Source of the DNA: an uncultured Nitrospirota bacterium
GTDB taxonomy: Bacteria > Nitrospirota > Thermodesulfovibrionia > Thermodesulfovibrionales > JdFR-85
NCBI GenBank assembly: GCA_964539375.1
Contig: CAZIIE010000003.1
Span: 1 to 38,714, forward strand
DNA: 38,714 bases
Direction of reading: 5' to 3'
This document shows, in pieces, positions 1-38,714 of this stretch. The position numbers were made by a program, and so were the translations under genes. Each line of letters opens with the position of its first letter. Positions within the stretch are counted from its first letter, which is position 1. The notes beneath the pieces were generated by a model. It was not told the DNA's origin. It did not search any database and saw only the letters and a list, made by a program, of their open reading frames with translations.

Positions 1-37
1 GCCAGCCGCCTTAAGATTGAACCTGAATAAGCTAAAC

Positions 38-1426
38 TTAGAAGCTCAGCTGGATGCCGTTACGGACTGAGTACATATCGTCTGAGCTGCCATCAGGATG
101 ATTGTAAGCATCACCAACTGCCATGTAACCAGCTTCAATCCAGTACTTCAGGTTTCTGTCAACATTATAGGTGACCTTACCGTCAAACTCCCAGCCGAGG
201 TCATCATCAGCTGTATCGCCATTTATTGAAACATCCTCATTAGCCTTGAGCCAGTGGATTGAGCCTTTCAGACCAAGGTCCTTTGAGAGCTTGGTGGAGG
301 CATAAAGGGATATCCTCTGAAGGTTTGATACACCAGGACCACCAAGAAGGCTTGCTGTGTCTGAAGACCTGTAGCCATAGACATAGGTGCCGTACTGGGT
401 TGCACTGAGGGAAGTGACAAAGAAGTCAAGGTCAGTGTCGCCAGTGTCATCATCGCCGCTACCATAAACATACTCAAGGCCAAGGTTAACATTTCCGAGC
501 TTTGCATCGGCACCAATCATGAAGGCATAGCCCTTCCAGTCACAGTCCTCACCAGCTGGGCATATGTAACCATTTGATTTATCAAGGCTACCTGTCTGAA
601 GCTCAAGGTCGCCCTTTAAGGTAAAGCCAGCAACATTAATATCACCTCTTAAACCAATGTTCCAGAGGTGTACTGCATCACCGAGGGAATCTGCAAGAGC
701 ATTAACATAGTAACCTTGCTGGTCATCCACATAGGTCACATCACCGCCAACATTGAAGTTGTCACCCTTGTAGTTGGCAAGAAAGACATAGGCATTGGCA
801 TCGTCATTACTTGTGCTTGAACCTTCATTGAACTTGGCAAGAACACCTGCCCAGTGGATGTTGCTTGTTGAGCCGTAGATGACGATTGCATCGTCACCCT
901 CTTTTGTGTGGTCAAAGAAAAGCTTGTTTCCAAGGGCAAGAGGCATGTGACCGAGCTTAAGGCCAACATTGCCAAAGTTGTGATTAATCCATGCCTCAAT
1001 TATGTTTACTTCATCAGAATCCCAGTAGTTACCTACCTGATAAACACCCTTTGCGTTGTCAGATGAATCAACGCCTTCTCCCCAGGTGCTGTCTTCTTCA
1101 ATATGAACCCTTGCACTTGTGTTGTCTGTTACCTTTACATCCAGTTTGAGCCTTACCCTCTGGTCAATTACTGCTTTGTGGTCGTCATATATTGCTTCAT
1201 AATCACCTTCGTCATGAGTATCAGCCTTTCCATCATCAAGCTGGTCATTAAGGTTCTTTGCAAACTCACCCCTGAACCTTATGTCACCGCCTATGGTTAT
1301 CTGTGTCTGTCCCTTTGCTATTACTGCCTGTGACTCTGCTGGAATCTCAGCATGGATTGCAAAAGCAGTTGCTGCAAGACCCAAAACGAATAAAATGGCT
1401 AAAATTATTGCTCCGTATCTCTTCAA
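38..1426 (-). CDS. Outer-membrane beta-barrel porin-like protein (462 aa, TTG start)
   Basis: Full ORF. Signal peptide MKRYGAIILAILFVLGLAATAFA/IHAE. D/G/N/Y-rich composition. C-terminal ...GIQLSF with the terminal Phe typical of OMP barrels. GGAGGG SD just upstream of TTG at 1426. Confidence 0.6.
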   Translation of the reverse strand: MKRYGAIILAILFVLGLAATAFAIHAEIPAESQAVIAKGQTQITIGGDIRFRGEFAKNLNDQLDDGKADTHDEGDYEAIYDDHKAVIDQRVRLKLDVKVTDNTSARVHIEEDSTWGEGVDSSDNAKGVYQVGNYWDSDEVNIIEAWINHNFGNVGLKLGHMPLALGNKLFFDHTKEGDDAIVIYGSTSNIHWAGVLAKFNEGSSTSNDDANAYVFLANYKGDNFNVGGDVTYVDDQQGYYVNALADSLGDAVHLWNIGLRGDINVAGFTLKGDLELQTGSLDKSNGYICPAGEDCDWKGYAFMIGADAKLGNVNLGLEYVYGSGDDDTGDTDLDFFVTSLSATQYGTYVYGYRSSDTASLLGGPGVSNLQRISLYASTKLSKDLGLKGSIHWLKANEDVSINGDTADDDLGWEFDGKVTYNVDRNLKYWIEAGYMAVGDAYNHPDGSSDDMYSVRNGIQLSF

Positions 1427-1631
1427 TTCCTAACCCTCCTTCAGGTTAGCGTTTGACCCTGTAAAACAGGGTTTGGGTAAACCGGTATGCTGCAAAAACT
1501 TCACAACCTTTCTCTCTTCTTTCTATCACCTCCCCACATCTCTGGGATTTAAAGGGTTATTAATCTGTCTTCTTATTCTCTCCGGGTAAGAAGACAATCT
1601 AACTGGTTCCCCGCTAAAAGTGAAGTTGCTC

Positions 1632-1662
1632 ATTATATAGCATTTCCTGTTGCTTTTGTCAA
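1632..1662 (-). promoter_or_regulatory. Sigma70-type promoter for the porin gene (-35 TTGACA, 17-nt spacer, -10 TATATA/TATAAT)
   Basis: The minus strand reads TTGACA (1657-1662), 17 nt, TATATAAT (1632-1639). This implies a leader of about 200 nt to the start at 1426. The leader holds hairpins at 1567-1595 (9-bp stem GTCTTCTTA/TAAGAAGAC) and 1456-1472. Confidence 0.45.
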
Positions 1663-1947
1663 GCCTGTTTTCAATGTATATCAAAATATACAAAACTCTG
1701 ACTTATCAGATATAGCAAATATCAGGCCAGTTTTTTTGAGGTTATTTTAATTGCCATCCCGAGCAAACCATTATCCCTTTGCTTAAAACAAAAAGTTCAA
1801 TGAAATCAAAATATTAAAGCTTGCCAGCTCATGCAAAGGGTAAAAATAAAGAGATAAATTAACCAATTTATAACTGGATTTTCATGGTTTAAACATTGCA
1901 AACTGTATCAAAAATGCCACAGTGTTGTATAAAAAACACATAATTCA

Positions 1948-1985
1948 TTTCAGATTTCAGATTTGTGATTTTAGATTTCAGGATT
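1948..1985. repeat. Short-period intergenic repeat, module A in reverse orientation (AGATTTC-type 7-mers)
   Basis: tttcagatttcagatttgtgattttagatttcaggatt. Its reverse complement aatcctgaaatctaaaatcacaaatctgaaatctg resembles the A modules at 8438, 10077 and 37463. It lies directly 3' of the vapC stop. Confidence 0.6.
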
Positions 1986-1991
1986 GTTATG

Positions 1992-2453
1992 CTAAGTAAG
2001 ATGATGGGATATGTCTGATAATAATACTATGTTTCCAGAATTTTTAACCTTTGCAAAGTGCTTCCTGTCGTTTGTTATAAAGACTGCATCATTCAATAGG
2101 GCCAGGGCATGATAGAGGCAGTCAGTAAACTCAGGATAGCCACTTTTTTTATTGCCCTGTCGTGCCATTTTGATTGCCTGGAGACGAACTCTTGATGTTG
2201 GAATAACTACTTTTAAGAATCCTTCGTATATCAATTTTTCAAGAAAATGAAGGTGTGATGATATCTTATCAATATGATTAAGGTTTCCACATAAAACCTC
2301 TGTGATTTCATCCAGTGCAAGAGATGGTATGATAAGTTCGTGTTTCCCTTTAATTGCCTGTGAGATAAGTCCTATAGCAATATCTTTAAATTTTCTGTTA
2401 AAAATGTATTCAAGGAAAACATTGGCATCAAGGACATATTTTTTATTTTCCAT
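1992..2453 (-). CDS. vapC: PIN-domain toxin (VapC-like), 153 aa
   Basis: N-terminal YVLDANVFLEY with the conserved Asp, later LDEITEV and ITNDRKHF acidic positions. Overlaps the upstream antitoxin gene by 11 nt. Confidence 0.75.
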   Translation of the reverse strand: MENKKYVLDANVFLEYIFNRKFKDIAIGLISQAIKGKHELIIPSLALDEITEVLCGNLNHIDKISSHLHFLEKLIYEGFLKVVIPTSRVRLQAIKMARQGNKKSGYPEFTDCLYHALALLNDAVFITNDRKHFAKVKNSGNIVLLSDISHHLT

Positions 2454-2739
2454 ATCTTGCTTTGGCTTTTTTTGCTTTCTTTTTTCTGAGATTTCTTAAG
2501 ATATCTGTTGGCTCTTCCTGAATTTCAATAGCAGGCAGGCTTGTAAGTTCATTTAGTAACTTTTTTTGAATGGGCGTTAGATTATTTTCTGAAGTATCTT
2601 CCTTTGTTTCTAAGGGCACAATTTTAGCTAAGGCCTTTCCTTTTCTTTCAATAATAATGCTCTCACCTTTATAATATACTTCATCAAGCAAAGTTCCAAG
2701 CTGTCTCCTTGCAACTGTTGCATCTACTACTTTTTCCAT
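2443..2739 (-). CDS. Phd/YefM-type antitoxin, 98 aa
   Basis: N-terminus VDATVARRQLGTLLDEVYYKGESIIIERKGKALAKIVPLE is typical of Phd/YefM. Followed by a basic tail. GGAGGA SD. Overlaps the PIN gene. Confidence 0.7.
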   Translation of the reverse strand: MEKVVDATVARRQLGTLLDEVYYKGESIIIERKGKALAKIVPLETKEDTSENNLTPIQKKLLNELTSLPAIEIQEEPTDILRNLRKKKAKKAKARYGK

Positions 2740-2765
2740 AGGTCCTCCATATTATAATAATTATA

Positions 2766-2800
2766 TTAACTATTATAGTTAAAAATAAAAAATAAATCAA
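2766..2800 (-). promoter_or_regulatory. TA-operon promoter with a perfect 8-1-8 palindrome over the -10 (candidate antitoxin operator)
   Basis: On the minus strand: -35 TTGATT (2795-2800), 17-nt spacer, -10 TATAAT (2772-2777). The palindrome TTAACTAT-A-ATAGTTAA (2766-2782) contains the -10 hexamer. Confidence 0.4.
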
Positions 2801-2869
2801 AATTTAGACATTGCTATTCCTTCATATAAGTTGCTACTACCCCCTGCCTTTTATGTTAGAATGTCCTTT

Positions 2870-3919
2870 ATGATTGTAAGACGATACATACTTTCTGAGC
2901 TTTTTGAGACCTTTTTAATAGCCCTTTTCGGGCTTAATCTTACCCTTATGATGGAGAAGCTGATTAAATTGAGCAGGCTTTTAAGTAGCCTTGGTGCCAC
3001 ATTGATGGACTTTCTTAAGGTTGTGGTGCTCATTCAACCCCAGCTCATGCTTTTAAGCCTGCCGATGTCCTTTATGCTTTCTGTGCTGATTACCTACGGC
3101 AGGCTTGGCATTGATAACGAGATTATGGTGATGAGGGTTTCAGGCCTCAGGAAAAGAAGGCTTTATGAGCCTGTGTTTTTCTTTTCAGCCATTGTGCTTC
3201 TTTTTAGCTTCCTTGTAAGCCTCTATCTGATGCCAAGGGCATTGAGAAATCTCAGAGAGGATGTGAACAGGCTTGTGAACAGGCGAGCTCCCCTTGCTAT
3301 TGAGCCTGGCCTGTTTTTTGACCTTTTCAAAGGGCTGACCCTTCTCGTAAGGGAAAGGGATGGCCAGAGCTTCAAGGAAGTGCTTATCTATGATGAAAGG
3401 GAGGGGAATCATCCAAAGGTTATCACAGCAAAAGTAGCCAGCCTGGTGCCAGCCGAAGAGGGTATAATCTTCAGGTTAAAGGATGGACAGGTGCACATTG
3501 CATCAAAGGCAGAGTCAACCGAGATTGACTTTGAAGAGTACAGCTTCAGGATAGCCCTTTCAGGGCAGCTCCTTTCAAAAAGAAAAAACGAGATGACCCC
3601 GTTAGAGTTGATTGAGGCAATAAGGGCAGGAAGAAAGAAGACAGAGGAATACTACATTGAGCTTTACAGGAGAATCACCTTCCCCCTTTTAGTGTTAGTC
3701 ACTGCCTTTCTTGCGCCATCCCTTTCACTTATCTCAGGCAGGTCAGGAAGGGTGGGTGGTTTTTTTATAGCCATTACCCTTTTTCTATTTTATTACACCA
3801 TGCTTGTTTATTTTGAAAATCTGGTAAGAAACGGTAGTATTACCCATCTTGCCTGTCTTCTGCCCTTTTTGGTCTTCCTCATTGGGGCTATCTTTTTATA
3901 CAGGAGGGTTGATGAATAG
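2870..3919 (+). CDS. lptF: LPS export permease LptF (YjgP/YjgQ family)
   Basis: About 350 aa, multi-TM ends with a central periplasmic domain, followed by a paralogous gene. Start chosen at ATG 2870 (MIVRRYILSELF). ATG 2861 and TTG 2831 are alternatives. Confidence 0.8.
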   Translation: MIVRRYILSELFETFLIALFGLNLTLMMEKLIKLSRLLSSLGATLMDFLKVVVLIQPQLMLLSLPMSFMLSVLITYGRLGIDNEIMVMRVSGLRKRRLYEPVFFFSAIVLLFSFLVSLYLMPRALRNLREDVNRLVNRRAPLAIEPGLFFDLFKGLTLLVRERDGQSFKEVLIYDEREGNHPKVITAKVASLVPAEEGIIFRLKDGQVHIASKAESTEIDFEEYSFRIALSGQLLSKRKNEMTPLELIEAIRAGRKKTEEYYIELYRRITFPLLVLVTAFLAPSLSLISGRSGRVGGFFIAITLFLFYYTMLVYFENLVRNGSITHLACLLPFLVFLIGAIFLYRRVDE

Positions 3920-4973
3920 GCTCCAGAGGCTCTATATGAGGGAGTTGGTGATGCTTTTTTTCTCCCTTCTTGTAGCCCTTTCAATACTGTTTTCTGCTGT
4001 TTCGGTGATTGAAAACCTTGACGAGCTTGCCAGGGCAGGGCTGAAGGGCAGGGCGATACTGGTTTATGCCCTTTTAAGGGTGCCCGAGTTTATGAAGTAT
4101 CTCTTTCCAATGGGGCTTCTCCTTTCAGTTATCTTTGTCTTTAGCCTTGCCTCAAGGAGAAGGGAGATCACCATACTTAAGGCCTCAGGACAGAACCTGA
4201 AGCTGTTTTTTCTCCCCTTTCTTATTTTCAGTCTGCTAACTGTTGTGGCAAACATCCTGATTGCTGAGGCCCTTACACCTTACTGCCTTGACAGCTTGAG
4301 GTCCCTTATGAGGGAAAACAAAGGAGCAGAGCTTATAAGAAGTGGAAAAAATGGTTTCTGGCTTAAGGGAAGGGATGGCTCAATAGTGCATGCCAGGGTA
4401 TTCTTTCCTGAAAGGGCACTTCTTAAGGGTGTATCGGTATTTTACCTTGAGGGTGGAAGACTTAAAGAAAGGCTTGAGGCAGAATCTGCCCTTTGGAAGG
4501 ACAATGACCTTATACTTAAGGATGTCTGGATTTACAGGCTGATTGAGGATAAAACAGAGTATGCCGAAAGTTACAGTATCAGCGATGCCTACAGCAATGA
4601 GCTCATAGGTTTTGAGAAAAAGAGACTTGAAGATATGGGTGTTATAGACCTTATGAGATACAATCGTTCACTGAAAGAGGCAGGCTACAGGAATATAAAA
4701 CTTGAGGTTGATATTCACTCAAGGCTTTCCTATCCGATTACAAACATCTTTATGTTTTTCATTGGGCTTGTTGTTTCCCTGAAAAGCCAGAAGGGCAGAG
4801 GGATTGTCAGTGCAGGAGTGGGTGTGCTGCTTAGCCTTGTTTACTGGTTTATGTTCAGCCTTTTCCTCTCCCTTGGTTATGCATCAGTGCTTCATCCTGT
4901 TTTGGCAGGCTGGATAGTTCCTGTTACAGGACTTGCCTTGGGTCTTTACGGCTTTTATAGGCTTCCTTCATAG
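3912..4973 (+). CDS. lptG: LPS export permease LptG (YjgP/YjgQ family)
   Basis: Paralog of the preceding gene. Start taken at ATG 3912 (MNRLQRLYMRELV), overlapping the lptF stop by 8 nt. The track start at 3849 is an in-frame extension. Confidence 0.8.
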   Translation: MNRLQRLYMRELVMLFFSLLVALSILFSAVSVIENLDELARAGLKGRAILVYALLRVPEFMKYLFPMGLLLSVIFVFSLASRRREITILKASGQNLKLFFLPFLIFSLLTVVANILIAEALTPYCLDSLRSLMRENKGAELIRSGKNGFWLKGRDGSIVHARVFFPERALLKGVSVFYLEGGRLKERLEAESALWKDNDLILKDVWIYRLIEDKTEYAESYSISDAYSNELIGFEKKRLEDMGVIDLMRYNRSLKEAGYRNIKLEVDIHSRLSYPITNIFMFFIGLVVSLKSQKGRGIVSAGVGVLLSLVYWFMFSLFLSLGYASVLHPVLAGWIVPVTGLALGLYGFYRLPS

Positions 4974-4991
4974 TAAAGGCTATCCAGTGCC

Positions 4992-5834
4992 TCAGTAAAG
5001 CTCCACCTCCTTTCTGTATTGTTTTAAAAGACCTCTGGTTATGGTAAAATCTTTGAAACCCTTTGATTCAATCTCGCAGACAGGCACTATCTCCAAAAGG
5101 GAGTTTGTTATAAACACCTCATCTGCCTCAAGGAGTTGCTCTTTCCTGTAAAGGCCCTCCTCCACCTCAATTCCCATGGATTTGGCAATCTCCAGGACCT
5201 TACCACGGGTGATGCCCTTAAGAATGCCAGATTCAACCGATGGGGTGTGCAGCCTTCCCCTTTTTATGAAGAACAGATTACTCACCGTGCCCTCGGTGAT
5301 AAAGCCATCGCTGTTAAGAAGGATGCCTTCAAAAAGCCCTCTGTCTGAGACCTCAAGCCGTGAAAGGATGTTATTGAGAAAGCTTATTGATTTGATATCA
5401 TAATCTTCAGGTAGTCTTGTGTTTTTTCTTTCAAGAAAGCCGACCCTTACCCCCCTTTTGTAAATTTCCTCTGATGGGGCTTCATAGGCTCTGGTGATGA
5501 TGAGTAAAGTGGGCTCACTACAGCCATCAATCTCAATGCCTCTTCCACCAGTTCCTCGGCTCAGGGTGATGCGTATGTAGGCCTCTTTTAGATTGTTCAT
5601 CTCAAGCAGTCTTTCCACAATGGAGACCATCTCAAGGGGGGACTCATTCAGGGTAATTCTGAGCTTCTGAGCAGCCCTTGAGAGCCTTTCAAGGTGTTCA
5701 CTGACCAGAAAAGGTTTGCCATTGTAAGCCCTCAGGGTCTCAAATACCCCGTCACCAAGAAGGAAACCCCTGTCGTTTATAGAGATCCGCGCATCTTTTT
5801 CCCTTATTATGTTACCGTTAAGATAGATGTACAT
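4992..5834 (-). CDS. Class IV (fold type IV) PLP aminotransferase, IlvE/Dat/PabC family, 280 aa
   Basis: DRGFLLGDGVFETLRAY, EHLERLSRAA and the length fit the BCAT / D-aminotransferase / ADC-lyase family. The subfamily cannot be decided by eye. Confidence 0.75.
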   Translation of the reverse strand: MYIYLNGNIIREKDARISINDRGFLLGDGVFETLRAYNGKPFLVSEHLERLSRAAQKLRITLNESPLEMVSIVERLLEMNNLKEAYIRITLSRGTGGRGIEIDGCSEPTLLIITRAYEAPSEEIYKRGVRVGFLERKNTRLPEDYDIKSISFLNNILSRLEVSDRGLFEGILLNSDGFITEGTVSNLFFIKRGRLHTPSVESGILKGITRGKVLEIAKSMGIEVEEGLYRKEQLLEADEVFITNSLLEIVPVCEIESKGFKDFTITRGLLKQYRKEVELY

Positions 5835-5870
5835 TAAATAATTATATCAAAAAATCTCTCTCTATCAAAC

Positions 5871-5909
5871 CCAATACACCACTACACCAATATACCAATA
5901 ACCAACCTC
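5871..5909. repeat. Intergenic repeat, module C (ACACCA/ATACCAAT units)
   Basis: Contains ACACCACTACACCAATATACCAATA (5877-5901), identical to 8591-8615. Confidence 0.7.
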
Positions 5910-5947
5910 TATTTGTTATTTCTATTGATTATATGTTAAATTTCTAT

Positions 5948-6970
5948 ATGTCTGAAAGGAGGCTGAGGTTAACAGAGAAGGTAAAGGCTGCAGGCTGAGC
6001 TGGCAAGCTTGGTCCAGCGGAGCTGGACAGCCTTATTGCCTCCTTGAAGAGTTCGCCTGAAAGTGGCGTAATAGTGCCACCTGGTGATGACGCAGGGGTG
6101 CGGCTTGTTGATGAGGAGCAAGCCCTTGTGGAGACCGTTGATGTTATAACACCTCTGGTGGATACACCCTATCTTTTTGGAAGGATAGCTGCTGCTAACT
6201 CACTGAGTGATATCTACGCAATGGGTGGAAGGCCCTTTACTGCCCTTTCTATACTGGGCTACCCCTCCTGTGATTATCCGGTTGAGGTTATAAAAGAGAT
6301 AATTGAAGGGGCAAACCATACCCTTAAAGAGGCAGGGGTTAGTCTGCTTGGTGGACACTGTTTTGAGGACACAGAGATAAAGTTTGGTCTTTCTGTAAGT
6401 GGATTTATTAACAGGGATTTTATACTGAGGGTAAACACACCCAGAGAGGGCAACATCCTTGTACTTACAAAGCCTGTTGGCACAGGCGTGTTGACCACTG
6501 CGCTTAAAGGGGAAAGGGTAGGTGAGGATGATTTAAAGGAGGTTATCACCTCAATGTGCATGCTTAATAACAGGGCATCTGAGGCTGCATTAAAGGCAGG
6601 GGCTACAGCCTGCACTGACCTTACAGGTTTTGGACTGCTTGGGCATGCCTCTAATATGTTGAGCTCTGGAGGGCTTGACCTGGAGATAGACTCAAAAAGA
6701 GTGCCCCTTTTTGAGGGGGTTATGGATTTTGCTGAAAGGGGAATGATTCCTGAAGGGGCTTACAGAAACAGACAGTTTTATTCAGAGCGTGTCCAGTTTG
6801 AAGACACTGTTGATGAGACAATGAGGCTTGTGCTCTTTGACCCCCAGACCTCGGGTGGACTCCTTATAGCCCTGAATGAAGAGAACCTGGACCTGTTTAA
6901 AGCGGAGCTCCTTCAATGCTGGGTAATTGGAAGGTTTAAAGCAGGAAAGGGAAAAATCAGGGTTTTTTAA
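5948..6970 (+). CDS. selD: Selenophosphate synthetase SelD, selenocysteine-containing (in-frame TGA at 5996-5998 = residue 17)
   Basis: The frame of the track ORF (6044..6970) extends upstream to ATG 5948, giving MSERRLRLTEKVKAAG-U-AGKLGPAELD. This matches the E. coli SelD N-terminus [23 protein letters not shown], with U at Cys17 and K at Lys20. The remainder is AIR-synthase-like (GDDAGV, SDIYAMGG, DLTGFGLLGH). Confidence 0.85.
5999..6026 (+). promoter_or_regulatory. Candidate bacterial SECIS hairpin for selD
   Basis: Immediately 3' of the TGA: GCTGG-caagcttggt-CCAGC (5999-6018, loop contains GGU). An alternative hairpin is CCAGC-gga-GCTGG (6014-6026). Confidence 0.4.
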
Positions 6971-7884
6971 ATGCTCAGTAACTTCTGATAAGGATAGTTC
7001 ATTAAATAGTCAAGGAAATCCTCGGCGGCGTAAGAGAGAACCTCATTTTTCTGAGTAATCAGTGTGAACTCCCTCATGAGCTTTTCCTCTTTGAAACTAA
7101 GAAGCTTCAGGGTGCCGAACTTTGCCTCCTTCAGTGCTGCCCACCTTGATATAATGGCAAGCCCCATCCCGTTTTCTACAGCCTGTTTTATTGACTCGGT
7201 GCTTCCAAGAATCAGGGTTATCTTCAAGTTCTGGGTGGTGATACCATGTTTTGAGAGATATTTCTCAATAACCTGCCTTGTGCCAGAGCCCTCCTCTCTG
7301 ATTATCAAGGGTTCGTTGGTGATACTAAAGATAGACACTTCCTTGCGCTTTGCAAGGGGATGCTGGGGGGGAAGAGCAAGGCAGAGCTCGTCCTCAATCA
7401 GTTTTTTGGTTTTAATCTTCTGTCTTGAAACCTCACCCTCAACAAGTCCAATATCAATATTGCCACTGTTTAAAAGCTCCACAACCCTCTTTGTATTTCC
7501 GACCAGAACATGTATCTTTATCTTGGTTCTTGATTTCCTGAAGTCTGAAATCACCCTTGGAAGTAGATAATTGCCGATAGTGGTACTTGCACCTATTGAG
7601 ATACTACCCTTGACAAGGCCCGTCAGCTCACCAATCTCCTTTTCTGCTGAGGCATAAAGACCGAGAATGTGCTTTGCGTATTTGTAAAGGACCTCGCCAG
7701 CTGGGGTAAGGGTAACTGCATTGCTTGAGCGGTCAAAAAGCTTTGTTTCATAGAGCTCTTCAAGGGCCTGTATCTGCAGGCTCACTGCAGGCTGGGTGAG
7801 ATGAATTATCTCAGAAGCCTTTGAAAAACTCCTTGTCTCTGCTACTGTGCAAAAGACCCTTAATTTGTGGTCGTCCAATGACAT
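6967..7884 (-). CDS. LysR-family transcriptional regulator, 305 aa
   Basis: N-terminal wHTH LRVFCTVAETRSFSKASEIIHLTQPAVSLQIQALE plus a LysR substrate-binding domain. Its stop codon overlaps the selD stop (TTAA, 6967-6970). Confidence 0.85.
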   Translation of the reverse strand: MSLDDHKLRVFCTVAETRSFSKASEIIHLTQPAVSLQIQALEELYETKLFDRSSNAVTLTPAGEVLYKYAKHILGLYASAEKEIGELTGLVKGSISIGASTTIGNYLLPRVISDFRKSRTKIKIHVLVGNTKRVVELLNSGNIDIGLVEGEVSRQKIKTKKLIEDELCLALPPQHPLAKRKEVSIFSITNEPLIIREEGSGTRQVIEKYLSKHGITTQNLKITLILGSTESIKQAVENGMGLAIISRWAALKEAKFGTLKLLSFKEEKLMREFTLITQKNEVLSYAAEDFLDYLMNYPYQKLLSI

Positions 7885-8009
7885 GGAAAATTATAACATA
7901 TGCTTATAGGAAAAGAAAAGATTTTAATGTATTTGATTATTATCAGGTATTGGTGTGCTTTTTCAACAGTTTGTTTTCAGGCTTTAAAAAGCTGCGGTGA
8001 TATTTAGGT

Positions 8010-8420
8010 CTATCTCTTCCCAGCAAGCTCTGCAGCCTTGATACGGGTTATTGCTCTCTCAAGGGCGGCCTGGGCACGGGCAAAATCAATATTTTCCTGT
8101 TTTTTTAGCATTTCCTCAGCCCTTCTTAAGGCCTCCTTTGCCCTTTCAACATCAATATCCTCTGCCCTTTCAGCACTGTCAGCAAGCACAAGCACCTTGT
8201 CCTCATAGACCTCTGCATAGCCTGAGTTCACAAATACATAACCTGGCTTGCCGTTCTTTTTATAGACAAGTATGCCTATCTTCAGGGTTGTGATAAAGGG
8301 CACATGGCCAGGAAGGACTCCAAACTCACCTTCAGAGCCAGGTGCTACAACCTCGTCAACTTCATCTTTGAATGCCTGCCCATAAGGGCTGACTACCTCA
8401 AGGGTCAATTTCTCTGCCAT
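8010..8420 (-). CDS. atpC: F1 ATP synthase epsilon subunit
   Basis: 136 aa, LEVVSP...GVLPGHVP motif, last gene of the atp cluster. Confidence 0.9.
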   Translation of the reverse strand: MAEKLTLEVVSPYGQAFKDEVDEVVAPGSEGEFGVLPGHVPFITTLKIGILVYKKNGKPGYVFVNSGYAEVYEDKVLVLADSAERAEDIDVERAKEALRRAEEMLKKQENIDFARAQAALERAITRIKAAELAGKR

Positions 8421-8437
8421 CTATTACACTCCTGATT

Positions 8438-8623
8438 ATAATTTCTAAATTCTAAACTCTAATTTCTAAACAAATCACAAATTCCAATTTTTCAATTTCG
8501 AAAAGCCTTCCTTTTTTCCACTCTACTTAAACCACTGAGAACACTGAGAGCACAAATTAAAACTCTCCATTAACTCAGTGAACGCAACAAACACCACTAC
8601 ACCAATATACCAATATACCAAAT
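8438..8623. repeat. Composite intergenic repeat (modules A-B-C) filling the atpD-atpC spacer
   Basis: A: ATTTCTAA/ATTCTAA 7-mers plus CTAAACAAATCACAAATTCCAA (8466-8487, identical to 10105-10126). B: CCACTGAGAACACTGAGAGCACA (8532-8554). C: ACACCACTACACCAATATACCAATATACC (8591-8619). Confidence 0.8.
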
Positions 8624-8634
8624 ATTTTGCCTTT

Positions 8635-10185
<1,551 letters not shown>

Positions 10186-11052
10186 CTACTCCTTTATCGC
10201 CTCGGCACCGCCAACTATGTCCATAAGTTCCTTTGTAATTGAGGCCTGGCGTGCCTTGTTAAACTCAAGGGTAAGACGGTCAATCATATCCTCAGCATTC
10301 TTGGTTGCGTTTTCCATAGCCGTCATACGGGCTGCCTCTTCTGAGGCTGCAGACTCTATAAGTGCTCTAAAGACCAGAATCTCTATGCTTTTAGGAAGAA
10401 GGATATTAAATATCTCTTCCTCAGAAGGCTCTATAAGAAAGTCCTTAAAGGCCTCCTTTTCCTCCTGCTCTATCTCTGCAATTGGAAGCAGTTTCTTTTC
10501 CACAATGTTCTGGGCTACCACAGACTTGAACTCATTGTAAACTAAATATAGCTCATCAAAGGTCTCGTTTATGTAACCATCCATCAACTCCCTGGCTACC
10601 TCCTGGGCTGCTGAGTAAGAAACCTTACCAGATAGGCCTGTCCAGTTTTTCCGCATCTTGACATCTCTGTATTTGAAGTAGTCCCGTGCCTTTTTCCCGA
10701 TGGTGCTTAAAGTGACATCCAATCCCTCTTCTTTTAGTCTGCTGATGAGTTTTACACCTGCTTTAAGAACATTGGCATTAAAGGCACCGCAGAGACCCTT
10801 ATCAGAGGTTATGATTAAGACCTCAACGGTCCTTCTTGGCCTTACCTTCAGAAGGGGATGGACATCCTGCTCACCTGGCTGGGCAAGGCTGTGAAGGAGT
10901 TCATCTATTTTGTCTGCATAGGGCCTCAGGGCAAACATCCTCTCCTGGGCCTTCCTCAGCTTTGCTGCTGAGACCATCTTCATTGCACGGGTTATCTTGG
11001 CCGTGCTTTTAATTGAGTTGATACGCCTTTTGATATCCCTTAAAGTTGCCAT
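10186..11052 (-). CDS. atpG: F1 ATP synthase gamma subunit
   Basis: 288 aa. N-terminus MATLRDIKRRINSIKSTAKITRAMKMVSAAKLRKAQ and C-terminus ITKELMDIVGGAEA are hallmark gamma sequences. Confidence 0.95.
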   Translation of the reverse strand: MATLRDIKRRINSIKSTAKITRAMKMVSAAKLRKAQERMFALRPYADKIDELLHSLAQPGEQDVHPLLKVRPRRTVEVLIITSDKGLCGAFNANVLKAGVKLISRLKEEGLDVTLSTIGKKARDYFKYRDVKMRKNWTGLSGKVSYSAAQEVARELMDGYINETFDELYLVYNEFKSVVAQNIVEKKLLPIAEIEQEEKEAFKDFLIEPSEEEIFNILLPKSIEILVFRALIESAASEEAARMTAMENATKNAEDMIDRLTLEFNKARQASITKELMDIVGGAEAIKE

Positions 11053-11069
11053 AGTTTAAATTCTCCGTT

Positions 11070-12578
11070 TTATGCCTGAAAGGTGGATTTAAAAGCTCCT
11101 ATTGCCTCGCTGAGCTTGTTCTTCAGGTCTTCATCAAGGGCCTTTTTCTCAATTATTTCCTTTAAGATATCGGCCTTCTGGCTCTTCATGAAGCTTAAAA
11201 GCCCCTGTTCAAAGGCCTTGATAGATTCAACTGGTATGTCATCAAGAAAGCCCTGGGTGCCAGCAAAAAGAACCACTATCTGGTCTTCAAGGGGCATTGG
11301 CTGATACTGGTCCTGCTTTAGCAGTTCCACCATCCTTTTGCCTCGCTCAATCTGGGCAAGGGTTGCTTTGTCAAGGTCTGAACCAAACTGAGCAAAGGCA
11401 GCCAGCTCTCTGAACTGAGCAAGGTCAAGCCTCAGTGTTCCCGCAACCTGTTTCATTGCCTTTGTCTGGGCTGCACCACCAACTCGGCTGACCGAAAGAC
11501 CGACATTAACAGCTGGCCTGACACCAGCGTAAAACAGGTCGGGCTCAAGATATATCTGACCATCGGTAATTGATATGACATTAGTGGGAATATAGGCTGA
11601 GACGTCACCTGCCTGGGTTTCAATAATTGGTAGGGCTGTCAGTGAACCGCCGCCAAGTTCTGCAGACATCTTTGCTGCCCTTTCAAGCAAGCGGGAATGG
11701 AGATAGAAGACATCACCAGGGTAGGCCTCACGACCTGGTGGACGTCTCAAAAGCAGCGAAAGCTGTCTGTATGCAGCTGCCTGCTTGCTGAGGTCATCAT
11801 ATATGATTAATGCATGCTTTCCATTGTCTCTGAAATACTCTCCCATCGCACAGCCAGCATAGGGAGCTATGTACTGAAGTGGGGCTGGCTCAGAAGCTGT
11901 GGCAACCACCACGGTGGTGTATTCCATTGCTCCATGCTCTTCAAGGGTCTGGACAACCCTTGCCACAGCAGCCCTTTTCTGGCCGACGGCAACATAGATA
12001 CAGTAAACATCAGTGTCCTTCTGATTAATTATTGCATCTATTGCAATGGCGGTTTTACCTGTCTGGCGGTCACCAATTATAAGCTCACGCTGTCCCCTTC
12101 CAATCGGGATCATTGCATCTATTGCCTTGATACCTGTCTGAAGTGGCTCACTGACAGGCTGACGGTCAACTATACCAGGGGCTACGATGTCAACCTTTCT
12201 TGTCTCCTTTGCCTCAATCGGCCCCTTACCATCTATGGGCTGACCTATTGCGTTGACAACCCTACCAAGAAGTGCCTCACCTACTGGCACCTCCATAATC
12301 CTGCCGGTGCGTTTTACTATATCACCCTCTTTAATAAGGGTGTCTTCACCAAACAGAACTGCACCAACCACATCCTCTTCAAGGTTCAGTGCCATGCCAA
12401 AGACACCGTTTGGAAACTCAAGCAGCTCACTTGCCATGGCATTTTCAAGTCCGTAGACCCTTGCAATACCATCACCAACAGAGAGGACAGTGCCAATCTC
12501 ACTTACATCAACCTTTTTTTCAAAATCGGTAATCTGCTTTCTGATTAATTCACTTATTTCGTCTACCTTGATTTCCAT
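11070..12578 (-). CDS. atpA: F1 ATP synthase alpha subunit
   Basis: 502 aa, Walker A GDRQTGKT, conserved alpha-subunit sequence. Confidence 0.97.
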
Positions 12579-12610
12579 CTCATCACCCCTTTTTATTAAT
12601 CATTTAAAGA

Positions 12611-13153
12611 TTATTTGCTTAGCTGTTCTCTGAGCATGTTGAGCTGACCGCGGAGACTTGAGTCATACATGGTGCTACCGACCTTTACCACCACTCCGCC
12701 AAGAAGCTCCGGGTCATAGATATATTCAAGCTCTACCTCACGGTTTGTCATCCTTTTAAGGGCATCTAAGAGACGGCCCTCTATAGCGCCATTGAACTTA
12801 ACAGGTGTAATAACCGTTGCCCTTGTCTTTTTCTGACTTTCATAGTAAAGGTTGGTGTAATGCCTCAGAATGTCCCTCAATGCATCAATGCCCTTTACTT
12901 TTGACAGATAGATTATGAACTTTTTGAGATCCTCCGAAAGGGACAGTTTTTCAGAGACCGCCTCTAAAGCCTTCAGTCTTTCGTCTTCAGCTATTAGGGG
13001 AGAGTAGAAAAAGTTTTTTATCTCCTTGTTTTCATCTATCATATCAGCAAGGGCTGTGAGGATTGATATGGTCTCTTCAGCCCTTTCAGGGCCGGTCAGG
13101 TTAAAAAGCATCCTTGCATAACGCTTTGCTGATTTTTTTGCACCCTTTGCCAT
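12611..13153 (-). CDS. atpH: F1 ATP synthase delta (OSCP) subunit
   Basis: 180 aa, sits between b and alpha, C-terminal LLGGVVVKVG...DSSLRGQL motif. Confidence 0.85.
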   Translation of the reverse strand: MAKGAKKSAKRYARMLFNLTGPERAEETISILTALADMIDENKEIKNFFYSPLIAEDERLKALEAVSEKLSLSEDLKKFIIYLSKVKGIDALRDILRHYTNLYYESQKKTRATVITPVKFNGAIEGRLLDALKRMTNREVELEYIYDPELLGGVVVKVGSTMYDSSLRGQLNMLREQLSK

Positions 13154-13154
13154 G

Positions 13155-13760
13155 TTACTCCTCTAATTTCTTTATAGATTCCTCAAGGAGCCTTAACTGT
13201 TCTTCTTCGGTAAGCTTCTCCTTGAGTTTTTTCTCTGCAAGTTTTACTGCAAGCTCTGCTGCCTCTGCCCTGAGCTTTGCCTTTGCATTCTTAAGCTCCA
13301 TCTCTATATTACTCTTTGCCTGCTCCTTTATCTTTTCAGACATCTCCTCGCCCTTTTTGATTAATTCATCCCTGTCAGCCACACCTGAGGCCCTGGCAGC
13401 CTCAATTATCCTGTCTATCTCCTCATCCTTGAGCTTTATCTTTTCTCTAACCTCCTCTAATGCCTTCTGAGCAAGCTCTTTTGCCTCTCTTGCCTCGTTT
13501 AAGGACTGCTCTATGACCTCGGTTCTCTTCTTGAAATATTCCCTCATGGGTTTTCCAAGAAACTTAACCAGTATTACTACAAGAATAGCGAAATTTATAA
13601 TCTTCCATAACCATTCCTTCCAGTCTGTACCATGATGCTCAGCAGCTGCCTCTTCAGCGTTTGCCCACACAACAGGTGCGATGAGTAAAAGAAGCACTGC
13701 ACAGAGGGAAAGGGTTTCTGCTAAGACCTTAAGACGGATTTTTAAATTTTTATCTATCAT
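13155..13760 (-). CDS. atpF: Fo ATP synthase subunit b, with an N-terminal signal-peptide-like extension
   Basis: 201 aa. An extra hydrophobic segment LSLCAVLLLLIAPVVWA/NAEE precedes the canonical TM (IINFAILVVILVKFL) and a long charged coiled coil. Confidence 0.8.
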   Translation of the reverse strand: MIDKNLKIRLKVLAETLSLCAVLLLLIAPVVWANAEEAAAEHHGTDWKEWLWKIINFAILVVILVKFLGKPMREYFKKRTEVIEQSLNEAREAKELAQKALEEVREKIKLKDEEIDRIIEAARASGVADRDELIKKGEEMSEKIKEQAKSNIEMELKNAKAKLRAEAAELAVKLAEKKLKEKLTEEEQLRLLEESIKKLEE

Positions 13761-13765
13761 GTCTT

Positions 13766-14185
13766 CTATACCCCTACAAGTTTTTTTACTATCTCTTCAG
13801 AGAAGTTTCTTACAACCTCACCGAGTTCTTTTCTTGCCCTTTCTGTCTCAGCCTTTATAATCTCCTGAGCCTTTTCTATCTCTTTAACCGCCTCTTCCTG
13901 AGCCTTTGTGATCAGCTCTTTCTGTTTTTTGAGTCCTTCCTCTCTTAAGTTATTATAGGTTTGGCGTGCCTGCTCTCTTGCCTCTCTTAGAGCCTTCTGA
14001 TATTCAGCCAGGGCTCTGTCTTTTTCTTCATTAATCCTTTTAGCCTCTTCAAGGGCACCTTCAGTGTTTTCCTTTCTCTTGTCAAATATTTCAAGTAAAG
14101 GTTTGAAAACAAGGATGTTGAGGATTACAATAAGTACAAGAAAATTAATAAGAAGCACAAAAAACCATTTGTTGATTTCTATCAT
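13766..14185 (-). CDS. Fo ATP synthase subunit b' (second b-type stalk subunit)
   Basis: 139 aa, one N-terminal TM (FFVLLINFLVLIVILNILVFKPL) plus a charged coiled coil. First gene of the cluster. Confidence 0.75.
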   Translation of the reverse strand: MIEINKWFFVLLINFLVLIVILNILVFKPLLEIFDKRKENTEGALEEAKRINEEKDRALAEYQKALREAREQARQTYNNLREEGLKKQKELITKAQEEAVKEIEKAQEIIKAETERARKELGEVVRNFSEEIVKKLVGV

Positions 14186-14293
14186 TACCCCACTCCAAAG
14201 AAGGAATTTTTTAAAAAGTGTTGAACTTTATCACAGTTATAAATTTTTTGTCAAGAATTTGGAGAATAAATTTTTTTATAGTTTTAAAAGTTT

Positions 14294-14322
14294 TTTAAAT
14301 TTGGTAGATTATGTGGTATAAT
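14294..14322 (+). promoter_or_regulatory. Extended -10 promoter (TGGTATAAT) for the 14439 operon
   Basis: TG at 14314-14315, TATAAT at 14317-14322, weak -35 TTTAAA 17 nt upstream. About 110-nt leader ending in an AAAGGAGG SD. Confidence 0.45.
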
Positions 14323-14438
14323 CATGCTTATAGGAGAGGTGCTTTTAACAGGGCCTTTTTGTATTTGATGGCTTATTATGGCAGTGCTGGGGTTTTCAGA
14401 CAGCCTCAAAAAATTCTTAAACTAAAGGAGGAGCTTTT

Positions 14439-14870
14439 ATGGGATTTCTTGACAAACTTAAAAGGGACATTAAAAAGGGGATTGACGAGGGTCTTGAGGC
14501 CCTAAAGGAAAGCACCGAGGTTCTTAAATCAAGGGCTGAACATGTTACTGAGGATTTAAAGAGCAAGGTGAAGGTCTTTGAGTTGAAGCAGAAGATACAG
14601 GCTCAGCTTACAGAGCTTGGTGGGCTGGTCTATGAGATTAGCGGTGACAAGAGGAAAAATCCGATGAGGGATGAGAAGGTTCAGAAGGTGCTTCAGAGGA
14701 TAAACAGGATGCAGGAACAGGTGGATAAGCTTGAAGGTAAGATAAAGGAGGCTGTAAAGAAGGCCAAGAAATCCCCCAGAAAGACCGCTTCAAAGGCAAA
14801 GAAGAAAACAGCTACAAAGGCTTCAAAGGGTGTGGCTAAAAAGAAGTCGGCAGCTTCAAAGGGAAAATAG
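14439..14870 (+). CDS. Coiled-coil protein with a histone-H1/AlgP-like Lys/Ala-rich C-terminal tail, 143 aa
   Basis: Strong SD. Helical N-terminal 100 aa. C-terminus KKAKKSPRKTASKAKKKTATKASKGVAKKKSAASKGK. Confidence 0.6.
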   Translation: MGFLDKLKRDIKKGIDEGLEALKESTEVLKSRAEHVTEDLKSKVKVFELKQKIQAQLTELGGLVYEISGDKRKNPMRDEKVQKVLQRINRMQEQVDKLEGKIKEAVKKAKKSPRKTASKAKKKTATKASKGVAKKKSAASKGK

Positions 14871-14873
14871 AAA

Positions 14874-15110
14874 ATGAAAAAGATAACCCTTTATTCTTCA
14901 CCAACCTGACCTGACTGCCAGGCCTGTAAGGCCTATCTGAAAGAGAGGAGTATAGCCTTTGTTAATAAGGACATATCTACCGATGCCCAGGCAAGGAAAG
15001 AACTTGAGACAAAATATGGAAGGCTTGCAACTCCAACAATTGTGATAGATGAGAAGGTCTTTGTGGGATTTAAGGAAAACCTTAAGGAAATAGAGAGACT
15101 TATTGGTTAG
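14874..15110 (+). CDS. Glutaredoxin-like (YruB/NrdH-like) selenoprotein, 78 aa, in-frame TGA at 14907-14909 (U-P-D-C redox motif)
   Basis: Hand translation gives MKKITLYSSPT-U-PDCQACKAYLKERSIAFVNKDISTDAQARKELETKYGRLATPTIVIDEKVFVGFKENLKEIERLIG*. This is a classic small Grx fold pattern (TLYS.P.CP.C..AK.YL, ATPTIVID, VGF) with TGA in place of the first Cys. ATG lies 3 nt after the upstream stop. The track shows only an antisense ORF here. Confidence 0.8.
14920..14934 (+). promoter_or_regulatory. Candidate bSECIS hairpin for the Grx-like selenoprotein
   Basis: AGGCCT-GTA-AGGCCT, 11 nt after the TGA. The apical region UGUAA contains GU. Confidence 0.35.
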
Positions 15111-15124
15111 TTTATTTTGAATAT

Positions 15125-15159
15125 AAAGAAAGCCCTGCAGGAAGCAGGGCTTTCTTTTT
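15125..15159. terminator. Bidirectional intrinsic terminator between the Grx-like gene and the ferredoxin gene
   Basis: 14-bp stem AAAGAAAGCCCTGC-aggaa-GCAGGGCTTTCTTT, followed by TTT on the plus strand and by a T-rich run on the minus strand. Confidence 0.65.
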
Positions 15160-15163
15160 CTCC

Positions 15164-15367
<204 letters not shown>

Positions 15368-15459
15368 CTATAATCCCCCCTCTAAAGAGGAGGTGGTAAA
15401 AGTAATCAATATTTATCTTATCTGAGATTTAATTATATAATAAATTCTGTAAAAGGTAA

Positions 15460-15482
15460 ATACCATGATATAAATCAGGTAT
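15460..15482 (+). promoter_or_regulatory. Imperfect palindrome ATACCATGAT-ataa-ATCAGGTAT overlapping an extended -10 (TGATATAAA) upstream of copA; candidate metalloregulator operator
   Basis: ATACC...GGTAT arms. TG at 15466-15467 and TATAAA at 15469-15474. 58 nt upstream of the copA ATG. Confidence 0.3.
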
Positions 15483-15539
15483 CCCCTTTTCACAATAATT
15501 TCATAATCTTCTGTAATAATATCATCAAAGGAGTTTGCT

Positions 15540-17939
15540 ATGACGATAACCATACCCATAAAGGGCATGACCTGTGCCGCCTGTGTCAAGGCTGTTGAAA
15601 GGGCTATTGCAGGGCTTTCAGGTGTAAGAGAGGTCAATGTAAACTTTGCCTCTGAAAAGGCAAGGATTGAGGCTGAAGAGGATATTGACCTCAGGGAGAT
15701 AATAAGGGCAGTGAAAGAAGAGGGCTACGATGTGGTTTCAGTTAAGAGTGATTATCGTGTAAAGGGCATGACCTGTGCTGCCTGTGTTGGAGCTGTAGAG
15801 AGGGCTCTTTCAAGATTAAAGGGGGTGCTTGGTGTAAATGTGAATCTGGCAACTGAGAAGGCCACCATTGAGTACATACCTACCGTTGTAAGTTTTGAGG
15901 ATTTTAAGAAGGCAGTAAAGGATGAGGGCTATGAGCTTGAGGTGATTACAGAGGAGTTTGTAGACCGTGAAAAAAGACAGAGGGAGATGGAGCTTTCTGA
16001 CCTGAAGAGGAGATTTTTAGTAAGTGCCCTGCTTTCCTGTCTTGTACTTACTGGAAGTCTTTTTAAGGTTCCCCTTCTGTCAAACTGGTATGTGCTTTTG
16101 CTCCTTGCAAGTCCAGTTCAGTTCTGGGCAGGAATGAGGTTTCATAAAGCAGCCCTTTCTGCTCTGAAGCACGGCTCTACCAATATGAACACACTGATTA
16201 CGGTGGGAACTTTTTCAGCCTATCTATACAGCCTGATGGTTACCCTTTTCCCAGGTTTTTTTGAAACAAAGGGACTAAGTGCCCATGTTTATTATGATAC
16301 TGCGGCGGTTATAATCACCCTGATACTTTTTGGCAGGCTACTTGAGGCAAGGGCAAAGGGGAGAACCTCTGAGGCAATGAGGAGGCTTATCGGGCTTCAG
16401 GCAAAGACCGCCAAGGTTGAGAGGGAAGGTGAGGAGATAGAGGTGCCCATTGAAGAGGTTGTGGCTGGCGATGTGGTGGTTGTGAGACCTGGAGAGAGGA
16501 TACCAGTGGATGGTATTGTTATTGAAGGGTTTTCTTCGGTTGATGAGTCAATGCTTACTGGAGAGAGCGTGCCTGTTGAAAAGCGTACAGGGGAGCAGGT
16601 TTACGGAGGCACGGTTAATAAAGAGGGAAGCCTCAGGATAAGGGCAACAAAGATTGGCAAAGATACAGCCCTTGCACAGATTATAAGGCTCGTAGAGGAG
16701 GCCCAGGGTAGCAAAGCACCCATTCAGAGGCTTGCTGACAGGGTGGCCTCGGTTTTTGTGCCTGTTGTTATCGGAATAGCAATAGTTACGTTTTTCCTCT
16801 GGTATCTATTCGGTCCAGAACCTGCCTTTACCAGGGCATTGATGAACTTTATTGCAGTGCTGATAATTGCCTGTCCCTGCGCCCTTGGTCTTGCAACTCC
16901 CACTGCCCTTATGGTTGGCACTGGTAAGGGGGCTGAAAGGGGAATATTGATAAGGGATGCTGAGGCACTTGAGCTTGCACACAGGATAGATGTGGTGGTG
17001 ATGGACAAGACCGGTACAATCACCAAGGGCTCACCAGAGGTGGTTGATGTTATACCACTGAAGGGCACAAGGGAGGACTGTCTGAGGATTGCTGCCTCTG
17101 CAGAGGCATCCTCTGAACATCCTCTGGCAAAGGCTGTGGTTGAAAGGGCAACTAATGAGGGCCTTCCCCTGGAAAGGCCAGAGGATTTCAGGGCAATACC
17201 TGGTGGAGGGCTGAAGGCTAAGGTTGACAGCATGGAGGTAGTCATAGGCAATAGGGAGTTAATAAAGGCTGAGGGTATTGACACATCAGGGGTGGAGGAT
17301 ATTGTTAAGAGGGAGAGCTTAGAAGGTAAAACCCCTGTGCTTGTGGCTATAAAAGGAGATATATCAGGGGTAATAACCATTGCAGATACAATAAAGGATA
17401 GCTCGGTAAGGGCTATCAGAGAGTTGAAGGCTCTCGGCATTGAGGTTGTTATGCTTACAGGGGATAATGAATCTGTGGCTCAAAGCATAGCCAGGCAGGT
17501 TGGTATTGAGAGATTCTTTGCAGGAGTACTTCCAGAGGGTAAGGTCAATGTTATAAGGGAGCTTAAGAAGGAGGGAAAGGTGGTTGCCATGGTTGGAGAT
17601 GGGATAAATGATGCACCAGCCCTTACCGAGGCTGATGTGGGTATTGCCATTGGCACGGGCACAGATATAGCAATGGAGGCCTCTGACATAACCCTTATCA
17701 AGGGTGACCTTACAAGCGTGGTTGAGGCCATCAGGCTTAGCAAACTCACCATCAGGACAATAAAGCAGAACCTTTTCTGGGCATTCTTTTATAACTCAAT
17801 CGGCATACCTGTTGCTGCCGGGCTTCTTTACCTTTTCGGTGGCCCCCTTTTAAACCCCATGTTTGCCTCAGCAGCCATGGCATTCAGCTCAGTCTCGGTG
17901 GTTAGTAACTCCCTGAGACTGAGGAAGAAAAGGTTATAG
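15540..17939 (+). CDS. copA: Copper-translocating P1B-type ATPase with two N-terminal HMA domains
   Basis: Two GMTCAACV metal-binding motifs, TGES, CPC ([13 protein letters not shown]), [13 protein letters not shown]. 799 aa. Confidence 0.95.
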
Positions 17940-17962
17940 GAAGCATTTACACTAACGAATCA

Positions 17963-17971
17963 TGGTATAAT
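17963..17971 (+). promoter_or_regulatory. Extended -10 element TGGTATAAT upstream of the 18025-hisH pair
   Basis: Exact TGGTATAAT, 54 nt upstream of ATG 18025. Same nonamer as at 14314-14322. Confidence 0.35.
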
Positions 17972-18024
17972 AAATGACCACTGGCTTTTAAAGCTCAAAA
18001 GAAATATAAAAAGGAGGAAAAGGT

Positions 18025-18339
18025 ATGATAACCACAAAGAATTATAAAGTAACAAAGGCTCCCACCTGTCCTCACTGTGGTGTGAAGATGACAAAGATTG
18101 AGCCACCACCCTACAACATTGGCGATGGCCTTGGATGGGGGGTTAAGTATCTCTGGATATGCTTCAATGATGAATGTTCCCTATTTGTGAACGGCTGGGA
18201 GATGATGAGGGAAAACTATGGTAAAACAGCATCGTACAGGCACATCTGCTTTCCCGACAATGGCGAAACAGGGGCTATCTGTGTGCTTTCCTATGACGGG
18301 CTAAAGGGGCAGATCATTGAGGAGGACGAAGAGGATTGA
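18025..18339 (+). CDS. Hypothetical Cys4 zinc-ribbon-like protein, 104 aa, translationally coupled to hisH
   Basis: AAGGAGGA SD. CPHC...CFNDEC cysteines. Acidic tail. Its stop TGA (18337-18339) overlaps the hisH TTG start at 18336. Confidence 0.55.
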   Translation: MITTKNYKVTKAPTCPHCGVKMTKIEPPPYNIGDGLGWGVKYLWICFNDECSLFVNGWEMMRENYGKTASYRHICFPDNGETGAICVLSYDGLKGQIIEEDEED

Positions 18340-18947
18340 TAGCCATTGTTGATTACGGTATGGGAAACCTCAAGAGCGTTGAAAAGGGATTTCACAAGGT
18401 TTCCTGTCAGGCCCTGGTTACTTCAGACCCAAAGGTTATTGATTCAGCCTCTGGTATTGTAGTTCCAGGGGTTGGTGCCTTCAGAGATTGCATAGGCCAT
18501 CTAAAAGAGCTTGGTCTGGTGGATGTAATCTACAGGAGCATTGAAAAGGGAAAACCCTATCTCGGTATCTGCCTTGGCCTTCAGCTTCTGTTTACCCAGT
18601 CAGAGGAGTTTGGCCTTTATGAGGGACTTGATATTGTAAAGGGCAGGGTAAAGAGGTTTCCTGACATGGGGCTAAAGATTCCCCACATGGGCTGGAACAG
18701 GGTTCACCTTGTTAAAACTCCGCCTGTGTTTGAAGGAATTGAAAACGACAGCTATTTTTATTTCGTTCACTCCTATTATGTTGAGCCTGAAGACAAAGCC
18801 TTGGTAGCCGCCACCACCGATTATGGCATAGAGTTTACATCAATGCTCTGGAAGGACAATATAATAGCCATGCAGTTTCATCCTGAAAAGAGCCAGAGAC
18901 TTGGCTTGAAGGTGCTTGAAAACTTTGGAAGGCTGTGTAAAGGGTAA
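18336..18947 (+). CDS. hisH: Imidazole glycerol phosphate synthase, glutamine amidotransferase subunit HisH
   Basis: IAIVDYGMGNLKSV, PGVGAF, GICLGLQLL (catalytic Cys), HSYY, FHPEKS. 203 aa. Confidence 0.9.
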   Translation: MIAIVDYGMGNLKSVEKGFHKVSCQALVTSDPKVIDSASGIVVPGVGAFRDCIGHLKELGLVDVIYRSIEKGKPYLGICLGLQLLFTQSEEFGLYEGLDIVKGRVKRFPDMGLKIPHMGWNRVHLVKTPPVFEGIENDSYFYFVHSYYVEPEDKALVAATTDYGIEFTSMLWKDNIIAMQFHPEKSQRLGLKVLENFGRLCKG

Positions 18948-18956
18948 GGTGTAGGT

Positions 18957-19367
18957 TTACAGCTCTTCCCTTTCCATCTCCTGTATCTTCTCAATGTTTT
19001 CAAGACAGTCTACACAATAAATGGCAAAGGGGATTATCTTGAGCCTCTCTTCAGGAATCTCTGTGCCACACTCCTCACAGATACCGTAGGTGCCGTCTTC
19101 AAGTTTTCTCAGTGCCTCATCAATTTTATTAAGGGTATCTTTATGAGAGGTTAGTTTTTTAAGGTTGAGGTCTTCGTTAAGGTCAACCACAGACCAGTCG
19201 CCATCATCAAGGGCAGTTTCTACAATCTGCTTGTTTTCTCCCCTGATGAACTTGCCGATTTCTTCTTTTGCCTCATCAAGGATTTCCTGTTTTTTTTCAA
19301 GAAGCAGTTTCCTGAGCCGTTCTTTTCGCTCCTGGGCTTCATCTCTTTTTTTACTTTTCCTGGCCAT
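18957..19367 (-). CDS. DksA/TraR-family C4 zinc-finger regulator
   Basis: Coiled-coil N-terminus and CEECGTEIPEERL...YCVDC finger. Start set at ATG 19367 (MARKSKK). The track start at 19415 is a TTG extension that would overlap the small ORF below. Confidence 0.75.
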   Translation of the reverse strand: MARKSKKRDEAQERKERLRKLLLEKKQEILDEAKEEIGKFIRGENKQIVETALDDGDWSVVDLNEDLNLKKLTSHKDTLNKIDEALRKLEDGTYGICEECGTEIPEERLKIIPFAIYCVDCLENIEKIQEMEREEL

Positions 19368-19509
19368 CTCCACCTGCCGCTTCCTGTTTAGGGGCCTCTT
19401 CCTTGTAAACCTCAATGATGCTTCTTACCTTAATGCCTGCTGCCTTAAGAGCCTTCTGGATATCAGGCAGTTTTGCATCTTCCACCTTAACCATAAAGTT
19501 AGCGTTCAT
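19351..19509 (-). CDS. Unlisted small ORF, 52 aa (MNANFMVKVEDAKLPDIQKALKAAGIKVRSIIEVYKEEAPKQEAAGGDGQEK)
   Basis: Hand-translated. GGAGG SD 8 nt upstream of ATG 19509. Begins 12 nt after the frr stop and overlaps the dksA-like ATG by 17 nt. Confidence 0.45.
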   Translation of the reverse strand: MNANFMVKVEDAKLPDIQKALKAAGIKVRSIIEVYKEEAPKQEAAGGDGQEK

Positions 19510-19521
19510 TTTGAAACCTCC

Positions 19522-20079
19522 TTAAACTTCCATAATTTCATTTTCCTTTGTTTCAAGGATTTTGTCAACCTTTTTTATATGCTCATCAGTCACCTTTTGA
19601 ACCTCATCAAGGTCTTTTTTCAGCTGGTCTTCGCTAATCTCTTTGTTTTTCTCCATCTTTTTTAGCTCTTCGTTGAACTCTCTTCGTATATTTCTTATTG
19701 CAACCCTTGCCTCTTCAGCCCGCTTCCTTACCACCTTTACAAGCTGTTTCCTCCTTTCCTCAGTAAGGGGAGGGATATTCAACCTTATCACCTTGCCATC
19801 ATTGGTGGGGGTGATGCCAAGGTCTGACTGAAGTATTGCCTTCTCAATATCAGGGATTATCCTCTGCTCCCAGGGCTGTATGGTTATGGTCTTCGGGTCA
19901 GGCACAGAAAGGGTTGCCACCTGATTAAGTGGGGTCTGGGTTCCGTAGTACTCAACGGTTATCCCTTCAATAAGAGAAAGGGAAGCCCTGCCTGTGCGGA
20001 TAGTGGCTAAGTCGTGCTTATAGATATCTATTGCCTTGTCCATCTTCTCCTGAAGCCTCTTTCTCAGTGCTTTATCCAT
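19522..20079 (-). CDS. frr: Ribosome recycling factor
   Basis: 185 aa, conserved RRF sequence (RTGRASLSLIEGITVEYYG, IRNIRREF). Confidence 0.95.
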   Translation of the reverse strand: MDKALRKRLQEKMDKAIDIYKHDLATIRTGRASLSLIEGITVEYYGTQTPLNQVATLSVPDPKTITIQPWEQRIIPDIEKAILQSDLGITPTNDGKVIRLNIPPLTEERRKQLVKVVRKRAEEARVAIRNIRREFNEELKKMEKNKEISEDQLKKDLDEVQKVTDEHIKKVDKILETKENEIMEV

Positions 20080-20101
20080 GGGCCCTCCTCCTTCTTAGGT
20101 G

Positions 20102-21412
<1,311 letters not shown>

Positions 21413-21416
<4 letters not shown>

Positions 21417-22237
21417 TCTGCAACCTCCTCTGCTACGGTTTCTTCAGAAGTTTCTGTCTCCTGTATATTTTCCCCGGAGCTTTCAGACTGCTCCTCAAGC
21501 TCTATTTTTTCCTCAATAGCTGCCTCTTCCTGGGCCTGTTCAAGCTGTTTGTTAAGTATCTCTCTTCCCTCAATTACTGCATCGGCCATCTTTGATGTGA
21601 TAAGCCTGATAGCCCTGATGGCATCATCGTTTCCAGGGATTACGAAGTCTATCAGGTCAGGGTCACAGTTTGTATCAACAATGGCAACGATGGGGATGTT
21701 TAGCTTCCTTGCCTCAAGCACTGCAATGTGTTCCTTTTTGGGGTCCACAATGAAGACCGCAGCAGGAAGGCCATCCATCTCTTTTATTCCGCCGAGGTTC
21801 TTTTCAAGCTTCATCCTGGTCTTTTCCTTTTTAGCAACCTCTTTTTTGGTGAGGGCCTCATAGGTGCCATCTTCCCTCATCTGCTCAATCTTTTTGAGTT
21901 TCTCAATGCTCTTTTTTATGGTGCTAAAGTTTGTAAGCATACCACCAAGCCAGCGGTTGTTGACATAAAAAACACCTGCCCGCTGAGCCTCTTCCCTTAT
22001 TGAGTCCTGGGCTTGCTTTTTGGTGCCCACAAAGAGAATGGGCTGACCTGTTGCTGCTACCTCTTTCATGAAGTTGTAAGCATCCTCCATACCCTTCAGT
22101 GTTTTCTGAAGGTCAATTATGTAGATGCCATTACGCTCTCCGAAGATGTATTTCTTCATCTTCGGATTCCAGCGTTTTACCTGATGTCCGAAGTGGACAC
22201 CAGCCTCAAGAAGTTCCTTCATGGTCACAACTGCCAT
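21413..22237 (-). CDS. rpsB: 30S ribosomal protein S2 with an acidic C-terminal extension
   Basis: [19 protein letters not shown] and other conserved S2 sequence. A 40-aa E-rich tail. Confidence 0.95.
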
Positions 22238-22485
22238 TGTTTTGCCTCCTTAAAATGGTTTTTTCCTCCGCCCCTACCCCTGCACTCCCTGAACAGGTCA
22301 GGGAGAACCATCCAGGAGTTTATATCAGGGCGTGTGTTCTGTAATGCCTGAAAAGATAACATAATAGAGGTGATTTTTGCAATCTTTTCTGCATATTTAT
22401 AGGTTAATTTGCTATAATTTAAAACTCCTGATTGATGGATAACCCTATCAGGGTTTTCTTCAACAGTTTCTATGAAGGAGGAGCT

Positions 22486-23742
22486 ATGGATATAAAGAGC
22501 TTTGTACTTGAGAAGGCGCTTGAGGCAAGGGAGGGTGCCAGGGCTCTATTAAGGGCAAGCACAGAACAGAAAAACAGGGTTTTGCTCAAGATGGCCGATG
22601 CCATTGAACAGGAAGCGGAGGAGCTTAAGAGGGAAAACCAGAAAGACATTGAGTATGCCCGACAAAAGGGACTTTCTGCTGCCTTGATAGACAGGCTTAC
22701 ACTAACAGAGAAAAGAATAAAAGAGATGGCAACAGGTTTGAGGGAAATAGCTGCACTGCCTGACCCTGTTGGTGAGGTTACGAGGATGTGGCAGAGGCCA
22801 AATGGCATGACCGTGGGAAGGATGAGGGTGCCCATTGGTGTGATAGGTATTATCTATGAATCAAGACCGAATGTTACAGCTGATGCCACCAGTCTCTGCC
22901 TTAAGGCTGGAAATGCCGTGCTTTTAAGGGGTGGCTCCGAGGCTGTAAACTCAAACAGGGCAATTGTGAAACTTCTCAGAGAGGCTGCCAGAGATGAGGG
23001 CATACATCAGGGAGCCATAACCTTTATAGACATTCCTGAACGTGAGGCCATTTATGAGATGATTAAACTTGAAGGCATTGTTGACCTGGTTATACCAAGA
23101 GGTGGTGAGGGACTTATCAGAGCAGTTACTGAAAACTCAAGGGTGCCTGTGCTTAAACATTACAAAGGGGTATGCCATGTCTTTGTTGACCGCGATGCTG
23201 ACCTTAAGATGGCAGAGGAAATATGCATAAATGCAAAGGTTCAGAGACCTGGAACCTGTAATGCCATGGAGACATTGCTGGTTGACCAGGCAATTGCCAG
23301 TGAGTTTCTCCCGTTGGTGCTCAAGAGACTTTCAGAGCTTGGTGTGAAGATAAAGGGCTGTGCAAGGACCGTTGAAATCTTTAAAGAGGCTCAGGAGGCT
23401 AAGGAGGAGGACTATTACAACGAGTACCTTGACCTTATAATGAATGTCAGGGTTGTTAAGGATATGGATGAGGCAATAGCCCATATTGACCGTTACAGTT
23501 CTGGACACACTGAGACCATCGTTACTGAAAACTATCACAGGGCTATGAGATTTCTGAGAGAGGTTGATTCAGCAGCCGTGATGGTTAATGCCTCAACACG
23601 ACTCCACGATGGTGGACAGTTCGGGCTTGGAGCTGAAATAGGTATCTCCACCGATAAAATCCATGCCCGTGGTTCAATGGGGCTTGAGGAGCTTACCTGC
23701 CAGAAATTCATAGTCCTCGGAACAGGACAGATAAGAACATAA
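22486..23742 (+). CDS. proA: Gamma-glutamyl phosphate reductase
   Basis: Start chosen at ATG 22486 (MDIKSF, GAAGGAGGAG SD). Conserved IYESRPNVT and GTCNAMETLLV. Confidence 0.9.
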   Translation: MDIKSFVLEKALEAREGARALLRASTEQKNRVLLKMADAIEQEAEELKRENQKDIEYARQKGLSAALIDRLTLTEKRIKEMATGLREIAALPDPVGEVTRMWQRPNGMTVGRMRVPIGVIGIIYESRPNVTADATSLCLKAGNAVLLRGGSEAVNSNRAIVKLLREAARDEGIHQGAITFIDIPEREAIYEMIKLEGIVDLVIPRGGEGLIRAVTENSRVPVLKHYKGVCHVFVDRDADLKMAEEICINAKVQRPGTCNAMETLLVDQAIASEFLPLVLKRLSELGVKIKGCARTVEIFKEAQEAKEEDYYNEYLDLIMNVRVVKDMDEAIAHIDRYSSGHTETIVTENYHRAMRFLREVDSAAVMVNASTRLHDGGQFGLGAEIGISTDKIHARGSMGLEELTCQKFIVLGTGQIRT

Positions 23743-23750
23743 AAAGACAG

Positions 23751-23831
23751 TGGGTAGGGGACAGGGAGTAGGGAGTAGTAAAAAATAATATTCCCTACTC
23801 CCTGCACGCTACACCCTACACCCTAATTCAA
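23751..23831. repeat. Intergenic short-period repeat block containing a 13-bp inverted repeat
   Basis: GGGAGTA x2 and CTACACC x2 tandem units. CAGGGAGTAGGGA (23762-23774) pairs with TCCCTACTCCCTG (23792-23804). No U-tract follows. Confidence 0.6.
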
Positions 23832-23843
23832 AAGGAGGTTGTC

Positions 23844-25328
23844 TTGGAGCCTGAAAACGAGTTGATACAACAGAGAAAGAGAAAGCTTGAGGAGCTGAGG
23901 GAACTCGGCATTGACCCCTACGGTGGTGTGTTTGATAAAACCCATAGTGCCTCTGATATCTTCAGACAGTATGGTGAGATTGAGGCTGAGGCTCTGGAAA
24001 AGGACCCTGTAGAGGTTACTGTTGCTGGCAGGATTGTGGCCTGGCGAAGCTTTGGTAAGGCTGCCTTTTCCCATATTCAGGACAGTACAGGCAAGATACA
24101 GGTTTATTTTCGAAAGGACATCCTTGGCGATAGATTTAAGATTGTAAAGAAGTTTGATATTGGTGACATAATCGGAGTAAGAGGCAAGCTCTTCAGAACC
24201 AAGACAGGTGAGCTTACCATACTGGTTGAGGACTTTTCCTTTTTAACCAAATCACTGAGACCTCTTCCTGAAAAATGGCACGGCCTGAAGGATATAGAGC
24301 TTCGGTACAGACAGAGGTATGTGGACCTTATTGTGAATCCCGAGGTCCGTCAGACCTTTTTGAAACGCTGTGAGATAATAAGGTTCATAAGGGATTACCT
24401 TGAGAGGGAGGGCTTTATAGAGGTTGAGACACCCATGATGCACCAGATACCAGGTGGTGCCACTGCTCGCCCCTTTAAGACCCACCACAATGCCCTCGGC
24501 ATTGACCTTTATCTGAGGATTGCGCCAGAGCTTTATCTTAAGAGGCTCCTTGTTGGAGGCTTTGAAAGGGTCTTTGAACTTAACAAGAACTTCCGAAACG
24601 AAGGGATTTCAACAAAGCACAACCCAGAGTTTACAATGCTTGAGTTTTATGTTGCATACAGGGATTACAACTTCCTGATGGACTTTACAGAGAGGATGTT
24701 TACCGAGTTGTTAAAGAAGACTGTTGGCTCCATGAAGGTGAAGTTTGGCGATTTTGAGATAGACTTCACTCCTCCCTGGCCAAGGATACCCATGTATGAG
24801 GCATTAAAGAAACAGGGAGTCCCTGAGGAGATATTTTCCGACTATGAAAGGGCAAGAAAGTGGGCAATATCAGAGGGGATAGATGTCAAGGATGCACCAA
24901 CCCTTGCTAAACTCCTTGACGAGATTTTTAAGGAAAAGGTAGAGCCCCATCTTATACAGCCAACATTCATTATTGACTATCCTGTGGAGCTTTCTCCTCT
25001 TGCAAAAAGAAAAAGGGACAATCCAGAACTGGTTGAGCGTTTTGAGCTTTTTATAGCCCAGCGAGAGATTGCAAATGCCTTTACAGAGCTTAATGACCCC
25101 GAAGACCAGAGACAGCGATTCCTGAAACAGGTGGAGGCAAAAAACAAGGGCGATGAAGAGGCACACTGGATGGATGAAGATTTTGTTAGAGCCCTTGAGT
25201 ATGGTATGCCGCCTGCAGCAGGTGAGGGCATAGGCATTGACAGGCTGGTGATGATCCTTACAGGTTCCACTTCTATAAGAGATGTGATACTTTTCCCCCA
25301 GATGAAGCCTGAGAAAAAACAGTCATGA
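23844..25328 (+). CDS. lysS: Lysyl-tRNA synthetase, class II
   Basis: 494 aa, OB-fold N-terminus, class II motifs (ETPMMH, FRNEG, GIGIDRL). TTG start with an AAGGAGG SD. Confidence 0.95.
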   Translation: MEPENELIQQRKRKLEELRELGIDPYGGVFDKTHSASDIFRQYGEIEAEALEKDPVEVTVAGRIVAWRSFGKAAFSHIQDSTGKIQVYFRKDILGDRFKIVKKFDIGDIIGVRGKLFRTKTGELTILVEDFSFLTKSLRPLPEKWHGLKDIELRYRQRYVDLIVNPEVRQTFLKRCEIIRFIRDYLEREGFIEVETPMMHQIPGGATARPFKTHHNALGIDLYLRIAPELYLKRLLVGGFERVFELNKNFRNEGISTKHNPEFTMLEFYVAYRDYNFLMDFTERMFTELLKKTVGSMKVKFGDFEIDFTPPWPRIPMYEALKKQGVPEEIFSDYERARKWAISEGIDVKDAPTLAKLLDEIFKEKVEPHLIQPTFIIDYPVELSPLAKRKRDNPELVERFELFIAQREIANAFTELNDPEDQRQRFLKQVEAKNKGDEEAHWMDEDFVRALEYGMPPAAGEGIGIDRLVMILTGSTSIRDVILFPQMKPEKKQS

Positions 25329-26554
25329 GGCTTCCCTATCAGCTCCTTATAGCAATTCGTTATCTTAGGTCAAAGAAGAAAAAAAGGGGTATCTCCTTTA
25401 ACACCTTGATAACCACGGGTGGTGTGATGGTTGGGGTAATGGCTCTGGTTGTGGTTCTTTCAGTAATGAGCGGCTTTCATGAAGACCTGAGAAACAAAAT
25501 CCTCGGTGTCAATGCCCATGTGGTTGTGCTTAACCTGAAGGGTGGAATAAAGGGCTATCCAGAGGTTATTGAAAAGCTCAAAGGGATAGATGAGGTAAGG
25601 GGAGCATCGCCCTTTGTGCTTGCCCAGGTTATGATATCAAAGGGAAGGAATGCCCATGGGGTGTTTTTAAGAGGCATTTCTCCATCCTATGAAAGGGAGA
25701 CCACAACCTTAACGAGACATATAAAGGTAGGAAGACTTGATGCCCTTACAGAGGAGGGTAAACTTCCAGGGGTAATTATCGGCAATGAACTTGCTTCCAT
25801 TCTCAATGCCTATATGGGCGATGTGGTAAGCATAATATCACCCACCGGTGAGATAGGGCCGATGGGTATGCTTCCGAGGGTCAGAAAGTTCAGAGTGGTG
25901 GGTATCTTTGAGGTAGGCATGTATGAGTACGATGCTAACCTGATACTGACCTCACTAAAGGCAGCCCAGGAGTTTTTCGGCCTTGGACAGGAGGTTACAG
26001 GCATTGAGCTGAGGTTAAGTGACATATACAGGGCTGCAAAGGTAAGACAGATGATTCCCCAGGTTCTTGGAAGAACCTATTTTGCAAGGGACTGGATGCA
26101 GATGAATCGTAACCTGTTTTCAGCCCTGAAACTTGAAAAGTTTACCATGTTTATTATCCTTACCCTGATTGTGCTTGTTGCATCCTTTAACATCGTCAGC
26201 ACCCTGATAATGAATGTGATAGAAAAGCAGAGAGAGATTGCCATACTCAAGGCAATGGGTGCCACAAACAGGGGTATAATGGGAATCTTTATCTTTCAGG
26301 GTCTTGTTATAGGTGTGGTTGGCACAGTGCTCGGCATAGTGGGAGGATACCTGCTCTGTTATATCATAGGAAGATACCAGATAGTTAAGCTACCTGCTGA
26401 TGTATACTATCTCAGCCATCTGCCAGTAAAGACAGATCCCCTTGACTTTCTGCTTGTATCACTTGCTGCAATTGGTATAAGCCTCCTTGCTACCCTTTAT
26501 CCTGCCTATCAGGCAGCAAAACTTGACCCTGTAGAGCCGTTGAGGTATGAGTGA
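25325..26554 (+). CDS. lolC: Lipoprotein-release ABC permease, LolC/LolE family (FtsX/MacB type)
   Basis: 409 aa. N-terminal TM, large periplasmic domain, C-terminal FtsX-like TM bundle. Paired with lolD downstream. Confidence 0.85.
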   Translation: MRLPYQLLIAIRYLRSKKKKRGISFNTLITTGGVMVGVMALVVVLSVMSGFHEDLRNKILGVNAHVVVLNLKGGIKGYPEVIEKLKGIDEVRGASPFVLAQVMISKGRNAHGVFLRGISPSYERETTTLTRHIKVGRLDALTEEGKLPGVIIGNELASILNAYMGDVVSIISPTGEIGPMGMLPRVRKFRVVGIFEVGMYEYDANLILTSLKAAQEFFGLGQEVTGIELRLSDIYRAAKVRQMIPQVLGRTYFARDWMQMNRNLFSALKLEKFTMFIILTLIVLVASFNIVSTLIMNVIEKQREIAILKAMGATNRGIMGIFIFQGLVIGVVGTVLGIVGGYLLCYIIGRYQIVKLPADVYYLSHLPVKTDPLDFLLVSLAAIGISLLATLYPAYQAAKLDPVEPLRYE

Positions 26555-26805
26555 TGTGCAGATTTATAAAAAGACTGGTTTGCTTTCTGGTTATTTTAAC
26601 ACTGCTTGCCTTTGTGGTTGCCCTTTTAAAGGGAGGAGAGCCCTTCAGAAAGCTCGGGGAAAGATCAGAGCATCTTGGAAGGACTATAAAAAAGAGGTCT
26701 GAAGAGCTTGCAAAAGAGGCTGATAGATTGAAAAAGACCAGAGAGGTAATTGAGAAACAGAAAAAGGAGATAGAGCGGTTAAAGGAAAAACTAAAAGATA
26801 AATAA
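26554..26805 (+). CDS. Membrane-anchored coiled-coil small protein (83 aa) inserted between lolC and lolD
   Basis: ATG 26554 overlaps the lolC stop (TGATG). One TM (LVCFLVILTLLAFVVALL) and a K/E-rich helix. Confidence 0.5.
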   Translation: MCRFIKRLVCFLVILTLLAFVVALLKGGEPFRKLGERSEHLGRTIKKRSEELAKEADRLKKTREVIEKQKKEIERLKEKLKDK

Positions 26806-26809
26806 ATAC

Positions 26810-26846
26810 CCCCTTTAGTTCCACTTGCGAAGTGGAACTAAAGGGG
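26810..26846. repeat. Perfect 16-bp-stem hairpin, copy 1 (REP-like palindromic element)
   Basis: CCCCTTTAGTTCCACT-tgcga-AGTGGAACTAAAGGGG. The core TTAGTTCCACT/AGTGGAACTAA is identical to 37922-37958. Confidence 0.8.
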
Positions 26847-26868
26847 TGGTTAAAGGAGAATATAGAGG

Positions 26869-27555
26869 GTGAGTAAGCCTCTTGTAAGTGTTAAGGCGTT
26901 AAGGAAAAATTACCTGACTGAGGCTGGGGAGCTTGAGGTCCTGAAGGGGATAGACCTTGAGATACAAAGGGCTGAGATGGTAGCTGTGGTTGGGGCCTCT
27001 GGTGTGGGAAAGAGCACCCTCTTACATATACTTGGCACCCTTGATAGACCTACTTCAGGACAGGTGCTTTTTGATGGAGTAGATGTGTTCGGGCTTAACG
27101 ACCCAGAGCTTGCAGAGTTCAGAAACAGAAAGATAGGCTTTGTGTTTCAGTTTCATCACCTGCTGCCTGAATTCAGTGCACTGGAAAATGTTATGATGCC
27201 TGCCCTTATAGGGGGAATGGAAAGGGATGAGGCAATAGTAAGGGCTGAAGGGCTGCTTTCCGAGCTTGGCCTTTCAGAAAGACTCCAGCACCGTCCTGGT
27301 GAGCTCTCAGGCGGGGAGCAACAAAGGGTAGCAGTAGCAAGGGCACTTGTAATGGAGCCATCTCTTGTGCTTGCCGATGAGCCAACCGGTAACCTGGATA
27401 CAAGGACAGGCCGTGAACTCTTTTGTCTGCTTAAAAAACTGAACAGTGAAAGGGGGATTACCTTTTTGGTGGTTACCCATAATGAGGAGCTTGCCTCAGG
27501 TTGTTCAAGGGTTGTAAAGATGGTTGATGGAAGGTTTGAGGGCTCCTTTTCTTAG
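26869..27555 (+). CDS. lolD: Lipoprotein-release ABC ATPase LolD
   Basis: GTG start. Walker [10 protein letters not shown], signature [15 protein letters not shown], Walker [13 protein letters not shown]. Confidence 0.9.
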
Positions 27556-28131
27556 TATCTTCACCTTTCCCTCAACTACCTCTACAATGGTTGAGGGTTC
27601 AATCCCGTAGGTCTTGCCACCGTCAATTATAAGGTCTATCTGGTCATCAAAATACTCAATAACCTTCTGGGCATTGTCTGCAGGAGGGCTGCCTGAAAGG
27701 TTAGCGCTTGTGGCTGTAATAGGGTATCCAGCTTTTTTTACAAGGGTAAAGGCGAAGGAGCGGCCTGGTATTCGGAGTGCCACCTTAGAGGTGCCAGCTG
27801 TAATAAAATCACTCAGCCCTTCCCGAGCCTTTAAAACAATGGTTAGAGGCCCTGGCCAGTACCTTTCCATCAGCATCCTCTCAAGCATGCTAACCCTGGA
27901 GCAGAGGGAAAGGGCTACTTTAATAGAGGGAACAATCAGTGGAAGAGCCTTTTCCTTTGGGCGATGTTTTATCTCGTAAAGCCTTTTTAGTGCCTCAGGA
28001 TTGTCATACTTCACACCAAGGCCGTAGAAGGTCTCGGTAGGAAAGGCTACAATGCCGCCCTCGTTAAGAACCTCCACAGCCCTCATTGCTATAGCCTCTT
28101 TGTTGGAGTTTGAGAGCTTTATGTAGTTCAT
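27505..28131 (-). CDS. tsaC: L-threonylcarbamoyladenylate synthase (TsaC/YrdC/Sua5 family)
   Basis: [16 protein letters not shown]. 208 aa. The 3' end overlaps lolD convergently by 51 nt. Confidence 0.85.
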
Positions 28132-28997
28132 TCAGAGCCTCCCTGAATTAACATCATTGAGCCAGGCTTAACCCCTATAAACCTTGAAACAACTTCGCAC
28201 TTTGACTGAAAAAGAAAGAATATCTGTCTTTCTTCATGACAGAGGGTCTCAAAGTTACCCTGTCCCTTGCTGATTATGAGGCTGCTATTATTATAAACTT
28301 CCTGAAACTCCTTTGAACACCACTTTAGGATTGTGCCAATGCAGTCAGAACCGTTTGTTATCACCTCTGACACCCTGTCAATACCTGTCTGAAGGGCATC
28401 TTCAAGGGTTGCATCATTAATCACAGGTGAGCCTTTTACAACCGCTCTCACAGAGATACCCCTTTCAACGAGCTCTTCTATCAGTATCCTGTCAAAGACT
28501 ATTTCACCCGCATTGTCAAGAAGATAAAGGAGGCTTTCGGCCCCTTCAAGGCTGGCCCTGAATTTACCGTAATCATCCCAGGCAAGGTCTTCTTTGAGTG
28601 CTCTTCTGATTTCGGCCTCAATATCCACTGTGGAATAAATACCAAAATCAATGGAGTTTCCTGCAATGGCAAGCCTTGTTGCTGTTAACAGTGGGTCTGG
28701 TGACCCCTTTACGATTTCCTTTAGCTCTTCATAAAGAGAAAGCCCTATCTGGTTATATCTTTTTTTAATATCCTTAAAGGGGTCGGTGCCCAGCAGTTGC
28801 CTGATTCTTCTATGCATGAAGGTGGTGCTGTGGGCAGGTGATTCACTGATGTCGGTCTCCTGAATATCCTTAAGGATGCTTTTTATAATCCCTATCTTTT
28901 CATGGCTTTCAAGCCCTGTCTGGTTAAGAGATATTATTACCTGTTTGAGAAAACAGGGAAAACACTCAGGCGCTACCCTGAAGTCATCAAAGGTCAT
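28128..28997 (-). CDS. DUF89 (ARMT1-like) metal-dependent phosphatase family protein
   Basis: LLDNAGEIVFD and SKGQGNFETL motifs. 289 aa. 4-nt overlap with tsaC. Confidence 0.7.
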   Translation of the reverse strand: MTFDDFRVAPECFPCFLKQVIISLNQTGLESHEKIGIIKSILKDIQETDISESPAHSTTFMHRRIRQLLGTDPFKDIKKRYNQIGLSLYEELKEIVKGSPDPLLTATRLAIAGNSIDFGIYSTVDIEAEIRRALKEDLAWDDYGKFRASLEGAESLLYLLDNAGEIVFDRILIEELVERGISVRAVVKGSPVINDATLEDALQTGIDRVSEVITNGSDCIGTILKWCSKEFQEVYNNSSLIISKGQGNFETLCHEERQIFFLFQSKCEVVSRFIGVKPGSMMLIQGGSE

Positions 28998-29009
28998 ATC
29001 TGCTAACTC

Positions 29010-30980
29010 CTAAAGGTGGATATGAAAGGTGCGAATTATGTAGTTAACAAATCCTCCAACGGAAAACGCAAGAAAGAATACAATAGTGGTTACAGCAAAG
29101 GCAACCCTGGGGCCTCGTTCCTTGATGATCATAAAGAGGTTTGCCAGGCAGGGGATGAAGAGCGTGATGGTTATAAGGCTTATAAGGGTCTGAAGCTGGC
29201 TGAGTTCACCCCTCTGAAAAAGGGCAAAAAGACCTGCAGCACCGTAGTCTCTCCTTAAAAAGCCCAGTATGAAAAAACCTGCTGTCTCCTCAGGGAGCCC
29301 AAGCAGTCCCTTTACAAGAGGTGAGGCACCTATTTCAATGTATCTTAACAGACCAGTTTTATCAGCAAGAAAAAGCACCAGTGTGCCGAGTATGAAAAGG
29401 GGGACAGCCTCCTTGAGGTACCACTCAATACGCCCAAGGGTTTTCAGAAGGACATTTTCAAGCCGAGGAACCCTCAGGGGGGGAATCTCAAGAAAAAACT
29501 CGGTCTTTTCTCCAGGCACAACCTTTGAGGCAAGATAGCCCGAGACCAGAAGCACCGAAAGGACGGTTAATGCCCATATTGAGGCAGCCTTGAGTGAAAG
29601 GGCTCCAAACATGCCCAGTATCACCCCTATCTGGGCAGAGCAGGGTATCGCAAGGGCAAGCAGGAAGGTGGCTATTATTCTGTCCCTTCTGGTCTCAAGA
29701 ATCCTTGTTGTCATCACAGCCATGGTGCCACAGCCAAGGCCCAGTATCATCGGCAGGATGGCCTTGCCATTCAGCCCAATCAGGTTGAATGCCCTGTTTG
29801 AAAGAATGGCAAGGCGGGGAAGATAGCCGCTGTCTTCAAGGATTGAGAAGGCAATAAAGAAGGTTGCAGTAATGGGTAGTATAATAGCAACGGAGTAGGT
29901 CAGGGCAACGGTAATCAGTCCGTACTGACCGACCAGCATATCCTTAAAAAATTGAACAGGCAGTATCAGGTCAACCAGTTTTGTAAACATTGGATTAAGG
30001 TATCTGCCAAATATTACCCCCTCAAAAAAATCCACCATCGTTCCTGCACCAAAGACACCGACAAATTCATAAACCAGAAAAAGGACAACCAAAAGCACAG
30101 GTATCCCCCACAGGGGGTGCATGCTTGTCCTCTCAAGCCACCTGAAGAGTTGTCCTCCCTCAGCCTGAATTCTCTGAACCGTCCTGTTAATTATTTTTTC
30201 AACCAGCTCAACTCTTGTTTCATTTATTATCTGGGCAAGGGGAAGTGAAAAGTTAGACTGGCATTCATCTCTGAGTTTTTCAATGTTTTCTATCTCCTCT
30301 ATAGACAGATTCGCCTTTAGCCATGCCTTTAGGCTTTCATCTCCTGCAAGTATCATCACAGCCACAGAACGCCTTGATATGCCAGAGGCTGGCAAAAGGG
30401 AAGATATCTTTTCTATATATTTTTCTATCAGAGGATGATAGGTAAATAAAAGGGGTTCAGAGTTGTAGGGAGCTACCAGTTCATCCTTCAGTTGTTTAAT
30501 GCCCTTTCTCCTTGTGGCTACAGTGCCCACTACCTTTATGCCAAGGACTTCAGAGAGCCTCAATTTGTCAATCCTGATTCCCCTGTCAAGGGCCTCATCT
30601 TCCATGTTAAGGTCCAAGATAAGGGGTAGTTTCATCTCAAGAAGCTGCACAGTAAGCAAAAGGGTGCGTTTTAGATTCTTAGAGTCAGCCACCTGAACAA
30701 CCTTGAAGGGCCTTTCCTGAAGCAGTATATCCCTGGTTACTCTTTCATCCTCACTCATCGGAATCAGGCTGTTTACCCCAGGAGTGTCAATAAGTAGGAA
30801 TCTCTCCCCCTTTAGGCTGATATTACCCCTTGAAAGCTCAACAGTTGTGCCAGGGTAGTTGGATACAGTTACATACCTGCCCGTAAGAAGCCCGAATATT
30901 ACACTTTTACCAACATTCGGGTTTCCAACAAGCACAATGGTTTTTATCGTTGAGGCGACCTTTTCTTCTGAGTTGTGCAT
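29010..30980 (-). CDS. feoB: Ferrous iron transporter FeoB
   Basis: N-terminal G domain (GNPNVGKS, DTPG) plus a polytopic membrane domain. 656 aa. Confidence 0.95.
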   Translation of the reverse strand: MHNSEEKVASTIKTIVLVGNPNVGKSVIFGLLTGRYVTVSNYPGTTVELSRGNISLKGERFLLIDTPGVNSLIPMSEDERVTRDILLQERPFKVVQVADSKNLKRTLLLTVQLLEMKLPLILDLNMEDEALDRGIRIDKLRLSEVLGIKVVGTVATRRKGIKQLKDELVAPYNSEPLLFTYHPLIEKYIEKISSLLPASGISRRSVAVMILAGDESLKAWLKANLSIEEIENIEKLRDECQSNFSLPLAQIINETRVELVEKIINRTVQRIQAEGGQLFRWLERTSMHPLWGIPVLLVVLFLVYEFVGVFGAGTMVDFFEGVIFGRYLNPMFTKLVDLILPVQFFKDMLVGQYGLITVALTYSVAIILPITATFFIAFSILEDSGYLPRLAILSNRAFNLIGLNGKAILPMILGLGCGTMAVMTTRILETRRDRIIATFLLALAIPCSAQIGVILGMFGALSLKAASIWALTVLSVLLVSGYLASKVVPGEKTEFFLEIPPLRVPRLENVLLKTLGRIEWYLKEAVPLFILGTLVLFLADKTGLLRYIEIGASPLVKGLLGLPEETAGFFILGFLRRDYGAAGLFALFQRGELSQLQTLISLITITLFIPCLANLFMIIKERGPRVAFAVTTIVFFLAFSVGGFVNYIIRTFHIHL

Positions 30981-30998
30981 GATAGGAAAAATGCTTAT

Positions 30999-31048
30999 TG
31001 AAAATTATTATCAATATCATTTTAAGAGATACTCGTAGTAAAAGTCAA
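30999..31048 (-). promoter_or_regulatory. feoB promoter with a Fur box over the predicted transcription start
   Basis: TGAAAATTATTATCA (30999-31013) matches the 7-1-7 Fur consensus TGATAATNATTATCA at 14 of 15 positions. On the minus strand: -35 TTGACT (31043-31048), 18 nt, -10 TAAAAT (31019-31024). Confidence 0.55.
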
Positions 31049-31058
31049 ACAGGGGAAT

Positions 31059-31083
31059 TGATTTCAGATTTACGATTTCTGAT
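31059..31083. repeat. AGATTTC-type short-period repeat (same type as 1948-1985)
   Basis: gatttcagatttacgatttctga, directly 3' of the tauE-like stop. It has the same orientation and position relative to the gene as the copy at the vapC 3' end. Confidence 0.5.
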
Positions 31084-31086
31084 AAA

Positions 31087-31980
31087 TCATCTGAAAAACT
31101 GTAATATATACTTCAGGGCTACTATCAATATTATCAGAGAAAGTATGAATTTTATTGTCCGCTCGGGCATATGTTTCTGCGCTCTTGCACCTAAGTACAT
31201 TCCCAATAGTCCACCGATACCGAAAAGTATTCCAAGAAGCCAGTCAGGAGGCGCTGTAACTCCACCTTTTAGGGGCAAAAGACTGTAAAAGGCAAGTCCT
31301 GAAATGGATGTCATAAAGGTGCCCATAAGCACTGCACCGGAGACCACATAAACAGGTAGGTTCAGAACACTGACCAGAAAGGGAGCAACTATAGAGCCCC
31401 CGCCAATACCGTAAATTCCACCTATTACTCCTACAAACAAAGAAAGAGAAAATACCAGCGGAACACTGAAGGATACCCTCTTACCTGAAAAGTCAAAGGA
31501 CACCCTGTTTAACGAGTAATGGACATTGTCTATCCTGAATGAAGAAGTCGTAGATGTAGGTCTGGGTGTATTTTTCTTCAGGCTTAACAATAGCCTGTAG
31601 CCGATATACAGGAGTACGATGCCAACAAAGAACTTGAAATTCCTTGGCTCTGGCAGATACCTTATTCTGATGATATATCCAACCAGCACGCCAGGCAGTG
31701 TTCCAAGGACTATGCATGCCGTAAGGGACCAGGCCATTCTGCCTTCCTTTATGTATCTGTAAACCCCTCCTGGAATTCCCACCAGATTGTAAAGGAAATT
31801 TGTTGAGCTTACCGATGGTGAGGTAAACCCAAGAACACTCATCTGAAAGGGCAGCAGAAGGAAAGCCCCAGAGACCCCTGCCATTGAGGTGAAAAAGGAT
31901 ATGCTAAAGGCAACAAGGGGTGGCAAAAACCAGTAGGTCTTGATACCGGCTACAGGGAAATAAATCTTAAGTAGTTCCAT
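31087..31980 (-). CDS. TauE/SafE (DUF81) family anion exporter-like membrane protein
   Basis: 297 aa, about 8 TM, internal duplication with G-rich helices (GIGGGSIVAPFL, GVSGAFLLLPF). Confidence 0.75.
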   Translation of the reverse strand: MELLKIYFPVAGIKTYWFLPPLVAFSISFFTSMAGVSGAFLLLPFQMSVLGFTSPSVSSTNFLYNLVGIPGGVYRYIKEGRMAWSLTACIVLGTLPGVLVGYIIRIRYLPEPRNFKFFVGIVLLYIGYRLLLSLKKNTPRPTSTTSSFRIDNVHYSLNRVSFDFSGKRVSFSVPLVFSLSLFVGVIGGIYGIGGGSIVAPFLVSVLNLPVYVVSGAVLMGTFMTSISGLAFYSLLPLKGGVTAPPDWLLGILFGIGGLLGMYLGARAQKHMPERTIKFILSLIILIVALKYILQFFR

Positions 31981-32326
31981 GATGCTTTAACCTCGCTCTT
32001 TTTTTTCTTTTAAGTTTCTGTTTTCTCTTTTTTTCAATAAGCCTTTCCCTCTGGCTCTTTCTGCCAAGAAGAAGCTGCTCAATACGGTCAGCAAGCTCCT
32101 TTCGGGCATAATATCTGTTAAGGTTCTGTGACCTTGTTCTCTGGCATTTAATCTCAATGCCTGTGGGAAGGTGTTTTAAATATACACAGGTTGAGCGTTT
32201 GTTTACATTCTGCCCCCCATGTCCACCTGAACGGACAAACTCCTCCTTTAGGTCCTGCTCCTTTATGCCAAGGGAGTCAAGCCTTTCCTTAAGTGCCTTC
32301 AGTTTTTCAGGCCCTATGGCAGGCAT
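31967..32326 (-). CDS. arfB: RF-1-domain peptidyl-tRNA hydrolase, ArfB-like ribosome rescue factor
   Basis: GGQ motif (SGGHGGQNVNKRST) and a basic C-terminal tail KKRKQKLKRKKRARLK. 119 aa. 14-nt overlap with the next gene. Confidence 0.65.
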   Translation of the reverse strand: MPAIGPEKLKALKERLDSLGIKEQDLKEEFVRSGGHGGQNVNKRSTCVYLKHLPTGIEIKCQRTRSQNLNRYYARKELADRIEQLLLGRKSQRERLIEKKRKQKLKRKKRARLKHHGTT

Positions 32327-32395
32327 GTTGTGCTAATGTCCTTTTATTCTTTTTCGGTCTCGTAATATAATATATTAAGCAAAATAAAAATTTGT

Positions 32396-34513
32396 ATGGG
32401 ATTTCTTGAATATATAAAAAGAGACTTTCAGGCCGTCTTCGAGCGTGACCCTGCTGCAAGAAGCAAGCTGGAGGTCCTTTTTACCTATCCTGGCTTTCAT
32501 GCAATAGTTCTTCACCGAATAAGCCATGCCCTTTACAAAGCAGGAGTGCCCTTTATCCCGAGGCTCCTTTCTCACATCAGCAGACTTTTAACAGGTATAG
32601 AGATTCATCCTGCAGCAAGGATTGGACCTGGTTTCTTTATTGACCACGGCATGGGAGTGGTTATTGGAGAGACCACCGAGATAGGTGAGAACTGTCTTCT
32701 CTACCAGGGCGTAACCCTCGGGGGTACTGGAAAGGAGAAGGGGAAACGCCATCCGACCCTCGGAAACAATGTGGTGGTGGGTGCAGGGGCAAAGGTGCTC
32801 GGTGCCATAAGGATAGGGGATTATGTTAAGATAGGTGCCAATGCTGTGGTTTTGAGGTCAGTGCCTGACTACAGCATAGTGGTTGGAGTGCCAGGCAGGG
32901 TAATTAAGAGGAAGGTCTTTAGGGTTACTGACCTTGGTGTGGAGGAAGCCCTTGACCACATTCATATGCCTGACCCGATAGAGGAGAAGTTCAGGGCACT
33001 TGAGGGGCACATTGCTCAGCTTGAAAGAAAGATAGAGAAGCTTGAAGGTAAGGGAGGAAAGATGAAGATCTACAACACCATGAGCCGAAAAAAGGAAGAG
33101 TTTGTTCCTGTTGAAGAGGGTAAGGTAAAGATATACGCCTGTGGTGTTACGGTCTATGACCTCTGCCATATTGGACATGCAAGAAGTGCGGTTGTCTTTG
33201 ATGTTATAAGAAGGTATTTCCTTTACAGAGGTTACGATGTAACCTACATAAGAAACTTCACCGATATTGATGACAAGATTATAAAAAGGGCAAATGAAGA
33301 GGGTATTCCCTGGCATGAGGTGGCAAGAAAATACACCGAGGAGTATTACCGTGACATGGATGCCCTTGGGATTGGAAGGGCGGATATTGAGCCGAAAGCA
33401 ACCCAGTACATTAATGAAATGATAGATATGATAAAGGGGCTTATTGAAAAGGGCTATGCCTATGTGGTTGATGGAGATGTGTTTTTTTCAGTTGACCGGT
33501 TTAAAGAGTATGGAAAGCTCTCAAAACGTTCAATGGATGAGTTGAAGGCTGGTGCAAGGGTAGAGGTTGATACCAGAAAGAGAAACCCTCTGGATTTTGC
33601 CCTCTGGAAATCCTCCAAAGAGGGTGAGCCATCCTGGGAAAGCCCCTGGGGACCTGGAAGACCTGGCTGGCATATAGAGTGCTCGGTGATGAGCATGAAA
33701 CACCTGGGCGAGACCTTTGACATCCATGGTGGTGGTGCAGACCTGATATTCCCCCATCATGAAAACGAGATAGCCCAGTCTGAGGCGTTCACTGGAAAGC
33801 CCTTTGCCCGTTACTGGGTGCATAATGGCTTTATCACCATTGCAAAGGAGAAGATGTCCAAGTCCCTGGGTAACTTCTTTACCATAAGGGATATCCTTGA
33901 TAAATTTGACCCTGAAGTGGTGAGGATATTTTTATTATCCACCCACTATCGTAGCCCAATAGAGTTTTCTGAAGAGCAGCTGAGAGAGACAGAGGCTGGT
34001 GTGGACAGGTTTTACTCCACGGTTATGAGAGTTGAGGGCTATCTTCAGAGGATGTCAAAGAAACAGAGGGAGGTACCTGAGCAGAAGAGGATGGAGGAGC
34101 TTATCGCCTCATTCAGAAAGAGGTTTGAGGAGGCGATGGATGACGACTTTAACACAGCCCTTGCCATTGGGCACATCTTTGAGATGATAAAGGAGATAAA
34201 CCGATACCTTGATTCAAAACCCTCGGGGCAGAAGGCAGAAGAGACGATAAACAGGGCAATGGATGAGCTCAGGGAGGTCTGCCAGGTGCTTAACATCTTT
34301 CAGAGAAGCCCTAAACAGTGGCACCTCTCTTTGCTTAAGACCAGAAAAATCAACATCACCGAGGAAGAGATTAACAGTTTGATAGCCCAGAGGCAGGAGG
34401 CAAGGAAGAACAAAGACTGGCAGAAGGCTGATGCTATAAGGGATGAGTTACTTCAGAAGGGCATAGTGCTTGAGGATACCCTCCAGGGAACTGTCTGGAG
34501 GGTCAAGATATAA
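32396..34513 (+). CDS. In-frame fusion: serine O-acetyltransferase (aa 1-222) joined to cysteinyl-tRNA synthetase (aa 223-705)
   Basis: N-terminus: AVFERDPAARS plus hexapeptide repeats and LDHIHMPDP (CysE). From ATG 33062: MKIYNTMSRKKEEF, HIGH (CHIGHARS), KMSKS (CysS). No stop between the two. GGGAGG (33052-33057) lies 4 nt before the internal ATG. Confidence 0.85.
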   Translation: MGFLEYIKRDFQAVFERDPAARSKLEVLFTYPGFHAIVLHRISHALYKAGVPFIPRLLSHISRLLTGIEIHPAARIGPGFFIDHGMGVVIGETTEIGENCLLYQGVTLGGTGKEKGKRHPTLGNNVVVGAGAKVLGAIRIGDYVKIGANAVVLRSVPDYSIVVGVPGRVIKRKVFRVTDLGVEEALDHIHMPDPIEEKFRALEGHIAQLERKIEKLEGKGGKMKIYNTMSRKKEEFVPVEEGKVKIYACGVTVYDLCHIGHARSAVVFDVIRRYFLYRGYDVTYIRNFTDIDDKIIKRANEEGIPWHEVARKYTEEYYRDMDALGIGRADIEPKATQYINEMIDMIKGLIEKGYAYVVDGDVFFSVDRFKEYGKLSKRSMDELKAGARVEVDTRKRNPLDFALWKSSKEGEPSWESPWGPGRPGWHIECSVMSMKHLGETFDIHGGGADLIFPHHENEIAQSEAFTGKPFARYWVHNGFITIAKEKMSKSLGNFFTIRDILDKFDPEVVRIFLLSTHYRSPIEFSEEQLRETEAGVDRFYSTVMRVEGYLQRMSKKQREVPEQKRMEELIASFRKRFEEAMDDDFNTALAIGHIFEMIKEINRYLDSKPSGQKAEETINRAMDELREVCQVLNIFQRSPKQWHLSLLKTRKINITEEEINSLIAQRQEARKNKDWQKADAIRDELLQKGIVLEDTLQGTVWRVKI

Positions 34514-34517
34514 TTGC

Positions 34518-35429
34518 ATGGAACTAATCACCATCGTATCAGACGAAGATGATACCAACAAGACCCTGGCGGAGTTCCTTGAGGGGTTTAATATAAATTT
34601 TATAAAAAACAAAACAGAGATTATTGACAGTATTTACAACAACCCTCCCACATTGATAATTTTTAACGGTGGCCTCAAGTACAGAGACTACATAAGAACT
34701 ATAAGGGATGACCAGGTGTTCAGCCACCTTCCCATTATTCTGCTCCTTGATGAAAGGGAGTTCGTAAAGCAGTGGAAGGAGTTGCCTGCCGATGACTTTA
34801 TAACCAAACCCCTTCAGAGGGAAGAGTTCATAATGAGGCTTTACCTGTCTATTGAGCGGTCAAGGCGAGTGGTTGAGGTGAACCCTCTTACCATGCTTCC
34901 AGGAAATACCCCCATTATAAAGGAGGTCCAGGCAAGGCTTGACAGGGAGGAGGAGTTTGCCCTTGCCTATGCTGACCTGGATAACTTCAAGCCCTTTAAC
35001 GATAAGTATGGCTTTTCCCGTGGTGATGAGGTTATTAAGATGACAGGAAGGCTTATCACAAATACGGTTAAGCTTTATGACCCCCATAATTTTTTTGTTG
35101 GCCATATCGGTGGTGATGATTTTGTTTATATAACATCAATTGAAAGAGTTGAACAGACCTCCAGAGAGATTATAGAAAACTTTGACGAAATCATCCCTTC
35201 CTTTTACGACCCTGAAGACCGTGAAAGGGGTTACATCATATCCTTTGGAAGGGACAGAAAGGAGAGGCATTATCCCCTGCTTACCCTTTCCATAGGAATT
35301 ACCCTTAACAGGGCATGGTTCAGACACTATGGTGAGATAAGCTCTGCAGCCACAGAGGTGAAGAGCTATGCTAAGAGTTTTGAGGGAAGTAACTATTTTA
35401 TAGACAGGCGGAGGTATAGCAGGGATTAG
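34518..35429 (+). CDS. Pseudo-receiver plus divergent GGDEF-domain protein (GGDDF motif), 303 aa
   Basis: Start at ATG 34518 (MELITIV). REC-like fold with Asn in place of the phospho-acceptor Asp (TLIIFNGG), while DFITKP is retained. GGDEF-like domain: LTMLPGN, ADLDNFKPFNDKYGFSRGDEVI, HIGGDDF. No RxxD I-site. Confidence 0.75.
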   Translation: MELITIVSDEDDTNKTLAEFLEGFNINFIKNKTEIIDSIYNNPPTLIIFNGGLKYRDYIRTIRDDQVFSHLPIILLLDEREFVKQWKELPADDFITKPLQREEFIMRLYLSIERSRRVVEVNPLTMLPGNTPIIKEVQARLDREEEFALAYADLDNFKPFNDKYGFSRGDEVIKMTGRLITNTVKLYDPHNFFVGHIGGDDFVYITSIERVEQTSREIIENFDEIIPSFYDPEDRERGYIISFGRDRKERHYPLLTLSIGITLNRAWFRHYGEISSAATEVKSYAKSFEGSNYFIDRRRYSRD

Positions 35430-36148
35430 CCCCTCTTGCGCTGCCTTAAAACCTCATAAACAATCACTCCTGTTGCAACAGAGACATTAAGGGAGTTAAT
35501 CTTTCCAAACATTGGGATGCTTATAAGGCGGTTGCACTGTTTTTTAACACTTGCCCTGATACCCCTTCCTTCTGAACCAACCACAAGGGCAAGGGGGACC
35601 CTGAAGTCTGCCTCCCAATAGGAGAGCTCTGCCTCTGAAGAGGCACCATAGAGCATAACCCCCTCGGATTTTAGAAAATCCATTGCGTGCTTTATGTTGG
35701 GCACGGCTATTAGGGGGATGTGTTCAATAGCCCCTGCAGAGGCCTTTGCTACGGTGGGGCCACCTGCAGAGCGTCTCTTCTGAACGACCACAGCATGAAC
35801 CCCAGCAACTTCGGCTGTTCGGATTATTGCACCAAGGTTATGGGGGTCTTCAACCTCATCTATCAGGAGGTAAAAGGGGAGGGTGTCCTTGTTTTTGCTG
35901 ATAGCAGGTAGGTCTTCCAGAGTGTATCTTGGAAGTTCAGCGGTCCTTGCCGCCACGCCCTGATGGGCCTTTGGAAAGGCTCTGAAAAAGGCCTTTTCAA
36001 CAAGCTGGAACTGGATGCCCTTAGCTCGGGCTAACCTGATAAGGCCTTCCCTTTTGGAATCAGAAAGACCTTTGTAAATATAGATGCTGAAGACCTTTCT
36101 TCCCGACCTGATTGCCTCTTTTACAGGGTTTATGCCATATATCCACAT
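35426..36148 (-). CDS. rlmB: SpoU/TrmH-family RNA 2'-O-methyltransferase (RlmB-like)
   Basis: IYGINPVKEAI N-terminal domain, DPHNLGAIIRTA, GSEGRGI, IPM.G...SLNVSVA. 240 aa. Confidence 0.8.
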   Translation of the reverse strand: MWIYGINPVKEAIRSGRKVFSIYIYKGLSDSKREGLIRLARAKGIQFQLVEKAFFRAFPKAHQGVAARTAELPRYTLEDLPAISKNKDTLPFYLLIDEVEDPHNLGAIIRTAEVAGVHAVVVQKRRSAGGPTVAKASAGAIEHIPLIAVPNIKHAMDFLKSEGVMLYGASSEAELSYWEADFRVPLALVVGSEGRGIRASVKKQCNRLISIPMFGKINSLNVSVATGVIVYEVLRQRKRG

Positions 36149-36182
36149 CTTTAGCCCGAAGATGAGAGAAGTATTAAGAGCC

Positions 36183-37019
36183 TTAAAGTATAAGGGAGTC
36201 TTTGTCTTTTATATTGTCCTCCACCTCTTTAAATACCTCTAAAAGGTCCTCACTGTTTAGCCCCAGGGCTGACCAGGTGGCTTCATCAATGCTATGGGCA
36301 TAGGGGTCTCCACTGAAGCCAAAACCCATCATCTTGATGATGTTTTCCGAAAGCATTACTATTGAAACAGTCTTCTTAAAGCCTCTGGAAGACAGAGGTG
36401 CATGATGAAAGGCTACAGAGTCTATCAGTTCTTCTGGAAAGTTCCACTTTGTAGTAAGCCATCTTCCAGCCTGGCTGTGGGTAATGCCGAAGACCTCCTT
36501 TTCAGCATCAACTATATAAAGCTCCCTGTCCCTGGCAATATCAAGGGCTTTTCTGTACTGTTCGGGAAAGCAAAGACTGAGCGCCACTTTTCCAATATCG
36601 TGTATAAGACCTGCCACTGATATATCATCGGTATTTTTCAACCCGAGCCTTTTTGCAACTGCTCTTGATGTAATAGCTGTACCAATAGAGTGTTCCCAGA
36701 GCCCGAGCATGCTCTGCTGCATCATGTCAAAGATGGAGATGCCCAGGAGCATCCCCTTAACTGCAGAAAGCCCGATTAACATCAGAGCCTGATGCACTGA
36801 TGATATCCTTCCCGGGAAACCGTATATTGGAGAGTTCACTATCTTTAGCACCTTTGCTGAGATTGACTGGTCCTGACTGATAAACTCACCTATCCTCTTA
36901 AGCGAAATGTCTTCGGAATCAATAAGACTCAGGATTTTAGTGACCACAGGTGGAATTGAGGGGAGTGTGCTTAGCCCCTCAATCTTTTTTCTTATGGTGG
37001 TTATGTCAGGGCTATTCAT
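36183..37019 (-). CDS. HDOD-domain signalling protein, 278 aa
   Basis: LPSIPPVVTKILSLI start, HDIGK, and overall HDOD architecture. Confidence 0.8.
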   Translation of the reverse strand: MNSPDITTIRKKIEGLSTLPSIPPVVTKILSLIDSEDISLKRIGEFISQDQSISAKVLKIVNSPIYGFPGRISSVHQALMLIGLSAVKGMLLGISIFDMMQQSMLGLWEHSIGTAITSRAVAKRLGLKNTDDISVAGLIHDIGKVALSLCFPEQYRKALDIARDRELYIVDAEKEVFGITHSQAGRWLTTKWNFPEELIDSVAFHHAPLSSRGFKKTVSIVMLSENIIKMMGFGFSGDPYAHSIDEATWSALGLNSEDLLEVFKEVEDNIKDKDSLIL

Positions 37020-37308
37020 AGATTGCTTCTATATGTTTTAAAAGGGTATCTCGGATGGTCTGCATCACGGTATTCATTTCTGCTTTACTAAGGGCCTGCT
37101 CAACCTTCTTGAGATAAAGTTCCTTTGACATCCTCGGTTCCGAGTGGCCCTCTACAAAAATAAAATCAACCTGTAGCCCTTTAAGCCTTGAAATCATCCT
37201 TTCATCAAGCTCAGCACCCTGAGGGAAAAGCACAGCACCAGAGGGGTTTGTCACATCTCTGGCAAGCACCATCCCTGACTCAGCACTATCTATCGGTATC
37301 TTCCTCAT
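37012..37308 (-). CDS. Small hypothetical protein (98 aa) co-transcribed with the HDOD gene
   Basis: The GMVLARDV..G..L...G..L...I..L pattern resembles modules I recall at the N-termini of HD-type signalling proteins. 8-nt overlap with the HDOD gene. Confidence 0.55.
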   Translation of the reverse strand: MRKIPIDSAESGMVLARDVTNPSGAVLFPQGAELDERMISRLKGLQVDFIFVEGHSEPRMSKELYLKKVEQALSKAEMNTVMQTIRDTLLKHIEAIYE

Positions 37309-37450
37309 TTAACAAAATTGCCCTTCCAGGTTCAGGCAAACATACTGGACAGTAGTTTTTTCCCTGCTCTAAAAGGCAGTCATGTCCACAGCAATCAAGA
37401 CATATACACTCATCTAAAGAAAAACCACAAACCTTACATCTGTCAGACAT
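37286..37450 (-). CDS. Unlisted Cys-rich small ORF, 54 aa (MSDRCKVCGFSLDECICLDCCGHDCLLEQGKNYCPVCLPEPGRAILLNEEDTDR)
   Basis: Hand-translated. 9 Cys, including CxxC at both ends (zinc-ribbon-like). Overlaps the next gene by 23 nt. No obvious SD. Confidence 0.35.
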   Translation of the reverse strand: MSDRCKVCGFSLDECICLDCCGHDCLLEQGKNYCPVCLPEPGRAILLNEEDTDR

Positions 37451-37462
37451 AGATAGTGAAGA

Positions 37463-37730
37463 AATTCTAATATCTAATTTCTAATTTCTAAACAAATCCT
37501 AAATAATAATTTTCCAAACCTTAACTTCTTTTGTAGTTTTGACACAAGTTCTATTTCAAACCACAGAGTGCACAGAGAACACAGAGTTAATATTTAATCT
37601 GATTTTCCAATCCCTTAACTCAACACTCAAATCCCTATTCCCTATAGCCTATCGCCTGTTTCACCCCTTCACCCATTAACCAATTAACCAATTAACCAAT
37701 ACACCAATATACCAATATACAACTTTCTTG
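37463..37730. repeat. Largest composite intergenic repeat (modules A-B-extra-C, same order and strand as 8438-8623)
   Basis: A: attctaatatctaatttctaatttctaaacaaatcct. B: CCACAGAGTGCACAGAGAACACAGAG (37561-37586). Then paired 7-mers (ccctattccctata, caccccttcaccc). C: (TAACCAAT)x3 plus ACACCAATATACCAATATAC (37701-37720, identical to 8599-8618). Confidence 0.8.
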
Positions 37731-37748
37731 ATTATATCACAAAGGGGC

Positions 37749-37816
37749 AAAAAAAAAGCTGCTGCTCAAAGGTAGGGAGCAGCAGCAGTATATTAGGGGA
37801 GGTAACGAGGCGCTAT
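37749..37816 (-). ncRNA. Candidate small RNA of about 68 nt, bounded by a promoter and an intrinsic terminator
   Basis: Predicted RNA: AUAGCGCCUCGUUACCUCCCCUAAUAUACU, then GCUGCUGCUC-ccuaccuuu-GAGCAGCAGC, then U9. The terminator hairpin is 37758-37786 with a 9-nt T run (37749-37757) on the minus strand. Confidence 0.35.
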
Positions 37817-37822
37817 GGTTAT

Positions 37823-37851
37823 TTTATACCATAATTAATATCATTTGTCAA
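37823..37851 (-). promoter_or_regulatory. Near-consensus sigma70 promoter (-35 TTGACA, 17 nt, extended -10 TGGTATAAA)
   Basis: On the minus strand: TTGACA (37846-37851), 17-nt spacer, TATAAA (37823-37828) preceded by TGG. Confidence 0.45.
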
Positions 37852-37921
37852 GAGAAAAATTTAAGGTAACTTTATAATCAAAAATTTAAATTATTAATAA
37901 ATTAATTAACTAATCAATTAC

Positions 37922-37958
37922 CCACCTTAGTTCCACTTACGAAGTGGAACTAAGGTGG
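37922..37958. repeat. Perfect 16-bp-stem hairpin, copy 2, immediately 3' of the formate-dehydrogenase-like gene
   Basis: CCACCTTAGTTCCACT-tacga-AGTGGAACTAAGGTGG. It differs from copy 1 at two stem positions, both compensated on the other arm. Confidence 0.8.
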
Positions 37959-37964
37959 TATTGG

Positions 37965-38714
37965 TTAGTGGGAGGGCTCTATCTTTACAGGGGTAGGATG
38001 GGCTGTGCCTGTTTTGGGGCAAGAAACAAGGCTGTTTACCCTTGCATGGGCAAAATGGACAGGCACAAAGAGCATCCCCTCTGGTATCTCATCGGAGACC
38101 CTTGCCTTAATAAAGACCTCTGAAAGGGGTGATGTTATCTTTATGAACTCACCGTCAGAGATGTTGTATTTCTTTGCATCTTCAGGGCTTATCTGCACAA
38201 AGGCATCGGAAAGGACATGACTGAGGCTTTTTGACATCACACTGAGTGCACCTGAGTGCTGCATAATGTTACCTGTGACCATAAGGATTGGGTATTGCTG
38301 GTTGGTAAACTCAAATTGAGGCTGAGTTACAGGGCGATAACGCCATTTCTGTTGGCCTCGGTCAACCTCAATGGAGGCTATCTCCTCTCTGAGGGTGTTC
38401 AGCTCAATCACACCAAGGTCGTGTTCCATTACACGGGCAAGATTGCGAAGTATCTGCCAGTCAGGAACTGCATCGCCTGCAGGTGATACAACCTTTGGAA
38501 AGGGCTGCGGTATACCCTGCGAGTTAATAAAGGTGCCTTCCTTTTCTGACCAGGCAGCTGCTGGAAGGACAACATCGGCAAGCTTTGCTGTTTCTGATAG
38601 CCTGATGTCCTGAACCACCAGAAATTCCAGCCCTTCAAGGTTTTCTTTTATAGTGTTAGCCTCGGGCATTGTAACAACCGGGTCTTCCCCCATCACATAT
38701 AGGGCCTTCAGAGA
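37965..38714 (-). CDS. Molybdopterin oxidoreductase, C-terminal part (formate dehydrogenase alpha / NuoG-like); 5' end outside the window
   Basis: The frame stays open to the window edge (SLKALYVMGEDPVV...). FLVVQDI, VVLPAAAW.EKEGTF, and a C-terminal molydopterin dinucleotide-binding barrel (ISPEDAKKYNISDGEFIKITS). Confidence 0.8.
   Translation of the reverse strand, partial: SLKALYVMGEDPVVTMPEANTIKENLEGLEFLVVQDIRLSETAKLADVVLPAAAWSEKEGTFINSQGIPQPFPKVVSPAGDAVPDWQILRNLARVMEHDLGVIELNTLREEIASIEVDRGQQKWRYRPVTQPQFEFTNQQYPILMVTGNIMQHSGALSVMSKSLSHVLSDAFVQISPEDAKKYNISDGEFIKITSPLSEVFIKARVSDEIPEGMLFVPVHFAHARVNSLVSCPKTGTAHPTPVKIEPSH

Follow-up and report, generated by a model that had tools for sequence, protein, structure and literature searches.

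The window analysed here, a 38,714-nt stretch of Nitrospirota DNA, contains a two-gene unit on its forward strand (Table 1), in which a gene of a Nitrospirota-restricted family is followed by a small glutaredoxin (Grx)-like gene. The stop codon of the upstream partner (TAG, 14868–14870) lies 3 nt 5′ of the Grx ATG, and transcription would run from the partner (14439..14870) through the Grx gene (14874..15110) to the terminator at 15125–15157, which is common to the Grx gene and a convergent ferredoxin gene (15164..15352, minus strand). The initial annotation had described both the spacing and the strong bidirectional terminator, and the coordinates and the stability of the 14-bp hairpin (z = −5.1) agree with it. 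Reading from ATG 14874 to the TAG at 15108–15110 gives, as it had also proposed, a frame of 78 sense codons in which TGA occurs once, at 14907–14909; with the TGA written as U, the translation is MKKITLYSSPT-U-PDCQACKAYL...ATPTIVIDEKVFVGF... Over this region, mechanical ORF calling returns a single frame, on the opposite strand as first noted (14898..15167), and we reject it as a real gene because its extent differs widely among related loci, where the antisense frames are 68 and 53 aa long with extents quite unlike that in the window. A scan of the window for ORFs split by one TGA returned two credible cases, the Grx gene and a selenide, water dikinase gene (selD). On the evidence of its sequence, 14874..15110 is a real 78-codon Grx-type gene with a predicted catalytic selenocysteine (Sec) encoded by the in-frame UGA, which gene callers read as a stop.

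Table 1 Features of the two-gene unit and of selD in the window.
Feature	Position	Strand	Remarks
Promoter-like TTTAAA-17-TATAAT with TG extension, 5′ of the two-gene unit	14294..14322	+	Consensus scan; pattern match only
Partner gene, 143 aa, two long helices and disordered Lys/Ala/Ser/Thr-rich tail	14439..14870	+	Nitrospirota-restricted family, no annotation
Shine-Dalgarno-like AGGGA	14860..14864	+	9 nt 5′ of Grx ATG, within the end of the partner gene; predicted from sequence
Predicted selenoprotein Grx-like gene	14874..15110	+	78 codons, Sec12 among them; ends at TAG
Spurious antisense ORF, 89 aa	14898..15167	-	Sole mechanical ORF call over the Grx region
UGA predicted to be read as Sec (U12), first residue of U-P-D-C	14907..14909	+	Aligned to catalytic Cys of Cys orthologues and cGrx1
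TGC, predicted resolving Cys15 of U-P-D-C	14916..14918	+	Invariant across all relatives
Predicted bacterial SECIS hairpin AGGCCU/AGGCCU, 6-bp stem, loop GUA	14920..14934	+	dG −7.8 kcal/mol; UGA-to-loop 16 nt
Intrinsic terminator hairpin	15125..15157	.	14-bp stem, dG −23.9 kcal/mol, z = −5.1; 0/200 shuffles as stable; also flagged by the consensus scan
selD (selenide, water dikinase), recoded	5948..6970	+	UGA 5996–5998, SECIS-type hairpin 6012–6028; TIGR00476 337 bits

A direct protein search with the Grx sequence returned six proteins and a metagenome scan ten loci, and homologues of the upstream partner, used as anchors, were far more productive for Sec forms that had not been called. TGA occupies codon 12 in nine loci besides the window, eight orthologues (L001, L003, L020, L011, L012, L022, L027 and L030) and one distant relative (L016), which come from separate assemblies from NCBI MAGs, ENA, JGI and Logan. 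The in-frame stop at this codon is TGA in 10/10 cases, with no other lesion in any of them. Relatives with Cys at codon 12 (L002/L021, L010, L025, L026, P0001, P0002 and P0004) were counted as at least five, and Sec and Cys forms share 73–74% identity. The TGA aligns with the catalytic Cys of these orthologues and of a clostridial Sec-glutaredoxin (cGrx1), at the first Cys of the CPxC motif where it had originally been placed. In the five codons 5′ of the UGA (YSSPT) the amino acids are kept whilst four of the codons vary synonymously, and the codons 3′ of it are conserved throughout, which implies coding selection on both sides of the UGA. Public protein sets contain the Sec forms only as 57-aa fragments (P0003 from this window, P0005 and P0006 from L001 and L003) or lack them, in agreement with the expectation that standard callers would miss the gene.

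With U12 written as Cys, the protein matches the Pfam Glutaredoxin family (PF00462) at 56.6 bits, against a cutoff of 22.9, over residues 4–62 and across the UGA; the Grx-like character of the sequence beyond the TGA, part of the original proposal, is apparent both in this match and in the conserved downstream codons. Comparison with YruB- and NrdH-like glutaredoxins, which had been suggested as a check, gave scores below both equivalog cutoffs. The best NCBIfam model is the YruB family (TIGR02196), at 76.6 bits below a trusted cutoff of 88.55, hence membership was rejected and we describe the protein as YruB-like. The NrdH-redoxin model (TIGR02194) was rejected at 42 bits against a cutoff of 85.75; the characteristic motifs of NrdH-redoxins are C-V-Q-C and W-S-G-F-R-P, whereas the window protein has U-P-D-C and F-V-G-F-K-E. 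There is also a weak likeness over the Grx fold to the Uxx-star families (NF041212, NF041114 and NF041211), which are selenoproteins as well, however the score for NF041212 (52.4 bits) falls below its cutoff of 66, and the window protein ends in ERLIG-TAG with no second UGA, thus this assignment was rejected too. From the family name, we take the Sec of Uxx-star proteins to lie in a C-terminal U-x-x motif and, on that reading of the name, its position differs from residue 12 in the window protein.

An AlphaFold model of the natural Cys orthologue P0001 (73–74% identical) stood in for the window protein. The model (pLDDT 82) has a beta-alpha-beta-alpha-beta-beta-alpha order (E4–8, H13–25, E29–33, H38–48, E55–58, E61–64 and H66–78) and places the active site where helix 1 begins; a Foldseek search with it matched Grx, NrdH and BC3987 structures at TM scores of up to 0.93. 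The top neighbours in both structure and sequence are cGrx1 and the thioredoxin-like BC3987 of Bacillus cereus (PDB 3zij, 3zit), the latter being the top fold match (TM 0.85–0.93, 39–40% identity). YruB-family proteins and BC3987 are small redoxins of ~75–80 aa without the classical GG-x-D-D glutathione-site motif, and carry Cys where the window protein has Sec. As read from its sequence, the window protein possesses T53-P54, and V-G-F stands where the classical GG-x-D-D segment would be. The product of the second gene of the unit is therefore very probably a Grx-family oxidoreductase of the dithiol type, with 78 residues, a thioredoxin fold and Sec as its predicted catalytic nucleophile.

Among solved structures, the best sequence match is cGrx1 of Clostridium (Alkaliphilus) oremlandii OhILAs (PDB 7c10, 7c12, 7c13; E = 7.5e-16, residues 2–77, 49% identity), a U-P-H-C selenoprotein that reduces the selenoprotein MsrA; its fold match to the Cys orthologue (TM 0.86–0.92) is just behind that of BC3987. 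To our knowledge, cGrx1 is the only characterised member of the Sec-glutaredoxin family. Both proteins are ~80 aa long with Sec first in U-P-x-C, and they share a cis-Pro motif (T/V-P) as well as the V-G-F that follows strand 4. They differ in the active site (U-P-D-C in the window protein, U-P-H-C in cGrx1), in phylum (Nitrospirota and Firmicutes, respectively) and in the absence of an MsrA gene near the window gene, whose neighbours are the atp operon, the coiled-coil partner, ferredoxin and copA. cGrx1 contains Sec natively (PMC7642778; PMC13188914), and the Sec-Grx family (PF00462, UxxC) includes proteins of Geobacter sulfurreducens, Moorella thermoacetica, Alkaliphilus and the Sargasso Sea (PMC1794560; PMC1088965; PMC13188914). 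The window protein resembles that family in its Pfam domain, its Sec-first UxxC, a SECIS in the coding sequence just 3′ of the UGA and its Cys homologues. A term search of the Sec-Grx literature, which was not exhaustive, found no mention of a Grx selenoprotein from Nitrospirota, and the main text of BSepDB (PMC13326102) mentions neither Grx nor Nitrospirota. The initial annotation was right that Sec-glutaredoxins had been predicted before, but understated what is known of the family, which has already been characterised experimentally.

The hairpin AGGCCT-GTA-AGGCCT starts at the 11th nucleotide after the TGA (10 nt between them), and had been put forward as a possible bacterial SECIS (bSECIS). 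We compared it with four bSECIS criteria (PMC13188914): a loop of 3–9 nt on a stem of 4–16 bp, G in one of the first two loop positions, a distance of 16–37 nt from the UGA and a minimum free energy of ≤ −7.5 kcal/mol. The hairpin at 14920–14934 lies within the range of all four (loop 3 nt and stem 6 bp, G first in the loop, 16 nt, −7.8 kcal/mol), and at the lower limit for spacing and for free energy. In the window, a hairpin within these ranges lies downstream of 1.9% of positions taken at random and of 2.4% of UGA triplets. Folding of the 62 nt after the Grx UGA gave no thermodynamic signal (z = −0.09); stability alone is not evidence here, and we therefore used the criteria, the background rate, synonymous sites and covariation. 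Amongst four Sec genomes, none of the five hairpin codons varies synonymously, compared with 38 of 45 comparable codons elsewhere (Fisher p = 3.7e-4). The four hairpins of this class (class A) are identical, such that their support is conservation without covariation, and the hairpin is broken in the sister Cys form. This pattern of synonymous variation indicates that RNA-level constraint falls exactly on the hairpin, in favour of the bSECIS that had been suggested.

More distant Sec forms exhibit a different hairpin (class B), whose apical loop contains GU (GUU, GUA or AGUUC) and which has compensatory A-U to G-C and C-G to G-C changes. Pairing is maintained in 95.8% of cells, compared with 40–65% when the 3′ partners are slid, and the covariation score observed in the six sequences was reached in 35 of 500 shuffles. 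The Grx family has two distinct SECIS positions and has undergone at least two switches between Sec and Cys. In two of the Cys forms, L010 and L025, the class B position still holds a strong hairpin. A tentative joint reading, possible rather than probable, is that Sec was lost to Cys and later regained: the class A clade would descend from a Cys ancestor, its new SECIS would lie ~7 nt nearer the UGA than that of class B, the older element, and would have arisen in part when a Leu codon became a Cys codon (CUN to UGU) and so supplied the GU of the loop, Cys18 of Q-A-C-K-A-Y would be a by-product of the RNA constraint and not functional, and the hairpin of L010 and L025 would be a fossil SECIS.

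The SelD encoded in the same window, which had been recognised as Sec-type, is itself UGA-recoded: its in-frame TGA (5996–5998) reads KVKAAG-U-AGKLGP and is followed by a SECIS-type hairpin (6012–6028, GUCCAGC-GGA-GCUGGAC) with a G-N-A loop similar to that of the Grx hairpin. The thermodynamic signal alone was again absent for this hairpin region (z = −0.30). A regular expression for the active site (G[C*]G[CAS]K) found no match, since SelD reads G-U-A-G-K, and the gene was found by reading the ORFs. selA, selB and tRNA-Sec were not found within the 38.7-kb window, and Rfam and tRNA scans of the whole window detected no RNA family above its gathering threshold and neither a tRNA nor tRNA-Sec. 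From the Sec-containing SelD we infer that the organism possesses the Sec-decoding machinery (selA, selB and selC); in Nitrospirae, selC may lie inside selB (PMC13188914). UGA is the stop codon of 9 of 38 ordinary genes in the window, therefore the genetic code is standard.

This normal use of UGA, together with the 57-aa products in public protein sets, would agree with the TGA being a true stop, either in a decaying Grx pseudogene or 5′ of a 57-aa gene that starts downstream of it. However, ten independent loci hold TGA at one codon and no other lesion, and the codons 5′ of it are under amino-acid-level selection with synonymous variation. The start of the 57-aa model is also not conserved (L001 and L003 have Met at this codon, the window and L020 a CTG Leu, and the Cys forms Leu), and its product would be without strand beta-1 and the entire active site of the fold; we consider a true stop highly improbable. 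Read-through without Sec, in which a near-cognate Cys or Trp is inserted or UGA is reassigned throughout the lineage, predicts a residue that sequence alone cannot tell from Sec, and the homologues do have Cys at this position. Reassignment conflicts with the termination of 9/38 ordinary genes at UGA, and read-through of a non-Sec kind with a hairpin that has G first in its loop, lies at SECIS distance, is constrained at the RNA level and has disappeared from the sister Cys form, whilst the SelD of the same window uses the same device, thus this reading is very unlikely. Finally, a sequencing or assembly error for TGC or TGT would need a change of only one base, in what is apparently a metagenome-derived contig, yet nine other loci, drawn from different assemblies and data sources, have the same TGA, always with a SECIS-like hairpin, which makes an error extremely improbable. 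Sec insertion at codon 12 is the reading we adopt, and the core claim of the initial annotation, an unannotated UGA-recoded U-P-D-C Grx selenoprotein with a bSECIS, stands on the Sec/Cys pairs, the coding selection, the hairpin constraint and the recoded SelD.

The upstream partner exhibited no meaningful family in Pfam or NCBIfam (the best Pfam match, HSBP1, has E = 0.008 and is below cutoff), its homologues have no Pfam domain and are named 'hypothetical', and a Foldseek search of the PDB with its structure model found no significant match (best E = 0.4, to generic helical hairpins). Its tail is predicted to be disordered. The partner had been called H1-tailed and nucleoid-protein-like, a description we do not uphold, as no linker-histone or nucleoid-protein homology, domain or fold match was detected and the likeness is one of composition. 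The proposed coupling of the two genes holds in their close spacing and predicted co-transcription, but not as an obligatory pairing. The Grx gene lies directly 3′ of the partner in 13 of 17 partner loci, with anything from a 4-nt overlap to a gap of a few tens of nucleotides, and the arrangement is the same for Sec and Cys forms, as might be expected of a dedicated functional pair, for example a redox-controlled complex associated with nucleic acid or the membrane. However, the other four loci (L023, L024, L028 and L029) retain the partner in the same atp, partner, ferredoxin and copA neighbourhood without the Grx gene, and L012 has the Grx gene without the partner. The partner also has no recognisable domain or fold relative, and an alignment of 20 partner sequences contained no Cys, apart from the Met1 codon, as a possible redox target, hence a dedicated pair of this kind is improbable.

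Under the standard bacterial mechanism, a ribosome reaching UGA12 would meet SelB-GTP and Sec-tRNA(Sec) bound to the hairpin that starts 11 nt downstream, Sec would be inserted and translation would proceed to the UAG. By homology with cGrx1 of C. oremlandii and with other CxxC redoxins, U12, placed at the N-terminal end of helix 1, would act as a selenolate and attack an oxidised thiol, disulfide or sulfenate of a client protein, Cys15 would resolve the mixed selenenylsulfide to give an intramolecular Se-S bond, and this bond would presumably be reduced by an external reductant, either a low-molecular-weight thiol or an enzyme of the thioredoxin-reductase type.

The window gene overturns no current understanding. 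It is an unannotated Nitrospirota addition to a selenoprotein family that was already known and studied by experiment, and it extends the Sec-glutaredoxins to a further phylum and to a U-x-D-C active site. In every Sec-containing genome examined, standard gene callers either omit the gene or shorten it; counts of selenoproteins in Nitrospirota MAGs are therefore too low, and their metabolic reconstructions lack a redox protein. With its Sec and Cys forms, two SECIS positions and a possible fossil SECIS, the set of relatives is useful for the study of Sec/Cys switches and SECIS evolution, and if Sec was indeed lost and regained, the family would document, in a small set of natural sequences, how a SECIS within coding sequence arises, moves and decays.

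The glutaredoxin (Grx) gene in the window is an unannotated 78-codon frame on the plus strand with a single in-frame TGA at codon 12, and its predicted product is MKKITLYSSPT-U-PDCQACKAYLKERSIAFVNKDISTDAQARKELETKYGRLATPTIVIDEKVFVGFKENLKEIERLIG. When the TGA is written as Cys, the product scores 56.6 bits with Pfam Glutaredoxin (PF00462; cutoff 22.9), and as the match covers residues 4-62 it spans the TGA. The frame, its likeness to Grx beyond the TGA, the 3-nt gap to the stop of the upstream Lys-rich gene and the strong terminator at the end of the pair all agree with the initial annotation. This terminator (14 bp, dG -23.9 kcal/mol, z = -5.1) separates the Grx gene from a convergent 62-aa 4Fe-4S ferredoxin gene. 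Mechanical ORF finding calls only an antisense ORF over the stretch, as had been stated, which we take as spurious because the antisense ORFs at related loci have quite different extents.

Coordinates of the features discussed (window unless a locus is named)
Feature	Position	Strand	Details
selD	5948-6970	+	TIGR00476, 337 bits
selD in-frame TGA	5996-5998	+	KVKAAG-U-AGKLGP
selD hairpin	6012-6028	+	GUCCAGC-GGA-GCUGGAC; UGA to loop 20 nt
Start of selD ORF fragment	6044	+	308 aa
Lys-tailed partner gene	14439-14870	+	143 aa
Grx gene	14874-15110	+	ATG 14874, TAG 15108-15110
Grx in-frame TGA	14907-14909	+	Sec12 (U12) of U-P-D-C
Grx hairpin	14920-14934	+	AGGCCT-GTA-AGGCCT; loop GUA (3 nt), stem 6 bp, UGA to loop 16 nt, dG -7.8 kcal/mol
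Grx codon 18	14925-14927	+	TGT (Cys18)
Antisense ORF	14898-15167	-	rejected as a gene
Terminator hairpin	15125-15157		
Acyltransferase and CysS ORF	32396-34513	+	705 aa
Two small ORFs	37012-37450	-	98 aa and 54 aa
Inverted repeat	37922-37958		17 nt, perfect
Molybdopterin oxidoreductase, C-terminal part	37965-38714	-	Molybdopterin, Molydop_binding
L016, stretch with distant Sec-containing Grx-like gene and its neighbours	54-1731		Q-P-G-U-M-F-C
L010 stretch with hairpin (Cys form)	1534-1590		UGCCCUCAGG-GAGUA-CCUGAGGGCA, just 3' of UGU codon

Two other explanations of the TGA were weighed, that only a truncated 57-aa product is made and that UGA is reassigned. The protein database holds the Sec forms of the window and of the orthologous loci L001 and L003 solely as 57-aa fragments. 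The window and L020 have Leu in place of the Met from which these truncated models start, and on the model of a Cys orthologue the product would be without strand beta-1 and the active site. Synonymous-site comparison of the window gene with its three closest Sec relatives (L001, L003 and L020; the four are here called class A) shows that the five codons 5' of the UGA encode Y-S-S-P-T throughout and that four of them differ synonymously, the signature of protein-level selection upstream of the UGA. Reassignment is ruled out, as UGA terminates 9 of 38 ordinary genes in the window. The reading as a UGA-recoded selenoprotein was therefore right: codons upstream of the UGA are under protein-level selection, those of the hairpin are frozen (see below) and the SelD gene is itself recoded.

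The hairpin downstream of the UGA, proposed earlier as a possible bacterial SECIS, agrees on all four counts with the published model (apical loop of 3-9 nt on a stem of 4-16 bp, G at the first or second loop position, UGA-to-loop spacing of 16-37 nt, MFE of -7.5 kcal/mol or lower; PMC13188914), with two values at the limit. In the window, only 1.9% of random positions and 2.4% of all UGA triplets have a hairpin of this kind behind them, and thermodynamics alone is uninformative here (z = -0.09). The strongest evidence for the hairpin as a putative SECIS is evolutionary, and comes from codon comparison: outside the UGA-hairpin region, 38 of 45 amino-acid-conserved degenerate codons vary synonymously among the four class A genes, whereas the five hairpin codons (CAG GCC TGT AAG GCC) show no such variation (Fisher p = 3.7e-4). 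In the sister Cys form (L002/L021) the corresponding residues are Q-A-L-K-T-Y and the hairpin is absent.

The window selD is a selenoprotein gene itself, bearing out the earlier claim of a Sec-type SelD, with its TGA at the catalytic position (G-U-A-G-K) and a SECIS-like hairpin with a G-N-A triloop, as in the Grx gene; mechanical ORF finding recovers it as a fragment only. As a Sec-containing SelD cannot form without Sec machinery, this machinery is implied in the organism; selA, selB and tRNA-Sec do not lie within the window. A scan of the window for ORFs split by a single TGA gave no credible case beyond SelD and the Grx gene.

Other features of the window were observed alongside. A formate-dehydrogenase-like molybdopterin oxidoreductase gene runs off the window end, beyond which lies its N-terminal region, where the FdhA Sec codon would sit; the inverted repeat follows its stop. 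Between this gene and an HDOD-like gene (named by eye), an otherwise ORF-poor stretch holds two small ORFs, the shorter Cys-rich (C-x2-C ... C-x-C-x2-C-C ... C-P-x-C). A single ORF that begins with a hexapeptide-repeat, serine-acetyltransferase-like acyltransferase region and continues as a complete cysteinyl-tRNA synthetase (tRNA-synt_1e, DALR_2, CysS_C) looks like a CysE-CysS fusion.

The AlphaFold model of P0001, a natural Cys orthologue 73-74% identical to the window protein, has a beta-alpha-beta-alpha-beta-beta-alpha thioredoxin fold (pLDDT 82) with the redox motif at the N-terminus of helix 1. By both sequence (E = 7.5e-16) and fold (TM up to 0.93) the nearest solved structures are Bacillus cereus BC3987 and 'dithiol cGrx1' (7c10). 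Clostridium oremlandii glutaredoxin 1 (cGrx1) is a selenoprotein in its native form, has U-P-H-C at the active site and has been proposed to reduce selenoprotein MsrA (PMC7642778). Prokaryotic selenoproteins that have been verified by experiment include Sec-containing Grx (PF00462, UxxC; PMC13188914), which had already been reported from Geobacter, Moorella, Alkaliphilus and the Sargasso Sea (PMC1794560, PMC1088965). The window Grx retains the T-P cis-proline motif, and V-G-F replaces the classical GG-x-D-D glutathione-site segment, as it does in cGrx1 and BC3987. Filing in the YruB, NrdH or Uxx-star equivalog families was rejected: the best NCBIfam model, YruB (TIGR02196), gives 76.6 bits, below its cutoff of 88.55, and the other two score far below theirs, so we name the protein YruB-like or cGrx1-like only. 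The window gene extends a known, experimentally studied selenoprotein family by a new and unannotated member from Nitrospirota. By the standard bacterial route, SelB-GTP with Sec-tRNA(Sec) would dock on the hairpin as the ribosome arrives at UGA12. By homology, the U12 selenolate would attack an oxidised client, Cys15 would resolve the selenenylsulfide and an external reductant would recycle the Se-S bond; glutathione and a thioredoxin-reductase-type enzyme are candidates, the sequence being compatible with either.

Scanning genome contigs yielded three close orthologues, all in Nitrospirota MAGs, with TGA (L001, L003) or TGC (L002) at the same codon, and metagenomes gave four further loci: L011, L012 and the distant L016 with TGA, and L010 with Cys. 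As protein databases cannot hold uncalled genes, further loci were fetched using homologues of the upstream partner protein as anchors, giving four more Sec forms (L020, L022, L027, L030), Cys forms L021, L025 and L026, and four loci without any Grx (L023, L024, L028, L029). In total ten loci carry an in-frame stop at the Sec codon, in every case TGA. Gene calls on the locus records omit the Sec form in L020, L022 and L027 and shorten it to 64 aa in L030; the only name from any source, 'glutaredoxin family protein', is on a Cys form. In L016, the Grx-like gene (39% identical) is directly preceded by a small HMA-like (heavy-metal-binding) gene and a 349-aa MerB/organomercurial-lyase-like ORF, both likenesses being by eye, and this selenoprotein redoxin may therefore have a role connected with mercury or organometals.

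The gene order atpA-atpH-atpF-atpF' (-), partner (+), Grx (+), ferredoxin (-), copA (+) is stable. Partner stop and Grx start share 4 nt in L010, L025 and L026; elsewhere the distance between them is 0 to a few tens of nt. This spacing fits co-transcription, and translational coupling is possible where the genes abut. A dedicated functional pairing of the two is conceivable but lacks support, as at 4 of 17 loci the partner stays beside the divergent atp operon with no Grx behind it, and at L012 Grx is present but the partner is not. Of the coupling proposed initially, the adjacency stands but obligatory pairing does not; Grx has thus either been inserted as an accessory gene into a conserved neighbourhood or been lost from it. 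The partner model shows two long helices (residues 3-68 and 79-110) and a disordered Lys/Ala/Ser/Thr-rich tail (112-143). About 20 database homologues, those with an organism name all from Nitrospirae MAGs or unclassified bacterial bins, contain no Pfam domain, and a PDB fold search with the partner returned nothing significant, so the 'H1-like' label is a statement of composition only.

The more distant Sec forms (L011, L012, L022, L027, L030, L016; here class B) bear a hairpin of another kind, 15 nt downstream of the UGA (consensus CUGAAAGA-GUU-UCUUUCAG), with GU in the apical loop of every variant (GUU, GUA or AGUUC) and compensatory changes from A-U to G-C and C-G to G-C. Paired cells amount to 95.8%, compared with 40-65% when the 3' partners are slid, and shuffle statistics are modest (35/500, six sequences). 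In a neighbour-joining tree (300 bootstraps, 80 columns), class A groups with one Cys clade (96%) and a second Cys clade forms its own group (99%), but neither all Cys forms (0.3%) nor all close Sec forms (0%) group together, so that at least two Sec/Cys switches took place within the family. Deeper in the tree lie Sec forms whose hairpin is of class B. In class A the hairpin lies ~7 nt nearer the UGA and takes its loop GU from the UGU codon of Cys18, an extra Cys (Q-A-C-K-A-Y) restricted to class A Sec forms, other relatives having mostly Leu there. As this codon provides the final base of the stem and bases one and two of the loop, Cys18 may be dictated by RNA instead of protein function. 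In the Cys forms L010 and L025 the class B position is still occupied by a strong hairpin (dG -17.1 and -12.3 kcal/mol), which could be a fossil SECIS or have another role. One possible reading of these 80 columns, in which either direction of change may be right, is that Sec gave way to Cys and then returned, with a SECIS newly built in class A. The main value of the Grx finding is annotation correction, and its relatives form a tidy natural series for the evolution of SECIS elements and Sec/Cys switches.

Follow-up and report, generated by a model that had tools for sequence, protein, structure and literature searches.

A serine acetyltransferase-cysteinyl-tRNA synthetase fusion gene in Thermodesulfovibrio-like Nitrospirota, with a putative internal start retained from the ancestral cysS

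In an uncultured Nitrospirota bacterium, a single gene joins a short-type serine O-acetyltransferase (SAT, CysE) in frame to a full cysteinyl-tRNA synthetase (CysRS, CysS). The gene lies at positions 32396..34513 (+ strand) of the window, which is the whole 38,714-nucleotide stretch of DNA that was analysed, and consists of 705 codons and a stop codon. An initial annotation of this DNA had described one unbroken CysE-CysS frame; re-reading of the frame again gave 705 amino acids with no internal stop, and the motifs that had been named (DPAARS, LDHIHMPDP, ...LERKIEKLEGKGGK, MKIYNTMSRKKEEF, HIGH and KMSKS) were all found. It is practically certain that the fusion is genuine and conserved across its lineage, and the gene is probably bifunctional. 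The best explanation of its organization, to which we assign a probability of about 0.6, is that of a dual-start gene, from which both the fusion protein and a free CysRS would be made.

Distribution and origin of the fusion

Whether relatives of this gene carry the same fusion or a stop codon at the junction had been left as a question by the initial annotation. All 83 complete loci are fused at the DNA level. These consist of 80 metagenome loci found via CysE-side peptide patterns together with L001-L003, and the alignment of their linkers was used. A search of genome contigs with CysS-side patterns yielded at least three complete Nitrospirota fusion loci (L001-L003) and a truncated one (L011). 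A further locus, L161, stems from the complete genome CP070669.1, which thus carries the fusion as well. At the protein level, fusions of 705-720 aa form more than 120 clusters (90% identity level), down to 66% identity, and originate from NCBI, JGI, ENA and Logan assemblies. All of the CysE-CysS fusions fall in one Nitrospirota family, which is Thermodesulfovibrio-like and sulfate-reducer-like, and one fusion only (P0121) was found among the 50%-identity representatives (1.84 billion proteins). Independent fusions in other phyla were considered and rejected, as the same-frame cysE/cysS pairs of Clostridia, Omnitrophota and L010 have intervening stops. Similarly, several other long CysS proteins (P0211, P0232, P0265, P0230, P0219, P0224, P0155, P0153 and P0147) were rejected as fusions because they lack the hexapeptide domain. 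The full-text literature searched, including PMC5389517 and PMC5388404, held no description of a CysE-CysS fusion, and a covalent fusion of the two is not known to have been characterised. In public annotation, the fusion proteins are described as 'cysteine--tRNA ligase' only.

In relatives from Clostridia and Omnitrophota, cysE and cysS are separate genes, with a stop codon 0-12 codons before the cysS ATG. In these unfused relatives, the Shine-Dalgarno (SD) sequence of cysS lies within the 3' end of cysE, and CysE has the same C-terminal coiled-coil extension as in the fusion. A T-box was found upstream of cysE in the unfused loci L004 (123 bits) and L069 (102 bits). The closeness of the stop codon to the cysS ATG, together with the SD in the end of cysE, shows that the fusion formed by stop-codon loss. 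Judged by comparison of the sequences, the fusion is a single event in the ancestor of the Thermodesulfovibrio-like group of Nitrospirota. The fusion gene is monocistronic, and its neighbours differ between lineages. A SpoU/RlmB methylase gene lies directly downstream on the same strand in the window's close relatives, and a TauE/SafE gene is nearby only in the window's sub-clade. Compared with the gene arrangement of relatives, positions 34517-36156 of the window appear to be inverted. No linkage of cysK to the fusion gene was found in the neighbourhoods inspected, which were those of the window and of relatives.

The two enzyme halves and the segment between them

The fusion gene is made up of the following parts:

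32396..32908, + strand: short-type serine O-acetyltransferase domain, aa 1-171, a left-handed beta-helix (TIGR01172, Hexapep)
32909..32974, + strand: low-confidence tether, aa 172-193, which holds LDHxHxPDP (AF2 pLDDT below 50 for aa 165-197)
32975..33043, + strand: heptad (a/d) helix, aa 194-216, a predicted trimeric coiled coil (AF2 helix 194-216)
33047..33058, + strand: GKGG hinge codons, aa 218-221 (G[KR]GG in 90 of 120 homologues; pLDDT below 50 at aa 218-220)
33062..34513, + strand: complete CysRS module, aa 223-705 (TIGR00435, 1LI5 alignment)
33167-33178, + strand: HIGH motif (class I synthetase), aa 258-261
33851-33865, + strand: KMSKS motif (class I synthetase), aa 486-490

The CysE half matched the NCBIfam equivalog model TIGR01172 (CysE) over aa 7-168, and its score of 247.6 bits exceeds the cut-off of this model (210.65). 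It also matched Hexapep (PF00132), aligned with 4HZD (E = 6e-45) and was modelled by AF2 with a pLDDT of about 80-90. SATase_N was matched partially (profile positions 71-103 of 105). The full N-terminal alpha-helical SATase_N domain, typical of the long, hexameric enzymes, is absent, and every solved SAT carries 80-130 additional N-terminal residues in comparison with the CysE half, which is of the short, Bacillus-like type. The catalytic His, H84, and the acidic residue E69, equivalent to H158 and D143 of E. coli, occur in 121 and 120 of 121 family members, respectively, and the GGTGK substrate-loop motif is invariant in a 60-sequence alignment (A3).

The match of the CysS half to the NCBIfam model TIGR00435 (CysS) runs over aa 223-702, takes in positions 1-464 of the 466-position profile and scores 616.8 bits (cut-off 340). 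This half also aligned end to end with E. coli CysRS (1LI5; 508 bits). The zinc ligands C249, C429, H454 and E458, which correspond to C28, C209, H234 and E238 of E. coli, are invariant in 121 sequences. In addition, DALR_2 and CysS_C domains were found, and an anticodon-binding domain is thus present. By their conserved residues and domains, both enzyme halves look catalytically intact.

Overall, the AF2 model consists of two confident domains, the helix at aa 194-216 and a floppy hinge. The LDHxHxPDP motif of the tether is conserved in relatives both fused and unfused. In the helix, F199, L202, I206, L209, I213 and L216 are hydrophobic positions across 121 sequences, and the same heptad helix is present in the unfused CysE of Clostridia and Omnitrophota. 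The helix is probably a trimeric coiled coil. The earlier proposal that the fusion buries a CysK-docking tail holds insofar as the end of CysE runs into CysRS; the argument is, however, weaker than claimed, since the tail was probably not canonical beforehand. In unfused relatives, the free C-terminus of CysE is mostly K, E or R and not the canonical Ile, with ...GAGI ends confined to L004 and L052. The coiled-coil extension predates the fusion and terminal Ile residues are few; a cysteine synthase complex of the canonical kind may have been lacking even before the fusion formed.

A single stop codon can be all that sets an unfused relative apart from the fusion, so that a single-base error could in principle mimic a fusion. 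Yet an assembly or sequencing artefact, by which a lost stop or an indel merged two separate genes in the contig, is extremely improbable. The same open frame recurs in the more than 120 protein clusters from the four sources named above, the 83 separately assembled loci are fused and have a conserved linker, and the junction DNA of the close relatives L163-L166 is the same as that of the window. With at least 83 independent fused loci, a stop or frameshift at codons 215-223 is very unlikely. The N-terminal module could also be thought of as no working SAT, having become a regulatory or oligomerisation appendage of CysRS that senses cysteine or acetyl-CoA, for example, or that merely trimerises the synthetase. 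The lack of the helical domain present in all solved SATs is in keeping with such a role, as are the match of an EpsC-type model to the protein and the lack of a cysK in the neighbourhoods inspected. However, the match to the cysE equivalog model exceeds its trusted cut-off, and the residues His84, E69 and GGTGK are invariant or nearly so. Moreover, the same short-type CysE is found free-standing, as the T-box-regulated cysE of Clostridia. An appendage without SAT activity is thus a highly doubtful reading, and a SAT joined to a CysRS is preferred.

The 5' end and the putative internal start

The elements that bear on expression of the gene are as follows:

32362..32374, + strand: -10 promoter element GTAATATAATATA, with TATAAT at 32366-32371, conserved in close relatives
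32372..32395, + strand: interval that separates the -10 element from the ATG, which implies an A/T-rich leader of about 17 nt without SD (duplex energy)
33052-33057, + strand: internal Shine-Dalgarno GGGAGG, core GGAGG at 33053-33057 (four-fold-site constraint)
33062-33064, + strand: internal ATG, Met223, the ancestral cysS start (aligned with the cysS ATG of unfused relatives)

The element GTAATATAATATA is identical in the window, L163, L165 and L166, and its flanks have diverged. A generic consensus scan did not call a full -35/-10 promoter at this site. In the window, TATAAT ends 24 nt upstream of ATG 32396, and no SD precedes this ATG (anti-SD duplex +1.6 kcal/mol). In 44 of 64 relatives, the distance from TATAAT to the ATG is only 5-9 nt (mode 7 nt), a geometry typical of leaderless mRNAs. 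An extended -10 (TGnTATAAT) was considered and is not claimed, because the common motif is TGTATAAT, without the spacer base. Neither a T-box nor any other Rfam family was found in the window or in the fusion loci L002, L003, L089, L127 and L140. The lack of both a T-box and a 5' SD, as given in the initial annotation, is therefore upheld by the Rfam scan of the window and the duplex energy. On these comparisons, an SD-less 5' design, putatively leaderless or with a short leader, extends through the family.

At the junction, GGGAGG (33052-33057) is followed by 4 nt (AAAG) and ATG 33062-33064, just as had been reported, and the duplex energy of this internal SD is -11.3 kcal/mol. The host's class uses the canonical anti-SD ACCUCCUUU (PMC10783764). 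With 4 nt between SD and AUG, the spacing is short, though still within the range commonly seen. An attempt to derive significance for the SD from the single sequence was abandoned, as the purine-rich ORF contains nine GGAGG and ATG 33062 ranks second of 42 in-frame start-like codons in SD strength. The element is not statistically special in one sequence, and its significance thus derives solely from comparison with relatives. Similarly, a synonymous-codon null on the entire 7-codon window was weakly significant per sequence (p about 0.02-0.5), since the GKGG amino acids already dictate most of the SD, and was replaced by a four-fold column test.

In this test, conservation across the 84 invariant four-fold columns had a median of 0.43 and a 90th percentile of 0.60, and the third base of Gly220 (GGA) ranked first among them. 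The base is A in 26 of 30 members of the window's clade, against a background GGA use of 28%. Divergence at four-fold sites has reached saturation, with a median pairwise identity of 0.32, and control Gly-Gly dipeptides elsewhere had no such third-base bias. This synonymous constraint on GGAGG applies to the window's clade only; other clades have lost the element. In the family tree, SD and start occur together on the deepest branches. Wherever the start codon has been lost, the SD has gone too (L085; L099/L100 and a clade with Ile at this position), and L126 and L134 keep AAGGAGG with the ATG one codon upstream. Overall, the family has lost or weakened its internal start on at least six occasions. 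A large clade has Ile and GGTGAAAC at the site, wholly without a start, and several lineages (L003, L094, L139 and L160) keep the ATG without an SD.

Position 223 is Met in 109 of 120 homologues, and in derived clades it is encoded by non-start codons for Ile or Leu. A start-codon constraint on Met223, based on the presence of M, V or L in the first 120 homologues, as if from ATG, GTG or TTG, was rejected because distant fusions have ATA, ATT, ATC, CTG, CTA or TTA. Met223 aligns with Leu2 of E. coli CysRS, and M/V/L at this position reflects the need for a hydrophobic residue, with no start-codon signal. As there are lineages with an ATG but no SD, and as Met223 matches the hydrophobic Leu2, conservation of the ATG alone proves nothing.

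The initial annotation had proposed that both the fusion and free CysS are made from this locus. With the SD under synonymous-site selection, this is the best-supported reading in the window's clade, where use of the internal start to give free CysRS is reasonably probable; it does not apply generally, as the internal start has been lost elsewhere. We infer such initiation from one strongly constrained synonymous site and from the phylogenetic pattern. A possible but less probable reading is that the fusion alone is made, as an 80-kDa protein, and that the internal GGAGG and ATG are a relic or an SD-like pause site. In the latter case, a pause at the domain boundary would let CysE fold or trimerise before CysRS emerges. 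Production of the fusion alone is consistent with the large clade and several smaller lineages that are without the SD, the start or both and have an intact fusion. It also agrees with the structurally hydrophobic nature of position 223, with the frequency of SD-like motifs in the ORF and with the retention of LEGKG even where the SD is lost, which suggests that the hinge is constrained at the protein level. However, a relic fails to explain why the third base of the GGA codon is the most conserved four-fold site of the gene across saturated divergence. A pause site predicts neither the joint loss of SD and start codon nor the arrangement in L126 and L134. Dual initiation is thus preferred for the window's clade. 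Across the family, the internal start is dispensable, being absent from a large clade and repeatedly lost or weakened, and in some lineages it could be a relic that is slowly being lost. Where the element has been lost and the fusion kept, it is the fusion that supplies CysRS activity, if no second copy exists.

Proposed mechanism and relation to known systems

In the proposed mechanism, cysE and cysS were tightly coupled neighbours until the stop codon that separated them was lost, once, in the ancestor of the lineage. The resulting product would contain, in order, a short-type SAT (beta-helix, expected trimer), a three-heptad helix, a Gly-rich hinge and a complete CysRS. The first start, a 5' AUG without SD (preceded by some 17 nt of leader in the window and, in most relatives, probably by none), would yield SAT-CysRS of about 80 kDa. 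The second start in the window's clade, formed by the ancestral cysS SD (GGAGG, 33053-33057) and AUG 33062, would yield free CysRS of about 55 kDa and would still be maintained by selection. In this way, the cell may draw unequal amounts of the two enzymes from a single transcript, with the housekeeping synthetase in excess of the biosynthetic one, which is our suggested rationale for the expression ratio, and the dual starts would substitute for the T-box control of Firmicutes relatives. A broader proposal, which we consider rather unlikely, is that of a self-contained cysteine supply/demand unit. Here, a weak 5' start, leaderless or without SD, would give a coiled-coil trimeric SAT-CysRS and a strong internal SD start would give free CysRS. 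The CysRS module would couple SAT activity to cysteine/tRNA-Cys charging via binding of cysteine or uncharged tRNA, and the whole would stand in, at the protein level, for two devices of other bacteria, the T-box riboswitch and the cysteine synthase complex with CysK.

Bacillus subtilis contains the operon gltX-cysE-cysS-mrnC-rlmB, and Bacillus-type cysE-cysS genes are under a T-box leader. The fusion resembles this Firmicutes cysE-cysS operon in several respects, including a short-type cysE immediately 5' of cysS, a CysE C-terminal extension of HxPDP and coiled coil, a cysS SD inside the 3' end of cysE and, among close relatives of the window, a gene for a SpoU/RlmB methylase next downstream. 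In contrast to the operon, the fusion has no stop codon and encodes one polypeptide in place of two cistrons. It also has no T-box or other Rfam leader, its 5' start is SD-less or leaderless, and it is monocistronic with variable neighbours.

In the canonical cysteine synthase complex, a CysE hexamer associates with CysK by docking via the free C-terminal Ile of CysE. The CysE of this complex and that of the fusion have a homologous beta-helix core (4HZD) and, as predicted from sequence, the same acetyltransferase chemistry. However, the fusion lacks the N-terminal helical domain that builds the hexamer, and its CysE C-terminus is not free; most of the unfused relatives also lack a terminal Ile.

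Fusions or paralogues of aminoacyl-tRNA synthetases (aaRS) tied to amino-acid metabolism include eukaryotic Glu-ProRS, HisZ-HisG and the archaeal SepRS/SepCysS/SepCysE complex. In SAT-CysRS, as in the known aaRS fusions, a synthetase is physically tied to another enzyme, which in this case comes from the pathway of its own substrate. What is joined to the synthetase here is the enzyme that opens cysteine synthesis, and neither another aaRS nor a tRNA-dependent biosynthetic enzyme. Since O-acetylserine, the product of SAT, is not a substrate of CysRS, direct channelling would need CysK. In-frame internal starts that give two isoforms are found in infB (IF2 alpha/beta), clpB and cheA. As in these genes, a conserved SD and AUG within the ORF predicts a full-length and an N-terminally shortened protein. 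Unlike in these genes, the short isoform would here be a complete ancestral enzyme, and the internal start, whose use is proposed from sequence comparison, would be a retained gene start and not a newly evolved one. MprF-LysRS fusions are another natural aaRS fusion (cited in PMC5388404).

The SAT-CysRS fusion is a natural architecture for which no published description was found in the literature searched. In it, an aaRS forms one polypeptide with the enzyme of the committed step in the biosynthesis of its own amino acid, and a bacterial lineage has this arrangement throughout. As the protein is annotated as CysRS only, cysE appears to be absent from fusion-bearing genomes, and Thermodesulfovibrio-like sulfate reducers could therefore be wrongly scored as cysteine auxotrophs in metabolic reconstructions. 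The family spans several stages, from coupled separate genes, through a fusion with a putatively working internal start, to an obligate fusion. The family thus lends itself to the study of two processes in nature, the conversion of operon neighbours into multidomain proteins and the decay of internal starts. In addition, the fusion offers a route to the question of physical or regulatory coupling of cysteine synthesis with tRNA-Cys charging.

Architecture and distribution of the cysE::cysS fusion

The open reading frame at 32396-34513 (+) spans 705 codons in one frame without interruption. Pfam places Hexapep and a partial SATase_N in its first third and tRNA-synt_1e, DALR_2 and CysS_C in the remaining two thirds. 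The equivalog models TIGR01172 (cysE; 247.6 bits, cut-off 210.65, aa 7-168) and TIGR00435 (cysS; 616.8 bits, cut-off 340, aa 223-702) match the respective parts, which are ordinary members of their families. The motifs and coordinates of the initial annotation, including HIGH and KMSKS, were all confirmed; the nucleotide signals, by sequence inspection, are:

32366-32371, +, TATAAT 5' of the fusion ORF
33052-33057, +, internal Shine-Dalgarno (SD) sequence GGGAGG
33062, +, putative internal start ATG

The architecture recurs, with identity down to 66%, in at least 120 clusters of proteins 705-720 aa long from NCBI, JGI, ENA and Logan (5.8 billion proteins searched). Named clusters are Nitrospirota, Thermodesulfovibrionales or Thermodesulfovibrio MAGs, and public labels read only 'cysteine--tRNA ligase' or 'hypothetical'. 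Metagenomes were scanned with CysE-side peptide patterns, making the choice of loci independent of the junction; all 80 loci obtained (80/80) were uninterrupted fusions, and three complete GTDB species genomes (L001-L003) likewise carry one. The fusion is therefore real and not an artefact. A literature search found no publication on a CysE-CysS fusion.

Only one protein, P0121, is fused among 1.84 billion 50%-identity representatives, and the next matches are ordinary CysRS of ~480 aa (identity <=57%). Nine other long CysS-containing proteins were ruled out as further fusions, having no hexapeptide domain. The fusion therefore has a single origin and is confined to one family. On the contig of P0121 (L162), the fusion gene is followed directly by an IS91-family Y2 transposase and a phage-type integrase (12615-14654).

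Unfused relatives and gene neighbourhood

Adjacent yet separate cysE and cysS occur in Clostridia (L004, L006-L009 and others), Omnitrophota (L005, L065) and locus L010. A stop codon lies 0-12 codons ahead of the cysS ATG (in L008, ...LEDK*MKIFNT, cysE stop and then cysS start), the cysS SD sits within the final cysE codons, and the CysE C-terminus already has the LDxxHxPDP motif and heptad helix. The Nitrospirota gene is this arrangement minus the stop codon. Among known systems the Firmicutes T-box cysE-cysS operon comes closest; the fusion gene differs from it in having no intervening stop codon, no T-box and no SD at its 5' start. T-box leaders (RF00230) were found directly 5' of unfused cysE in L004 (5375-5587, Clostridiales MAG, 123 bits) and L069 (5406-5609, Caproiciproducens galactitolivorans, 102 bits). 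In the Bacillus operon rlmB comes after cysS; similarly, a SpoU/RlmB gene lies directly 3' of the fusion, on the same strand, in the closest relatives of the window.

The initial annotation had proposed that fusion buries the CysK-docking tail. A free CysE C-terminus is indeed taken away, but K, E or R, not Ile, is already the last residue in most unfused relatives, so canonical docking was probably out of use before the fusion arose; GAGI was seen only in L004 and L052. These two Clostridiales proteins end ...FENGAGI*, a canonical-looking tail with C-terminal Ile. The GKGG hinge of the fusion lies at the equivalent position and might be descended from a GxGI tail. No cysK was found near the fusion gene in any examined context.

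The neighbours in the window are:

29010-30980, -, FeoB
31087-31980, -, TauE/SafE sulfite-exporter-family protein
31967-32326, -, ArfB-like RF-1-domain protein with GGQ motif
34518-35429, +, GGDEF gene, 3' of the fusion
35426-36148, -, SpoU/RlmB gene, 3' of the GGDEF gene

The upstream three-gene block (29010-32326, -), in which the TauE/SafE and ArfB-like genes overlap by 14 nt, keeps its synteny in the close relatives L163-L166. Downstream, 34517-36156 (1.64 kb, GGDEF and SpoU/RlmB) is inverted with respect to four loci of three close relatives (L163/L164, L165, L166), where the order is fusion(+), SpoU(+), GGDEF(-), HDOD(-); in blastn it matches L163 6848-5207 at 75% identity. Long inverted repeats are absent from its ends, and either a real inversion or a misassembly could account for the arrangement. 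Clusters of four to five tRNA genes lie ~0.9 kb 3' of the fusion in L002 (8650-9134) and L003 (8657-9100); the window contains no tRNA genes.

The probable internal start of CysS

Since the junction SD and ATG are unremarkable in the window taken alone, junction DNA was compared over 76 non-redundant fusion loci. At the Met223 position, equivalent to Leu2 of E. coli CysRS, 44 loci have ATG, GTG or TTG and the other 32 a non-start codon (ATA, ATT, ATC, CTG, CTA or TTA); the M/V/L pattern therefore reflects a hydrophobic residue.

In the window's clade (n=30), G[KR]GG is found together with a start codon. Here the Gly codon whose third base makes GGAGG is GGA in 26/30 (background GGA use, 28%), and none of the 84 invariant four-fold-degenerate columns is more conserved (frequency of the top base: median 0.43, 90th percentile 0.60). 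Four-fold sites are saturated (median pairwise identity 0.32), and other invariant Gly-Gly dipeptides show no bias. In a neighbour-joining tree rooted on unfused CysS, the SD and start occupy the deepest fusion branches, so this state is ancestral and actively retained. Loss or weakening took place on at least six occasions, among them in a large clade that reads LEGKGET-I-K, and start-codon loss was accompanied by SD loss in each case. Overall, the SD and ATG behave as a functional unit, useful though dispensable. Thermodesulfovibrionia use the canonical anti-SD (PMC10783764).

That both the fusion and free CysS are made is the best-supported reading in the window's clade, where we put the probability of real internal initiation at roughly 0.6; given the repeated losses, an internal start is not general to the family. 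Whole clades without the internal SD and start show that the fusion polypeptide alone should be able to supply CysRS. In L126 and L134 the Met223 position is ATA (Ile), yet a perfect AAGGAGG and an ATG one codon upstream are present (...AAGGAGGAAATG ATA...); their internal start may have moved by one codon. A second in-frame SD-like site lies in the CysRS C-terminal region of the window (34273-34288; GGAGG at 34273, then GTG at 34286), with a predicted strength of -11.8 kcal/mol, close to that of the junction site.

The fusion protein and its 5' start

The catalytic residues show little or no variation across 121 sequences: H84 and E69 in SAT, and C249, C429, H454 and E458, with HIGH and KMSKS, in CysRS. 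Over its whole length the CysS module aligns with E. coli CysRS; the SAT half is without the extra N-terminal helical domain of all solved SATs. An AlphaFold2 model (mean pLDDT 84, pTM 0.67) has two confident domains, a disordered tether (165-197), a helix (194-216) with conserved a/d heptads (F199, L202, I206, L209, I213, L216) and a floppy GKG hinge. Beta-helix acetyltransferases are trimers, and a three-stranded coiled coil bearing three CysRS arms is therefore the likely assembly. That such a trimeric scaffold couples SAT allosterically to tRNA-Cys charging seems improbable.

The absence of a T-box or long leader and of a 5' SD, described initially, holds: no Rfam element was found, and no SD precedes ATG 32396 (+1.6 kcal/mol); strong SDs are present at other genes in the window. 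TATAAT (>=5/6 match) ends 5-9 nt before the fusion ATG in 44/64 non-redundant relatives (mode 7 nt; background mostly 0-2 per offset), which is leaderless geometry; in most fusion genes (L081-L160 and other loci) the element at this spacing reads TGTATAAT. The window's sub-clade keeps GTAATATAATATA 24 nt upstream of the ATG amid diverged sequence, implying a putative leader of ~17 nt without an SD. Leaderless-type spacing also occurs at window genes 4992-5834 (-) and 6967-7884 (-) (GATATAAT + 6 nt and TGTTATAAT + 5 nt), so leaderless transcripts may be widespread in this organism. If a weak or atypical 5' start is paired with a strong internal SD, each mRNA of the fusion gene would yield more CysRS than SAT.
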